Shown: piece after piece, positions 1 to 64,000 of the stretch | Layout of the letters: the number at the start of each line of letters is the position of its first letter | Position numbering within the stretch: the first letter of the stretch is position 1 | Assembly: GCF_044324785.1 (NCBI RefSeq) | Contig: NZ_CP172127.1 | DNA length: 64,000 nt | Direction: 5' to 3' (one strand) | From: Escherichia coli | Lineage (GTDB): Bacteria > Pseudomonadota > Gammaproteobacteria > Enterobacterales > Enterobacteriaceae | Notes under the pieces: generated by a model | Databases searched by the model: none | What the model saw: only the letters and a program-made list of their open reading frames with translations | What the model was told of the DNA's origin: nothing | Made by a program: the position numbers and the translations under genes

Positions 1-195
1 AGTGAAGAATCCATTCGTTATATCAAAGACTTGTCACATGGAATGCAGCGCATAGAAATTCGTTGCGGTAACTGTGATGCCCATCTGGGGCATGTCTTCC
101 CCGACGGGCCGCAGCCAACGGGCGAACGTTATTGTGTTAACTCTGCCTCTTTACGCTTTACCGATGGCGAAAACGGCGAAGAAATCAACGGTTGA
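1..195 (+). CDS. msrB: Peptide methionine sulfoxide reductase MsrB, C-terminal fragment (gene begins upstream of window)
   Basis: Frame-1 reading from position 1 to TGA at 193-195; translation ...[47 protein letters not shown] matches the MsrB C-terminus with the CxxC zinc motif. Confidence 0.85.
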
Positions 196-236
196 AAAAA
201 CGATTCAGCAACTTATTCCACAGGAGCGGAAAAATT

Positions 237-509
237 ATGAATCTTGATGACATTATCAACAGCATGACGCCTGAGGTATACCAGCGTTTGTCAACAGCCG
301 TTGAACTGGGTAAGTGGCCAGATGGCGTTGCGCTGACCGAGGAACAAAAAGAGAACTGCCTGCAACTGGTGATGCTGTGGCAAGCCCGCCATAATACCGA
401 AGCTCAGCATATGACAATTGACACAAATGGTCAGATGGTTATGAAGAGCAAACAACAGTTAAAAGAAGATTTTGGTATCTCAGCAAAGCCTATTGCCATG
501 TTTAAGTAA
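237..509 (+). CDS. yeaC: DUF1315-family protein YeaC (90 aa)
   Basis: ORF 192..509 in the track; start moved to ATG 237 (MNLDDIINSMTPEVYQRL...), preceded by AGGAG at 222-226; position downstream of msrB as in E. coli. Confidence 0.8.
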   Translation: MNLDDIINSMTPEVYQRLSTAVELGKWPDGVALTEEQKENCLQLVMLWQARHNTEAQHMTIDTNGQMVMKSKQQLKEDFGISAKPIAMFK

Positions 510-878
510 GTGGTTTATCCCCTTTTTGCCGCGATTATAAAGGGGATATCCAACAATAACCCCACGACTCATCTCAATTATCTCGTCACGACCAGGCAAA
601 GCCCCAGCCCGGTCTCTTGCAGTCGCGTTCACGCCTGAATGACTTCTCCTGAACTTAAGTCTCAGACCTATTTGGCCGGTAATCCCTCTCAAATTTGCTC
701 ATTTTGCGTTCCGCCTTCCATCAACCTGTAACAGATCCAGCCATTTTCTGCGTAATTGTGATCTCAGTTGTAAAACGCAGATCATTATCTGTGTTTTGCA
801 GATTTAATGTTGACCTCAAAAATCATGTGGGTAAGTATGATGACCATCTAAGCAAAACAAAACACAGAGGATGACGCA

Positions 879-1955
879 ATGAAAGCACTGGCTCGGTTTG
901 GCAAAGCCTTTGGCGGCTACAAGATGATCGATGTGCCACAACCCATTTGTGGCCCGGAAGATGTAGTGATTGAAATTAAAGCCGCGGCAATCTGCGGCGC
1001 AGACATGAAGCACTACAATGTCGATAGCGGTTCTGATGAGTTTAACTCTATCCGCGGCCATGAGTTCGCAGGTTGTATTACGCAGGTTGGTGAAAAAGTC
1101 AAAGACTGGAAAGTGGGGCAACGCGTCGTGTCGGATAACAGCGGTCACGTCTGCGGCGTTTGTCCGGCCTGTGAACAAGGTGATTTTCTGTGTTGTACAG
1201 AAAAAGTAAACCTTGGTCTGGATAACAATACCTGGGGCGGTGGTTTTTCCAAATATTGTCTGGTTCCTGGCGAAATTCTCAAAATTCATCGTCATGCGTT
1301 GTGGGAAATCCCTGATGGTGTTGATTATGAGGACGCAGCCGTACTTGACCCTATCTGTAATGCCTACAAATCCATCGCGCAGCAATCGAAATTCCTTCCT
1401 GGTCAGGATGTGGTCGTCATCGGCACTGGCCCACTCGGGCTGTTCTCCGTACAAATGGCGCGGATTATGGGGGCGGTAAATATCGTCGTCGTTGGTCTGC
1501 AAGAAGATGTGGCGGTCCGCTTTCCGGTTGCAAAAGAACTGGGTGCGACGGCTGTAGTAAATGGTTCTACCGAAGATGTGGTGGCGCGCTGCCAGCAAAT
1601 TTGTGGCAAAGACAATCTGGGACTGGTGATTGAATGCTCCGGTGCCAATATCGCACTGAAACAAGCCATCGAAATGCTCCGCCCGAACGGGGAAGTGGTA
1701 CGCGTTGGAATGGGCTTCAAACCTCTTGATTTCTCGATTAATGACATTACCGCCTGGAACAAAAGCATCATTGGGCATATGGCCTATGACTCCACCTCAT
1801 GGCGTAACGCTCTCCGGCTATTAGCCAGCGGCGCTATCAAAGTCAAACCGATGATCACGCATCGTATCGGCCTGTCGCAATGGCGCGAAGGGTTTGAAGC
1901 GATGGTCGATAAAACCGCAATCAAAGTGATCATGACTTACGACTTTGATGAATAA
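879..1955 (+). CDS. ydjL: Zn-dependent medium-chain alcohol/polyol dehydrogenase YdjL (358 aa)
   Basis: Track ORF; GHEFAG Zn-ligand motif, CGVCPACEQGDFLCC structural-Zn motif, VVVIGTGPLG Rossmann motif. Confidence 0.9.
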   Translation: MKALARFGKAFGGYKMIDVPQPICGPEDVVIEIKAAAICGADMKHYNVDSGSDEFNSIRGHEFAGCITQVGEKVKDWKVGQRVVSDNSGHVCGVCPACEQGDFLCCTEKVNLGLDNNTWGGGFSKYCLVPGEILKIHRHALWEIPDGVDYEDAAVLDPICNAYKSIAQQSKFLPGQDVVVIGTGPLGLFSVQMARIMGAVNIVVVGLQEDVAVRFPVAKELGATAVVNGSTEDVVARCQQICGKDNLGLVIECSGANIALKQAIEMLRPNGEVVRVGMGFKPLDFSINDITAWNKSIIGHMAYDSTSWRNALRLLASGAIKVKPMITHRIGLSQWREGFEAMVDKTAIKVIMTYDFDE

Positions 1956-1981
1956 CTACTCTCCTGAAGGAACGTTATCGC

Positions 1982-3361
1982 ATGGAACAGATAACAAAAC
2001 CGCATTGTGGTGCACGGCTGGATCGCTTACCGGATTGCCGCTGGCATTCGTCAATGTTTGCTATCGTCGCGTTTGGCTTGCTTGTCTGCTGGAGTAATGC
2101 CGTTGGTGGCTTGATCCTCGCGCAGCTGAAAGAGTTGGGCTGGACAGATAATTCCACCACTGCCACATTCTCAGCAATCACGACCGCCGGAATGTTTCTC
2201 GGTGCGCTGGTTGGCGGCATCATCGGTGACAAAACCGGTCGCAGAAATGCGTTCATCCTCTATGAGGCCATTCATATTGCCTCGATGGTGGTCGGTGCTT
2301 TTTCACCGAATATGGATTTCCTTATTGCCTGCCGTTTTGTGATGGGCGTTGGGCTGGGAGCTTTACTGGTGACGCTGTTTGCTGGGTTCACCGAATATAT
2401 GCCCGGTAGAAATCGCGGAACGTGGTCCAGTCGGGTTTCCTTTATTGGCAACTGGTCATATCCGCTCTGTTCATTGATTGCGATGGGACTCACGCCGCTG
2501 ATTAGTGCTGAGTGGAACTGGCGGGTACAACTGCTTATCCCTGCAATATTGTCGCTTATCGCTACGGCGCTGGCCTGGCGCTACTTTCCTGAATCCCCGC
2601 GCTGGCTGGAATCGCGCGGACGGTATCAGGAAGCCGAGAAAGTCATGCGGAGTATAGAAGAAGGCGTCATACGCCAGACGGGTAAACCTTTGCCGCCCGT
2701 GGTTATTGCTGATGACGGTAAAGCGCCACAAGCGGTGCCGTATTCAGCCTTACTGACAGGCGTATTACTGAAACGCGTGATATTAGGTTCTTGTGTGCTG
2801 ATTGCCATGAACGTTGTGCAGTACACACTAATTAACTGGTTGCCAACGATATTCATGACCCAGGGGATTAATTTAAAAGACTCGATTGTTTTAAATACCA
2901 TGAGTATGTTTGGCGCGCCATTTGGTATTTTTATTGCCATGCTGGTGATGGATAAAATTCCGCGTAAAACAATGGGTGTGGGGCTATTAATCCTGATTGC
3001 GGTGCTCGGATATATCTATTCACTGCAAACCAGTATGTTGCTCATAACGTTGATTGGTTTCTTCCTGATTACTTTCGTCTATATGTACGTTTGCTATGCC
3101 TCGGCAGTGTATGTCCCTGAAATCTGGCCGACAGAGGCCAAACTCCGTGGCTCCGGTCTGGCGAATGCGGTAGGGCGAATCAGTGGTATTGCCGCACCTT
3201 ATGCCGTTGCAGTGCTGCTCAGTAGTTATGGCGTAACGGGAGTCTTTATTCTTCTGGGGGCGGTTTCAATTATTGTCGCAATTGCTATCGCCACCATTGG
3301 AATTGAAACCAAAGGTGTCTCCGTTGAAAGTTTAAGTATTGATGCAGTAGTCAATAAATAA
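1982..3361 (+). CDS. ydjK: MFS (sugar-porter-like) transporter YdjK (459 aa)
   Basis: Track ORF; multi-span hydrophobic protein with MFS signature GDKTGRR after TM2. Confidence 0.88.
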   Translation: MEQITKPHCGARLDRLPDCRWHSSMFAIVAFGLLVCWSNAVGGLILAQLKELGWTDNSTTATFSAITTAGMFLGALVGGIIGDKTGRRNAFILYEAIHIASMVVGAFSPNMDFLIACRFVMGVGLGALLVTLFAGFTEYMPGRNRGTWSSRVSFIGNWSYPLCSLIAMGLTPLISAEWNWRVQLLIPAILSLIATALAWRYFPESPRWLESRGRYQEAEKVMRSIEEGVIRQTGKPLPPVVIADDGKAPQAVPYSALLTGVLLKRVILGSCVLIAMNVVQYTLINWLPTIFMTQGINLKDSIVLNTMSMFGAPFGIFIAMLVMDKIPRKTMGVGLLILIAVLGYIYSLQTSMLLITLIGFFLITFVYMYVCYASAVYVPEIWPTEAKLRGSGLANAVGRISGIAAPYAVAVLLSSYGVTGVFILLGAVSIIVAIAIATIGIETKGVSVESLSIDAVVNK

Positions 3362-3377
3362 TACTGGTGGATTCAAA

Positions 3378-4421
3378 ATGAAAAATTCAAAAGCAATATT
3401 GCAGGTGCCGGGCACAATGAAAATTATTTCAGCAGAAATACCTGTGCCTAAAGAAGATGAAGTTTTGATTAAAGTGGAATATGTCGGTATTTGTGGTTCA
3501 GATGTACATGGTTTTGAATCAGGCCCGTTTATTCCGCCTAAAGACCCAAATCAAGAAATTGGCCTGGGACATGAATGCGCCGGGACGGTTGTGGCTGTGG
3601 GAAGCCGTGTGCGCAAATTTAAAGCGGGGGATCGGGTAAATATCGAACCTGGCGTTCCTTGCGGTCACTGTCGTTACTGTCTGGAAGGCAAATATAACAT
3701 CTGCCCGGACGTTGATTTTATGGCGACACAACCTAACTACCGCGGCGCATTAACGCACTATCTGTGTCATCCGGAGAGCTTTACTTACAAACTGCCCGAC
3801 AATATGGACACGATGGAAGGGGCGCTGGTGGAGCCTGCCGCAGTCGGGATGCATGCCGCGATGCTGGCAGATGTTAAACCGGGTAAGAAGATAATTATTC
3901 TGGGAGCGGGTTGTATTGGTTTGATGACGTTGCAAGCGTGCAAATGCCTGGGAGCAACGGAAATTGCCGTCGTTGATGTACTGGAAAAACGTCTGGCAAT
4001 GGCGGAACAGCTTGGTGCGACAGTGGTTATTAACGGCGCAAAAGAAGACACTATTGCACGCTGTCAGCAATTTACCGAAGACATGGGCGAAGATATTGTT
4101 TTCGAAACAGCGGGTTCTGCGGTCACCGTTAAACAGGCACCTTATCTGGTAATGCGCGGCGGTAAAATTATGATTGTTGGTACTGTACCGGGCGATTCGG
4201 CAATCAATTTCCTCAAAATCAATCGCGAAGTCACTATCCAGACAGTATTCCGCTATGCCAATCGTTATCCGGTCACGATTGAAGCTATTTCCACAGGGCG
4301 ATTCGATGTGAAATCGATGGTGACACATATTTACGATTATCAGGATGTACAACAGGCATTTGAAGAGTCGGTTAACAACAAACGCGACATTATTAAAGGC
4401 GTTATTAAAATTAGCGATTAA
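3378..4421 (+). CDS. ydjJ: Zn-dependent sorbitol/threonine-dehydrogenase-like oxidoreductase YdjJ (347 aa)
   Basis: Track ORF; GICGSDVHGF, GHECAG and CGHCRYCLEGKYNIC Zn-ADH motifs. Confidence 0.9.
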   Translation: MKNSKAILQVPGTMKIISAEIPVPKEDEVLIKVEYVGICGSDVHGFESGPFIPPKDPNQEIGLGHECAGTVVAVGSRVRKFKAGDRVNIEPGVPCGHCRYCLEGKYNICPDVDFMATQPNYRGALTHYLCHPESFTYKLPDNMDTMEGALVEPAAVGMHAAMLADVKPGKKIIILGAGCIGLMTLQACKCLGATEIAVVDVLEKRLAMAEQLGATVVINGAKEDTIARCQQFTEDMGEDIVFETAGSAVTVKQAPYLVMRGGKIMIVGTVPGDSAINFLKINREVTIQTVFRYANRYPVTIEAISTGRFDVKSMVTHIYDYQDVQQAFEESVNNKRDIIKGVIKISD

Positions 4422-4441
4422 TTAATACGGGAGAACAGAAT

Positions 4442-5278
4442 ATGCTCGCAGATATCAGATATTGGGAAAACGATGCCACAAATAAACATTATGCAATTGC
4501 CCATTTTAACGTATGGAATGCAGAAATGTTGATGGGCGTTATCGACGCAGCCGAAGAAGCGAAATCACCGGTTATTATTTCTTTTGGTACAGGTTTTGTC
4601 GGCAACACCTCATTTGAAGATTTCTCTCACATGATGGTATCAATGGCACAAAAAGCAACGGTGCCGGTAATAACTCATTGGGATCATGGTCGGAGTATGG
4701 AGATTATTCATAACGCCTGGACTCATGGTATGAATTCATTAATGCGTGATGCTTCCGCGTTTGATTTCGAAGAAAATATTCGTTTAACCAAAGAGGCTGT
4801 TGATTTTTTCCATCCGCTGGGTATTCCGGTAGAGGCGGAATTAGGGCATGTCGGTAATGAAACCGTTTATGAGGAAGCTCTGGCGGGCTATCACTATACC
4901 GATCCTGACCAGGCGGCTGAATTTGTTGAACGTACGGGCTGTGACTCATTGGCTGTCGCCATCGGCAACCAGCATGGGGTTTATACGTCAGAGCCACAAT
5001 TGAACTTTGAGGTCGTCAAACGCGTACGCGATGCCGTTTCTGTTCCGCTGGTTTTGCACGGTGCATCGGGGATCAGTGATGCCGACATTAAAACTGCAAT
5101 TTCGTTGGGTATCGCGAAAATCAACATTCATACGGAGCTCTGTCAGGCCGCAATGGTAACAGTGAAAGAAAACCAGGATCAGCCTTTCCTGCATTTAGAA
5201 CGTGAAGTACGTAAAGCTGTAAAAGAACGGGCATTGGAAAAAATTAAACTGTTCGGTTCTGATGGCAAAGCGGAATAA
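4442..5278 (+). CDS. ydjI: Class II (metal-dependent) fructose-bisphosphate-aldolase-family aldolase YdjI (278 aa)
   Basis: Track ORF; class II FBA/tagatose-bisphosphate aldolase fold motifs (HxDHG, HGASG). Confidence 0.88.
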   Translation: MLADIRYWENDATNKHYAIAHFNVWNAEMLMGVIDAAEEAKSPVIISFGTGFVGNTSFEDFSHMMVSMAQKATVPVITHWDHGRSMEIIHNAWTHGMNSLMRDASAFDFEENIRLTKEAVDFFHPLGIPVEAELGHVGNETVYEEALAGYHYTDPDQAAEFVERTGCDSLAVAIGNQHGVYTSEPQLNFEVVKRVRDAVSVPLVLHGASGISDADIKTAISLGIAKINIHTELCQAAMVTVKENQDQPFLHLEREVRKAVKERALEKIKLFGSDGKAE

Positions 5279-5282
5279 TGAT

Positions 5283-6230
5283 ATGGATAATCTCGACGTT
5301 ATTTGTATAGGTGCCGCTATTGTTGATATTCCATTGCAACCGGTCAGTAAAAATATCTTTGATGTGGATTCTTATCCTCTTGAAAGAATCGCAATGACCA
5401 CCGGGGGTGATGCAATAAATGAAGCAACAATTATTTCTCGTCTGGGCCATCGCACAGCATTAATGAGTCGTATTGGTAAAGATGCCGCCGGGCAATTTAT
5501 TCTCGACCATTGCCGCAAAGAGAATATTGATATTCAAAACCTGAAGCAGGACGTCAGCATAGATACCTCTATTAACGTTGGACTGGTGACGGAGGATGGC
5601 GAGCGGACGTTTGTTACAAACCGTAACGGCAGTCTGTGGAAATTGAATATTGACGATGTTGATTTTTCGCGGTTTTCTCAGGCGAAATTATTATCACTGG
5701 CCAGTATTTTCAACAGTCCTCTATTGGATGGTAAAGCGCTAACAGAAATTTTTACGCAAGCTAAAGCCCGGCAGATGATTATCTGTGCCGATATGATCAA
5801 ACCGCGGTTGAATGAAACGCTGGATGATATTTGCGAAGCATTGAGTTATGTCGATTATCTGTTTCCTAATTTTGCCGAGGCAAAATTACTCACCGGGAAA
5901 GAGACACTGGATGAAATTGCTGACTGCTTTCTTGCGTGCGGCGTAAAAACGGTGGTGATTAAAACGGGTAAAGACGGCTGCTTTATCAAGCGTGGTGACA
6001 TGACGATGAAGGTGCCGGCGGTCGCAGGAATAACCGCCATCGACACTATTGGCGCAGGCGATAACTTTGCTTCTGGCTTTATAGCGGCTCTGTTAGAAGG
6101 CAAAAATCTGCGTGAATGCGCACGCTTTGCCAATGCAACGGCTGCTATTTCGGTTTTAAGCGTCGGTGCCACCACCGGTGTAAAAAACAGAAAGCTGGTC
6201 GAACAATTGCTGGAAGAATACGAAGGATAA
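5283..6230 (+). CDS. ydjH: PfkB/ribokinase-family sugar kinase YdjH (315 aa)
   Basis: Track ORF 5262..6230; start placed at ATG 5283 (MDNLDVICIGAAIVD...); C-terminal GAGD anion-hole motif typical of PfkB kinases. Confidence 0.88.
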   Translation: MDNLDVICIGAAIVDIPLQPVSKNIFDVDSYPLERIAMTTGGDAINEATIISRLGHRTALMSRIGKDAAGQFILDHCRKENIDIQNLKQDVSIDTSINVGLVTEDGERTFVTNRNGSLWKLNIDDVDFSRFSQAKLLSLASIFNSPLLDGKALTEIFTQAKARQMIICADMIKPRLNETLDDICEALSYVDYLFPNFAEAKLLTGKETLDEIADCFLACGVKTVVIKTGKDGCFIKRGDMTMKVPAVAGITAIDTIGAGDNFASGFIAALLEGKNLRECARFANATAAISVLSVGATTGVKNRKLVEQLLEEYEG

Positions 6231-6239
6231 TGAAGGCAA

Positions 6240-7220
6240 ATGAAAAAGATACCTTTAGGCACAACGGATATAACGCTTTCGCGAATGGGGTTGGGGACAT
6301 GGGCCATTGGCGGCGGTCCTGCATGGAATGGCGATCTCGATCGGCAAATATGTATTGATACGATTCTTGAAGCCCATCGTTGCGGCATTAACCTGATTGA
6401 TACTGCGCCAGGATATAACTTTGGCAATAGTGAAGTTATCGTCGGTCAGGCGTTAAAAAAACTGCCCCGTGAACAGGTTGTAGTAGAAACCAAATGCGGC
6501 ATTGTCTGGGAACGAAAAGGGAGTTTATTCAACAAAGTTGGCGATCGGCAGTTGTATAAAAACCTTTCCCCGGAATCTATCCGCGAAGAGGTAGAAGCCA
6601 GCTTGCAACGTCTGGGTATTGATTACATCGATATCTACATGACGCACTGGCAGTCGGTGCCGCCATTTTTTACGCCGATCGCTGAAACTGTCGCAGTGCT
6701 CAATGAGTTAAAGGCCGAAGGGAAAATTCGCGCTATCGGCGCTGCTAACGTCGATGCTGACCATATCCGCGAGTATCTGCAATATGGTGAACTGGATATT
6801 ATTCAGGCGAAATACAGTATCCTCGACCGGGCAATGGAAAGCGAACTGCTGCCGCTATGTCGTGATAATGGCATTGTGGTTCAGGTTTATTCCCCGCTAG
6901 AGCAGGGATTGTTGACCGGTACCATCACTCGTGATTACGTTCCGGGCGGCGCTCGGGCAAATAAAGTCTGGTTCCAGCGTGAAAACATGCTGAAAGTGAT
7001 TGATATGCTTGAACAGTGGCAGCCACTCTGTGCTCGTTATCAGTGCACAATTCCCACTCTGGCACTGGCGTGGATATTAAAACAGAGTGATTTAATCTCC
7101 ATTCTTAGTGGGGCTACTGCACCGGAACAGGTACGCGAAAATGTCGCGGCATTGAATATCAACTTATCGGATGCAGACGCAACATTGATGAGGGAAATGG
7201 CAGAGGCCCTGGAGCGTTAA
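6240..7220 (+). CDS. ydjG: Aldo-keto reductase YdjG (326 aa)
   Basis: Track ORF; AKR family signature (LIDTAPGY, catalytic tetrad context). Confidence 0.88.
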   Translation: MKKIPLGTTDITLSRMGLGTWAIGGGPAWNGDLDRQICIDTILEAHRCGINLIDTAPGYNFGNSEVIVGQALKKLPREQVVVETKCGIVWERKGSLFNKVGDRQLYKNLSPESIREEVEASLQRLGIDYIDIYMTHWQSVPPFFTPIAETVAVLNELKAEGKIRAIGAANVDADHIREYLQYGELDIIQAKYSILDRAMESELLPLCRDNGIVVQVYSPLEQGLLTGTITRDYVPGGARANKVWFQRENMLKVIDMLEQWQPLCARYQCTIPTLALAWILKQSDLISILSGATAPEQVRENVAALNINLSDADATLMREMAEALER

Positions 7221-7356
7221 ATACTCAACACGATTCACCTCTGTTTCTGTGAAAACTGTGATGAAAATCTGTGATTCAAACAGGTTATTTTGAAAGTAAA
7301 CATCGGTTATGCGATAATCGCGCTAATGTGATGTAAAAAGATACAGGGGTGTAATC

Positions 7357-8115
7357 GTGGCGGCAAAAGACAGGATTCAGGCAATTAAGCAAATGGTTGC
7401 CAACGATAAAAAGGTGACAGTCTCAAATTTGAGTGGGATTTTTCAAGTAACCGAAGAAACCATTCGCCGCGATCTTGAGAAGCTGGAAGATGAAGGCTTT
7501 TTGACCAGAACCTATGGTGGTGCTGTTTTAAATACAGCGATGTTGACGGAGAATATCCATTTTTATAAGCGCGCTTCATCGTTTTATGAAGAGAAGCAGC
7601 TTATTGCACGCAAGGCACTACCCTTTATCGACAATAAAACCACTATGGCAGCCGATTCCAGTAGTACCGTTATGGAATTGCTCAAATTGTTGCAGGACCG
7701 TAGTGACCTGACGTTGCTAACCAACTCGGCGGAAGCGATTCATGTTCTGGCTCAATCAGAAATTAAAGTCGTTTCAACGGGGGGGGAACTAAACAAAAAT
7801 ACACTTTCCCTGCAAGGAAGAATTACTAAAGAGATCATCAGCCGCTACCATGTCGATATCATGGTAATGAGTTGTAAAGGTCTTGATATTAACAGCGGCG
7901 CGCTGGACTCTAACGAAGCGGAAGCTGAAATCAAAAAGACAATGATCCGTCAGGCGACAGAAGTTGCGTTATTGGTTGATCACTCTAAGTTTGATCGCAA
8001 AGCTTTTGTCCAGTTAGCTGACTTTAGTCATATTAATTACATAATAACTGATAAATCACCGGGTGCAGAGTGGATAGCATTTTGCAAAGACAATAATATC
8101 CAGCTGGTGTGGTAA
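7357..8115 (+). CDS. ydjF: DeoR-family transcriptional regulator YdjF (252 aa, GTG start)
   Basis: Track ORF; N-terminal HTH (VTVSNLSGIFQVTEETIRRDLEKLE) and C-terminal DeoR sugar-phosphate-binding domain; GTG at 7357. Confidence 0.88.
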   Translation: MAAKDRIQAIKQMVANDKKVTVSNLSGIFQVTEETIRRDLEKLEDEGFLTRTYGGAVLNTAMLTENIHFYKRASSFYEEKQLIARKALPFIDNKTTMAADSSSTVMELLKLLQDRSDLTLLTNSAEAIHVLAQSEIKVVSTGGELNKNTLSLQGRITKEIISRYHVDIMVMSCKGLDINSGALDSNEAEAEIKKTMIRQATEVALLVDHSKFDRKAFVQLADFSHINYIITDKSPGAEWIAFCKDNNIQLVW

Positions 8116-9510
8116 TTTAAGCACACGTTGTCAATATTATTTGTTCCTGCGCCTGGAAATAAAATGATGATAAAGATGCGGCAAGTGAATTTGCCGCAAT
8201 TGCTACCTTTTTAGCAAATCCGAGGCACCTAATGGAACAATATGATCAAATTGGCGCAAGACTGGACCGCTTGCCTTTGGCCCGGTTTCATTATCGTATA
8301 TTTGGTATTATAAGCTTTAGTCTGTTATTAACGGGTTTTTTGAGTTATTCAGGCAATGTTGTTTTAGCAAAGCTGGTAAGCAATGGATGGTCAAATAATT
8401 TCCTCAATGCCGCCTTTACCTCGGCATTAATGTTTGGTTATTTCATCGGCTCTCTTACCGGTGGGTTCATCGGTGATTATTTTGGGCGGCGCAGGGCTTT
8501 TCGCATAAATCTTCTCATCGTCGGTATTGCGGCAACAGGGGCCGCTTTTGTCCCTGATATGTACTGGCTCATCTTCTTTCGCTTCCTGATGGGCACAGGA
8601 ATGGGGGCGCTGATTATGGTTGGCTATGCTTCGTTTACGGAGTTTATCCCCGCGACGGTGCGTGGAAAATGGTCCGCGCGGCTCTCATTTGTCGGTAACT
8701 GGTCGCCCATGTTGTCTGCGGCGATAGGCGTGGTGGTTATCGCTTTTTTTAGTTGGCGGATAATGTTTCTGCTGGGTGGTATTGGCATACTGTTAGCCTG
8801 GTTTCTCTCAGGTAAATACTTTATTGAGTCGCCTCGATGGTTGGCGGGGAAAGGACAAATCGCAGGTGCAGAAAGCCAACTTCGTGAAGTAGAGCAGCAA
8901 ATTGAAAGAGAGAAGAGTGTTCGTTTACCCCCGCTTACTTTGAATCAGAGCAACAGCAAGGCTAACATAATCAATGGTACTTTCTGGCTGCTGTTTAAAG
9001 GGAAAATGTTACGACGTACATTAGTCGCGATTACTGTTTTAATTGCAATGAACATTTCACTTTATACCATCACCGTATGGATACCGACCATATTTGTTAA
9101 CTCCGGCATTGATGTCGATAAATCAATATTAATGACTGCTGTTATTATGATTGGTGCTCCGGTAGGAATATTTATTGCGGCATTAATTATTGATCATTTT
9201 CCTCGTCGATTATTTGGCTCCGCCTTACTTATTATTATTGCCGTGTTAGGCTATATCTATTCAATTCAGACTACAGAGTGGGCGATTTTAATCTATGGCC
9301 TGGTGATGATCTTCTTTTTATACATGTATGTTTGCTTCGCGTCGGCGGTTTATATCCCGGAGCTTTGGCCAACGCATTTACGCCTGCGCGGTTCAGGTTT
9401 CGTTAATGCCGTCGGACGGATCGTCGCGGTCTTCACGCCTTATGGCGTTGCGGCACTATTAACGCATTATGGGTCAATCACGGTGTTTATAGTGCTTGGC
9501 GTGATGTTAG

Positions 9511-10705
<1,195 letters not shown>

Positions 10706-10839
10706 TTAGTGCTCTGTGCGCTGGTTCTCTCCATTTTTGGCATCGAAACGCGGAAGGTGTCATTGGAAGAGATTTCTGAGGTGAATTAAATCTTTCGTTG
10801 ATGGCGTCAATTGCCAGAGGTACCACTGACGTGTTTTAT

Positions 10840-10874
10840 CTGGCCTACAATGGCAGTACAGAATTGTAGGCCAG
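10840..10874. terminator. Perfect 12-bp inverted repeat (CTGGCCTACAAT / ATTGTAGGCCAG, 11-nt loop) between the convergent ydjE and pncA 3' ends; probable bidirectional terminator
   Basis: Read directly from sequence; no clean U-tract on either side, so terminator function is inferred. Confidence 0.5.
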
Positions 10875-10881
10875 CATAAAA

Positions 10882-22004: not shown

Positions 22005-22625
22005 GTGCTAGACCGCCATCTTCATCCCCGAATTAAACCTTTGTTGCATCAGTGTGTGAAGGTGCTGGATAAACCCGGCATTACGCCAGATGGTTTAACA
22101 TTAGTGGGATTTGCCATCGGCGTGCTGGCACTGCCGTTTCTGGCGCTGGGCTGGTATCTGGCGGCGCTAATCGCCATTTTGTTGAACAGGCTGCTTGATG
22201 GTCTGGACGGTGCGCTGGCGCGGCGCAGAGGGCTTACCGACGCGGGCGGCTTTCTCGATATTTCTCTCGATTTTCTTTTTTACGCGCTGGTGCCTTTTGG
22301 GTTTATCCTCGCCGCACCGGAGCAAAACGCGCTGGCAGGCGGCTGGCTGCTGTTTGCGTTTATCGGCACGGGCAGCAGTTTTCTCGCCTTTGCTGCACTG
22401 GCAGCAAAACATCAGATTGATAACCCCGGTTATGCACATAAGTCGTTTTACTATCTGGGGGGATTAACCGAAGGCACAGAAACGATCTTACTGTTTGTGC
22501 TGGGATGTTTATTCCCTGCATGGTTTGCGTCGTTTGCGTGGATCTTCGGTGCGTTGTGCTGGATGACGACCTTTACGCGGGTGTGGAGTGGGTATCTGAC
22601 GCTGAAGTCGCTCCAGCGTCAGTAA
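22005..22625 (+). CDS. ynjF: CDP-alcohol phosphatidyltransferase-family membrane protein YnjF (206 aa, GTG start; alternative GTG at 21999)
   Basis: Track ORF 21999..22625; DG(x2)AR...G(x3)D-type motif (LDGLDGALARRRGLTDAGGFLDISLD) typical of CDP-alcohol phosphotransferases. Confidence 0.82.
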   Translation: MLDRHLHPRIKPLLHQCVKVLDKPGITPDGLTLVGFAIGVLALPFLALGWYLAALIAILLNRLLDGLDGALARRRGLTDAGGFLDISLDFLFYALVPFGFILAAPEQNALAGGWLLFAFIGTGSSFLAFAALAAKHQIDNPGYAHKSFYYLGGLTEGTETILLFVLGCLFPAWFASFAWIFGALCWMTTFTRVWSGYLTLKSLQRQ

Positions 22626-22633
22626 TTGCAATG

Positions 22634-23941
22634 TTATTTGCTGCTGTCCGGGCCGCGTTCACCGGTTGCTACCGGGTTTTTTGGATCGCTGCTCCACTCG
22701 TACCAGCCGCCGTCGTAAACGGAGACATTATTCCAGCCCATTGCTCGTGCGTACATAAAGGTTTCGGACGCGCGCCAGCCGGTGCCGCAGTAGAATGAAA
22801 CTTGCTGATCTGGCTTGATATTCCATGCTTTCCACATAGCGGTAATATCATCGGCGCTACGCATGGTGCCATCCGGGTTATGGAAATCTTCCATATGCGT
22901 CGAGTCGCTACCAGCGTGTCCCCAACGTGCTCCGGCTATTTCACCTTTTGGTTTAATATAGCTGTAACCGCTGGTCGTACCGATAAATTCTGGCCACGAA
23001 CGAATGCTCACCAGCGATGCATCCTGGCGATGCAGCAGTCCACGCGCCTGTTCCATATCAAGCATCAGTTGCGGTTGTGCCGGGATCTTCACGCCGAAAT
23101 CCGGTTCCGCTTTCACTTTCGGTGGCGTTCCGCGCTCAACGGGCAGACCCGCGTCGGACCAGGTTTGCCAGCCGCCGTCCAGCAGGCGCACATCTTTCAC
23201 GCCAGCGTAGAGCATAATTTGTGCCACACGCGCTGCAGCGTATACGTCACGCCCGTACAGAATGACCGTGGTGTCATGGCGAATGCCGTGTTTTGCCAGC
23301 ATCGCTTTTAGTTGTTCATCAGAAACTTTGTTCCACAGCGGTTCGCTTTCCACTTCGTTGGTATCGATGTAGTCAGCGCCGGGAATATGGCTGATAAGGT
23401 AAAGCTTAGGAGCGCCCCAGGCCGCTTCAATGACTTTCCAGTCACCGGCAGGTTTCGCCGTAACCTCTTTACCTTGTTGCAGGTCATGCAGCCATTGCGG
23501 ATAAACCAGCTGCTCAAAGTGCGGCAGTTTTTGCAGACGGGAAGGTTCGCTTAGCGCGTCACTCAGAATGGAGATATGCGTAAAACCTGCTTTTTGCAGT
23601 CGCGTTTTGACGGCGTCGACATCTTTGTCATTACCGTACAGCGCCACCGGAGCATCGGCTTTCAGGTTATGTTGCTTGATCCACGCGTTAAGCTGTTCGG
23701 TGCTCATTTTGTCGAGCCAGCTAGCAGAGAGGTTTAAGGCGGCAGGTTCATGACCAGAAGGGCCATTTAAGGTTTGTGGCCAGCCGTTATAAAACGCGCT
23801 GGGGCGAGTATCTATCGCTTTGCCATTTTGTTGTTGAAGCTGGTCAAGTGTAAGAGGCTTCGCCAGTTCAGCGGCCCACGAAGAAGCGCAAGCCAGCCCT
23901 AAAGCCATTGCCAGCGCGGTCATTTGAGAAACACGTTTCAT
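22634..23941 (-). CDS. ynjE: Periplasmic three-domain rhodanese / thiosulfate sulfurtransferase YnjE (435 aa)
   Basis: Track ORF 22634..23956; start at MKRVSQMTALAMALGLACASSWAA (signal peptide); active-site CGTGWR rhodanese loop. Confidence 0.88.
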   Translation of the reverse strand: MKRVSQMTALAMALGLACASSWAAELAKPLTLDQLQQQNGKAIDTRPSAFYNGWPQTLNGPSGHEPAALNLSASWLDKMSTEQLNAWIKQHNLKADAPVALYGNDKDVDAVKTRLQKAGFTHISILSDALSEPSRLQKLPHFEQLVYPQWLHDLQQGKEVTAKPAGDWKVIEAAWGAPKLYLISHIPGADYIDTNEVESEPLWNKVSDEQLKAMLAKHGIRHDTTVILYGRDVYAAARVAQIMLYAGVKDVRLLDGGWQTWSDAGLPVERGTPPKVKAEPDFGVKIPAQPQLMLDMEQARGLLHRQDASLVSIRSWPEFIGTTSGYSYIKPKGEIAGARWGHAGSDSTHMEDFHNPDGTMRSADDITAMWKAWNIKPDQQVSFYCGTGWRASETFMYARAMGWNNVSVYDGGWYEWSSDPKNPVATGERGPDSSK

Positions 23942-24007
23942 CGAAAATCCCGACATTGTAGTTTTGAGTGCGCCATTCTGAACTGACGCATTGAGAAAAA
24001 CTTTGCG

Positions 24008-24661
24008 TTATCGCAGTTTGTTGTAATTTTCTGACCACTGCGCCATATCCAGAACAGAACTATCAGCAGGAACATCCTGGAGATCGTGCGTTACCTGAAC
24101 GACGGGGATCGCCAGGGCGCGAACTTCGCTAAATACCCACTGGCGAAAATTATCGCGCAGAGCTACATCAAGACGGCTGAATGGCTCATCCAGTAGCAAC
24201 GCTTTTGGCTGAGCGAGAAGAGCGCGAAGCAGAGCAACGCGCGCTCGCTGACCACCGGACAGAGTAGCAGGATCCTGATGGAACATACCGCCAAGCCCCG
24301 CACGCTCCAGCGCATCATTTACCGCATCGCGCCTTGCAATACCTTTGAGTGCCGCTGGCAGAGCCAGCAGTAAATTTTGCCCGACGCTGAACTGGTCAAA
24401 TAACAGTGCATCCTGGAAAAGAATGCCAATCTGACGCTCTGCGGTGGGTAGCATGTCAATCCGTTGCTCATTGAGCCATAGCTCACCTGTACAAGAAAAC
24501 TGTCCGGCCAGCGCACCAATCATCCATGAAAACAGAGTGGATTTTCCACAGCCAGACGGCCCCATTAACGTGACAATGTCACATTTATCCACCGTAAAGT
24601 TAACGTTTGTCAGCAAGCAGCTTTCTGGTAAACGTAGCGAAACATTTTTCACGCAGAGCAT
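24008..24661 (-). CDS. ynjD: ABC transporter ATP-binding subunit YnjD (217 aa)
   Basis: Track ORF 24008..24748; start MLCVKNVSL; Walker A GPSGCGKST, signature LSGGQRARV, Walker B LLLDEP; start codon overlaps the ynjC stop by 1 nt. Confidence 0.88.
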   Translation of the reverse strand: MLCVKNVSLRLPESCLLTNVNFTVDKCDIVTLMGPSGCGKSTLFSWMIGALAGQFSCTGELWLNEQRIDMLPTAERQIGILFQDALLFDQFSVGQNLLLALPAALKGIARRDAVNDALERAGLGGMFHQDPATLSGGQRARVALLRALLAQPKALLLDEPFSRLDVALRDNFRQWVFSEVRALAIPVVQVTHDLQDVPADSSVLDMAQWSENYNKLR

Positions 24662-26196
24662 TAGCGGAGTCCTTGTCTGACATAACCTACCCATTTTGCG
24701 ACTAACGCGGTCAGGGCAAAAATAATAAGCGGTAATAGCAGTTGCCATAAAGCCTGGGCGGCGAGAATACCGTTGCTGCCGCCGCTGCTTAATGCCACCG
24801 CTTCAGTGGTGAGCGTCGGAAAACGCCCCGCGCCCAGCCACAGCGTCGGCATATACTGTGCAATACTGACTGAAAATCCCACCGCGAAGGCAATCAGCGT
24901 AGGGCGTAGCATAAGCGGACATTTCACGTAAAAGAAGATTTTGGACTGCGACCAGCCCAGTGTTTGCGCAATCAAAATTAACCGTGAATCAATGCGCTGC
25001 CAGGCGGGTTGCAGGATAAACAGCATCCACGGCATTACCCACAGCAGATGCCCCCAGACCACCGCCGTCCAGCTTCCATCCAGGTTTAGCCATAGAGCCA
25101 GCGTGTACTGGCCCGCCACCAGTGGCAGAGCGGGTAATAAAATGGGCAACCATAGCCACAACTGGCGACGCTGTGGCCCCCATTCCAGCCACAGCAGTAA
25201 CAGGAGCAAAGCGATGAATGTCGCCACCAGCCCCATTGTCAGGCTGTTGATGAGCGCTTCACTATTGATCGTCGACTGATCCGCGAGGATCGCCAGCAGA
25301 ACCACACACAGCACACCGGTCAAGGGTAAAAAACTCGCCAGCGTATTGCCTGGCAATAAAGACGTGGCAGGCTTACGAACGCCATCTACGCGGGGAATAT
25401 TACGCCGCCAGCCACGCCATAGCAGATAGCCCAGCAAAACGTAGGCGGCGAGTAACAGCATCAGCAGCAGGCTGGCGAGTGCGCCTTTCGCTTGTTGATC
25501 GGCGTCGCCCTGAGTTAACCACTGCCAGCTAATTACTGCCAGCGTCGGTGGATTACCTGGCCCAAGAATAATCGCCACATCCACGACCGACAGCGACCAG
25601 GCAACAATCGCCAGCATCGCCATTGCTAATGCAGGCGCGACGGAGGGCAACAGCAGCCAGTTCAGGCATTGCCAGCGGCTGTAGCCCAGCGAATCCAGCA
25701 CAATGACCTGCTGCAATAGCCGTTTTTCGCTCAATACTGCCGCTAAGATCCACAGCAGAAATGCGCTTTCTTTCACCGCCAGGGTGAGGCCCAGCCCAAT
25801 ACCCAATTTATCCATTGGCGGAGTGAAATATGGGAAATAGTCATAAAGCAGCCCTCCGTCAGCAAAGAGCAGAAGGGTGCTGGTGGCAAAAGCCACATGG
25901 GGAATGGCGAGCAGCCACGGCAGACGGGCGCACATACGCTGCCATTTCGGCCCAGGCCACAGCGCCACAATCACCAGCAGGGCAATCAACAACGCCCCGA
26001 CCGCCGCGATGGTTGTCGACACCAGCGTTGCCAGTAATGCCTGCGGTAACTGTGGATCGGCAAATAACGTCTGCCAGTGTGTCAACGACAAAGCAGGCGA
26101 TATCAGCGTGAGAGCTGCCGGGATCAGCGGTGCATAAATCACCGCCACCATCGCCCACAGCAAAAAGATTAATGCGTACCGTAACGGTGTAGCCAT
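24661..26196 (-). CDS. ynjC: ABC transporter permease (double TMD, thiamine/iron-type importer family) YnjC (511 aa)
   Basis: Track ORF 24661..26220; start at MATPLRYALIFLLWAM; two repeated six-span permease halves. Confidence 0.85.
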   Translation of the reverse strand: MATPLRYALIFLLWAMVAVIYAPLIPAALTLISPALSLTHWQTLFADPQLPQALLATLVSTTIAAVGALLIALLVIVALWPGPKWQRMCARLPWLLAIPHVAFATSTLLLFADGGLLYDYFPYFTPPMDKLGIGLGLTLAVKESAFLLWILAAVLSEKRLLQQVIVLDSLGYSRWQCLNWLLLPSVAPALAMAMLAIVAWSLSVVDVAIILGPGNPPTLAVISWQWLTQGDADQQAKGALASLLLMLLLAAYVLLGYLLWRGWRRNIPRVDGVRKPATSLLPGNTLASFLPLTGVLCVVLLAILADQSTINSEALINSLTMGLVATFIALLLLLLWLEWGPQRRQLWLWLPILLPALPLVAGQYTLALWLNLDGSWTAVVWGHLLWVMPWMLFILQPAWQRIDSRLILIAQTLGWSQSKIFFYVKCPLMLRPTLIAFAVGFSVSIAQYMPTLWLGAGRFPTLTTEAVALSSGGSNGILAAQALWQLLLPLIIFALTALVAKWVGYVRQGLR

Positions 26197-27335
26197 TCTT
26201 GTTCCAGCGCATTTACCCAACCTGCGTGCGGTTCAGCCAGTACCGGCGGCAGATCTTGCGGCATTCTTGATTGCAATGTTTCGCGCTGCCCATCAGGCAG
26301 TTTTTGCGGATCGAGAACAGAAGGATCGCCCCAGACAGCGGGATCTGCTTTACGCAATTGCGCATCGGGTGAGAGCAAGAAATTGGCAACTACCTTCGCC
26401 GCAGCACTGGCATTCGCGTTGGCAGGAATGGTGACGAAATGCACGTTGCCAATCATCCCCTCGCGAAAGCCAAAACTGTAACTGCTTGCAGGCAAATCGC
26501 CGCTGGCGATTTTTTGCTGCGCATGCGCGGGGTTAAAGGTCAGCGACAGGCGCAATGTGCCGGCTTTCAGCAGAGCATCCATCCGCGCGGGCGAAGGCGG
26601 GAAATCCTTTCCTTCGCGCCATAAATACGGATGCAGCGTATCAAGATATTGCCACAAGGGCGCAGTGACACGGGCGAAAGTCGCATCGTCCGGCGCTTCT
26701 TTTAATGCTGTGGGATCTGGCGTTAGCATAATCAGCAACTGTTCAAGAAACGCCGTGCCGGTAAAGTCCGGTGGGCGCGGATAGGTAACCGTGCCGGGAT
26801 TGGCTTTAGCAAACTCCAGTAAGGCTTGCGGCGTTTGTGGTGGCTGTGGCGTAACATCGCGGCGGGCGATAAATGTCAGTTGTGCGCCACCCCAGGGCGA
26901 TTCAGCCCCTTCTGTAGGCACTGAAAAATCTTCCCGCACCGGCAGCTGTGTGTCGACATAGCGCCAGTTGGGCAGAGTCTCCGCCCAGCCCGTTTGTAAT
27001 AAATTGGCCTCTTTTAAGGTGCGGAAGTTTTCGCCGTTCACCCAGAGCAGATCCACCGAGCCGCCCGTTTTACGTCCGGCAGCAGCTTCGGTCTGAATGC
27101 GCTTCACCGCGTCTGCGGCATCCGCGAGACGAACAATCTTCAGGTTTATAGCGTAATGGGTTTTCATCTCGCCGCTAACCCAGTCGAGATAGCGGTTAAT
27201 TGCGGTATCGCCGCCCCAGGCGTTAAACCATACGGTTTGTCCTTTGGCCTCATTTTTTATTTCCTGCCAGTCACTGGCATGTGTTGCCAAAGAAAACAGC
27301 GATAACAATCCCAGCAACCACCCACAATGGCGCAT
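26169..27335 (-). CDS. ynjB: ABC transporter periplasmic substrate-binding protein YnjB (388 aa)
   Basis: Track ORF 26169..27338; signal peptide MRHCGWLLGLLSLFSLATHA; 3' end overlaps the ynjC start. Confidence 0.85.
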   Translation of the reverse strand: MRHCGWLLGLLSLFSLATHASDWQEIKNEAKGQTVWFNAWGGDTAINRYLDWVSGEMKTHYAINLKIVRLADAADAVKRIQTEAAAGRKTGGSVDLLWVNGENFRTLKEANLLQTGWAETLPNWRYVDTQLPVREDFSVPTEGAESPWGGAQLTFIARRDVTPQPPQTPQALLEFAKANPGTVTYPRPPDFTGTAFLEQLLIMLTPDPTALKEAPDDATFARVTAPLWQYLDTLHPYLWREGKDFPPSPARMDALLKAGTLRLSLTFNPAHAQQKIASGDLPASSYSFGFREGMIGNVHFVTIPANANASAAAKVVANFLLSPDAQLRKADPAVWGDPSVLDPQKLPDGQRETLQSRMPQDLPPVLAEPHAGWVNALEQEWLHRYGTH

Positions 27336-27344
27336 CATCTCTCC

Positions 27345-27893
27345 TTAAGAACGTTTTTCAGGAATACGGCACAGCCCCTGAGCGGGAATGTCCATGGCAG
27401 AATTAAAACGAGCCGACAGGTTTTGCAGGCCGATCAATGCCGTCAGTTCGGTGAGCGCCTGGGCGTCAAAATGCGCAGCCAGTCGGGTACGCAGGGCATC
27501 ATCGACCGTTGGCGGCGTTACGCTTGCGGCTTCGGCGTACTCCAGCGCCAGCCGTTCTTCATCGCTAAAGAGCGGGCTTTGCCGCCAGTCAGCCACTGCC
27601 AGCAGTTTATCGGTGCTGCCAGTGCGCTCGGCGACTTTCATACTGGTGATATCCACGCAAAACTCACACAGACACATTTGCGCAATGCGCGCGCTGACAA
27701 GCGATCGCACTACCGGATCCAGCGGTGAGCGTTTGCGCTCCAGCCAGCCGACAAACATCGACACCAGATAAAAGATAAACGGGATCCGCCCCCACCAGCG
27801 AATCGGGCTTAGCACCTCGCCGTAATGGCGACGATGCAGCCACGCCTGCGGACGTAAAATGAAAGGAATTTTGCTAAGCGGCGGTAAACCCAT
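27345..27893 (-). CDS. ynjA: AhpD-like / carboxymuconolactone-decarboxylase-family protein YnjA (182 aa)
   Basis: Track ORF; CxxC-containing (CEFCVD) AhpD-like core. Confidence 0.82.
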   Translation of the reverse strand: MGLPPLSKIPFILRPQAWLHRRHYGEVLSPIRWWGRIPFIFYLVSMFVGWLERKRSPLDPVVRSLVSARIAQMCLCEFCVDITSMKVAERTGSTDKLLAVADWRQSPLFSDEERLALEYAEAASVTPPTVDDALRTRLAAHFDAQALTELTALIGLQNLSARFNSAMDIPAQGLCRIPEKRS

Positions 27894-28600
27894 CAGGCAT
27901 TCCTCTTCTGGCGCTCAAGCCATATTTTCTTCGCCATAAAAATCACCACGGTCAGGGCAAACAGAATAAACAGTCCGGTGACAAACCAGAAAGTACCGCC
28001 TGTTAACATGCTGCCCGCCCAGGAATAAACAATAGTCGCCGGTAACTGACCAAGCCCGGTGGCGATAAAAAACGAGCGAAAACGTATTGAAGTCAAACCG
28101 GCAGCATAGCTGATTGGATCGAAAGGGACAAAAGGCAATAACCGACATACCAGGATGGTGTGTTTGCCGTAGCGAGTGAAAAAGCCGTCCATACTCTCAA
28201 GCACGGTCTTGCCGGTTAATTTTTCCACCACTTCGCGGCCCATCACTCTGGCGATAAAAAAGCACAGCGCCGCGCCGGCCATCGAACTGGTCCACGACAG
28301 CAAGCCACCCCAGAACGCGCCAAACAGCGACGCATTGGCAAAGGTGATCAAAAACGCAGGTAGCGGTGCAGCAATGGCCTGTAAAATCATCAACAAGAAC
28401 GATACAACTGCCGCTAGTGCGCCGTAAGACTGAATAAAGCGTTCTATACCCTGTTGGTCCACGGCGGCAAACGCCGTAACGCTGCGATTGATAAACTCAT
28501 GGACGCCGGGAAGCAGCGCCCATGCCAGCAGCATAGCGAACAACAGGATGATGAGGGTTATACGGTAGTACCAGATTTTTCGCGATTGCATCTTCATCAT
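27893..28600 (-). CDS. ydjZ: DedA/TVP38-family inner membrane protein YdjZ (235 aa)
   Basis: Track ORF; DedA-type re-entrant helices; stop overlaps the ynjA start. Confidence 0.85.
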   Translation of the reverse strand: MMKMQSRKIWYYRITLIILLFAMLLAWALLPGVHEFINRSVTAFAAVDQQGIERFIQSYGALAAVVSFLLMILQAIAAPLPAFLITFANASLFGAFWGGLLSWTSSMAGAALCFFIARVMGREVVEKLTGKTVLESMDGFFTRYGKHTILVCRLLPFVPFDPISYAAGLTSIRFRSFFIATGLGQLPATIVYSWAGSMLTGGTFWFVTGLFILFALTVVIFMAKKIWLERQKRNA

Positions 28601-28614
28601 CCTTTATCCTGGCT

Positions 28615-29292
28615 TTATTCGGTGATTTTAAAGGTAACCGTTGCCAGCGTGTTATCCGCCGGGAGAACCGAGGCATTGCCTTTGAATTTCACTTCGCCGC
28701 GTTTTTCCACCGCACCATAAGTGTATGTTGCATTGCTGACGATGCCGACCGGGCAGCTATCCAGACACACCAGGCAACCCGTTTTCTTCTCTTCTGCTGC
28801 CGTTAAATTACCGCCAAAGCGCATGTCCAGTTTCTTGCCATTACTGTCAACAATCACTTCATCGAAGGAATACGCTTTTGCCGCCCCTTGCCAGTTGACC
28901 GAAATATCCAGTTTGCTGCCTGTGACATGAGTCGTTTCTTTATTATCCATCGTCATGTTTTCGCCCGGCGTACCACCTGCCTCTTTCAGGGCTTCATAAA
29001 ATGCTTTCGGGGTCGCATAACCCATAAACAGCGATTTATGTCCGTTGGAGCCATCTTTAAACACAATACCGTGACGAGTGTCGTCGGTGAGGAAACGACC
29101 ATTAATTTGCACCAGCATGGTTACCGTATGGTTATTAGCATCGACACGCAGCGGTTGGCTGTTCGAAAGTCCGTCGTATTCCACTTTTGCCGCCGCATTC
29201 TCTTGTTGATCGCAGCCGCTAAGCCCAGCAACAGCCAGTAAACAGAGTGCAGCCAGTCCTTTTTTCCATGACACTGAATAATGTTGCAACAT
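28615..29292 (-). CDS. ydjY: Putative lipoprotein YdjY (225 aa)
   Basis: Track ORF 28615..29454; start at MLQHYSVSWKKGLAALCLLAVAGLSGC (lipobox LSGC). Confidence 0.8.
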   Translation of the reverse strand: MLQHYSVSWKKGLAALCLLAVAGLSGCDQQENAAAKVEYDGLSNSQPLRVDANNHTVTMLVQINGRFLTDDTRHGIVFKDGSNGHKSLFMGYATPKAFYEALKEAGGTPGENMTMDNKETTHVTGSKLDISVNWQGAAKAYSFDEVIVDSNGKKLDMRFGGNLTAAEEKKTGCLVCLDSCPVGIVSNATYTYGAVEKRGEVKFKGNASVLPADNTLATVTFKITE

Positions 29293-29296
29293 CGTT

Positions 29297-30007
29297 CTAT
29301 CCTTCATTTTTTGGGTGAGAAAGTGGGCTGCGGCGAGAAGCAGACAGATCCACATGTTTGTGTCGGGCGTAGAGTTTTGCGAGCTGGACGAGAATAAACA
29401 GCGCCAGGCCCGCCAGACAGAGTTGTAAAATAAAGCGCAGCGTAATGCCTTCATTGGCGAGATCGCTTGCCATCACGGTATAAATAACAATACCGGGCAG
29501 GGTCGTGAGTGCCGAAATAAGGGTATAAGGCCAGAAGGCGATTGTGGTTAATCCGTAAGCGTAATTTTGAATATTGTAAGGAAACAACGGGATTAAGCGG
29601 GTCAGAATAAGAAAATCAATACCGTTACGCGCAATGCCTTTTTCAATGGCCTGAAAGGTATGGCTATGGCCAACGTATTTCAGCAGTAAATCACGTCCCA
29701 GCCAGCGCGCCAGCAGGAATGAGCACGAGGAGGCCAGCGTGGCGGCAATTAATGATAGTAGTGTCCCTAAGAGCGGGCCAAAAACTATTCCTCCAGCGAT
29801 CACCAGTATGCTTCCTGGTAACAGAAAGAGGGTGGCAATGATGAATAACAGAATATAGAGGCTATAACCGAACAATCCGCTCTGGCGAATGAGTGTCAGT
29901 AAGTGAGGTAAATCGGTGAGCAGCTCGAATAAACCGAAAGCGTGGAAAGCGTAAATGACCAGCGCAAAAATAAGACAGGCAAACAGAAATTTACGCTCAG
30001 CGTTCAT
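29297..30007 (-). CDS. ydjX: DedA/TVP38-family inner membrane protein YdjX (236 aa)
   Basis: Track ORF 29297..30055; start at MNAERKFLFACLIFALVIY. Confidence 0.85.
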   Translation of the reverse strand: MNAERKFLFACLIFALVIYAFHAFGLFELLTDLPHLLTLIRQSGLFGYSLYILLFIIATLFLLPGSILVIAGGIVFGPLLGTLLSLIAATLASSCSFLLARWLGRDLLLKYVGHSHTFQAIEKGIARNGIDFLILTRLIPLFPYNIQNYAYGLTTIAFWPYTLISALTTLPGIVIYTVMASDLANEGITLRFILQLCLAGLALFILVQLAKLYARHKHVDLSASRRSPLSHPKNEG

Positions 30008-30173
30008 TGTGGAGTTTCCTATATCAAACTTGATAATAGAGAAGTGGTCAGACAACTAAAAACGCAGTGACGGTATAACAAAGGGCGGCAGGCAACAAAT
30101 CATTACTGACAGTTTGTTGATTTTTCTCAAGGTTAATTCTCCTGACCCAGTTTGAGCCAGGAGAACAGCTAAA

Positions 30174-30980
30174 TTAGCGGCGGAAGGTCGCCCAGACGGG
30201 GGCGTGATCGGACGGTTTTTCCATGCTGCGGATTTCATAGTCGATGCCGGTTTCTACGCAACATTCTGCCAGCGGTTGGCTGGCGAGAAGCAGGTCGATA
30301 CGCAGACCGCGGTTATCGTCAAAACCTTTTGAGCGGTAATCAAACCATGAGAAACGATCGGCTGTTTGCGGATTCGCATGGCGGAAGGTATCGACCAACC
30401 CCCAGCTCATCAGTCTCTCCATCCATTCGCGTTCTTCAGGAAGGAAAGAGCATTTTCCGGTACGCAGCCAGCGCTTACGGTTCTCTTCGCCAATGCCAAT
30501 ATCCAGGTCGCCAGGACTGATATTCATATCGCCCATAATCAGCACCGGATTTTCACGCTTGAGTTCGGTTTCCAGGTAGTTTTGCAGATTCTGATAAAAC
30601 TGCGCCTTTGCCGGGAATTTTATCGGATGGTCGCGGCTTTCACCCTGCGGGAAGTAACCGTTGATCACGGTAACATTGCCCAGCGTCGAGGGGATTTCAG
30701 CCATAATAATTCGCCGTTGCGCCTCTTCGTCATCACCCGGAAAACCGCGACGCACGGCAATCGGCGTCTCTTTGGTCAGCAGCGCCACGCCATAATGGCC
30801 TTTCTGCCCGTGATAAAACACGTTGTAGCCGAGCTTCGCCACCTCTTCGAGCGGAAACATATCGTCATGAACTTTTGTCTCCTGCAGGCCAATCACATCC
30901 GGTTGGTGCTTTTCGACGATGGCTTCAAGCTGGTGAGGTCTGGCGCGCAGGCCGTTGATATTAAAAGAGACAAATTTCAT
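30174..30980 (-). CDS. xthA: Exodeoxyribonuclease III (AP endonuclease VI) XthA (268 aa)
   Basis: Track ORF 30174..30992; start [36 protein letters not shown]. Confidence 0.95.
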
Positions 30981-31337
30981 AGTCGCTGCCATTTATTCAG
31001 ATAAAGAGTGCGTGGATGGTAGCAGAATTTCGCTTTGCGTACCGCCTGTTGTTAAGTGATTTGATCGATGGTTGTTAATGATGTCAACGATGGCGCAAAA
31101 AATGCCCGCTTTTGGTGCGCGCTGCGTCAGAATGGCGCAGTAATTTCCAGTAAATTTCGTCAATGATCACAATTCCAGAATTATATTTTACTTCTGCATA
31201 ACATTACGTTTTTTATTCTTTTTATTCACCCACATCGCAAACGTATTCACTTTATATGCACTTTAAATGCATATGGTTTGGTTATAACTCCTTGATTTCC
31301 AGTTAGCCTCCGCCGTTTATGCACTTTTATCACTGGC

Positions 31338-31353
31338 TGGCACGAACCCTGCA
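31338..31353 (+). promoter_or_regulatory. Sigma-54 (-24/-12) promoter element of astCADBE: TGGCAC-N5-CTGCA
   Basis: TGGCACGAACCCTGCA read at 31338-31353 with correct GG/GC spacing, ~70 bp upstream of astC ATG; ast operon is known to be NtrC/sigma-54, sigma-S and ArgR controlled. Confidence 0.7.
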
Positions 31354-31389
31354 ATCTACATTTACAGCGCAAACATTACTTATTATTAA

Positions 31390-37453
<6,064 letters not shown>

Positions 37454-37458
37454 TACTT

Positions 37459-37490
37459 ACCCGCAGAAATCATTCTGCGGGTATTAAGTT
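37459..37490 (+). terminator. Intrinsic terminator after astE (stem ACCCGCAGAA / TTCTGCGGGT, 4-nt loop, T-rich tail)
   Basis: 10-bp perfect stem read from sequence immediately after the astE stop. Confidence 0.7.
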
Positions 37491-37626
37491 ACTTTCTTAT
37501 AAATTAATACAGATTAATCCTGGTTATTTGCTTTATTTATCACCAGTCATCCGGTATAGTTCTTCATAATCTCTGCAAAATCATCGTGTTGTAATATTCT
37601 CTCATTACTCTCCATCAAATTTTCTT

Positions 37627-37644
37627 TTTTTCTCCATAATTGGC
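37627..37644 (+). promoter_or_regulatory. BaeR box in the spy promoter (TTTTTCTCCATAATTGGC)
   Basis: Exact match to the BaeR consensus TTTTTCTCCATDATTGGC as I recall it, ~140 bp upstream of spy ATG; spy is a known BaeSR/CpxAR target. Confidence 0.7.
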
Positions 37645-37782
37645 GCAAAAGTGTTTTTTACACTTTCATTGTTTTACCGTTGCTCTGATTAATTGACGCT
37701 AAAGTCAGTAAAGTTAATCTCGTCAACACGGCACGCTACTTAAGAAAGCCGTAATAAATAACTGAAAGGAAGGATATAGAAT

Positions 37783-64000: not shown

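Follow-up and report, generated by a model that had tools for sequence, protein, structure and literature searches.

The ydjLKJIHG-ydjF-ydjE locus of an Escherichia coli genome: a probable acidic-sugar operon with candidate YdjF operators and an IS5-truncated ydjE

Which natural compound is degraded by the ydj pathway is the question raised by the chromosomal ydjLKJIHG-ydjF-ydjE locus of Escherichia, which is already catalogued and has been partly characterized in vitro. It is of some interest, since activity of the promoter is specific to the mammalian gut and many gut anaerobes share the cassette (73 to 87% identity for the aldolase). The locus was analyzed in a 64-kb stretch (64,000 nt, the window) of contig NZ_CP172127.1 of an E. 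coli genome. The locus itself being known, what is new here is a candidate operator for YdjF and the conservation of the cassette across phyla; no description of the operator or the cross-phylum architecture was found in the searchable literature.

Gene content and relation to K-12

All eight open reading frames were found on the plus strand between positions 879 and 9533.

879-1955, + strand: ydjL, Zn-dependent medium-chain dehydrogenase, 358 aa, four substitutions relative to K-12
1982-3361, + strand: ydjK, MFS transporter, 459 aa
3378-4421, + strand: ydjJ, Zn-dependent dehydrogenase of the polyol/ketose-reductase type, 347 aa
4442-5278, + strand: ydjI, class II DHAP-dependent aldolase, 278 aa
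5283-6230, + strand: ydjH, PfkB-family sugar kinase, 315 aa
6240-7220, + strand: ydjG, aldo-keto reductase, 326 aa
7357-8115, + strand: ydjF, DeoR/GlpR-family regulator, 252 aa, GTG start
8232-9533, + strand: ydjE, truncated MFS transporter with native codons 1 to 426 (to 9509), seven IS5-encoded codons and a stop

The open reading frames, gene order and profile families bore out the initial annotation of this cluster as eight same-strand genes. Its gene identities, order, operon-like packing and transporter/oxidoreductase/kinase/aldolase logic were all correct, and profile searches confirmed the families of the DeoR-type regulator and the second MFS transporter placed after the six-gene run. 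The range of 750 to 8231 that it gave covers ydjL to ydjF but stops one base short of ydjE, although ydjE was named in its title.

The ydj genes are flanked by yeaC and pncA, at the same site as in E. coli N3 and K-12 MG1655, and their order and position between msrB-yeaC and pncA-ansA match b1769-b1776. The K-12 locus (b1776-b1769) shares genes, order, site and gene lengths with that of the window, and the nucleotide identity, once IS5 was removed, was 97.86% over 9801 nt without gaps. None of the products YdjL to YdjF is shortened; each has the length of its K-12 counterpart and carries one to four substitutions. Not all eight products are intact: seven are nearly identical to those of K-12, whereas YdjE is cut to 426 native residues by IS5, and no such difference from K-12 was found in YdjL to YdjF. 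From ydjL to ydjF, 87 synonymous and 18 nonsynonymous codon differences separate the window from K-12; the cassette ydjL-ydjF in this genome is intact and under purifying selection. The closest sampled complete genomes match by only 99.0 to 99.4%, and the lineage is distant from them.

The spacers measure 26 (L-K), 16 (K-J), 20 (J-I), 4 (I-H), 9 (H-G), 136 (G-F) and 116 nt (F-E). Spacers of 10 to 27 bp had been proposed, which is close at four of the five operon junctions but not at I-H. The overlap claimed for ydjH and ydjI is an artefact because the longest open reading frame (ATG at 5262) was taken; the accepted start, ATG 5283 both in RefSeq and in the crystallized protein 3H49, leaves a 4-nt gap after the ydjI stop. 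The literature handles ydjLKJIHG as a single operon. The gaps from ydjL to ydjG are 4 to 26 nt, a conserved promoter and operator occur within this stretch only before ydjL, and a separate promoter precedes ydjF.

In the profile search, YdjL did not reach the cutoff for Tdh, IdnD or GatD. The best PDB match of YdjJ was 5VM2 (772 bits), followed by ketose reductase and sorbitol dehydrogenase. YdjI matched PDB 6OFU, "YdjI aldolase," with 624 bits over residues 1 to 278 and passed the class II ketose-bisphosphate aldolase family TIGR00167 (323.7 bits versus a cutoff of 215.6); in the profile search it fell below the equivalog cutoffs of FbaA (246 versus 343), GatY (239 versus 383) and KbaY (185 versus 542). 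YdjH matched PDB 3H49/3IN1 with 684 bits over residues 1 to 315, and in the profile search it was outside the named equivalogs, with the ribokinase, IolC and 1-PFK models all below cutoff. YdjG passed the NADH-dependent methylglyoxal reductase equivalog NF049922 (628 bits versus a cutoff of 550). YdjF, whose GTG start and Shine-Dalgarno sequence are conserved, matched the GlpR, AgaR, SrlR and FucR models end to end over residues 1 to 250 (E = 1e-37 to 1e-50), all under the specific equivalog cutoffs, and the RefSeq name agrees with this family; in the literature it is listed as an uncharacterized transcription factor. The roles suggested here for YdjL, YdjJ and YdjG are those that their families would predict.

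Promoters and candidate YdjF operators

The putative regulatory sites are located before ydjL, inside ydjL and before ydjF.

754-775, + strand: conserved block in the upstream region, containing a CRP-like half-site (TGTGA at 757-761, then TTGTA after six bases)
785-805, - strand: O1, candidate YdjF operator, TTATCTGTGTTTTGCAGATTT, palindrome core at 788-802, with 4 nt between its end and the -35 of ydjL
810-838, + strand: putative ydjL promoter, -35 TTGACC (810-815), 17-nt spacer, -10 AAGTAT (833-838)
1184-1204, - strand: O2, candidate internal operator in ydjL, palindrome TTTTCTGTGTTGTACAGAAAA at +306, 17.4 bits
7265-7285, + strand: O3, operator-like site of the ydjF promoter, AAATCTGTGATTCAAACAGGT, with 4 nt between its end and the -35
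7290-7318, + strand: conserved ydjF promoter-like site, TTGAAA, 17 nt, TG-n-GATAAT

The ydjL promoter was under the threshold of the consensus promoter scan; its TTGAC and TAAGTAT are conserved in Enterobacterales, and TTGACA is found at the same place in Firmicutes. The ydjF site was the best sigma-70 match in the region, with 10 of 12 positions plus the extended -10 TG. The block TTTGTGATCTnAGTTGTGAAA is kept in 20 or more Enterobacterales while its flanks fail to align, and the half-site within this block suggests that CRP may bind there. The ydjLKJIHG genes have been listed as a new, proposed CRP-activated operon (PMC8085971).

O1 was the top match of the position weight matrix (PWM) in the window (26.3 bits), and only O1 and O2, both in the ydjL region, reached at least 16 bits there. 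At O2, the conservation of third codon positions was 0.971 compared with a mean of 0.707, the highest of the 352 seven-codon windows of ydjL (20 Enterobacterales). O3 is conserved in Enterobacterales and has the orientation and spacing of O1; it scored below 12 bits with the PWM, which was trained on ydjL sites. The pattern TCTGTGNNNCACAGA, with up to two mismatches, matched three sites in the 64 kb, O3 included, all within the ydj locus, a count that alone is not above chance since 25 of 100 shuffles reached three. The operator-like sites are also present in K-12.

Across phyla, the 17-bp palindrome WTCTGTG-N3-CACAGAW adjoins the -35 of the ydjL promoter, and the motif was found upstream of ydjL in 67 of 79 distinct loci. 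The 1.53 Mb searched contained 146 matches of at least 16 bits: 79 were upstream of ydjL, 15 were inside ydjL, and most of the other 49 came after ydjF, upstream of a second transporter. A match within 400 nt upstream was found for 17 of the 28 DAACS genes. The motif co-occurred with a YdjF orthologue (59 of 68 loci versus 0 of 7; Fisher P = 5.8e-6). Position, conservation and co-occurrence together indicate that YdjF most likely binds WTCTGTG-N3-CACAGAW. The position of the motif just upstream of the -35 would suit an activator equally well, and FucR, a member of the DeoR family, is an activator.

The ydj locus has a DeoR/GlpR-type regulator in common with the deo and glp regulons. Its several operator-like sites, one of them lying some 400 bp farther downstream within the first structural gene, may be compared with the multiple and internal operators of those systems: internal operators occur in glpD, and the deo sites are brought together by looping. 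To our knowledge, the palindrome itself is not familiar from deo or glp.

The label "cryptic" given to the locus in the initial annotation fits only in part because the ydjL promoter, which is off in culture, is reported to switch on in the mouse gut; in addition, the operon is the one proposed to be CRP activated. Premature Rho-dependent termination inside ydjL has also been reported in the literature.

Interruption of ydjE by IS5

The sole strain-specific news for this genome is the IS5 element that truncates ydjE, which was missed when ydjE was first noted as the second MFS transporter; the assignment to the MFS family stands, but the gene is not intact.

8177-8198, + strand: G+C-rich hairpin between ydjF and ydjE, possible terminator
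9511-10705, + strand: IS5, 1195 bp, transposase ORF at 9543-10559, TTAG duplications at 9507-9510 and 10706-10709
10710-10789, + strand: 3' end of ydjE displaced by IS5, comprising the final 26 codons and the stop

The element has the 1195-bp length of IS5, inverted repeats GGAAGGTGCGAA(C/T)AAG, a 4-bp YTAR target duplication and a transposase ORF, and similar elements are annotated as IS5 family transposase. Alignment with the 452-residue YdjE shows that the last 26 residues are replaced by 7 foreign ones, and the native stop (10787-10789) is shifted exactly 1199 nt (1195 + 4) from its expected place. The ydjE-IS5 junction was not found among 5426 complete E. coli genomes.

YdjE is a paralogue of YdjK (44% identity), and ydjE, which is confined to Enterobacterales, follows ydjF in 22 of 22 loci of that order. 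No operator motif precedes it; only 2 of 81 genes of the K/E family have an upstream copy, and neither is an Enterobacterales ydjE. The hairpin between ydjF and ydjE is conserved in Enterobacterales and folds with -21.2 kcal/mol (z = -3.06); no U-tract is present immediately past the stem. In the literature, metabolomics has tied YdjE to the export of aromatic compounds (acetophenone and 3-phenyllactate). ydjE is probably outside the core regulon.

Proposed pathway, alternatives and distribution

We regard it as probable that ydjLKJIHG, with its own regulator gene ydjF, is an inducible operon for the uptake and breakdown of an acidic sugar derivative, with YdjF acting at the palindromes. The substrate would be a ketose or aldonate of at least six carbons with a carboxylate end. 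YdjK would import it, and YdjL, YdjJ and possibly YdjG, judging from their families, would change its redox state or its stereochemistry so that a carboxylate-ended 2-ketose results. YdjH would then phosphorylate this ketose, at what we take to be the C1 hydroxyl, and YdjI would split the ketose-1-phosphate into DHAP and an aldehyde-acid; alternatively, YdjG may reduce this aldehyde product. Others have shown the kinase and aldolase activities in vitro, the best reported case for YdjI being the cleavage of L-glycero-L-galacto-octuluronate-1-P to DHAP and L-arabinuronate. YdjF, at the palindromes beside the -35 of the ydjL and ydjF promoters and at the internal ydjL site, would probably repress until a phosphorylated intermediate appears, as in most DeoR-family systems, and CRP would add catabolite control.

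In RefSeq, the K-12 YdjH is named L-glycero-L-galacto-octuluronate kinase and YdjI L-glycero-L-galacto-octuluronate-1-phosphate aldolase, assignments that reportedly stem from the characterization of the K-12 ydj enzymes by Huddleston, Raushel and co-workers (Biochemistry 2019, 58:3340 and 58:3354). YdjH and YdjI favor 7- to 9-carbon monosaccharides with carboxylate termini, as summarized in a 2022 paper (PMC9602453). The initial guess of a "sugar-acid/polyol" substrate was better in its first half. That paper also describes the functions of the ydj enzymes as determined only in part, which agrees with the earlier statement that the physiological substrate is not established. It says of the best substrate in vitro that it "has no natural abundance," so the true pathway may differ. 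The octuluronate scheme also does not account for the AlsE-like epimerase that Firmicutes versions of the locus add.

Known systems resemble the ydj locus in part. The gatYZABCD-gatR and agaR-kbaZ-...-kbaY clusters share with it a class II aldolase, a Zn-dehydrogenase and DeoR-family control, and YdjI scores 185 to 239 bits against the GatY and KbaY models. Unlike them, the ydj locus lacks both a PTS and a GatZ/KbaZ partner subunit and relies on MFS uptake, and YdjI, below the cutoffs of GatY, KbaY and FbaA, is reported to prefer 7- to 9-carbon acidic ketose-1-phosphates. The idnDOTR and iol routes likewise lead through a medium-chain Zn-dehydrogenase to a keto-aldonate, a PfkB kinase and then aldolase cleavage; they differ in regulator family and transporter, and the scores are distant (IdnD, 117 and 176 bits versus 469; IolC, 141.9 versus 300).

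About 70 of the 80 loci, which come from several phyla, keep the gene order L-(K)-J-I-H-G-F, and this supports a single functional module. The cassette was found in Enterobacterales, Lachnospiraceae, Veillonella, Anaerococcus, Atopobiaceae and others, with identities across phyla of 73 to 87% for YdjI, 70 to 86% for YdjL and 57 to 69% for YdjG. The second transporter of the Firmicutes versions is a DctA/GltP-like DAACS protein in 28 loci and a Liv/Urt-type ABC system in about 12. Part of the preferred reading is that the seven-gene cassette and its operator may have been transferred horizontally among gut bacteria. A wider proposal, to which we give about an even chance, is that a mobile gut-associated cassette (L-J-I-H-G-F plus an exchangeable transporter) would carry the YdjF operator between Proteobacteria, Firmicutes, Negativicutes and Actinobacteria. 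The substrate would be an abundant, unrecognized acidic gut carbohydrate, and the second-transporter slot (YdjE, DAACS or ABC) and the AlsE-like epimerase would be lineage-specific extensions of the substrate range.

The two transporters, together with the two dehydrogenases, had been taken to suggest a branched or two-substrate polyol pathway, in which two dehydrogenases feed one ketose and YdjK and YdjE import the two polyols; the D-altritol/galactitol route of Agrobacterium is a precedent for funneling two polyols into one ketose. The similarity of YdjJ to ketose reductase and sorbitol dehydrogenase, the paralogy of YdjE and YdjK, the constant place of ydjE after ydjF in Enterobacterales, the recurrence of the second-transporter slot in other phyla and the Firmicutes epimerase, which points to hexulose-phosphate chemistry, are consistent with this. 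However, ydjE lacks an operator, is parted from ydjF by the conserved hairpin, is absent from the cassette outside Enterobacterales and is linked to export, the second transporters of Firmicutes are members of families that transport carboxylates or amino acids, and the published YdjH and YdjI profiles favor 7- to 9-carbon, carboxylate-ended sugars. We consider a branched polyol pathway, as suggested by the two transporters, unlikely.

Less likely again is a dispensable relic, decaying in Escherichia and without current function in this genome. At least 80% of the ydj region is lacking in about 22% of complete E. coli genomes (the locus being present in roughly four of five), ydjE is interrupted here, other strains have independent IS5-family insertions or frameshifts in ydjJ, ydjH and the ydjF-ydjE spacer, and the reported Rho-dependent termination in ydjL would fit as well. 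Against this, the seven core genes are full length with the excess of synonymous differences given above, the regulatory sites are conserved, the ydjL promoter responds in the gut, and the proteins are strongly conserved across phyla. A stress or detoxification cluster, in which YdjG would reduce methylglyoxal or other reactive aldehydes and confer acid or osmotic tolerance, seems least probable. The methylglyoxal reductase name of YdjG, the enrichment of ydj genes in lactic-acid-resistant E. coli in the literature and a reported increase in salt tolerance upon ydjK overexpression point that way. But prevalence differs between phylogroups (96.6% in A versus 29.9% in B1), which confounds the link to acid resistance, and DeoR-type control and CRP activation fit carbon catabolism. 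Moreover, YdjG is conserved across phyla together with L, J, I and H, and its fixed place among a kinase, an aldolase, a transporter and two dehydrogenases is what characterizes a catabolic pathway.

For the acidic sugar derivative that we prefer as substrate, the candidate YdjF operator can be used in reporter or gel-shift screens of inducers. The comparative data add independent genomic support for an acidic substrate because Firmicutes pair the ydj enzymes with DAACS or Liv/Urt-type ABC transporters.

Gene content and prior knowledge of the ydj locus

The eight same-strand ORFs at 879-9533 (+ strand) correspond to E. coli ydjL, ydjK, ydjJ, ydjI, ydjH, ydjG, ydjF and ydjE. The locus is flanked by msrB-yeaC on one side and pncA-ansA on the other, in the identical placement in strain N3 and K-12 MG1655. 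The ORFs, NCBIfam families, gene order and chromosomal site all match, indicating that the eight-gene cluster proposed by the initial annotation is real. Once IS5 and one of the two target-duplication copies are taken out, the region and K-12 share 97.86% identity in a gapless alignment of 9801 nt. YdjL (358 aa), YdjK (459 aa), YdjJ (347 aa), YdjI (278 aa), YdjH (315 aa), YdjG (326 aa) and YdjF (252 aa) are as long as in K-12 and differ from it by one to four residues each. Among the codon differences in these seven genes, 87 are synonymous and 18 non-synonymous, indicating, together with the retained lengths, that the core genes are intact and under purifying selection. Over positions 1-35000, the best complete E. 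coli genome was strain N3 at only 99.0-99.4% identity, followed by ST2747 (98.0%) and K-12 (97.9%), and the window appears to derive from an Escherichia lineage thinly represented among complete genomes.

NCBIfam models identified YdjL and YdjJ as Zn-dependent medium-chain dehydrogenases, scoring under the Tdh, IdnD and GatD cutoffs. In a structure comparison set, YdjJ is nearest, after its own entry, to ketose reductase and sorbitol dehydrogenase. YdjK and YdjE are MFS transporters, YdjI is a class II ketose-bisphosphate aldolase (TIGR00167, 323.7 bits; cutoff 215.6), YdjH is a PfkB kinase under every equivalog cutoff, YdjG matches the YdjG aldo-keto reductase equivalog (628 bits; cutoff 550), and YdjF is a DeoR/GlpR regulator. 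The intergenic spacers are 26 (L-K), 16 (K-J), 20 (J-I), 4 (I-H), 9 (H-G), 136 (G-F) and 116 nt (F-E). The overlap of ydjH with ydjI that had been described requires a start at ATG 5262; ATG 5283, 4 nt past the ydjI stop, is the start used in RefSeq and for the crystallised protein. The range originally assigned to the cluster, 750-8231, covers ydjL to ydjF and stops one base short of ydjE. The G+C content is 46.8% in the cluster and 49.9% in the remaining window, a slight drop that is too weak an argument for recent import. No known RNA family was detected by an Rfam scan of positions 1-11000.

The locus is already known, as is evident from named K-12 products, structures, and promoter and CRP reports. 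K-12 RefSeq names YdjH L-glycero-L-galacto-octuluronate kinase and YdjI L-glycero-L-galacto-octuluronate-1-phosphate aldolase; the source papers are those of Huddleston et al. and of Huddleston and Raushel (Biochemistry 2019). According to the summary in PMC9602453, both enzymes favor long-chain monosaccharides with carboxylate termini, the top YdjI substrate, L-glycero-L-galacto-octuluronate, "has no natural abundance," and the functions of the operon are "only partially determined." Structures have been solved for YdjI (6OFU), YdjH (3H49/3IN1) and YdjJ (5VM2). The ydjL promoter was off in culture and on during mouse gut transit, being among the two most consistent sensors, and CRP activation of ydjLKJIHG has been proposed (PMC8085971). 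The literature search turned up no definitive assignment of the physiological substrate, and the earlier statement that it is not established stands. Overall, the earlier observation is confirmed with three corrections, and its interpretation is partly supported.

A candidate YdjF operator

When the DNA 5' of ydjL was aligned for 22 Enterobacterales, a single conserved island emerged from otherwise unalignable DNA. The first three entries below come from that alignment.

754-775: TGTGA-containing block, likely CRP half-site
785-805: operator-like 21-mer TTATCTGTGTTTTGCAGATTT, upstream of ydjL
810-815 and 833-838: predicted ydjL promoter elements TTGACC and AAGTAT, beginning 4 nt past the 785-805 site
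1184-1204: palindrome TTTTCTGTGTTGTACAGAAAA inside ydjL, 8+8 bp, TTTTCTGT-GTTGT-ACAGAAAA
7265-7285: third, weaker relative, AAATCTGTGATTCAAACAGGT, 4 nt 5' of the -35 of the predicted ydjF promoter
7290-7318: predicted ydjF promoter, strong and conserved, TTGAAA-17-TGnGATAAT
8177-8198: conserved hairpin before ydjE, -21.2 kcal/mol, z = -3.06

In Firmicutes and Atopobiaceae the same 21-mer occurs in reversed orientation, directly 5' of TTGACA before ydjL. Of 79 distinct upstream regions, 67 held a site that exceeded the 8-bit training threshold of a matrix trained on the ydjL upstream sites (consensus AAATCTTTRAAACACAGAWAA, the palindrome WTCTGTG-N3-CACAGAW). At 16 bits or more, 146 matches were obtained in 1.53 Mb of fetched loci, with 79 upstream of ydjL and 15 inside it; most of the other 49 lie after ydjF, upstream of genes for DAACS (DctA/GltP-like) or ABC transporters. 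A match of this strength was present within 400 nt upstream of 17 of the 28 DAACS genes. The whole 64-kb window contains only two such matches, at 785-805 (26.3 bits) and 1184-1204 (17.4 bits). With up to two mismatches, TCTGTGNNNCACAGA occurs in the window only at 785-805, 1184-1204 and 7265-7285, a count that is not by itself above chance; the operator argument rests on position, conservation and co-occurrence. The motif accompanied a YdjF orthologue in 59 of the 68 loci that have one, versus none of seven loci that have space for YdjF but lack it or hold just a 34-36% DeoR relative (Fisher P = 5.8e-6). Neither matrix scan nor alignment detected the motif upstream of ydjE. These sequence comparisons lead us to propose the palindrome as the YdjF operator and to place ydjE probably outside the core regulon. 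The searchable literature yielded no description of the motif, and for a YdjF regulon or operator it gave only lists classing YdjF as uncharacterised.

The internal palindrome at 1184-1204 shows the highest synonymous conservation in ydjL among 20 Enterobacterales (0.971 versus a mean of 0.707; rank 1 of 352 seven-codon windows). It may serve as an internal YdjF operator, or may be tied to the reported Rho-dependent termination in ydjL, where a rho mutation raised a 5'UTR/ORF fusion by over 2-fold. Two other readings of the upstream region were discarded. The 768-801 inverted repeat, considered as one long operator or terminator, was split by footprinting into the CRP-like block and a 17-bp palindrome, and simple ATCTG/CAGAT direct half-site repeats were dropped as the palindrome holds across phyla.

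Three Lachnospiraceae/Clostridium loci (L050, L051 and L055) carry neither ydjF nor the operator motif. Immediately 5' of ydjL in L055 lies sequence resembling the C terminus of an AraC-type regulator, which suggests that the regulator has been replaced there.

Conservation of the cassette across phyla

One genome per species was scanned with YdjI, and all eight window proteins were mapped onto the resulting 80 loci. YdjI identity was 91-99% within Enterobacterales and 73-87% in Lachnospiraceae, Clostridium, Blautia, Megamonas, Veillonella, Anaerococcus, Erysipelotrichaceae, Synergistaceae, Atopobiaceae and Gilliamella. The order L-(K)-J-I-H-G-F was kept almost everywhere.

Architectures of the ydj loci
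Enterobacterales: L-K-J-I-H-G-F-E, 22 loci
Lachnospiraceae and others: L-epimerase-K-J-I-H-G-F-DAACS, about 28 loci
Loci lacking K: L-J-I-(G/H)-F, in some cases with a Liv/Urt-type ABC system behind it, about 20 loci
Veillonella: (E-like)-L-K-J-I-H-G-F, 2 loci

Across all architectures, about 12 loci carry Liv/Urt-type ABC genes; K is present in two of these, and several have F upstream. The additional epimerase, between ydjL and ydjK, belongs to the ribulose-phosphate 3-epimerase family and is nearest to AlsE, the D-allulose-6-phosphate 3-epimerase (255 bits versus a cutoff of 271). The DctA/GltP-like transporter of the Firmicutes loci is placed after ydjF; in L025, an example of the about 28 similar loci, the epimerase and this transporter lie at 6692-7384 and 14185-15537. 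The "second transporter" slot recurs among the loci. Only Enterobacterales have a YdjE orthologue (76-94% identity) after ydjF; outside them, just weaker E-like genes (35-52%) were found, in C. puniceum, Veillonella and Gilliamella. No description of this cross-phylum architecture was found in the searchable literature.

The carboxylate and amino acid transporter families beside the cassette lend independent genomic support to an acidic substrate. The octuluronate scheme leaves the AlsE-like epimerase without explanation. An acidic sugar derivative would be taken up by YdjK, judging from family and synteny, and YdjL and YdjJ, possibly with YdjG, would tune its oxidation state to yield a 2-ketose with a carboxylate end. 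Others have shown in vitro the next two steps, phosphorylation by YdjH and cleavage by YdjI to DHAP and an aldehyde-acid; the remainder of the scheme is an interpretation of family, synteny and motif evidence. Alternatively, YdjG may reduce the aldehyde product. Like most DeoR-family proteins, YdjF probably represses until a phosphorylated intermediate builds up, although an operator beside the -35 would also be compatible with activation; CRP would add catabolite control.

Disruption of ydjE and possible alternative roles of the locus

The initial annotation had included ydjE in the cluster. The gene is present after ydjF but disrupted by IS5 (9511-10705, 1195 bp; terminal repeats GGAAGGTGCGAAC/TAAG; TTAG target duplication; whole unit 9507-10709). 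The insertion breaks ydjE after codon 426 of 452 and appends seven foreign codons; the 3' part of the gene, displaced by the element, runs to 10789. A search of 5426 complete E. coli genomes did not recover the junction; two matches of at least 80% coverage were plasmid IS5 ends, 87% identical, and not the same junction. Against K-12, ydjE at 8232-9510 carries 11 substitutions over 426 residues, which cluster at 215-258, compared with one to four per protein for YdjL to YdjF, suggesting a recombination history different from that of the remaining locus. YdjE is a paralogue of YdjK (44% identity), and untargeted metabolomics has tied it to acetophenone and 3-phenyllactate export rather than to sugars. 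A branched pathway for two polyols using both MFS transporters, as first proposed, is possible but weakened, since ydjE lacks the operator motif, is preceded by a hairpin and has its orthologue limited to Enterobacterales.

A role in methylglyoxal detoxification or acid stress draws on one in vitro activity and a correlation. Phylogroups differ in carriage of the cluster, and the acid-stress correlation is confounded by phylogroup (PMC9602453). The fixed gene order across loci, G included, argues that YdjG belongs to the pathway and is no methylglyoxal reductase acting by itself.

Of 5426 E. coli genomes, 4220 contain 80% or more of the 11-kb query, leaving about 22% without the locus. IS5 or ISKpn26 copies lie in the following fetched E. 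coli loci.

L002, 8784-9764: ydjF-ydjE spacer, strain A10
L084, 4644-5624: 3' end of ydjJ, strain PI12
L085, 3720-4700 and 6683-7616: ydjJ, plus a ydjH frameshift, strain EC24
L086, 6011-6991: ydjH, strain 1008S19

The locus appears to have been repeatedly inactivated in E. coli by independent events. With the absence from about 22% of genomes, the IS5-family and frameshift damage to ydjJ, ydjH, the F-E spacer and, here, ydjE indicates that the locus is clearly dispensable in Escherichia. The same evidence would fit a decaying relic, a reading contradicted in this genome by intact core genes under purifying selection. With a candidate operator and a cross-phylum architecture, the question of the substrate becomes more approachable.

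Follow-up and report, generated by a model that had tools for sequence, protein, structure and literature searches.

The imperfect inverted repeat upstream of ydjL in Escherichia coli is confirmed, by comparison of genomes, as a conserved cis-regulatory element, and its best reading is that two copies of a 17-bp palindromic box, ATCTGTG-N3-CACAGAT, lie side by side and meet here, the box being the conserved unit. We consider it reasonably probable that these boxes are operators for the regulator YdjF, which would repress a CRP-dependent ydjL promoter, probably with looping; we infer YdjF binding, repression, looping and the inducer from sequence comparisons. The system is of the ordinary sugar-operon switch type, with a local DeoR-type regulator and CRP, and we found no published description of the site itself.

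The window, i.e., the whole stretch of DNA that was analysed, comprises 64,000 nucleotides of E. coli, and over positions 500-900 its identity is 100% with strain N3 and 93.5% with K-12. The + strand carries, in this order, the end of msrB, yeaC, ydjL, ydjK, ydjJ, ydjI, ydjH, ydjG, ydjF and ydjE, with an intergenic region of 369 nt between yeaC and ydjL; the gene identities given in an earlier sequence-only reading, with ydjL as the first gene of the ydj operon, are correct. Coordinates were converted as window p = K-12 MG1655 1861332 + (879 - p), a relation verified at two Term-seq 3' ends. The genes and the palindrome as first described are:

237-509, + strand: yeaC
879-1955, + strand: ydjL (ATG 879-881)
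7357-8115, + strand: ydjF, the gene of a DeoR/GlpR-family regulator at the distal end of the ydj cluster
769-800, strand-symmetric, 32 bp: the imperfect palindrome, straddling the junction of boxes 1 and 2

A direct read of 769-800 bore out the repeat that had been reported, with 12-nt arms complementary at 10 of 12 positions (left arm 769-780, TGTAAAACGCAG; right arm 789-800, CTGTGTTTTGCA) and an 8-nt spacer (781-788, atcattat). The arms mismatch at T771/G798 and G777/T792, both G.T on the + strand, and the repeat extends inward to give 14-nt arms and a 4-nt spacer. The reported distance of about 80 bp to the ydjL start also holds, as 79 nt separate the end of the palindrome from the ATG. The window carries a minority allele at position 798, where 90% or more of the 23 Enterobacterales promoters that we aligned have an A; owing to this A, the arms of K-12 are 11/12 complementary. 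The exact 61-bp version of the window (755-815) was found in 33 complete E. coli genomes and the K-12 version in 1604. Dinucleotide shuffling of the 369-nt intergenic region gave an inverted repeat of equal quality in 17% of cases (the criterion being at least one 12-nt inverted repeat per shuffle with at least 10/12 matches and a spacer of 0-20). It is conservation, and not the repeat statistic, that establishes the element as real. The same 17% is what could be said for a functionless chance feature, which we regard as extremely improbable given the conservation across genera and phyla, the recurrence of the box at three positions of the cluster and the constraint on synonymous sites described below.

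Phylogenetic footprinting, which the sequence-only reading had proposed as a check, was carried out on 23 Enterobacterales promoters, which share descent and are not independent samples. The alignment contains four conserved blocks, namely TGTGATC at 757-763 (invariant except for T762), 767-782, ATCTGTGTTTTAAAGATTT at 787-805, and TTGAC at 810-814 followed by a 17-nt spacer and AAnTAT at 833-838. The footprint thus contains a conserved element, but the 32-bp arms are not the conserved unit. In the same way, the operator reading holds insofar as a conserved cis-regulatory site lies directly 5' of a conserved -35, and has to be amended insofar as the unit is 17 bp and not 32 bp. The elements of the ydjL and ydjF promoters are:

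810-815, + strand: ydjL -35, TTGACC, 5/6 consensus
833-838, + strand: predicted ydjL -10, AAGTAT, 17-nt spacer, 3/6 consensus
867-870, + strand: ydjL Shine-Dalgarno, GAGG
7290-7295, + strand: ydjF -35, TTGAAA, followed by 17 nt to the -10
7313-7318, + strand: ydjF -10, GATAAT

TTGACC is located where it had been placed as a -35, and T810, T811, G812 and A813 are invariant in the 23 Enterobacterales sequences, with C814 present in at least 90% of them. The palindrome had been described as overlapping this -35, but the site lies wholly upstream of it, at about -44 to -80. In the -10, A837 is invariant and A833, A834, T836 and T838 are each present in at least 90% of the 23 sequences; G869 of the Shine-Dalgarno is invariant. 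As the -10 matches the consensus at only 3 of 6 positions, the pair TTGACC-17-AAGTAT was missed by a consensus promoter scan. From the placement of the -10, the ydjL transcription start is expected at about 844-847. The only ydjL start used in the literature (Adams et al.) is inside yeaC, about 478 nt upstream, and the ydjL leader construct of that study begins at this start, with its primer at window position ~401. A promoter-like sequence on the - strand, TCAACA-18-GATAAT (813 to 784), was rejected as a chance occurrence, with one match found versus 0.9 expected.

The 17-bp palindrome occurs at four positions around the cluster:

787-803, palindromic: box 2 (strong), ATCTGTGTTTTGCAGAT, the right arm plus 3 nt, ending 6 nt 5' of the -35
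766-782, palindromic: box 1 (weak), AGTTGTAAAACGCAGAT, containing the left arm and starting 21 bp 5' of box 2
1186-1202, palindromic: intragenic box, TTCTGTGTTGTACAGAA in ydjL, codons F-L-C-C-T-E
7267-7283, palindromic: ydjF promoter box, ATCTGTGATTCAAACAG, 6 nt before the -35 TTGAAA

We scanned all 64,000 positions of the window with a palindromic position weight matrix (PWM) trained on sites from other genera. Box 2 gave the top score (18.8 bits), followed by the ydjF promoter box (18.0 bits) and the intragenic ydjL box (16.2 bits), and box 1, which has 4 mismatches of 12, scored 7.95 bits and ranked 14 of 64,000. A second PWM was built from five Firmicutes/Atopobiaceae sites alone, which avoids circularity with the Enterobacterales; it ranked the intragenic box 1st, box 2 3rd and the ydjF promoter box 5th in the window. 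The copies within ydjL and at the ydjF promoter had been overlooked in the sequence-only reading. Further candidates were discarded: the main PWM gave a third box over the -35 (807-823) less than 2 bits and a fourth at 746-762 only 3.9 bits, and with the Firmicutes-only PWM the third reached 4.35 bits (rank 119). The 12-mer half-site TGYAAAACRCAG, tried as the unit, matched the window 26 times when up to 2 mismatches were allowed, versus 23.8 expected, only the local cluster standing out.

Because adjacent quasi-palindromic boxes necessarily complement each other, the 32-bp palindrome can be read as the junction of boxes 1 and 2, and the distribution of the two elements among genera is consistent with this. 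Outside Escherichia, the arms first described are Watson-Crick complementary at 7-10 of 12 positions, and at 6 in Budvicia. Enterobacillus and Symbiopectobacterium have lost the left arm, and another box sequence takes its place in Serratia. The right arm plus 3 bases forms ATCTGTG-TTT-CACAGAT with 0 mismatches in Enterobacillus and Serratia and 1 mismatch in Symbiopectobacterium. Of the 20 Enterobacterales loci, 16 have box 2 as their highest PWM match, and in the others it ranks no lower than third except in Budvicia, in which the ydjL promoter box is degenerate. The box 1 position, at an offset of 20-21 bp, scores 12.2-14.8 bits in Klebsiella, Intestinirhabdus and Serratia; box 1 is absent from Enterobacillus and Symbiopectobacterium.

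These observations also bear on the question of whether the palindrome acts as RNA, which we hold to be very improbable. It would then form a 15-bp + strand hairpin (768-801) in transcripts entering from upstream, either as a weak terminator or insulator, or as a competitor of the pairing of 782-798 to the ydjL ribosome-binding region. In accordance with such a role, both arm mismatches are G.T on the + strand, and counting G.T pairs gives an unbroken 15-bp + strand stem (768-782 with 787-801) that is equalled in 0.1% of shuffles. The + strand folds at -17.4 kcal/mol (z = -5.7) with the loop CAUU, compared with -9.3 kcal/mol and 8 pairs for the - strand. In most genera the arms are paired at 10-11 of 12 positions when G.U is allowed, with no A.C mismatch, and Raoultella has one double-sided compensatory change. 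The hairpin and its U-rich tail were flagged by a terminator scan, 782-798 is complementary at 15 of 17 positions to 858-874, including the Shine-Dalgarno, and in LB transcripts do reach into ydjL and are terminated by Rho within the gene, at K-12 1861188 = window 1023 (Adams et al.). Nevertheless, covariation is absent from the 23-genome alignment (84.6% of cells paired versus 85.1% when shuffled; 1 compensatory pair versus 1.8 expected), and for this reason we demoted the RNA hairpin to a minor rival. Where the left arm is missing or replaced, as described above, the right arm is kept as a self-palindrome, and the same 17-mer stands at the ydjF promoter and within ydjL without a partner arm. 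With only 4 G-C pairs in its 15-pair stem and the tail AUUUAAUGUU, the hairpin does not have the features of an intrinsic terminator or attenuator; the Term-seq 3' ends in the available, possibly incomplete tables of Adams et al. include the yeaC hairpin at K-12 1861655 = window 556 and none at 712-911. Positions 400-1300 contain no Rfam match at E ≤ 1 and no tRNA. Moreover, two palindromic operators placed side by side give hairpin potential automatically.

The centre of the intragenic box lies 399 bp 3' of the box 2 centre, a distance constant within 2 bp across genera, and Budvicia and Serratia carry a perfect TCTGTG-TTG-CACAGA at this position. Among 26 Enterobacterales sequences, the box has the least synonymous variation of all 353 6-codon windows of ydjL (synonymous entropy of 0.19 versus a mean of 1.04 for the gene) and is the second most conserved of 1058 17-mers in ydjL. 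As two independent signals, motif score and synonymous constraint, coincide here, the data indicate a functional DNA site within the ydjL open reading frame at 1186-1202. The box also exemplifies how a regulatory site can constrain synonymous codons.

To follow the box beyond E. coli, we scanned for YdjL with one genome per species and obtained 37 loci with close orthologues. By tblastn, the whole ydjLKJIHG-ydjF cluster is present in Escherichia, Citrobacter, Klebsiella, Raoultella, Yokenella, Budvicia, Serratia, Enterobacillus and others, and also in Lachnospiraceae, Eubacteriaceae, Clostridiaceae, Enterococcus, Anaerococcus, Megamonas and one Atopobiaceae genome. In the carriers outside Enterobacterales, YdjL is 76-84% identical and the YdjF homologue 41-56%. 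All complete loci, also those from Firmicutes and Atopobiaceae, carry a ydjF homologue linked to the cluster. Among the 19 Enterobacterales loci that reach ydjF, 18 have the ydjF promoter box at -91 to -93 from the ydjF start, mostly with scores of 15.1-21.3 bits (8.9-14.7 in four). The three positions at about -92 of ydjL, about -92 of ydjF and +307 of ydjL are all within the five best matches in 18 of these 19 loci, and are the top three in about half of them.

Perfect palindromes stand at the ydjL promoter in Enterobacillus, Serratia and the one Atopobiaceae genome. The Atopobiaceae promoter has TTCTGTGAAACACAGAA and two flanking copies with a period of 20-21 bp, the last copy lying over the -35. 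The ydjL promoters of Lachnospiraceae and Clostridiaceae carry ATCTTTGAATCAAAGAA and ATCTTTAAAACAAAGAA, and that of Eubacteriaceae carries ATCTTTGAAACAGA and ATCTGCGAAACAGA; in two Firmicutes promoters, a further, weaker box overlaps the -35. Some cluster carriers, namely Anaerococcus, Megamonas and the Eubacteriaceae and 1XD42-1 loci, gave no good 15-mer box in the PWM/motif scan. Gapped 5-mer palindromes were enumerated without bias upstream of ydjL, in 16 regions that represent different genera and phyla. TCTGT-N5-ACAGA ranked first, occurring in 8 of the 16 regions, and the next ranks were the same motif in other registers. In 200 shuffled sets the mean top count was 5.4 and the maximum 8, and as the real top count equals this maximum, the search is supportive but not overwhelming alone. 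TCTGTG-N3-CACAGA (up to 3 mismatches) was found at 0.65% of positions 5' of ydjL and 0.71% 5' of ydjF, versus 0.042% elsewhere in 36 loci, i.e., an approximately 16-fold enrichment in the 150 nt upstream of the two genes, for which P values are optimistic as the motif was first spotted by eye. A palindromic site at the promoter of an adjacent catabolic operon thus co-occurs with the regulator gene across genomes.

YdjF is the sole transcription factor found in the ydj cluster; an extra open reading frame between ydjL and ydjK in Firmicutes, judged by its translation, looks like a sugar-phosphate epimerase and not a regulator. The DeoR/GlpR family combines a helix-turn-helix of the DeoR type at the N-terminus with a DeoR-C domain that binds sugar phosphates at the C-terminus, and YdjF belongs to it, matching the NCBIfam models GlpR, AgaR, SrlR, FucR, YgbI, DeoR and UlaR over its full length with E values of 1e-22 to 1e-50. 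It falls below every equivalog cut-off (171.6 bits against the GlpR model, whose cut-off is 300), which suggests a family member with its own specificity. The N-terminal segment VTEETIRRDL is nearly invariant from E. coli to Atopobiaceae, although this lends weak support since TIRRDL is common to the whole family. A search of the available literature found no published YdjF site, regulon, binding or ydjF-mutant study. Ishihama's list (PMC4797297) still includes YdjF among the uncharacterised E. coli transcription factors. A silver-nanoparticle paper that mentions ydjF was set aside, as the gene merely carries a synonymous polymorphism there.

YdjF and CRP had both been proposed for footprinting by the sequence-only reading. 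The case of Crp rests on published data: in PMC8085971, Crp binds the ydjLKJIHG promoter in electrophoretic mobility shift assays (EMSA) and the operon is newly listed under 'Crp activation' in vivo. YdjF is the best candidate for the boxes. The only good candidate for the CRP site is:

757-772, unstranded: candidate CRP site, TGTGATCTCAGTTGTA, sharing six bases with box 1

Its left half and flank, TGTGATCT (757-764), match the CRP consensus at 8 of 8 positions and its right half at 2 of 5, with 3 mismatches in total; the window has 3.4 sites per kb with up to 3 mismatches to TGTGA-N6-TCACA. All 23 Enterobacterales sequences share TGTGA and C763, and polymorphism within the species lies in the N6 spacer, at 764-765. 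If the predicted start is 846, the centre of the site (764.5) is at -81.5, which we compared with class I CRP centres near -61.5, -71.5, -82.5 and -92.5 relative to the start. The invariant left half is consistent with the published Crp activation, and 757-772 would be the place of Crp binding within the published ydjL promoter fragment.

A regulator other than YdjF, e.g., a second CRP dimer or a global Enterobacterales factor, might bind the boxes themselves, which we judge quite improbable. Most species of the 23-promoter alignment have a second TGTGA at 769-773, a CRP-like 16-mer with 4 mismatches is centred at 776.5, and Crp shifts a ydjL promoter fragment in EMSA (PMC8085971). On the other hand, the TCTGTG-N3-CACAGA spacing does not fit the CRP consensus given above, and the box is also found in the cluster promoters of Firmicutes and Atopobiaceae, where the YdjF homologue is the only common regulator. 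LexA recognises CTGT-N8-ACAG and TyrR TGTAAA-N6-TTTACA; readings of the arms as LexA, TyrR or PurR-type sites were discarded because the spacing does not fit.

Taking YdjF as the binder, we propose the following mechanism. With the predicted start, the approximate spans are -59 to -43 for box 2 and -80 to -64 for box 1. As the boxes lie 5' of the -35 and leave the core promoter uncovered, simple occlusion of RNA polymerase is not the obvious mechanism; they lie over the DNA that the alpha C-terminal domain uses and share bases with the CRP site, and we therefore propose anti-activation. Without inducer, a YdjF oligomer would occupy box 2 and box 1, which lies two helical turns further 5' and overlaps the right half of the CRP site. 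Bound from about -44 to -80, it would mask the DNA on which both CRP and the alpha C-terminal domain of RNA polymerase depend at this promoter with its weak -10. YdjF would probably also bridge the promoter boxes to the ydjL box 399 bp away, forming a repression loop, and its binding to the ydjF promoter box would lead to autoregulation of ydjF. A phosphorylated pathway intermediate, presumably the product of the YdjH kinase, would free YdjF and allow CRP to activate transcription.

Box and -35 are separated by 6 nt at the ydjL and ydjF promoters of E. coli and by 7 nt in six promoters of Firmicutes/Atopobiaceae, and such a fixed spacing, seen at two promoters and in three phyla, is more often a mark of activators than of repressors. 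The YdjF sites might serve for activation or as a two-state switch and not for plain repression, which we regard as unlikely. As an activator, YdjF would, in the presence of inducer, help to recruit RNA polymerase together with CRP from about 15 bp 5' of the -35, with the intragenic box serving an off-state loop as known from AraC; this version seems doubtful to us. An AraC-like YdjF, by which the promoter would be looped off without inducer and CRP and RNA polymerase aided from boxes 1 and 2 with inducer, is a tentative suggestion of similarly low probability, and it would entail, with no greater likelihood, that the whole module of promoter, operators and regulator has passed among Firmicutes, Actinobacteria and Enterobacterales without a change in geometry. 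Besides the rigid gap, these versions can draw on the weak ydjL -10 (3/6), on the presence in the DeoR family of the activator FucR, whose model YdjF matches with an E value of 4e-40, and, for the two-state switch, on the phasing of the intragenic partner, as 399 bp corresponds to about 38 helical turns. Repressors, however, predominate among the characterised DeoR-family members (family list in PMC4797297), the -35 is overlapped by a box in the Atopobiaceae promoter and by weaker ones in two promoters of Firmicutes, auxiliary sites within a gene are a classic mark of repression loops, and an activator is already documented in CRP (PMC8085971). We retain the activator and two-state models at a low probability because a constant distance between box and -35 is unusual for a repressor.

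The preferred reading, YdjF as a repressor, resembles several known systems. GlpR, from the same family as YdjF, is a local repressor of CRP-activated catabolic operons with several operators per promoter at glpFK and glpD, and its operators stand in tandem at about two helical turns, like boxes 1 and 2. Yang and Larson are said to have described, in 1996, auxiliary operators within the coding region of glpD that act at a distance. The half-site of the ydj boxes, TCTGTG/CACAGA, is unrelated to the GlpR operator, the half-site of which is TGTTCG/CGAACA, and at glpFK one operator lies over the -10, whereas ydjL has no good box over the core promoter. Four GlpR operators and two CRP sites are reported for glpFK (PMC4117983), and each GlpR-controlled operon has 4-8 GlpR sites (PMC7567609).

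DeoR of the deo operon, the founding member of the family of YdjF, also uses a palindromic operator, of 16 bp. Most characterised DeoR-family members repress transcription, and repression by DeoR itself relies on cooperation between distant operators (three at deo, with looping). The deo operators overlap promoter -10 regions and have the sequence TGTTAGAA.TTCTAACA. The combination of a promoter operator with an auxiliary operator in the first structural gene is familiar from O1 and O2 of LacI, to which box 2 and the ydjL box correspond; O1 and O2 are 401 bp apart, compared with 399 bp for the ydj boxes. LacI differs in belonging to another protein family and in that lac O1 overlaps the transcription start. 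Loop repression is discussed in PMC3592455.

The proposed arrangement is also similar to that of CytR, in that a repressor beside or between CRP and RNA polymerase blocks activation and the core promoter is not occluded. Anti-activation by CytR at CRP-dependent promoters is established knowledge. CytR differs in being a LacI-family protein and in requiring protein contacts with CRP, and nothing suggests such contacts for YdjF.

The class of mechanism is textbook, which limits its general significance. The ydjL promoter is silent in culture and active in the mouse gut, being among the few mouse-gut-specific switches (PMC6561318). The operator, the three-site layout and the candidate CRP site offer handles for tests of YdjF and for inducer reporters with gut metabolites, and the same switch can be annotated in many gut Firmicutes.

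The box, the 17-bp palindrome ATCTGTG-N3-CACAGAT proposed as the operator of the DeoR/GlpR-family regulator YdjF, recurs inside ydjL and upstream of ydjF. The features considered here in the window are the following.

871-882, three-codon ORF (ATG ACG CAA TGA) with an ATGA overlap with the ydjL start codon
1186-1202, palindromic, near-perfect palindrome TTCTGTGTTGTACAGAA within the ydjL coding region
7267-7283, box at the ydjF promoter, ending 6 nt 5' of the -35 element
7290-7295 and 7313-7318, ydjF promoter, -35 TTGAAA and -10 GATAAT
8179-8203, hairpin and T tract 3' of ydjF

The palindrome at 1186-1202 ranks third among box matches across the 64-kb window, lies 399 bp from the ydjL promoter box and coincides with the stretch of ydjL showing the least synonymous variation; on these sequence features it is likely to be an intragenic auxiliary operator. 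At the ydjF promoter (7240-7320), the sequence 5' of the -35 element has CTGTGA repeats at 7247, 7257 and 7269, which in other genera make up a second box, 21-22 bp 5' of the ydjF promoter box; the E. coli version of this upstream box is degenerate. A published Term-seq 3' end (K-12 1854008; Adams et al.) corresponds to window 8203, at the hairpin and T tract, and therefore ydjF has its own terminator, before ydjE.

Upstream of ydjL, TGTGATCT at 757-764 is almost unchanged across 23 Enterobacterales and is a probable CRP half-site. A Dam GATC site (760-763) is located within it, and a second (780-783) is found 20 bp further 3', at the edge of box 1, the weak box of the ydjL promoter. Promoter scanning of the minus strand also returned TCAACA-18-GATAAT (784-813), directed at yeaC and overlapping the 32-bp imperfect palindrome that the sequence-only reading had described at 769-800, with one such match expected by chance in the region.

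Transcription may also be considered from the side of yeaC, within which published data put a start (primer at ~401), together with a strong 3' end at K-12 1861655 (window 556) and Rho-dependent termination within ydjL at K-12 1861188 (window 1023) (Adams et al.). The 3' end falls 8 nt past the yeaC hairpin (516-548), which has no U tract. In the ydjL leader, a 17-nt stretch reaching into the right arm of the 32-bp palindrome (782-798) is complementary at 15 of 17 positions to 858-874, the ydjL ribosome-binding region with GAGG at 867-870, a pairing that could be relevant only to transcripts starting upstream of 782. The three-codon ORF is probably not used, because its ATG immediately adjoins the Shine-Dalgarno sequence.

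Window 500-900 was unmatched in 1093 of the 5426 complete E. coli genomes, and at least one complete genome (hit H30) matched only its yeaC part; a sizeable minority of strains may therefore lack the ydj promoter or cluster. Further afield, complete ydjLKJIHG-ydjF clusters are present in Lachnospiraceae, Eubacteriaceae, Clostridiaceae, Enterococcus, Anaerococcus, Megamonas and Atopobiaceae (loci L023-L038). Their YdjL proteins are 76-84% identical to that of E. coli, far above the expectation for vertical descent, which points to transfer of the cluster between gut bacteria of different phyla. The Firmicutes and Atopobiaceae clusters carry an additional ORF of ~231 aa between ydjL and ydjK, which the Enterobacterales cluster lacks.

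L037 10074-10769, additional ydjL-ydjK ORF, at the equivalent position in L023, L025, L027, L029-L031 and L035

Judged from its sequence, the product reads like a sugar-phosphate 3-epimerase.

Follow-up and report, generated by a model that had tools for sequence, protein, structure and literature searches.

The spacer upstream of ydjF probably holds a composite regulatory element, in which a predicted operator for the DeoR/GlpR-family regulator YdjF is joined by an Escherichia-specific extra box that coincides with a CRP site and by the remnant of a weaker upstream box. The operator is most likely the conserved box around the third of three closely spaced TGTGA repeats, as judged from sequence comparison. 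We found no report of a YdjF binding site in the searchable literature, and to that extent the predicted operator is new; the kind of element is ordinary. As a whole, the region is a composite of the predicted YdjF operator, an already published SELEX CRP site and a neighbouring RNA feature, and its description is moderately useful. The ydjLKJIHG genes form a sugar-acid cluster of E. coli, and predicted operator coordinates at both promoters, a position weight matrix (PWM) and an invariant recognition helix make its regulation testable. The ydjL promoter (PydjL) is a validated gut-responsive biosensor trigger, whose authors describe function and regulation as largely uncharacterised. All coordinates refer to the window, the 64-kb stretch of E. 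coli DNA that was analysed, and to its plus strand unless stated otherwise.

Repeats and conserved footprints in the ydjG-ydjF spacer

The plus strand carries ydjLKJIHG-ydjF-ydjE, and ydjG and ydjF bear these names in the RefSeq annotation under matching sequence. The ydjG stop codon (7218-7220) and the GTG start codon of ydjF (7357) are separated by a spacer of 136 bp, which is a 100% match to that of K-12 MG1655. A preliminary description of this DNA had placed three TGTGA words in the spacer, and the sequence bears this out: 7247-7280 reads CTGTGAAAACTGTGATGAAAATCTGTGATTCAAA, with TGTGA starting at 7248, 7257 and 7270 and CTGTGA at 7247, 7256 and 7269, all on the plus strand, and with 83 bp between the end of repeat 3 and the ydjF GTG. 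Such a same-strand triple within 27 bp is a single case in the window. Over the whole spacer, the plus strand contains four TGTG words and no CACA.

A consensus scan of the spacer returned one sigma-70-like promoter with an extended -10 (PydjF), composed of the -35 element TTGAAA (7290-7295), a 17-bp spacer with TG at 7310-7311, and the -10 element GATAAT (7313-7318). The same arrangement, TTGAAA-17-GATAAT, is given for ydjF among the constitutive promoters of the RpoD holoenzyme (Shimada 2014, PMC3946193). From this agreement of scan and publication, the transcription start is placed at ~7325-7326. A fourth TGTGA on the same strand (7327-7331) lies directly 3' of the predicted start; it is confined to Escherichia, with CATGA or ATTAT in other genera, and the box found there scores 6.3 bits with the PWM described below.

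Within E. coli, the 55 bp at 7236-7290 are invariant in 3329 of the 4328 genomes carrying the locus, and in the two variant genomes that were inspected the differences all lie outside the repeats. The repeats are essentially fixed in this species. The ydj locus itself (about 600-9600) is carried by 4329 of 5426 complete E. coli genomes and is missing from the other ~20%; in one genome, a plasmid bears a second copy.

Beyond E. coli, a scan with one genome per species yielded 22 loci with YdjF of 78-98% identity, from Escherichia, Citrobacter, the Klebsiella oxytoca group, Raoultella, Yokenella, Budvicia, Intestinirhabdus, Symbiopectobacterium and Serratia; nearly all retain the gene order ydjLKJIHG-ydjF(-ydjE). 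Alignment of the spacers (n = 23) reveals conserved footprints that alternate with variable stretches. Block 1, ACCTCTGTTTCTGTGTAAAA, includes repeat 1 in the form CTGTGT; a variable stretch of 9 nt follows, where E. coli has repeat 2; block 2, AAATCTGTGATTCAGACATGTTcTTTTGAAAATAAACAT, includes repeat 3 and the -35 element. A further footprint covers the -10 element, and block 3, GGAAACAGAGGTG, is the Shine-Dalgarno (SD) region.

The three repeats do not fare alike in this comparison. Repeat 3 (7270-7274) is enclosed by the main conserved box, AAATCTGTGATTCAAA at 7265-7280, which lies at about -60 to -40 of PydjF and has an imperfect inverted arm, AACAGGT, extending to 7285. Conservation at 7266-7277 is at least 90% across the 23 spacers, the box at the same place in other Enterobacterales scores 8.8-20.6 bits, and its minus-strand partner in E. 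coli scores 9.3 bits. The conserved unit is ~16-21 bp, of a form like AAATCTGTG(N3-5)CACAGATTT, and its core is ATCTGTG, not CTGTGA. Repeat 1 (TGTGA 7248-7252, CTGTGA 7247-7252) is kept as TTTCTGTGTAAAA, i.e. with CTGTGT, in at least 20 of the 23 aligned spacers, and repeat 3 follows it 22 bp on. The box at this position has a score of -3.6 bits in E. coli. In Citrobacter, Klebsiella, Yokenella and Budvicia its counterpart reaches 6-9 bits, and a weak box stands there 21-22 bp upstream of the main box; in E. coli, it may be regarded as a weak or vestigial upstream box.

Repeat 2 (7257-7261) was not found outside Escherichia in the aligned orthologous spacers, in which other genera have unrelated sequence, and E. 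whittamii has CTATGA at its position. It lies in a secondary box, AAAACTGTGATGAAAA at 7252-7267, 13 bp upstream of the main box. This secondary box is likewise restricted to Escherichia (E. whittamii, TAATCTATGATTTAAA, 11.2 bits; Escherichia sp. E1V33, 6.2 bits). The expected conservation in orthologues therefore applies to repeat 3 and in part to repeat 1, and fails for repeat 2 outside Escherichia. The repeats are not the equivalent units of a single array.

A box shared by the ydjF and ydjL promoters and its probable regulator

Since the sites were not to be picked by eye, we used a Gibbs sampler (width 16, both strands, one site per sequence) on 16 ydjL and ydjF upstream regions from Firmicutes, Agarivorans and others, with Enterobacterales excluded. 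Three equally good solutions were obtained, representing one motif in two registers or strands, and the second one was used. The motif, AAATCT[GT]T....CAAA, reached 13.7 bits from a training set of partly related sequences (Herbinix, L041); none of 20 runs with shuffled sets exceeded 10.7 bits. The consensus of the resulting PWM is AAATCTGTGATTCAAA, identical in every letter to 7265-7280 of E. coli. In a scan of the window (127,970 positions), rank 1 is 7265 on the plus strand with 23.5 bits. Rank 2 is 790 on the minus strand (15.2 bits), which is one arm of a palindrome in PydjL (785-805), whose plus-strand arm at 785 takes rank 30 with 8.6 bits. The box of repeat 2, at 7252 on the plus strand, is found at rank 6 with 12.3 bits.

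The palindrome upstream of ydjL, TTATCTGTGTTTTGCAGATTT at 785-805, is an imperfect 21-bp palindrome conserved across 21 promoters, and is the predicted operator of PydjL. It ends 4 bp before the -35 element of this promoter (-35 TTGACC, 810-815; -10 AAGTAT, 833-838), and conservation in the ydjL upstream alignment spans from TTTGTGATCTGAGTTGTGAAATGCAGATCAATATCTGTGTTTTAAAGATTTAATG to the -35 TTGACC. The core word ATCTGTG is present at 787-793. Both promoters share the geometry TCTGTG-N16-(-35), with the -35 element at 810 for PydjL and at 7290 for PydjF, and at both another TGTG stands upstream, by 21 bp at ydjL and 22 bp at ydjF. A weaker box at PydjL (805-820, 8.3 bits) reaches the -35 element. 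Upstream of the palindrome, the region 754-784 contains additional TGTGA-type words that are conserved, TTGTGATCT (756-764) and TTGTAAAA (768-775; TTGTGAAA in other genera), as well as an inverted GATCTG...CAGATC pair. These words may be extra boxes of the same ydjL operator array, with a minus-strand box of 9.6-15.2 bits in other genera. Upstream of ydjE, no YdjF box was found by the PWM scan; this spacer has instead a conserved hairpin at ~8170-8195 (CGGCAAG...TTTGCCG), whose stem is kept across genera while the loop is variable, and which is preceded by a conserved AATGATGAT.

The motif extends well beyond the Enterobacterales. Homologues of YdjF with 59-76% identity occur in the same cluster in Agarivorans, Enterobacillus, Anaerostipes, Caproiciproducens, Herbinix, a Vallitaleaceae genome and several metagenomic contigs. 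Their promoters do not align with the E. coli ones, yet share the same word. PydjL of Enterobacillus carries AAATCTGTGTTTCACAGATTT, a perfect 21-bp palindrome, and that of Anaerostipes carries AAATCTGTGAAAAA, followed 21 bp on by ATATCTGTAAAACAGACAT directly before TTGACT. PydjF of Herbinix has AAATCTGTTTTTCAAA-N8-TTTGAAAAACAGATTT, colinear with 7265-7318 of E. coli and with the right box covering the -35 element; in the ydjF promoters of both Herbinix and L041, a pair of perfect inverted boxes is present, of which the right-hand one covers the -35 element. At the corresponding place in E. coli, over the -35 element of PydjF, the right-hand inverted box is degenerate (at most 0.9 bits). The spacing of the half-sites also differs, being N3 in PydjL of Enterobacillus and Agarivorans and N5-N7 at PydjF. 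The box also precedes an isolated ydjF homologue (L044). The proposal that one motif is common to the ydjF and ydjL promoters is hence confirmed, and the motif is co-inherited with YdjF orthologues from Firmicutes to E. coli, as would be expected of a YdjF operator in control of both promoters. The full ydjLKJIHG-ydjF cluster is present in the same order in the Firmicutes loci L038, L040, L041 and L043 (Anaerostipes, Caproiciproducens, Herbinix), where YdjF has 59-63% identity and an additional gene for ribulose-phosphate 3-epimerase follows ydjL; this points to cluster transfer between phyla.

The natural candidate for the binding protein is YdjF itself. The protein and its orthologues have HTH_DeoR (PF08220) and DeoRC (PF00455) domains, RefSeq names it a DeoR/GlpR family regulator, and its recognition helix, VTEETIRRDLEKLE, does not vary among 11 orthologues, the most distant of which has 59% identity. 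YdjF is moreover the sole regulator gene common to all box-carrying clusters in the two phyla. Firmicutes are not known to use cAMP-CRP control, and the conserved box therefore cannot be a CRP site. Taken together with the single common regulator gene, this makes an operator for YdjF the parsimonious reading of the box. Other features are those of DeoR/GlpR operators: the HTH_DeoR/DeoRC regulator is encoded next to the sites, the motif co-occurs with its orthologues in promoters that cannot be aligned, sites are located at both the operon and the regulator promoter, PydjL has a palindrome, and second boxes stand 13 or 21-22 bp off. The earlier assignment of the repeats to a DeoR-type operator is supported for repeat 3, on the grounds of the first rank with an independent PWM and of conservation; it is weak for repeat 1, and the repeats do not form one array.

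Among regulators of this family, E. coli DeoR has palindromes with looping, and GlpR and AgaR have tandem operators. FruR of Bacillota has four repeats of the 10-bp motif TGAWWGWTTT across the -35 element (PMC11906611). The ydj system resembles these DeoR/GlpR-family operators in its HTH_DeoR plus DeoRC regulator, in having several short AT-rich boxes near or over the -35 element of a sugar-catabolic operon and of the regulator gene, and in the arrangement of the boxes in inverted and two-turn direct phase. When the FruR unit is read as its reverse complement (AAAWCWWTCA), the left half of the ydj box, AAATCTGTGA, agrees with it at 8 of 10 positions. Unlike the case of FruR, the ydj motif is distinct in sequence, the strongest E. 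coli box is upstream of the -35 element and not over it, the extra box specific to Escherichia overlaps a CRP site, and the YdjF site is a prediction from sequence.

We suppose that YdjF would bind 7265-7285 (AAATCTGTGATTCAAA(CAGGT)) and the PydjL palindrome as a dimer or tetramer, engaging PydjL via the palindrome and PydjF via one strong arm and one weak arm. The outcome would be autoregulation of ydjF and control of ydjLKJIHG, relieved by a sugar-phosphate effector made by the pathway. In the DeoR/GlpR family, repression is the commoner mode. For YdjF, repression is more likely than activation; given the box at about -60 to -40, the weak PydjL -10 element AAGTAT and the loss of the box overlapping the -35 element at E. 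coli PydjF, activation or anti-activation may also apply. Because the main box is upstream of the -35 element and the second box is degenerate, simple steric repression of PydjF is not obvious. In a published gut biosensor study, PydjL was reported to be silent in LB and active in the mouse gut, as would fit a local regulator under effector control. Repeat 2 would represent an additional box specific to Escherichia, although its distance of 13 bp from the main box is out of helical phase and thus awkward for cooperative YdjF binding. Repeat 1 would be what is left of a weaker upstream box, placed two helical turns away from the main one and adjoining an anti-Shine-Dalgarno segment.

Predicted pairing between the ydjF Shine-Dalgarno region and the start of the spacer

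Long-range anti-SD:SD pairing is known to couple or gate the translation of downstream cistrons in polycistronic mRNAs. The ydjG-ydjF spacer has the potential for such pairing, because blocks 1 and 3 are reverse complements of each other. The anti-SD arm, ACACGATTCACCTCTGTTTCTG at 7228-7249, begins 8 nt past the ydjG stop codon and at its 3' end runs into the first letters of repeat 1. The opposite arm, AGATACAGGGGTGTAATCGTGG at 7339-7360, contains the SD GGGGT (7346-7350) and the GTG at 7357. The inverted repeat formed by the two arms comprises 16 pairs with one bulge. The helix appears in the minimum-free-energy fold of RNA 7225-7370 (-44.8 kcal/mol, z -4.7), and the duplex alone gives -28 kcal/mol (z -6.2). 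No known RNA family (Rfam) was detected in 600-8400 at E <= 1.

This raises the alternative that the conservation of repeat 1 is that of an RNA, in which the anti-SD arm pairs with the SD and start codon of ydjF in a read-through mRNA and TGTG is incidental. We consider this plausible, though not probable. In its favor, the fold of the E. coli RNA contains the helix, as does the RNAalifold consensus of the 23 spacers, in 12 of 17 clusters the duplex is significant when compared with shuffled sequences, some of these clusters having different arms (L039, AAACCUCC/GGAGGUUU; L045, UUUCCCCAUU/AAUGGGGAA; and Serratia), and no terminator is predicted between ydjG and ydjF. However, the helix stops at CUG, such that the conserved TGTGTAAAA falls outside, and it would account for repeat 1 at most, leaving repeats 2 and 3 unexplained. 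Swapping of the arms among the 23 Enterobacterales spacers gave no co-evolution signal, with -27.0 kcal/mol for native and -26.3 kcal/mol for swapped pairs. This equal stability implies that covariation is weak within the Enterobacterales and that the support for the helix comes from the distant clusters only. The adjoining anti-SD segment accounts for part of the conservation of repeat 1.

Transcripts from the promoter of ydjF itself do not contain the 5' arm. Its position 8 nt after the ydjG stop codon and its absence from these transcripts suggest that translation of ydjF on read-through mRNA is blocked, or coupled to translation of ydjG. The arrangement is like known anti-SD:SD coupling in that the 5' arm lies 8 nt past the upstream stop and the 3' arm covers the SD and the start; it is unlike it in that the loop (~90 nt) encloses the whole ydjF promoter, and it is known from sequence alone. 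The pair 7228-7249/7339-7360 may also act as an inverted repeat at the DNA level instead of in RNA. A module of two layers, i.e. a YdjF operator overlaid by a lineage-specific CRP site, at which the two proteins compete or cooperate, plus an anti-SD:SD helix that silences or couples read-through ydjF, is offered tentatively, and we hold it to be somewhat doubtful. If it were true, synthesis of YdjF would be governed by the ydjF promoter and would not follow operon induction. The pairing, if real, would allow a regulator gene located downstream of its own target operon to escape co-induction.

The CRP site and the remaining explanations

Class I CRP-dependent promoters have TGTGA-N6-TCACA centred near -61.5, and the CytR-CRP systems are composite regions of CRP and a local repressor. 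TGTGA is the half-site of CRP, and ydjF is listed among predicted CRP targets (Shimada 2011, PMC3105977). Table S3 of that work, obtained by genomic SELEX-chip, reports the CRP box ACAGATTTTCATCACA in the ydjF/ydjG spacer at 1.85297 Mb. Its reverse complement, TGTGATGAAAATCTGT, is found at 7257-7272 (22-bp site 7254-7275, centre 7264.5), corresponding to 1854939-1854954 of NC_000913.3; the offset from the published coordinate fits an older genome version. The left half is the TGTGA of repeat 2 (5/5), the middle is TGAAAA, and the right half is TCTGT from repeat 3, which agrees with TCACA at 2 of 5 positions. With a CRP PWM built from the 148 SELEX boxes of the same table, the site scores 8.4 bits, at rank 24 in the window and at the 27th percentile among the SELEX boxes, whereas the values are 2.7 bits for the box that begins at repeat 1 and -1.7 bits for the one at repeat 3. 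Its centre is at -60.5 to -61.5 from the predicted start, a class I, activation-competent position. Since the published box falls on repeats 2 and 3, the CRP alternative raised in the preliminary description has in vitro support for that one pairing only.

If the element were mainly a CRP element, cAMP-CRP at 7254-7275 would serve as a class I activator of ydjF, the TGTGA words would be its half-sites, and there would be no YdjF operator. We regard this as unlikely, even with a SELEX-chip peak in the spacer and a centre at about -61 from the start of a published promoter. Just one pairing of the repeats is CRP-like, and its right half is poor. At the orthologous position, no CRP-like site is found in Citrobacter, Klebsiella, Yokenella, Budvicia and others, and the score is 5.1 bits in E. 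whittamii and 2.6 bits in Escherichia sp. E1V33. Repeat 3 with its flanks, the strongly conserved part, recurs, moreover, in Firmicutes clusters and in PydjL; no CRP score above 3.4 bits was obtained within the conserved operator region of PydjL, and the SELEX table lists no entry for it. The best CRP score in a scan of 620-878 is 7.6 bits at 836, downstream of the PydjL -10 element. In Citrobacter and Yokenella, a CRP-like box, TGCGAAGGGGTTCACG (9.9-10.2 bits; loci L003, L004, L006-L008, L010, L011 and L018), is located at ~-197 from the ydjL ATG and is lacking in E. coli. CRP input to the cluster may be placed at different promoters in different genera.

Within the composite element that we favor, the TGTGA of repeat 2 and the TCTGT of the main box would form a weak CRP site with one good half at a class I position. 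The site is like class I CRP promoters in its perfect TGTGA half, the N6 spacing, the centre at ~-61 from the predicted start and the in vitro selection by cAMP-CRP, and like CytR-CRP regions in overlapping the predicted site of the local regulator. It is unlike class I promoters in its poor right half TCTGT, in not being conserved beyond E. coli, in preceding a regulator gene with a promoter that RNA polymerase already recognises unaided, and in that the evidence is of in vitro selection only. Competition or interaction between CRP and YdjF is to be expected, given that the CRP site (7254-7275) shares 8-11 bp with the main box, and speculatively YdjF could act on its own promoter through displacement of CRP. 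The region would then be an example of regulatory turnover, with a CRP site gained in Escherichia atop an operator conserved across two phyla.

It is also conceivable, but quite improbable, that the box is bound by another transcription factor or is an element of promoter architecture such as a UP-like element. The identity of the binder is deduced from co-inheritance alone, and the box lies at ~-60 to -40, where the alpha-CTD or upstream activators work. Against this stand YdjF as the one regulator common to all box-carrying clusters of two phyla, its invariant recognition helix and the box upstream of the isolated homologue in L044; a UP element is further disfavored by the palindromic form of the box at PydjL. 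Chance clustering of a short word such as TGTGA in an AT-rich spacer (36% G+C) is hardly credible, because an equivalent cluster arose in 4 of 400 first-order Markov simulations (64 kb each, ~1%) and in 0 of 20,000 shuffled spacers, repeats 1 and 3 belong to phylogenetic footprints with variable sequence on either side, and the independent PWM puts 7265 at rank 1.

Sites for other regulators were also considered. GATTCAG in Citrobacter was considered as a possible Cra/FruR half-site; this candidate was set aside, as E. coli has GATTCAA and PydjL is without an equivalent. A LexA box (CTGT-N8-ACAG, or CTG-N10-CAG) was rejected, since CTGT at 7269-7272 and ACAG at 7280-7283 are spaced by N7. A re-analysis of LexA ChIP-chip data (PMC3542263) lists ydjF/ydjK as an unconventional LexA target with the degenerate box CCCTGTATCTTTTTACATCA. 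An RpoE-type SELEX peak within ydjF pertains to ydjE. The degenerate LexA box is the reverse complement of 7330-7349, located between the -10 element and the SD of ydjF and away from the repeats.

Follow-up and report, generated by a model that had tools for sequence, protein, structure and literature searches.

We found that the convergent gap between ydjE and ansA-pncA in this Escherichia coli strain holds a hairpin that is probably a two-way transcript boundary derived from a REP element, lacking a U-tract, leaky on the pncA side and backed up there by Rho. The hairpin is real, native and conserved, and it is already known, because published lists include it both under REP132 and among the mapped bidirectional terminators. 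Positions refer to the window, the whole stretch of 64,000 nucleotides that was analysed, unless they are given as MG1655 coordinates (Table 1). The sequence, the fold, the conservation and the relationship to REP elements were established here, while the overlap of 3′ ends and the Rho data are taken from the literature and all concern K-12 MG1655; from there on, we infer the mechanism and the behaviour of the element in the present strain.

The core of the element is a perfect 12-bp inverted repeat, CTGGCCTACAAT (10840-10851) and ATTGTAGGCCAG (10863-10874), whose arms are 100% complementary and enclose an 11-nt loop, GGCAGTACAGA (10852-10862). An earlier sequence-only reading of this region had described such a stem with an N11 loop and had placed it between the ydjE stop (TAA, 10787-10789) and the pncA stop (10882-10884, TTA on the + strand); the sequence and the folding of both strands confirm the stem, and the position is right. 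The folding free energies, which that reading had proposed to calculate, correspond to a stable stem-loop on either strand: -18.8 kcal/mol (+ strand) and -17.6 kcal/mol (- strand) for the 35-nt core, with z = -5.2 and -4.9, and -29 and -23.5 kcal/mol for the hairpin in a 71-nt context. In a context of 111 nt, the 12 stem pairs reach a mean pairing probability of 0.986 on both strands. Half of the stem pairs are GC (6/12, 50%) and the loop has 11 nt, and the hairpin is stable at -18 kcal/mol. The convergent gap measures 92 nt and the hairpin lies inside it, hence it is extragenic.

Perfect inverted repeats of at least 12 bp with a loop of 3-20 nt occur twice in the window, compared to 0.125 expected from 40 first-order Markov simulations, and the arm word of the hairpin is found a single time in the whole window. 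The sole other perfect 12-bp short-loop repeat, AACCAGGGGCAG-8 nt-CTGCCCCTGGTT at 53114-53145, directly follows the - strand ORF 53147-53815, has a moderately T-rich tail on that strand and is probably an ordinary terminator. A 10-bp hairpin, TATCCCCTTT...AAAGGGGATA, is located at 516-548, directly after the yeaC stop codon.

Table 1. Features of the ydjE/pncA convergent gap and its surroundings, in window coordinates
Feature	Position	Strand	Description
IS5	9511..10705	+	1195 bp; ins5A 9543-10559; inserted in ydjE codon ~427; strain-specific
ydjE displaced 3′ remnant	10706..10789	+	cut off from its promoter by IS5
C-rich Rut-equivalent stretch	10706..10828	-	C/G 1.48; equivalent of the K-12 H-SELEX Rut peaks
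REP132 homologue	10812..10847	-	degenerate palindromic unit; MG1655 1852563-1852598; head = left arm of the hairpin; left arm and upstream flank TGCCAGAGGTACCACTGACGTGTTTTATCTGGCCTA
Extended palindrome	10834..10881	none	TTTTAT + arm ... arm + C bulge + ATAAAA = 18 pairs
Row 151 region, window equivalent	10837..10877	none	MG1655 1852533-1852573; coincides exactly with the hairpin
Core hairpin	10840..10874	none	12-bp arms and 11-nt loop; REP head (CTAC / GTAG) in each arm
Orphan second REP head	10863..10881	+	TTGTAGGCCAG-C-ATAAAA; inverted copy of the first ~16 nt of REP132
pncA	10882..11523	-	last gene of ansA-pncA; stop codon 7 nt from the hairpin

With its flanks, the hairpin extends to a 48-nt palindrome of -22.1 and -20.9 kcal/mol on the two strands. 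On both strands the stem is preceded by U-runs and followed by A-runs, which is the reverse of an intrinsic terminator. The 3′ tail is CATAAAATTA on the + strand (3 T in 10) and ATAAAACACG on the - strand (1 T in 10), and neither this composition nor the published U counts of 1 and 1 reveal a U-tract 3′ of the stem on either strand. Accordingly, the hairpin is not a canonical intrinsic terminator. Furthermore, a consensus terminator scan of the region did not call the hairpin; the scanner accepts loops of 3-8 nt and the loop of the hairpin has 11 nt.

The 3′ ends of transcripts have been mapped at this locus in K-12. The supplement of Harris et al. 2026 (bioRxiv 10.64898/2026.03.23.713779) reprints a list of 306 bidirectional terminators mapped by sequencing, and row 151 of this table is an overlapping region of 41 nt, UACGCUGGCCUACAAUUCUGUACUGGCAUUGUAGGCCAAAUA, at -18 kcal/mol, with the flanks UUUUACGC and AAUAAAAC and a U count of 1 on each side. 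The row is labelled 'gene_convergent_transcription' and 'gap_region', covers both log and stationary phase, gives ydjE:pncA:ansA as the affected genes and records a 10-nt overlap with REP132. Judged by its format, this table is most likely the SEnd-seq set of Ju, Li & Liu 2019. We converted the coordinates (window = 10882 + 1852528 - MG1655 position, with the sequence checked against MG1655) and found that the 3′ ends of the two convergent K-12 transcripts fall about 3 nt past the base of the stem. The sequence-only reading had taken the hairpin for the native bidirectional terminator of the convergent ydjE and pncA-ansA transcripts, a proposal that depended on 3′ ends mapping at the hairpin, and the K-12 ends of both strands do map there. 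The two-way role therefore stands, whereas the REP origin with the overlap with REP132, the missing U-tract and the Rho back-up on the pncA side had been overlooked. In the part of the Adams et al. 2021 Term-seq supplement consulted, no 3′ end is placed at the hairpin and pncA is not listed.

The laboratory to which the table of 306 terminators is attributed described this terminator class as unlike intrinsic terminators and Rho-independent, and modelled the hairpin as a pause site that positions head-on collisions of polymerases, with the trailing polymerases completing the release (Wang et al. 2022 preprint). The SEnd-seq authors report that the hairpin element positions polymerase collisions in vitro. 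Under the collision model, the hairpin is probably inefficient in the absence of convergent traffic. The likeness of the present element to the bidirectional terminators attributed to Ju, Li & Liu 2019 is direct, because row 151 has the same sequence bar strain SNPs, and it includes the hairpin in the overlap region, the convergent gap and the absence of a U-tract. However, the class is described as Rho-independent whereas Rho signals are found here directly downstream on one strand, and in the present strain the ydjE partner is interrupted by IS5, which alters the convergent traffic from that side.

REP132 is annotated between ydjE and pncA in MG1655 (Harris et al. 2026 supplement, bioRxiv 10.64898/2026.03.23.713779), while the MG1655 RefSeq copy examined shows no REP features. 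Around 60% of REPs are located between convergent genes, and a REP unit is an imperfect palindrome of some 35-40 nt with a stem-loop of its own. Each arm of the hairpin carries one REP head (CTAC 10846-10849, GTAG 10866-10869). The own closing stem of REP132 pairs GCCAGA (10813-18) with TCTGGC (10839-44) over 6 bp, has weak inner pairs and a predicted equilibrium occupancy of about 0, as the left arm prefers its 12-bp partner; across the nine sequences aligned below, 92.6% of its pairs are kept, without compensatory change. With an 8-unit nhmmer REP profile, the REP132 region scores E = 0.15, fourth in the window, and MG1655 1852560-1852600 scores E = 1; the true REPs in the window (19589-19689, 40042-40078) score about 1e-6 to 5e-5 with the same profile. 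The Rfam search of the region returned sub-threshold matches only, consisting of chance miRNA-shaped hairpins and a weak naRNA4/REP325-like match, in which the Z-type hairpin of naRNA4 (REP325-derived) aligned at 10779-10845 with 22.8 bits, below the gathering threshold of 59.5. REP132 is thus a strongly degenerate unit whose main recognisable feature is the GTAG head. The profile scores (E 0.15 to 1) give the REP assignment little strength, and its main basis is the annotation of K-12 together with the head motif. As for the other REPs in the window, the segment at 19589-19689 is a two-unit head-to-head BIME, homologue of K-12 REP131 between gdhA and ynjI, with the arrangement GGCCTACA-linker-TTGTAGG, and the one at 40042-40078 is a single Y-type REP unit.

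BIMEs are normally laid out as head-to-head pairs of units with a short linker between them. In the ydjE-pncA gap, there is no REP body behind the second head, because the pncA stop codon starts at 10882. A BIME is defined by at least two complete alternating PUs, and what we found is one degenerate PU with a head fragment of 16-18 nt; the hairpin is presumably the surviving centre of a decayed head-to-head BIME. Since transcription of the right arm leaves the annotated stem of REP132 with a predicted occupancy close to zero, the relevant structure is the pairing of head with head. On the predicted folds, the functional stem would consist of the REP132 head and the unannotated orphan head, and not of the annotated palindrome, which is the sole nuance that our analysis adds. 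The element has in common with K-12 REP132 the ydjE/pncA locus, the GTAG/CTAC head, the convergent extragenic site and the head-to-head BIME-type layout, but its predicted functional hairpin is not the palindrome of REP132 itself, and only ~8-11 nt of this hairpin are inside the annotation. A REP origin of the pncA C-terminus was also considered and rejected, the C-terminal coding sequence being conserved across genera with different downstream elements.

The 86-bp hairpin region is present once per genome in 5333 of the 5426 complete E. coli genomes. In strain N3, which is the closest genome (99.8% over 6 kb) and IS-free, the hairpin is identical. This is also the empty-site comparison that the sequence-only reading had called for, as ydjE is continuous in N3 and TTAG stands only once where IS5 is inserted in the window. 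The identical hairpin in N3, together with its presence in nearly all E. coli, indicates that the element is native and was not made by IS5. Over positions 10706-16700, N3 is the only complete E. coli genome at least 99% identical to the window, all others being 95-99% identical, and the window therefore comes from a sparsely sampled lineage.

The ydjLKJIHGFE block (~510-10790, from the yeaC stop to the ydjE stop) is a presence/absence polymorphism. Around 1000 of the 5426 complete genomes are without it, and in these yeaC adjoins pncA with an unrelated filler of ~95 nt and a diverged REP132/hairpin segment, where the arms CTGGCCTACA...TGTAGGCCAG are kept and the loop and flanks are different. 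The possibility that the hairpin forms the boundary of this polymorphism was rejected: the homology between haplotypes runs through REP132 to about the ydjE stop, so that the hairpin lies inside the shared segment.

For conservation, an alignment of nine sequences was used, comprising the window, MG1655, four other ydj+ strains (B2 included), two ydj-less strains and E. whittamii. All nine of these Escherichia sequences share identical arms, TGGCCTACAA / TGTAGGCCAG, and the loop, the flanks and the REP132 body vary, with the first G of the REP132 stem replaced by A in the B2 strains LF82 and EC958. The MG1655 stem differs from that of the window by one base, a T at the outermost pair. The ydj+ and ydj- haplotypes are 82% identical over the 51 bases aligned (10824-10874), and all of the mismatches (9/9) fall outside the arms, for which we calculate a chance of about 0.003; the adjacent intergenic bases diverge by ~18% between the same haplotypes. 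No compensatory substitution was found in the 12-bp stem among the nine sequences, and selection on the RNA structure is therefore inseparable from selection on the sequence of the REP heads. Accordingly, sequence-level constraint on the REP heads, or low divergence, could account for the conservation of the arms as an alternative to selection on structure. One apparently compensatory pair in the outer extension helix was distrusted, because it spans an 11-nt insertion of the ydj-less haplotype.

Scanning the genomes of 100,044 species for CTGGCCTACA-N8-20-TGTAGGCCAG identified only 10 loci, against our own estimate of ~3-4 expected by chance, which led us to reject a separate high-copy family with these exact arms. 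The enterobacterial loci among the 10 are only those of E. whittamii (same locus) and Citrobacter sp. NCU1 (other locus). In the latter (L015, 2747-2779), the arms CTGGCCTACAA / TTGTAGGCCAG form a hairpin with REP-like flanks in another convergent gap, between genes for an AraC-like regulator and a caiA-like acyl-CoA dehydrogenase.

Other lineages carry different elements at the position 3′ of pncA. Enterobacter mori has an intact two-unit head-to-head BIME directly after pncA, ...CCCGGCCTAC-CTTTCCCC-GTAGGCCGGG..., of -43 kcal/mol, and a Citrobacter strain has a single REP unit there. In E. fergusonii (L024, 2143-2200), pncA is followed by an unrelated GC hairpin and then a T-run. This terminator of canonical type resembles the E. 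coli element in its position after pncA and in its presumed job, but the latter is REP-derived, lacks a U-tract and has a long loop. Two metagenome-derived relatives have unrelated hairpins 3′ of pncA, and in one of the two an HNH-domain gene is inserted between pncA and yeaC.

Rho signals are found in K-12 just beyond the hairpin on the pncA-sense strand. H-SELEX, a method of Delaleau et al. 2022, gave Rut peaks at MG1655 1852582-1852713 (without NusG) and 1852588-1852716 (with NusG), and these peaks overlap a bicyclomycin-sensitive transcript at 1852678-1855262, according to the rows listed from the Harris et al. 2026 supplement (bioRxiv 10.64898/2026.03.23.713779). Adams et al. 2021 report Rho termination antisense to ydjE, in a region at 1852976 (+) that has a Rho score of 4.05 and p = 1.5e-5. 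Collectively, these signals beyond the hairpin indicate that some ansA-pncA transcription passes it, and thus that it is leaky. Downstream of the hairpin the C/G ratio is 1.45-1.48 on both strands, and the rows listed from the Harris et al. supplement contain no Rut peak on the ydjE-sense strand near REP132. Adams et al. 2021 note that exonucleases shorten RNAs terminated by Rho, and some of the mapped 3′ ends may come from read-through RNAs trimmed in this way as far as the hairpin. The class is called Rho-independent by the SEnd-seq authors, whereas three data sets place Rho activity just downstream of this member.

In the reading that we favour, the conserved centre of a decayed REP/BIME, made of REP132 and the orphan inverted head, would fold into a stable stem-loop of about -18 to -29 kcal/mol, without a U-tract, whichever strand of the ydjE / ansA-pncA gap is transcribed, and this stem-loop would determine where the two transcripts end, a few nucleotides beyond its base. 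RNA polymerase would be paused at the hairpin, so that converging polymerases would collide at a defined spot and be released there, and the hairpin would also block 3′-to-5′ exonucleases, with the consequence that transcripts ending further downstream would be trimmed back to it. Transcription escaping past the hairpin on the pncA side would expose the C-rich Rho-loading site and would be terminated by Rho inside antisense ydjE. IS5 landed 134 bp away, inside this Rho zone, and left the hairpin identical to the empty-site allele.

The stabilisation of mRNA is the classic role of REP elements, and it is conceivable, although unlikely, that no termination takes place at the hairpin, with Rho ending transcription downstream, the hairpin only stopping 3′-to-5′ exonucleases and the mapped ends being processing products. 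The Rut peak, the bicyclomycin-sensitive transcript and the Rho region just downstream on the pncA-sense strand speak for this explanation, and so does the C/G ratio downstream of the hairpin on both strands; the exonuclease trimming noted by Adams et al. 2021 and the action of REP325 as an mRNA stabiliser (Harris et al. 2026, bioRxiv 10.64898/2026.03.23.713779) supply the processing step. However, the SEnd-seq authors report the class to be Rho-independent and find that the hairpin positions collisions in vitro, and the rows listed include no Rut peak near REP132 on the strand of ydjE. The classical bidirectional intrinsic terminator, in which the hairpin and a U-tract release the polymerase on each strand with no other factors, has in its favour a stable hairpin in a convergent gap that is listed as a bidirectional terminator. 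We nevertheless regard it as very improbable: the U-tract is missing 3′ of the stem on both strands (U counts of 1 and 1), with the U-runs placed 5′ of it instead, a loop of 11 nt is long and a GC share of 50% is low for such a stem, no call came from the consensus scan, and in K-12 Rho-dependent read-through continues beyond the hairpin.

Conservation bears on the two remaining explanations. The element may be a neutral relic of selfish REP/BIME DNA, or a DNA site for a REP-binding protein, with incidental effects on transcripts; we give this the least credence of all the explanations, even if the body of REP132 is decaying (G to A in the B2 strains, poor score with the profile), other lineages have unrelated hairpins in the place behind pncA and the stem lacks compensatory substitutions. 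A relic would not be expected to keep invariant arms while the neighbouring intergenic bases diverge by ~18% between haplotypes, nor to be retained in 5333/5426 genomes, including those that lost the whole ydj block, and the mapped 3′ ends coincide with the hairpin. The 'double REP-head' stem (CTGGCCTACAA...TTGTAGGCCAG) would, in a last explanation that we hold to be improbable, be a distinct selected mini-element and not a decaying BIME, that is, a two-way boundary without a U-tract recurring independently in convergent gaps. The same arms occur between the AraC-like and caiA-like genes of Citrobacter sp. NCU1, and such an element might be spread or maintained via a REP-associated transposase acting on GTAG heads.

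Among the REP elements with a described role, REP325 (yjdM-yjdN) limits read-through, partly via Rho, and stabilises mRNA (Harris et al. 2026, bioRxiv 10.64898/2026.03.23.713779). Like the present element it is a REP-derived 3′-UTR hairpin, both a limiter of read-through and a possible protector of upstream mRNA, and the two figure in the same study, REP132 in its overlap tables. In contrast, REP325 is an array of 12 hairpins between tandem genes, and the present element is a single hairpin of one-and-a-fraction units between convergent genes. The locus exemplifies a decayed REP that bounds two convergent operons at their 3′ ends, with no U-tract and with Rho back-up on one side, and it matters little beyond correct annotation.

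IS5 neither created nor damaged the hairpin; it cut ydjE off, and it sits in the Rho zone of the pncA read-through. The insertion is flanked by the target duplication TTAG (9507-9510 and 10706-10709) and ends 134 nt from the hairpin stem. IS5 at this ydjE site is absent from all 5426 complete E. coli genomes, and in A10, the one genome covering the whole query, IS5 sits between ydjF and ydjE. The last ~9 nt of the K-12 Rut peak have been replaced by IS5, the Rut stretch being otherwise almost intact, and further on, where K-12 has its termination zone, the present strain has IS5 sequence antisense to ins5A, with a C/G ratio of 1.07. The K-12 Rho region at 1852976 converts to window position ~9239, on the far side of IS5 in the present strain, so that IS5 now stands between the Rut stretch and the zone in which termination usually occurs.

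The sequence-only reading had also pointed out that + strand transcription reading out of the IS5 right end would meet the hairpin before entering pncA antisense, and this geometry is correct. A consensus promoter scan identified no outward promoter at the IS5 right end. On its own, the hairpin would, according to the collision model, mainly pause such read-out, and blocking would depend on convergent pncA traffic; in K-12, pncA is ~20-fold more expressed than ydjE (base means 1083 vs 57; bioRxiv 10.64898/2026.03.23.713779). Any effect of IS5 on pncA antisense transcription, or on its own expression, would run through a known element. As for ydjE, it is truncated after ~426 codons, the shortened ORF having its stop at 9531-9533, and the ATG of ins5A (9543) lies 10 nt downstream on the same strand. 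The ydjE transcript would now enter IS5, and the ydjE promoter could feed transposase expression.

Follow-up and report, generated by a model that had tools for sequence, protein, structure and literature searches.

The ydjX-ynjE cluster of Escherichia coli: a candidate anaerobic envelope system with a proposed cysteine relay at its core

RESULTS

A putative relay for thiophilic species

We propose that eight minus-strand genes of Escherichia coli, ydjXYZ-ynjABCDE, encode an anaerobically induced envelope system, the core of which would be a cysteine relay carrying a thiophilic chalcogen or metalloid species across the inner membrane; on the basis of sequence comparisons this reading is given a probability of about 0.4. 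The species is most likely sulfane sulfur or selenium in E. coli, and may be an arsenical in relatives linked to ArsS (NCBIfam: an arsenosugar radical-SAM enzyme). A membrane-crossing relay for sulfur-, selenium- or arsenic-like species is suggested by the invariant cysteines of the lipoprotein YdjY and the membrane protein YdjZ, together with the sulfur-transfer, thiol-redox and arsenosugar-type neighbours that their genes have in one bacterial phylum after another. The genes and their regulation are already known; new here are the features of the YdjY family, its linkage to VTT proteins, the YdjZ cysteines, the fusions and the partners in other phyla. The original prediction that the system was still undescribed is too strong, since operon, regulon and co-expression module have been published and only the function is missing. 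It was right that no pathway has been assigned: the literature searchable here gave no assigned function for the cluster, the substrate of YnjE is unclear (PMC10215317) and the genes belong to an 'uncharacterized' iModulon (PMC7888660).

Gene organization and transcription

In the window (the whole 64 000-nucleotide stretch of E. coli DNA analysed) the cluster occupies positions 22634-30007, on which the ORF listing and the RefSeq annotations of the best-matching E. coli and of K-12 MG1655 agree. All eight starts are preceded by a Shine-Dalgarno-like purine run, as seen by upstream inspection. The predicted 4 nt gap between ydjX and ydjY and the overlaps of 1 nt (ydjZ/ynjA), 28 nt (ynjB/ynjC, using the annotated ynjC ATG at 26196) and 1 nt (ynjC/ynjD) were correct; the junctions absent from that prediction are gaps of 14 nt (ydjY/ydjZ), 9 nt (ynjA/ynjB) and 66 nt (ynjD/ynjE). 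Tight coupling was borne out for the first seven genes, ydjX to ynjD. The idea of a single eight-gene transcript is not supported: FNR ChIP-seq and RNA-seq in K-12 give ydjXYZ-ynjABCD and ynjE as separate units, both directly FNR-activated, with FNR sites at -60.5 and -41.5, respectively (PMC3688515).

The xthA-ydjX intergenic region (30008..30173, minus strand) contains the operon promoter, as indicated by the published site at -60.5 and by an FNR-like site, TTGAGAAAAATCAA (30117-30130, minus strand), which has one mismatch to TTGAT-N4-ATCAA and is the same in K-12 by sequence comparison; no Rfam element, TPP riboswitch included, was found in this region. The ynjD-ynjE intergenic region (23942..24007, minus strand), identical between the window and K-12, displays promoter-like hexamers in a promoter scan (TTCAGA-16-TACAAT at 23982-23955), in line with the separate ynjE promoter (PMC3688515). 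Overproduction of BaeR was reported to induce ynjABCD, with confirmation by Northern blot for ynjA, although fold changes were small (1.4-1.6) and the authors found no BaeR site (PMC2731931); because of this induction, an internal start for ynjABCD within ydjXYZ-ynjABCD is possible. The iModulon that holds the ydjX-ynjE genes is anaerobic and also includes yjiLM and yedEF, the latter encoding a putative selenium or sulfur transporter and a TusA-like protein (PMC7888660).

The cluster was matched in 5424 of the 5426 complete E. coli genomes, with 80% or more of the 9 kb covered in 5392, and in Firmicutes most of its genes are again found clustered; the arrangement is therefore not due to chance. 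Its neighbourhood, as first described, was incomplete. The annotated CDP-alcohol phosphatidyltransferase gene ynjF (22005..22625, plus strand), convergent with ynjE with stop codons 8 nt apart, belongs to the conserved neighbourhood, and homologues of its product lie inside the YdjY/VTT/YnjBCD clusters of five non-enterobacterial loci; we propose that it is an associated component of the system. In NCBIfam, YnjF comes closest to the models of archaetidylinositol-phosphate and phosphatidylinositol-phosphate synthases, with scores under the cutoff. The ynjE-ynjF pair figures among published transcriptional overlaps (PMC12288877).

YdjY and its VTT partners

The predicted family assignments (two VTT/DedA proteins, a lipoprotein, an AhpD/CMD protein, a binding protein with double permease and ATPase, and a three-domain rhodanese) proved right. 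YdjY (28615..29292, minus strand) is an exported lipoprotein (lipobox LSGC, Cys27) and the founding member of a small, highly conserved family (PF27149/NF040466) of such proteins with an invariant C-x2-C-x3-C motif. Its invariant residues are R73-H74, F159-G-G-N162 and C173-x2-C176-x-D-S-C180; homologues across phyla (45-83% identity) keep the three cysteines, the R-H, FGGN and DS motifs and a signal peptide or lipobox. No PDB fold match was obtained for the YdjY model. Among 14 long proteins of the family, a rhodanese domain is present in 4 and a VTT domain in 2; rhodanese-fused members also occur in AFDB.

The most conserved partner of YdjY is the VTT/DedA membrane protein YdjZ (27893..28600, minus strand), for which phmmer E-values against orthologues in Firmicutes and Campylobacter run from 1e-72 to 1e-84 and, over 60 sequences, 68 positions reach 95% conservation or more. 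Cys113 is invariant (60/60 orthologues) and Cys152, beside the conserved R153-L-L-P156, nearly so (57/60). YdjX (29297..30007, minus strand; first gene of the operon by ORF and annotation) is a VTT/DedA membrane protein of the COG0398 (TVP38) type with a weak NCBIfam match to UptA; no conserved cysteine was found in YdjX-type orthologues or paralogues. Fusions of COG0398 DedA proteins to disulfide oxidoreductases are known, and this group is without the UndP-flippase residues (Todor et al.).

Neighbourhoods were counted for 84 YdjY loci from 31 taxon groups. In 74 loci (28 groups) YdjY has a VTT protein no more than 10 kb away, and in 67 loci the distance is 1.5 kb or less; YdjX-type orthologues are present in 34. 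The combination of YdjY with YdjX-type, YdjZ-type and YnjB/C/D proteins recurs in Clostridium, Bacillus benzoevorans, Catonella and several Bacillota MAGs, in differing gene orders and with or without YnjF. In Gemella and Finegoldia, a YdjY-YdjZ two-gene unit stands alone among unrelated housekeeping genes, as would fit a self-sufficient unit of binding protein plus carrier. HdrD-like Fer4/CCG proteins were found in 20 loci (11 groups), and are fused to VTT in Desulfobacterota; thiol-redox partners also comprise C-GCAxxG-C-C proteins, a DsbD/CcdA-like membrane protein with a ResA-like thioredoxin (Facklamia) and an AhpD-like protein adjoining YdjY (Syntrophus). Rhodanese genes occur in loci of 6 groups and ArsS in those of 7 (448 bits for the Campylobacter concisus protein, the cutoff being 300). 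Since YdjY or VTT was present in 0 of 4 sampled loci of ArsS, itself a very large family, the link to ArsS holds for a subset only.

Sulfurtransferase, thiol protein and importer

YnjE (22634..23941, minus strand) is the periplasmic three-domain rhodanese, with active-site Cys385 in the loop C-G-T-G-W-R. It corresponds to PDB 3IPO/2WLR (E 1e-285 or better); the next-best PDB match is a 441-460-residue chain titled only 'Sulfurtransferase' (6H98, 6KTV; E ~1e-87). YnjA (27345..27893, minus strand) has the AhpD/carboxymuconolactone-decarboxylase fold with C74-x-C76-x-x-C79 and is a predicted cytoplasmic thiol-disulfide protein. Its PDB relatives are CMD/AhpD proteins (E down to 1.4e-9); it matches the NCBIfam YciW-related (seleno)protein below cutoff (E 5.6e-29) and is no more than a distant relative of the AhpD-like protein that accompanies ArsS (TIGR04169).

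YnjB (26169..27335, minus strand), the periplasmic solute-binding protein of the ABC importer, has a signal peptide and matches NF008633 (562 bits) and Pfam SBP_bac_8. A sequence search of the PDB gave no relative; its model resembles PotD, PhnS, FbpA and AfuA only at TM ~0.6 with at most 18% identity, and its match to a thiamine-binding profile is insignificant (E 0.46). Orthologues with 30-35% identity lie inside Firmicute YdjY clusters. There, two separate genes are the counterpart of ynjC (24661..26196, minus strand), a fused double-domain ABC permease with two permease stretches in NCBIfam, of which the P213S change confers a fitness advantage under colistin and the deletion reduces uptake of a cationic dye (PMC9184624). 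The ABC ATPase gene ynjD (24008..24661, minus strand; NCBIfam matches and annotation) ends the seven-gene operon.

DISCUSSION

Proposed mechanism

Every mechanistic step of the relay is one that we infer from conservation, neighbourhood or fusion. FNR turns on the ydjX and ynjE promoters, as the literature shows. In the periplasm, YnjE would load or exchange the species on Cys385 and pass it to membrane-anchored YdjY, where it may be held on C173, C176 and C180, as their invariance and the YdjY-rhodanese fusions suggest. YdjZ, probably with YdjX, would carry it over the membrane by way of Cys113 and Cys152 in its VTT domain, and YnjA, with its CxxC, may accept or reduce it on the cytoplasmic side; in other phyla, HdrD-like Fer4/CCG proteins, sometimes VTT-fused, would replace YnjA. 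In the least-supported steps, YnjBCD might bring in an organic co-substrate and YnjF might fix the product onto a phospholipid. The earlier suggestion that a redox-active species of the sulfur or selenium type is taken up and processed in the envelope is supported in general terms, and the invariant cysteines, the rhodanese fusions and the thiol-reductase partners agree with it.

Several observations speak against this relay: the VTT/DedA proteins whose activities are known transport lipids (UndP, phospholipids) and not ions; YnjE, once purified, shows poor activity with thiosulfate and 3-mercaptopyruvate (PMC10215317); YnjA is distant from its ArsS-associated counterpart and the ArsS link concerns a subset. 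The recurrent ABC importer, CDP-alcohol phosphatidyltransferase, MprF-like domains, kinases and glycosyltransferases are also poorly explained by it.

Alternative explanations

An alternative is a lipid head-group cycle, which we consider rather unlikely. YnjBCD would import a polar alcohol or sugar or, in relatives, the head group would be made by ArsS, a nucleosidase, a kinase, a nucleotidyltransferase and a GT2 glycosyltransferase; YnjF would attach it to CDP-diacylglycerol, or GT2 to polyprenyl phosphate, YdjX/YdjZ would act as flippases that deliver the lipid-linked product to the outer leaflet, and YdjY and YnjE would modify or transfer it on the periplasmic side, the thiol proteins serving a sulfur, selenium or arsenic centre of the head group. 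PIP-synthase-type YnjF-like phosphatidyltransferases do occur inside clusters of 6 groups, and MprF-like flippase domains (TIGR00374) in two YdjY loci (L016 and L042). Clusters of Campylobacter, Facklamia and Catonella hold an APH/choline-kinase-like kinase, a CofC/DUF2064 nucleotidyltransferase and GT2 (TIGR04282/TIGR04283), a set that follows the pattern of a route by way of a sugar-1-kinase, an NDP-sugar and a lipid carrier, besides a Rih-like nucleoside hydrolase and ArsS; a kinase, nucleotidyltransferase, GT2 or ArsS of this kind is absent from the E. coli window. ArsS (9 loci) and the YnjB-type importer (17 loci) never share a locus, as make-or-import variants predict, although with ~1.8 shared loci expected this is statistically not strong. 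COG0398 members resemble eukaryotic phospholipid scramblases, and ynjC P213S raises fitness under colistin (PMC9184624), which acts on lipids. However, the Gemella and Finegoldia pairs have no lipid-synthesis genes nearby, scrambling offers no evident function for the invariant YdjZ cysteines or for the fusions of reductase and VTT, and ynjF is on the opposite strand, where convergent overlap could make ynjE and ynjF expression mutually exclusive (PMC12288877).

It is less probable still that the genes have separate functions and are merely co-regulated by anaerobiosis, YnjBCD being an ordinary polyamine-, phosphonate- or thiamine-class importer, YdjX and YdjZ redundant DedA proteins for membrane homeostasis, and YnjE a server of molybdopterin synthesis. 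YnjE is annotated in K-12 as a molybdopterin synthase sulfurtransferase (also cited in PMC3688515) and has its own promoter, there are eight DedA paralogues in E. coli, YnjB is similar to generic cluster-D binding proteins, and many YdjY loci are without importer and without rhodanese. Against this, the YdjY/YdjX-type/YdjZ-type/YnjBCD combination recurs in distant lineages in other gene orders, rhodanese and VTT domains occur fused to YdjY, the cleaved signal peptide and reported periplasmic location of YnjE ill fit a cytoplasmic Moco role, and neither the riboswitch search nor the thiamine-binding profile favours the thiamine class.

An envelope-stress or detoxification module, serving to remove or neutralize a toxic compound (thiophilic or cationic) and not to acquire a nutrient, is very unlikely: the BaeR induction, the colistin and dye phenotypes of ynjC, the arsenic transformation to which ArsS points and a family member in the antimonate/arsenate-associated Desulfuribacillus stibiiarsenatis would fit it, but the BaeR effect is small and no BaeR site was found by its authors, ABC systems that have a periplasmic binding protein are importers, and the main control is by FNR and anaerobiosis (PMC3688515, PMC7888660).

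Comparison with known systems

The relay is an analogy, because its proteins have no homology to those of Mer or YeeE/YedE. In MerP-MerT-MerA, a thiophilic atom passes from a periplasmic cysteine protein to the cysteines of a small membrane protein and on to a cytoplasmic disulfide-reductase-type enzyme. The likeness is in proposed logic only (three invariant cysteines in YdjY, two in YdjZ, cytoplasmic CxxC or HdrD-like partners); there is no sequence or fold relation, the YdjY model being without PDB match, the membrane protein is of the VTT/DedA type, and neither mer regulator nor MerA is present. In YeeE/YedE with YeeD/YedF (TsuA-TsuB), linked to thiosulfate and selenium uptake, the carrier is thought to be cysteine-dependent and is paired with a small sulfur-carrier protein. 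yedEF shares the anaerobic iModulon with the ydjX operon and ynjE (PMC7888660), but the families are unrelated, yedEF lies elsewhere on the chromosome, and ydjX-ynjE has three further parts, namely the exported lipoprotein, the periplasmic rhodanese and the ABC importer.

Outside E. coli, the PDB chains nearest to YnjE (6H98 and 6KTV, aligned over residues 33-427) are what we take to be EanB, the anaerobic ergothioneine sulfurtransferase, an enzyme that uses polysulfide to make a C-S bond. Unlike EanB, YnjE is a periplasmic protein with a signal peptide (PMC10215317); no EanA-type methyltransferase was seen at the ydjX-ynjE locus. With PotD/PhnS/ThiB-class importers, YnjBCD shares an SBP_bac_8-type binding protein with signal peptide, a double permease and one ATPase, but the identity of YnjB to liganded structures is 15-18% throughout, a TPP riboswitch is absent, and the linkage to YdjY/VTT is conserved in Firmicutes. 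The ArsS cassette (TIGR04167, TIGR04169, TIGR04282 and TIGR04283; formerly 'rSAM/selenodomain') includes YdjY and VTT in 7 groups, whereas the E. coli window is without ArsS, TIGR04282 and TIGR04283 and its YnjA is distant from TIGR04169. Finally, YdjX and YdjZ belong to the superfamily of the UptA/DedA flippases and TMEM41B/VMP1 scramblases (PF09335 on homologues; weak UptA matches), but to COG0398, a group without UndP-binding residues (Todor et al.). High-level MX2401 resistance is conferred by DedA only among the eight E. coli paralogues, and what sets the YdjZ type apart from other DedA/VTT proteins is its invariant cysteines and its obligatory YdjY partner.

Gene layout and conservation

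The eight minus-strand genes ydjX, ydjY, ydjZ, ynjA, ynjB, ynjC, ynjD and ynjE occupy 22634-30007, as in the RefSeq E. coli annotation, and all the junctions quoted in the original prediction were borne out by the ORF listing and the annotation. Three junctions had not been quoted there: gaps of 14 nt between ydjY and ydjZ, 9 nt between ynjA and ynjB and 66 nt between ynjD and ynjE. Taken in order, the junctions of the first seven genes are 4, 14, -1, 9, -28 and -1 nt, followed by the 66 nt that lead to ynjE. GC content per gene (0.48-0.57) is unremarkable. Of 5426 complete E. coli genomes, 5424 contain the 9-kb stretch, 5392 of them with at least 80% of it covered. The top match to 22000-31000 among these 5424 genomes is only 98.5% identical (most are 95-99%), and the lineage is therefore poorly covered by complete genomes, yet its ynjD-ynjE regulatory region is that of K-12.

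The ydjY frame at 28615-29454 (minus strand) extends without a stop for 162 nt 5' of its annotated start and so runs into the end of ydjX; the 246- and 279-residue versions of YdjY found in public databases are probably over-extended. On the other side of the cluster, ynjF (22005-22625, plus strand), an unstudied gene for a CDP-alcohol phosphatidyltransferase, converges with ynjE with 8 nt between the two stop codons, and the pair has been published as a convergent transcriptional overlap or 'excludon' (PMC12288877). On the minus strand nudG and on the plus strand ynjH share 35 nt at their 3' ends (21511-21545), another pair catalogued in K-12 as overlapping in transcription.

Transcription and regulation

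A single eight-gene transcript had been proposed. The common strand and the short or overlapping junctions speak for it, but ynjE has an independent promoter according to K-12 data and a promoter-like site, and the transcription units are of seven and one genes. In K-12, FNR ChIP-seq and RNA-seq distinguished two units under direct activation: the operon ydjXYZ-ynjABCD, whose FNR site is at -60.5, and ynjE by itself, whose site is at -41.5 (PMC3688515). An FNR-like site, TTGAGAAAAATCAA, lies at 30117-30130 upstream of ydjX; of the 181 positions in the xthA-ydjX spacer, 5 differ from K-12, all outside this site. The ynjD-ynjE gap, identical to K-12, contains a promoter-like TTCAGA-16-TACAAT. 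A simple FNR consensus search upstream of ynjE gave no convincing site; we take the FNR promoter of this gene from the published ChIP-seq and RNA-seq data. Terminator-like sites in the cluster numbered 28 (13 expected), all of them weak 5-8-bp stems inside coding sequence.

When BaeR was overproduced, ynjA and ynjB expression rose 1.4- to 1.6-fold, and a Northern blot confirmed the induction of ynjA (PMC2731931); given this BaeR-responsive ynjABCD signal, there may be a transcription start inside ydjZ. Inside ynjE, at 23211-23227 (minus strand), the published K-12 intragenic sigma-54 binding motif GTGGCGCAGATTATGCT reads GTGGCACAAATTATGCT, with two mismatches. Independent-component analysis of E. 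coli transcriptomes placed the operon and ynjE, together with yedEF and yjiLM, in an uncharacterised, anaerobically active iModulon, yedEF being a putative selenium transporter and a sulfurtransferase (PMC7888660).

The importer, YnjA and YnjE

YnjBCD is a binding-protein-dependent ABC importer: YnjB (NF008633, 562 bits; Pfam SBP_bac_8) has a signal sequence at its N-terminus, YnjC comprises two permease stretches (a double permease in NCBIfam) and YnjD is an ABC ATPase with Walker A GPSGCGKST. Structure prediction of YnjB had been suggested as a way to its ligand class; this did not succeed, as neither Foldseek on the model nor a profile search of the PDB indicated a single ligand. A YnjB homologue search returned Enterobacteriaceae alone. 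The database label 'putative thiamine transport' was rejected: profile comparison of YnjB with the thiamine-binding protein 2QRY gave an E of only 0.46, and an Rfam search of 21000-31500 gave no family at threshold, including no TPP riboswitch. The substitution P213S in ynjC gives a strong fitness gain under colistin (PMC9184624).

YnjA has the AhpD/CMD fold (PDB CMD/AhpD relatives at E 1.4e-9 to 1.7e-5) with the motif C76-E-F-C79. YnjE is a three-domain rhodanese, near-identical to PDB 3IPO/2WLR, with Cys385 in the six-residue loop C-G-T-G-W-R. Its nearest other solved relatives, 6H98 and 6KTV, are deposited as plain 'Sulfurtransferase' and are presumably EanB, the anaerobic ergothioneine C-S sulfurtransferase. 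Thiosulfate:GSH activity of YnjE was not apparent and its physiological substrate was reported as unclear (PMC10215317).

YdjY is an exported protein with three invariant cysteines

The sole model match of YdjY is the 'YdjY domain', and a lipobox is present. Homologues that are 45-83% identical were found in Escherichia, Citrobacter, Finegoldia, Peptostreptococcus, Gemella, Facklamia, Catonella, Clostridium, Campylobacter, Sulfurospirillum, Desulfarculus, Syntrophus and others, all of them with a signal peptide or lipobox at the N-terminus. The invariant residues are R73-H74, N112, D149, F159-G-G-N162, G172-C173, C176, D178-S179-C180, S186-N187 and E196. The family is small, with 390 clusters at E <=0.001 among 1.84 billion representatives, and YdjY occurs in at least 107 of 100,044 species genomes, a lower bound set by the patterns used.

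The '4Fe-4S ferredoxin' label that UniProt and the K-12 annotation give to YdjY was judged unlikely to be correct: the protein has three cysteines only (Cx2Cx3C), and Pfam Fer4 matches at E >=0.089. The wording '4Fe-4S ferredoxin-type' goes back to a Cx2Cx3CP fragment, whereas the cluster motif is Cx2Cx2Cx3CP. The export signal is the lipobox, a twin-arginine motif being absent from YdjY, and export by this route makes a pre-assembled Fe-S cluster unlikely. Of 14 unusually long YdjY-family proteins searched against Pfam, four contain a rhodanese domain, two a VTT (DedA-superfamily membrane) domain and one a fatty-acid hydroxylase domain; rhodanese-fused members are also listed in AFDB. The rhodanese and VTT fusions tie YdjY directly to two other protein types of the E. 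coli cluster.

YdjY is linked to VTT proteins across taxa

Neighbourhoods were compared in 84 YdjY loci (three of them duplicates fetched twice) from 31 taxon groups. A VTT protein was found within 10 kb of YdjY in 74 loci and 28 groups, and within 1.5 kb in 67 loci and 25 groups; the first count rises to 80/84 if single-linkage clustering joins the small membrane protein described below to VTT via natural fusions, and 74/84 is the corrected figure. Of the 10 VTT-less loci, five are contigs shorter than 11 kb or carry YdjY at the edge of a contig. Other partners were (i) a free small 4-TM protein with a VWLEMR motif (29/84 loci, 12/31 groups), (ii) a Fer4/CCG protein, HdrD- or DsrK-like (20 loci, 11 groups), (iii) a YnjB-like binding protein (17 loci, 8 groups), (iv) a YnjE-like rhodanese (15 loci, 6 groups), (v) a YnjF-like CDP-alcohol phosphatidyltransferase (10 loci, 6 groups) and (vi) ArsS, an arsenosugar-type radical-SAM enzyme (9 loci, 7 groups). 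C-GCAxxG-C-C proteins and MprF-like flippase domains also recur.

The YnjB-like proteins of these loci match at E 1e-56 to 1e-76 with 30-35% identity and are accompanied by split YnjC and YnjD. YnjF homologues lie inside YdjY/VTT/ABC clusters of Firmicutes, their closest models being inositol-phosphate-type synthases, and ynjF should be added to the cluster. In Desulfobacterota, a two-cluster Fer4 + CCG (HdrD/DsrK-like) reductase domain is fused to VTT/DedA next to ydjY (locus L003, 11205-12977; locus L080, 8173-9888). The VWLEMR protein belongs to an unannotated four-helix membrane family of 125-155 aa with conserved V-W-L-E-M-R, encoded directly after ydjY in the 29 loci; examples are 10649-11029 in L002, 1985-2362 in L056, 4717-5097 in L049 and the N-terminus of 9593-10777 in L017. 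In many Firmicutes it is fused N-terminally to a YdjZ of ~395 residues; E. coli lacks it.

At the simple end, Gemella and Finegoldia have YdjY and YdjZ alone amid unrelated housekeeping genes (ABC-F ATPase, arginyl-tRNA ligase, BrnQ). Catonella, Campylobacter and Facklamia add an APH/choline-kinase-like kinase, a CofC/DUF2064 nucleotidyltransferase and a GT2 protein, the last two being TIGR04282 and TIGR04283, named 'arsenosugar biosynthesis glycosyltransferases'. The Facklamia cluster further includes a DsbD/CcdA-like protein paired with a ResA-like thioredoxin, as well as a Rih-like nucleoside hydrolase. The same locus has a 155-aa ORF (L079, 3693-4160) whose match to selenoprotein PrdB is confined to positions 1-147 of 238; the ORF caller may have ended a selenoprotein gene too early, at an in-frame UGA.

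YdjX and YdjZ are distinct VTT types

YdjX and YdjZ belong to VTT/DedA, with weak NCBIfam matches to UptA and DedA and with PF09335 precomputed on orthologues; the UptA scores, 29-35 bits where the cutoff is 250, speak against UptA membership. The two types are conserved separately (phmmer E 1e-72 to 1e-84 for YdjZ, 1e-18 to 1e-33 for YdjX). Across 60 YdjZ-type proteins, 68 positions are at least 95% conserved, among them Cys113 (60/60) and Cys152 (57/60), which adjoins an R-L-L-P motif; YdjX-type proteins have no conserved cysteine. An UndP-flippase role was rejected on the literature: of eight E. coli paralogues only DedA confers high-level MX2401 resistance, and YdjX and YdjZ fall into the COG0398 class of DedA proteins, which resemble eukaryotic scramblases and do not have the residues of UndP flippases (Todor et al.), namely conserved acidic and basic ones at the tips of the re-entrant helices. 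COG0398 fusions are most often to pyridine-nucleotide disulfide oxidoreductases (Todor et al.).

The ArsS link and its limits

The Campylobacter concisus ArsS scores 448 bits against TIGR04167 (cutoff 300), and the cassette pairing of ArsS with the AhpD-like TIGR04169 protein is present in relatives, e.g. L056, L079 and L080. The ArsS family is very large (at least 8000 matches at E <1e-20), YdjY/VTT occurred in none of four sampled ArsS loci from different phyla, and tblastn of the 64-kb window found neither ArsS nor TIGR04282, TIGR04283, a CCG protein or a VWLEMR-motif protein. Some ArsS cassettes therefore have the YdjY/VTT module as an accessory, and the version of the module in E. coli is free of ArsS. 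In all four sampled loci (L087-L090), a TIGR04169 AhpD-like protein of ~110 aa lies directly upstream of ArsS, just upstream of position 9001 in each, and the two look like the invariant core pair of the cassette. YnjA was considered as this AhpD-like protein and rejected, its relation to TIGR04169-type proteins being distant (18% identity, E 4e-4).

A possible cysteine relay

No paper assigning a substrate or pathway to the cluster was found in the literature searched. The original idea of sulfur- or selenium-related redox chemistry is reasonable, and earlier publications had partly anticipated it; the mechanism set out below is one that we infer. A thiophilic atom would be passed from periplasm to cytoplasm by cysteine transfer via YdjY and YdjZ, a reading to which we give a probability of about 0.4. 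Cysteines were found in exported YdjY, in the putative carrier YdjZ and in the candidate acceptors, which are the CxxC of YnjA or the Fer4/CCG partners. Six features fit such a relay: (i) three invariant cysteines on an exported lipoprotein, (ii) two conserved ones in its obligatory membrane partner, (iii) cytoplasmic CxxC, CCG or disulfide-reductase partners, some of them fused, (iv) rhodanese partners and fusions, (v) the extracytoplasmic thiol-reducing pair of Facklamia and (vi) the stand-alone YdjY-YdjZ unit of Gemella and Finegoldia. For E. coli, sulfane sulfur or selenium is the most plausible substrate because of FNR control and co-expression with yedEF; in other taxa, the ArsS link allows arsenicals.

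The main rival to the relay is a cycle that involves a lipid head group or lipid carrier. It would account better for the importer and YnjF, for the MprF-like flippases and the kinase-nucleotidyltransferase-GT2 set, and for what is known of lipid activity in the superfamily; the cysteines, the stand-alone unit and the fusions with reductases fit it less well. We regard it as rather unlikely, and relay and cycle could also be arms of one pathway. That the genes are co-regulated yet serve separate functions seems improbable. A role in detoxification is more improbable still.

The genes, the operon and its FNR control are already catalogued, and the locus itself is no discovery; as far as could be found, the conserved cysteine pair of YdjY and YdjZ, the fusions and the ArsS and YnjF links have not been described. 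The cysteine relay in its full form, i.e. an undescribed lipoprotein-to-VTT route for a chalcogen or metalloid that serves as an FNR-controlled Se/S route in E. coli and feeds ArsS elsewhere, is a doubtful proposition. If true, it would be the missing selenium or sulfane-sulfur supply for anaerobic selenoenzymes and molybdoenzymes in E. coli, would in other phyla feed the formation of carbon-heteroatom bonds by radical-SAM enzymes of the ArsS type as well as unusual sugar lipids, and would give the first specific substrate for the COG0398 DedA/VTT branch, the one closest to human TMEM41B and VMP1. The cluster bears on three questions: the cargo of COG0398 DedA/VTT proteins, relatives of these human scramblases; the anaerobic acquisition of selenium or sulfane sulfur by E. 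coli; and the real role of YnjE. Experiments can start from the five conserved cysteines, from the minimal unit of two genes, from the natural fusions and from the links to ArsS cassettes and to YnjF, and the simple genetics of E. coli make these handles easy to test there. In its logic the proposed relay would resemble MerP-MerT-MerA, as a mechanistic analogy and not as a homology class, and, by similar analogy, YeeE/YeeD.
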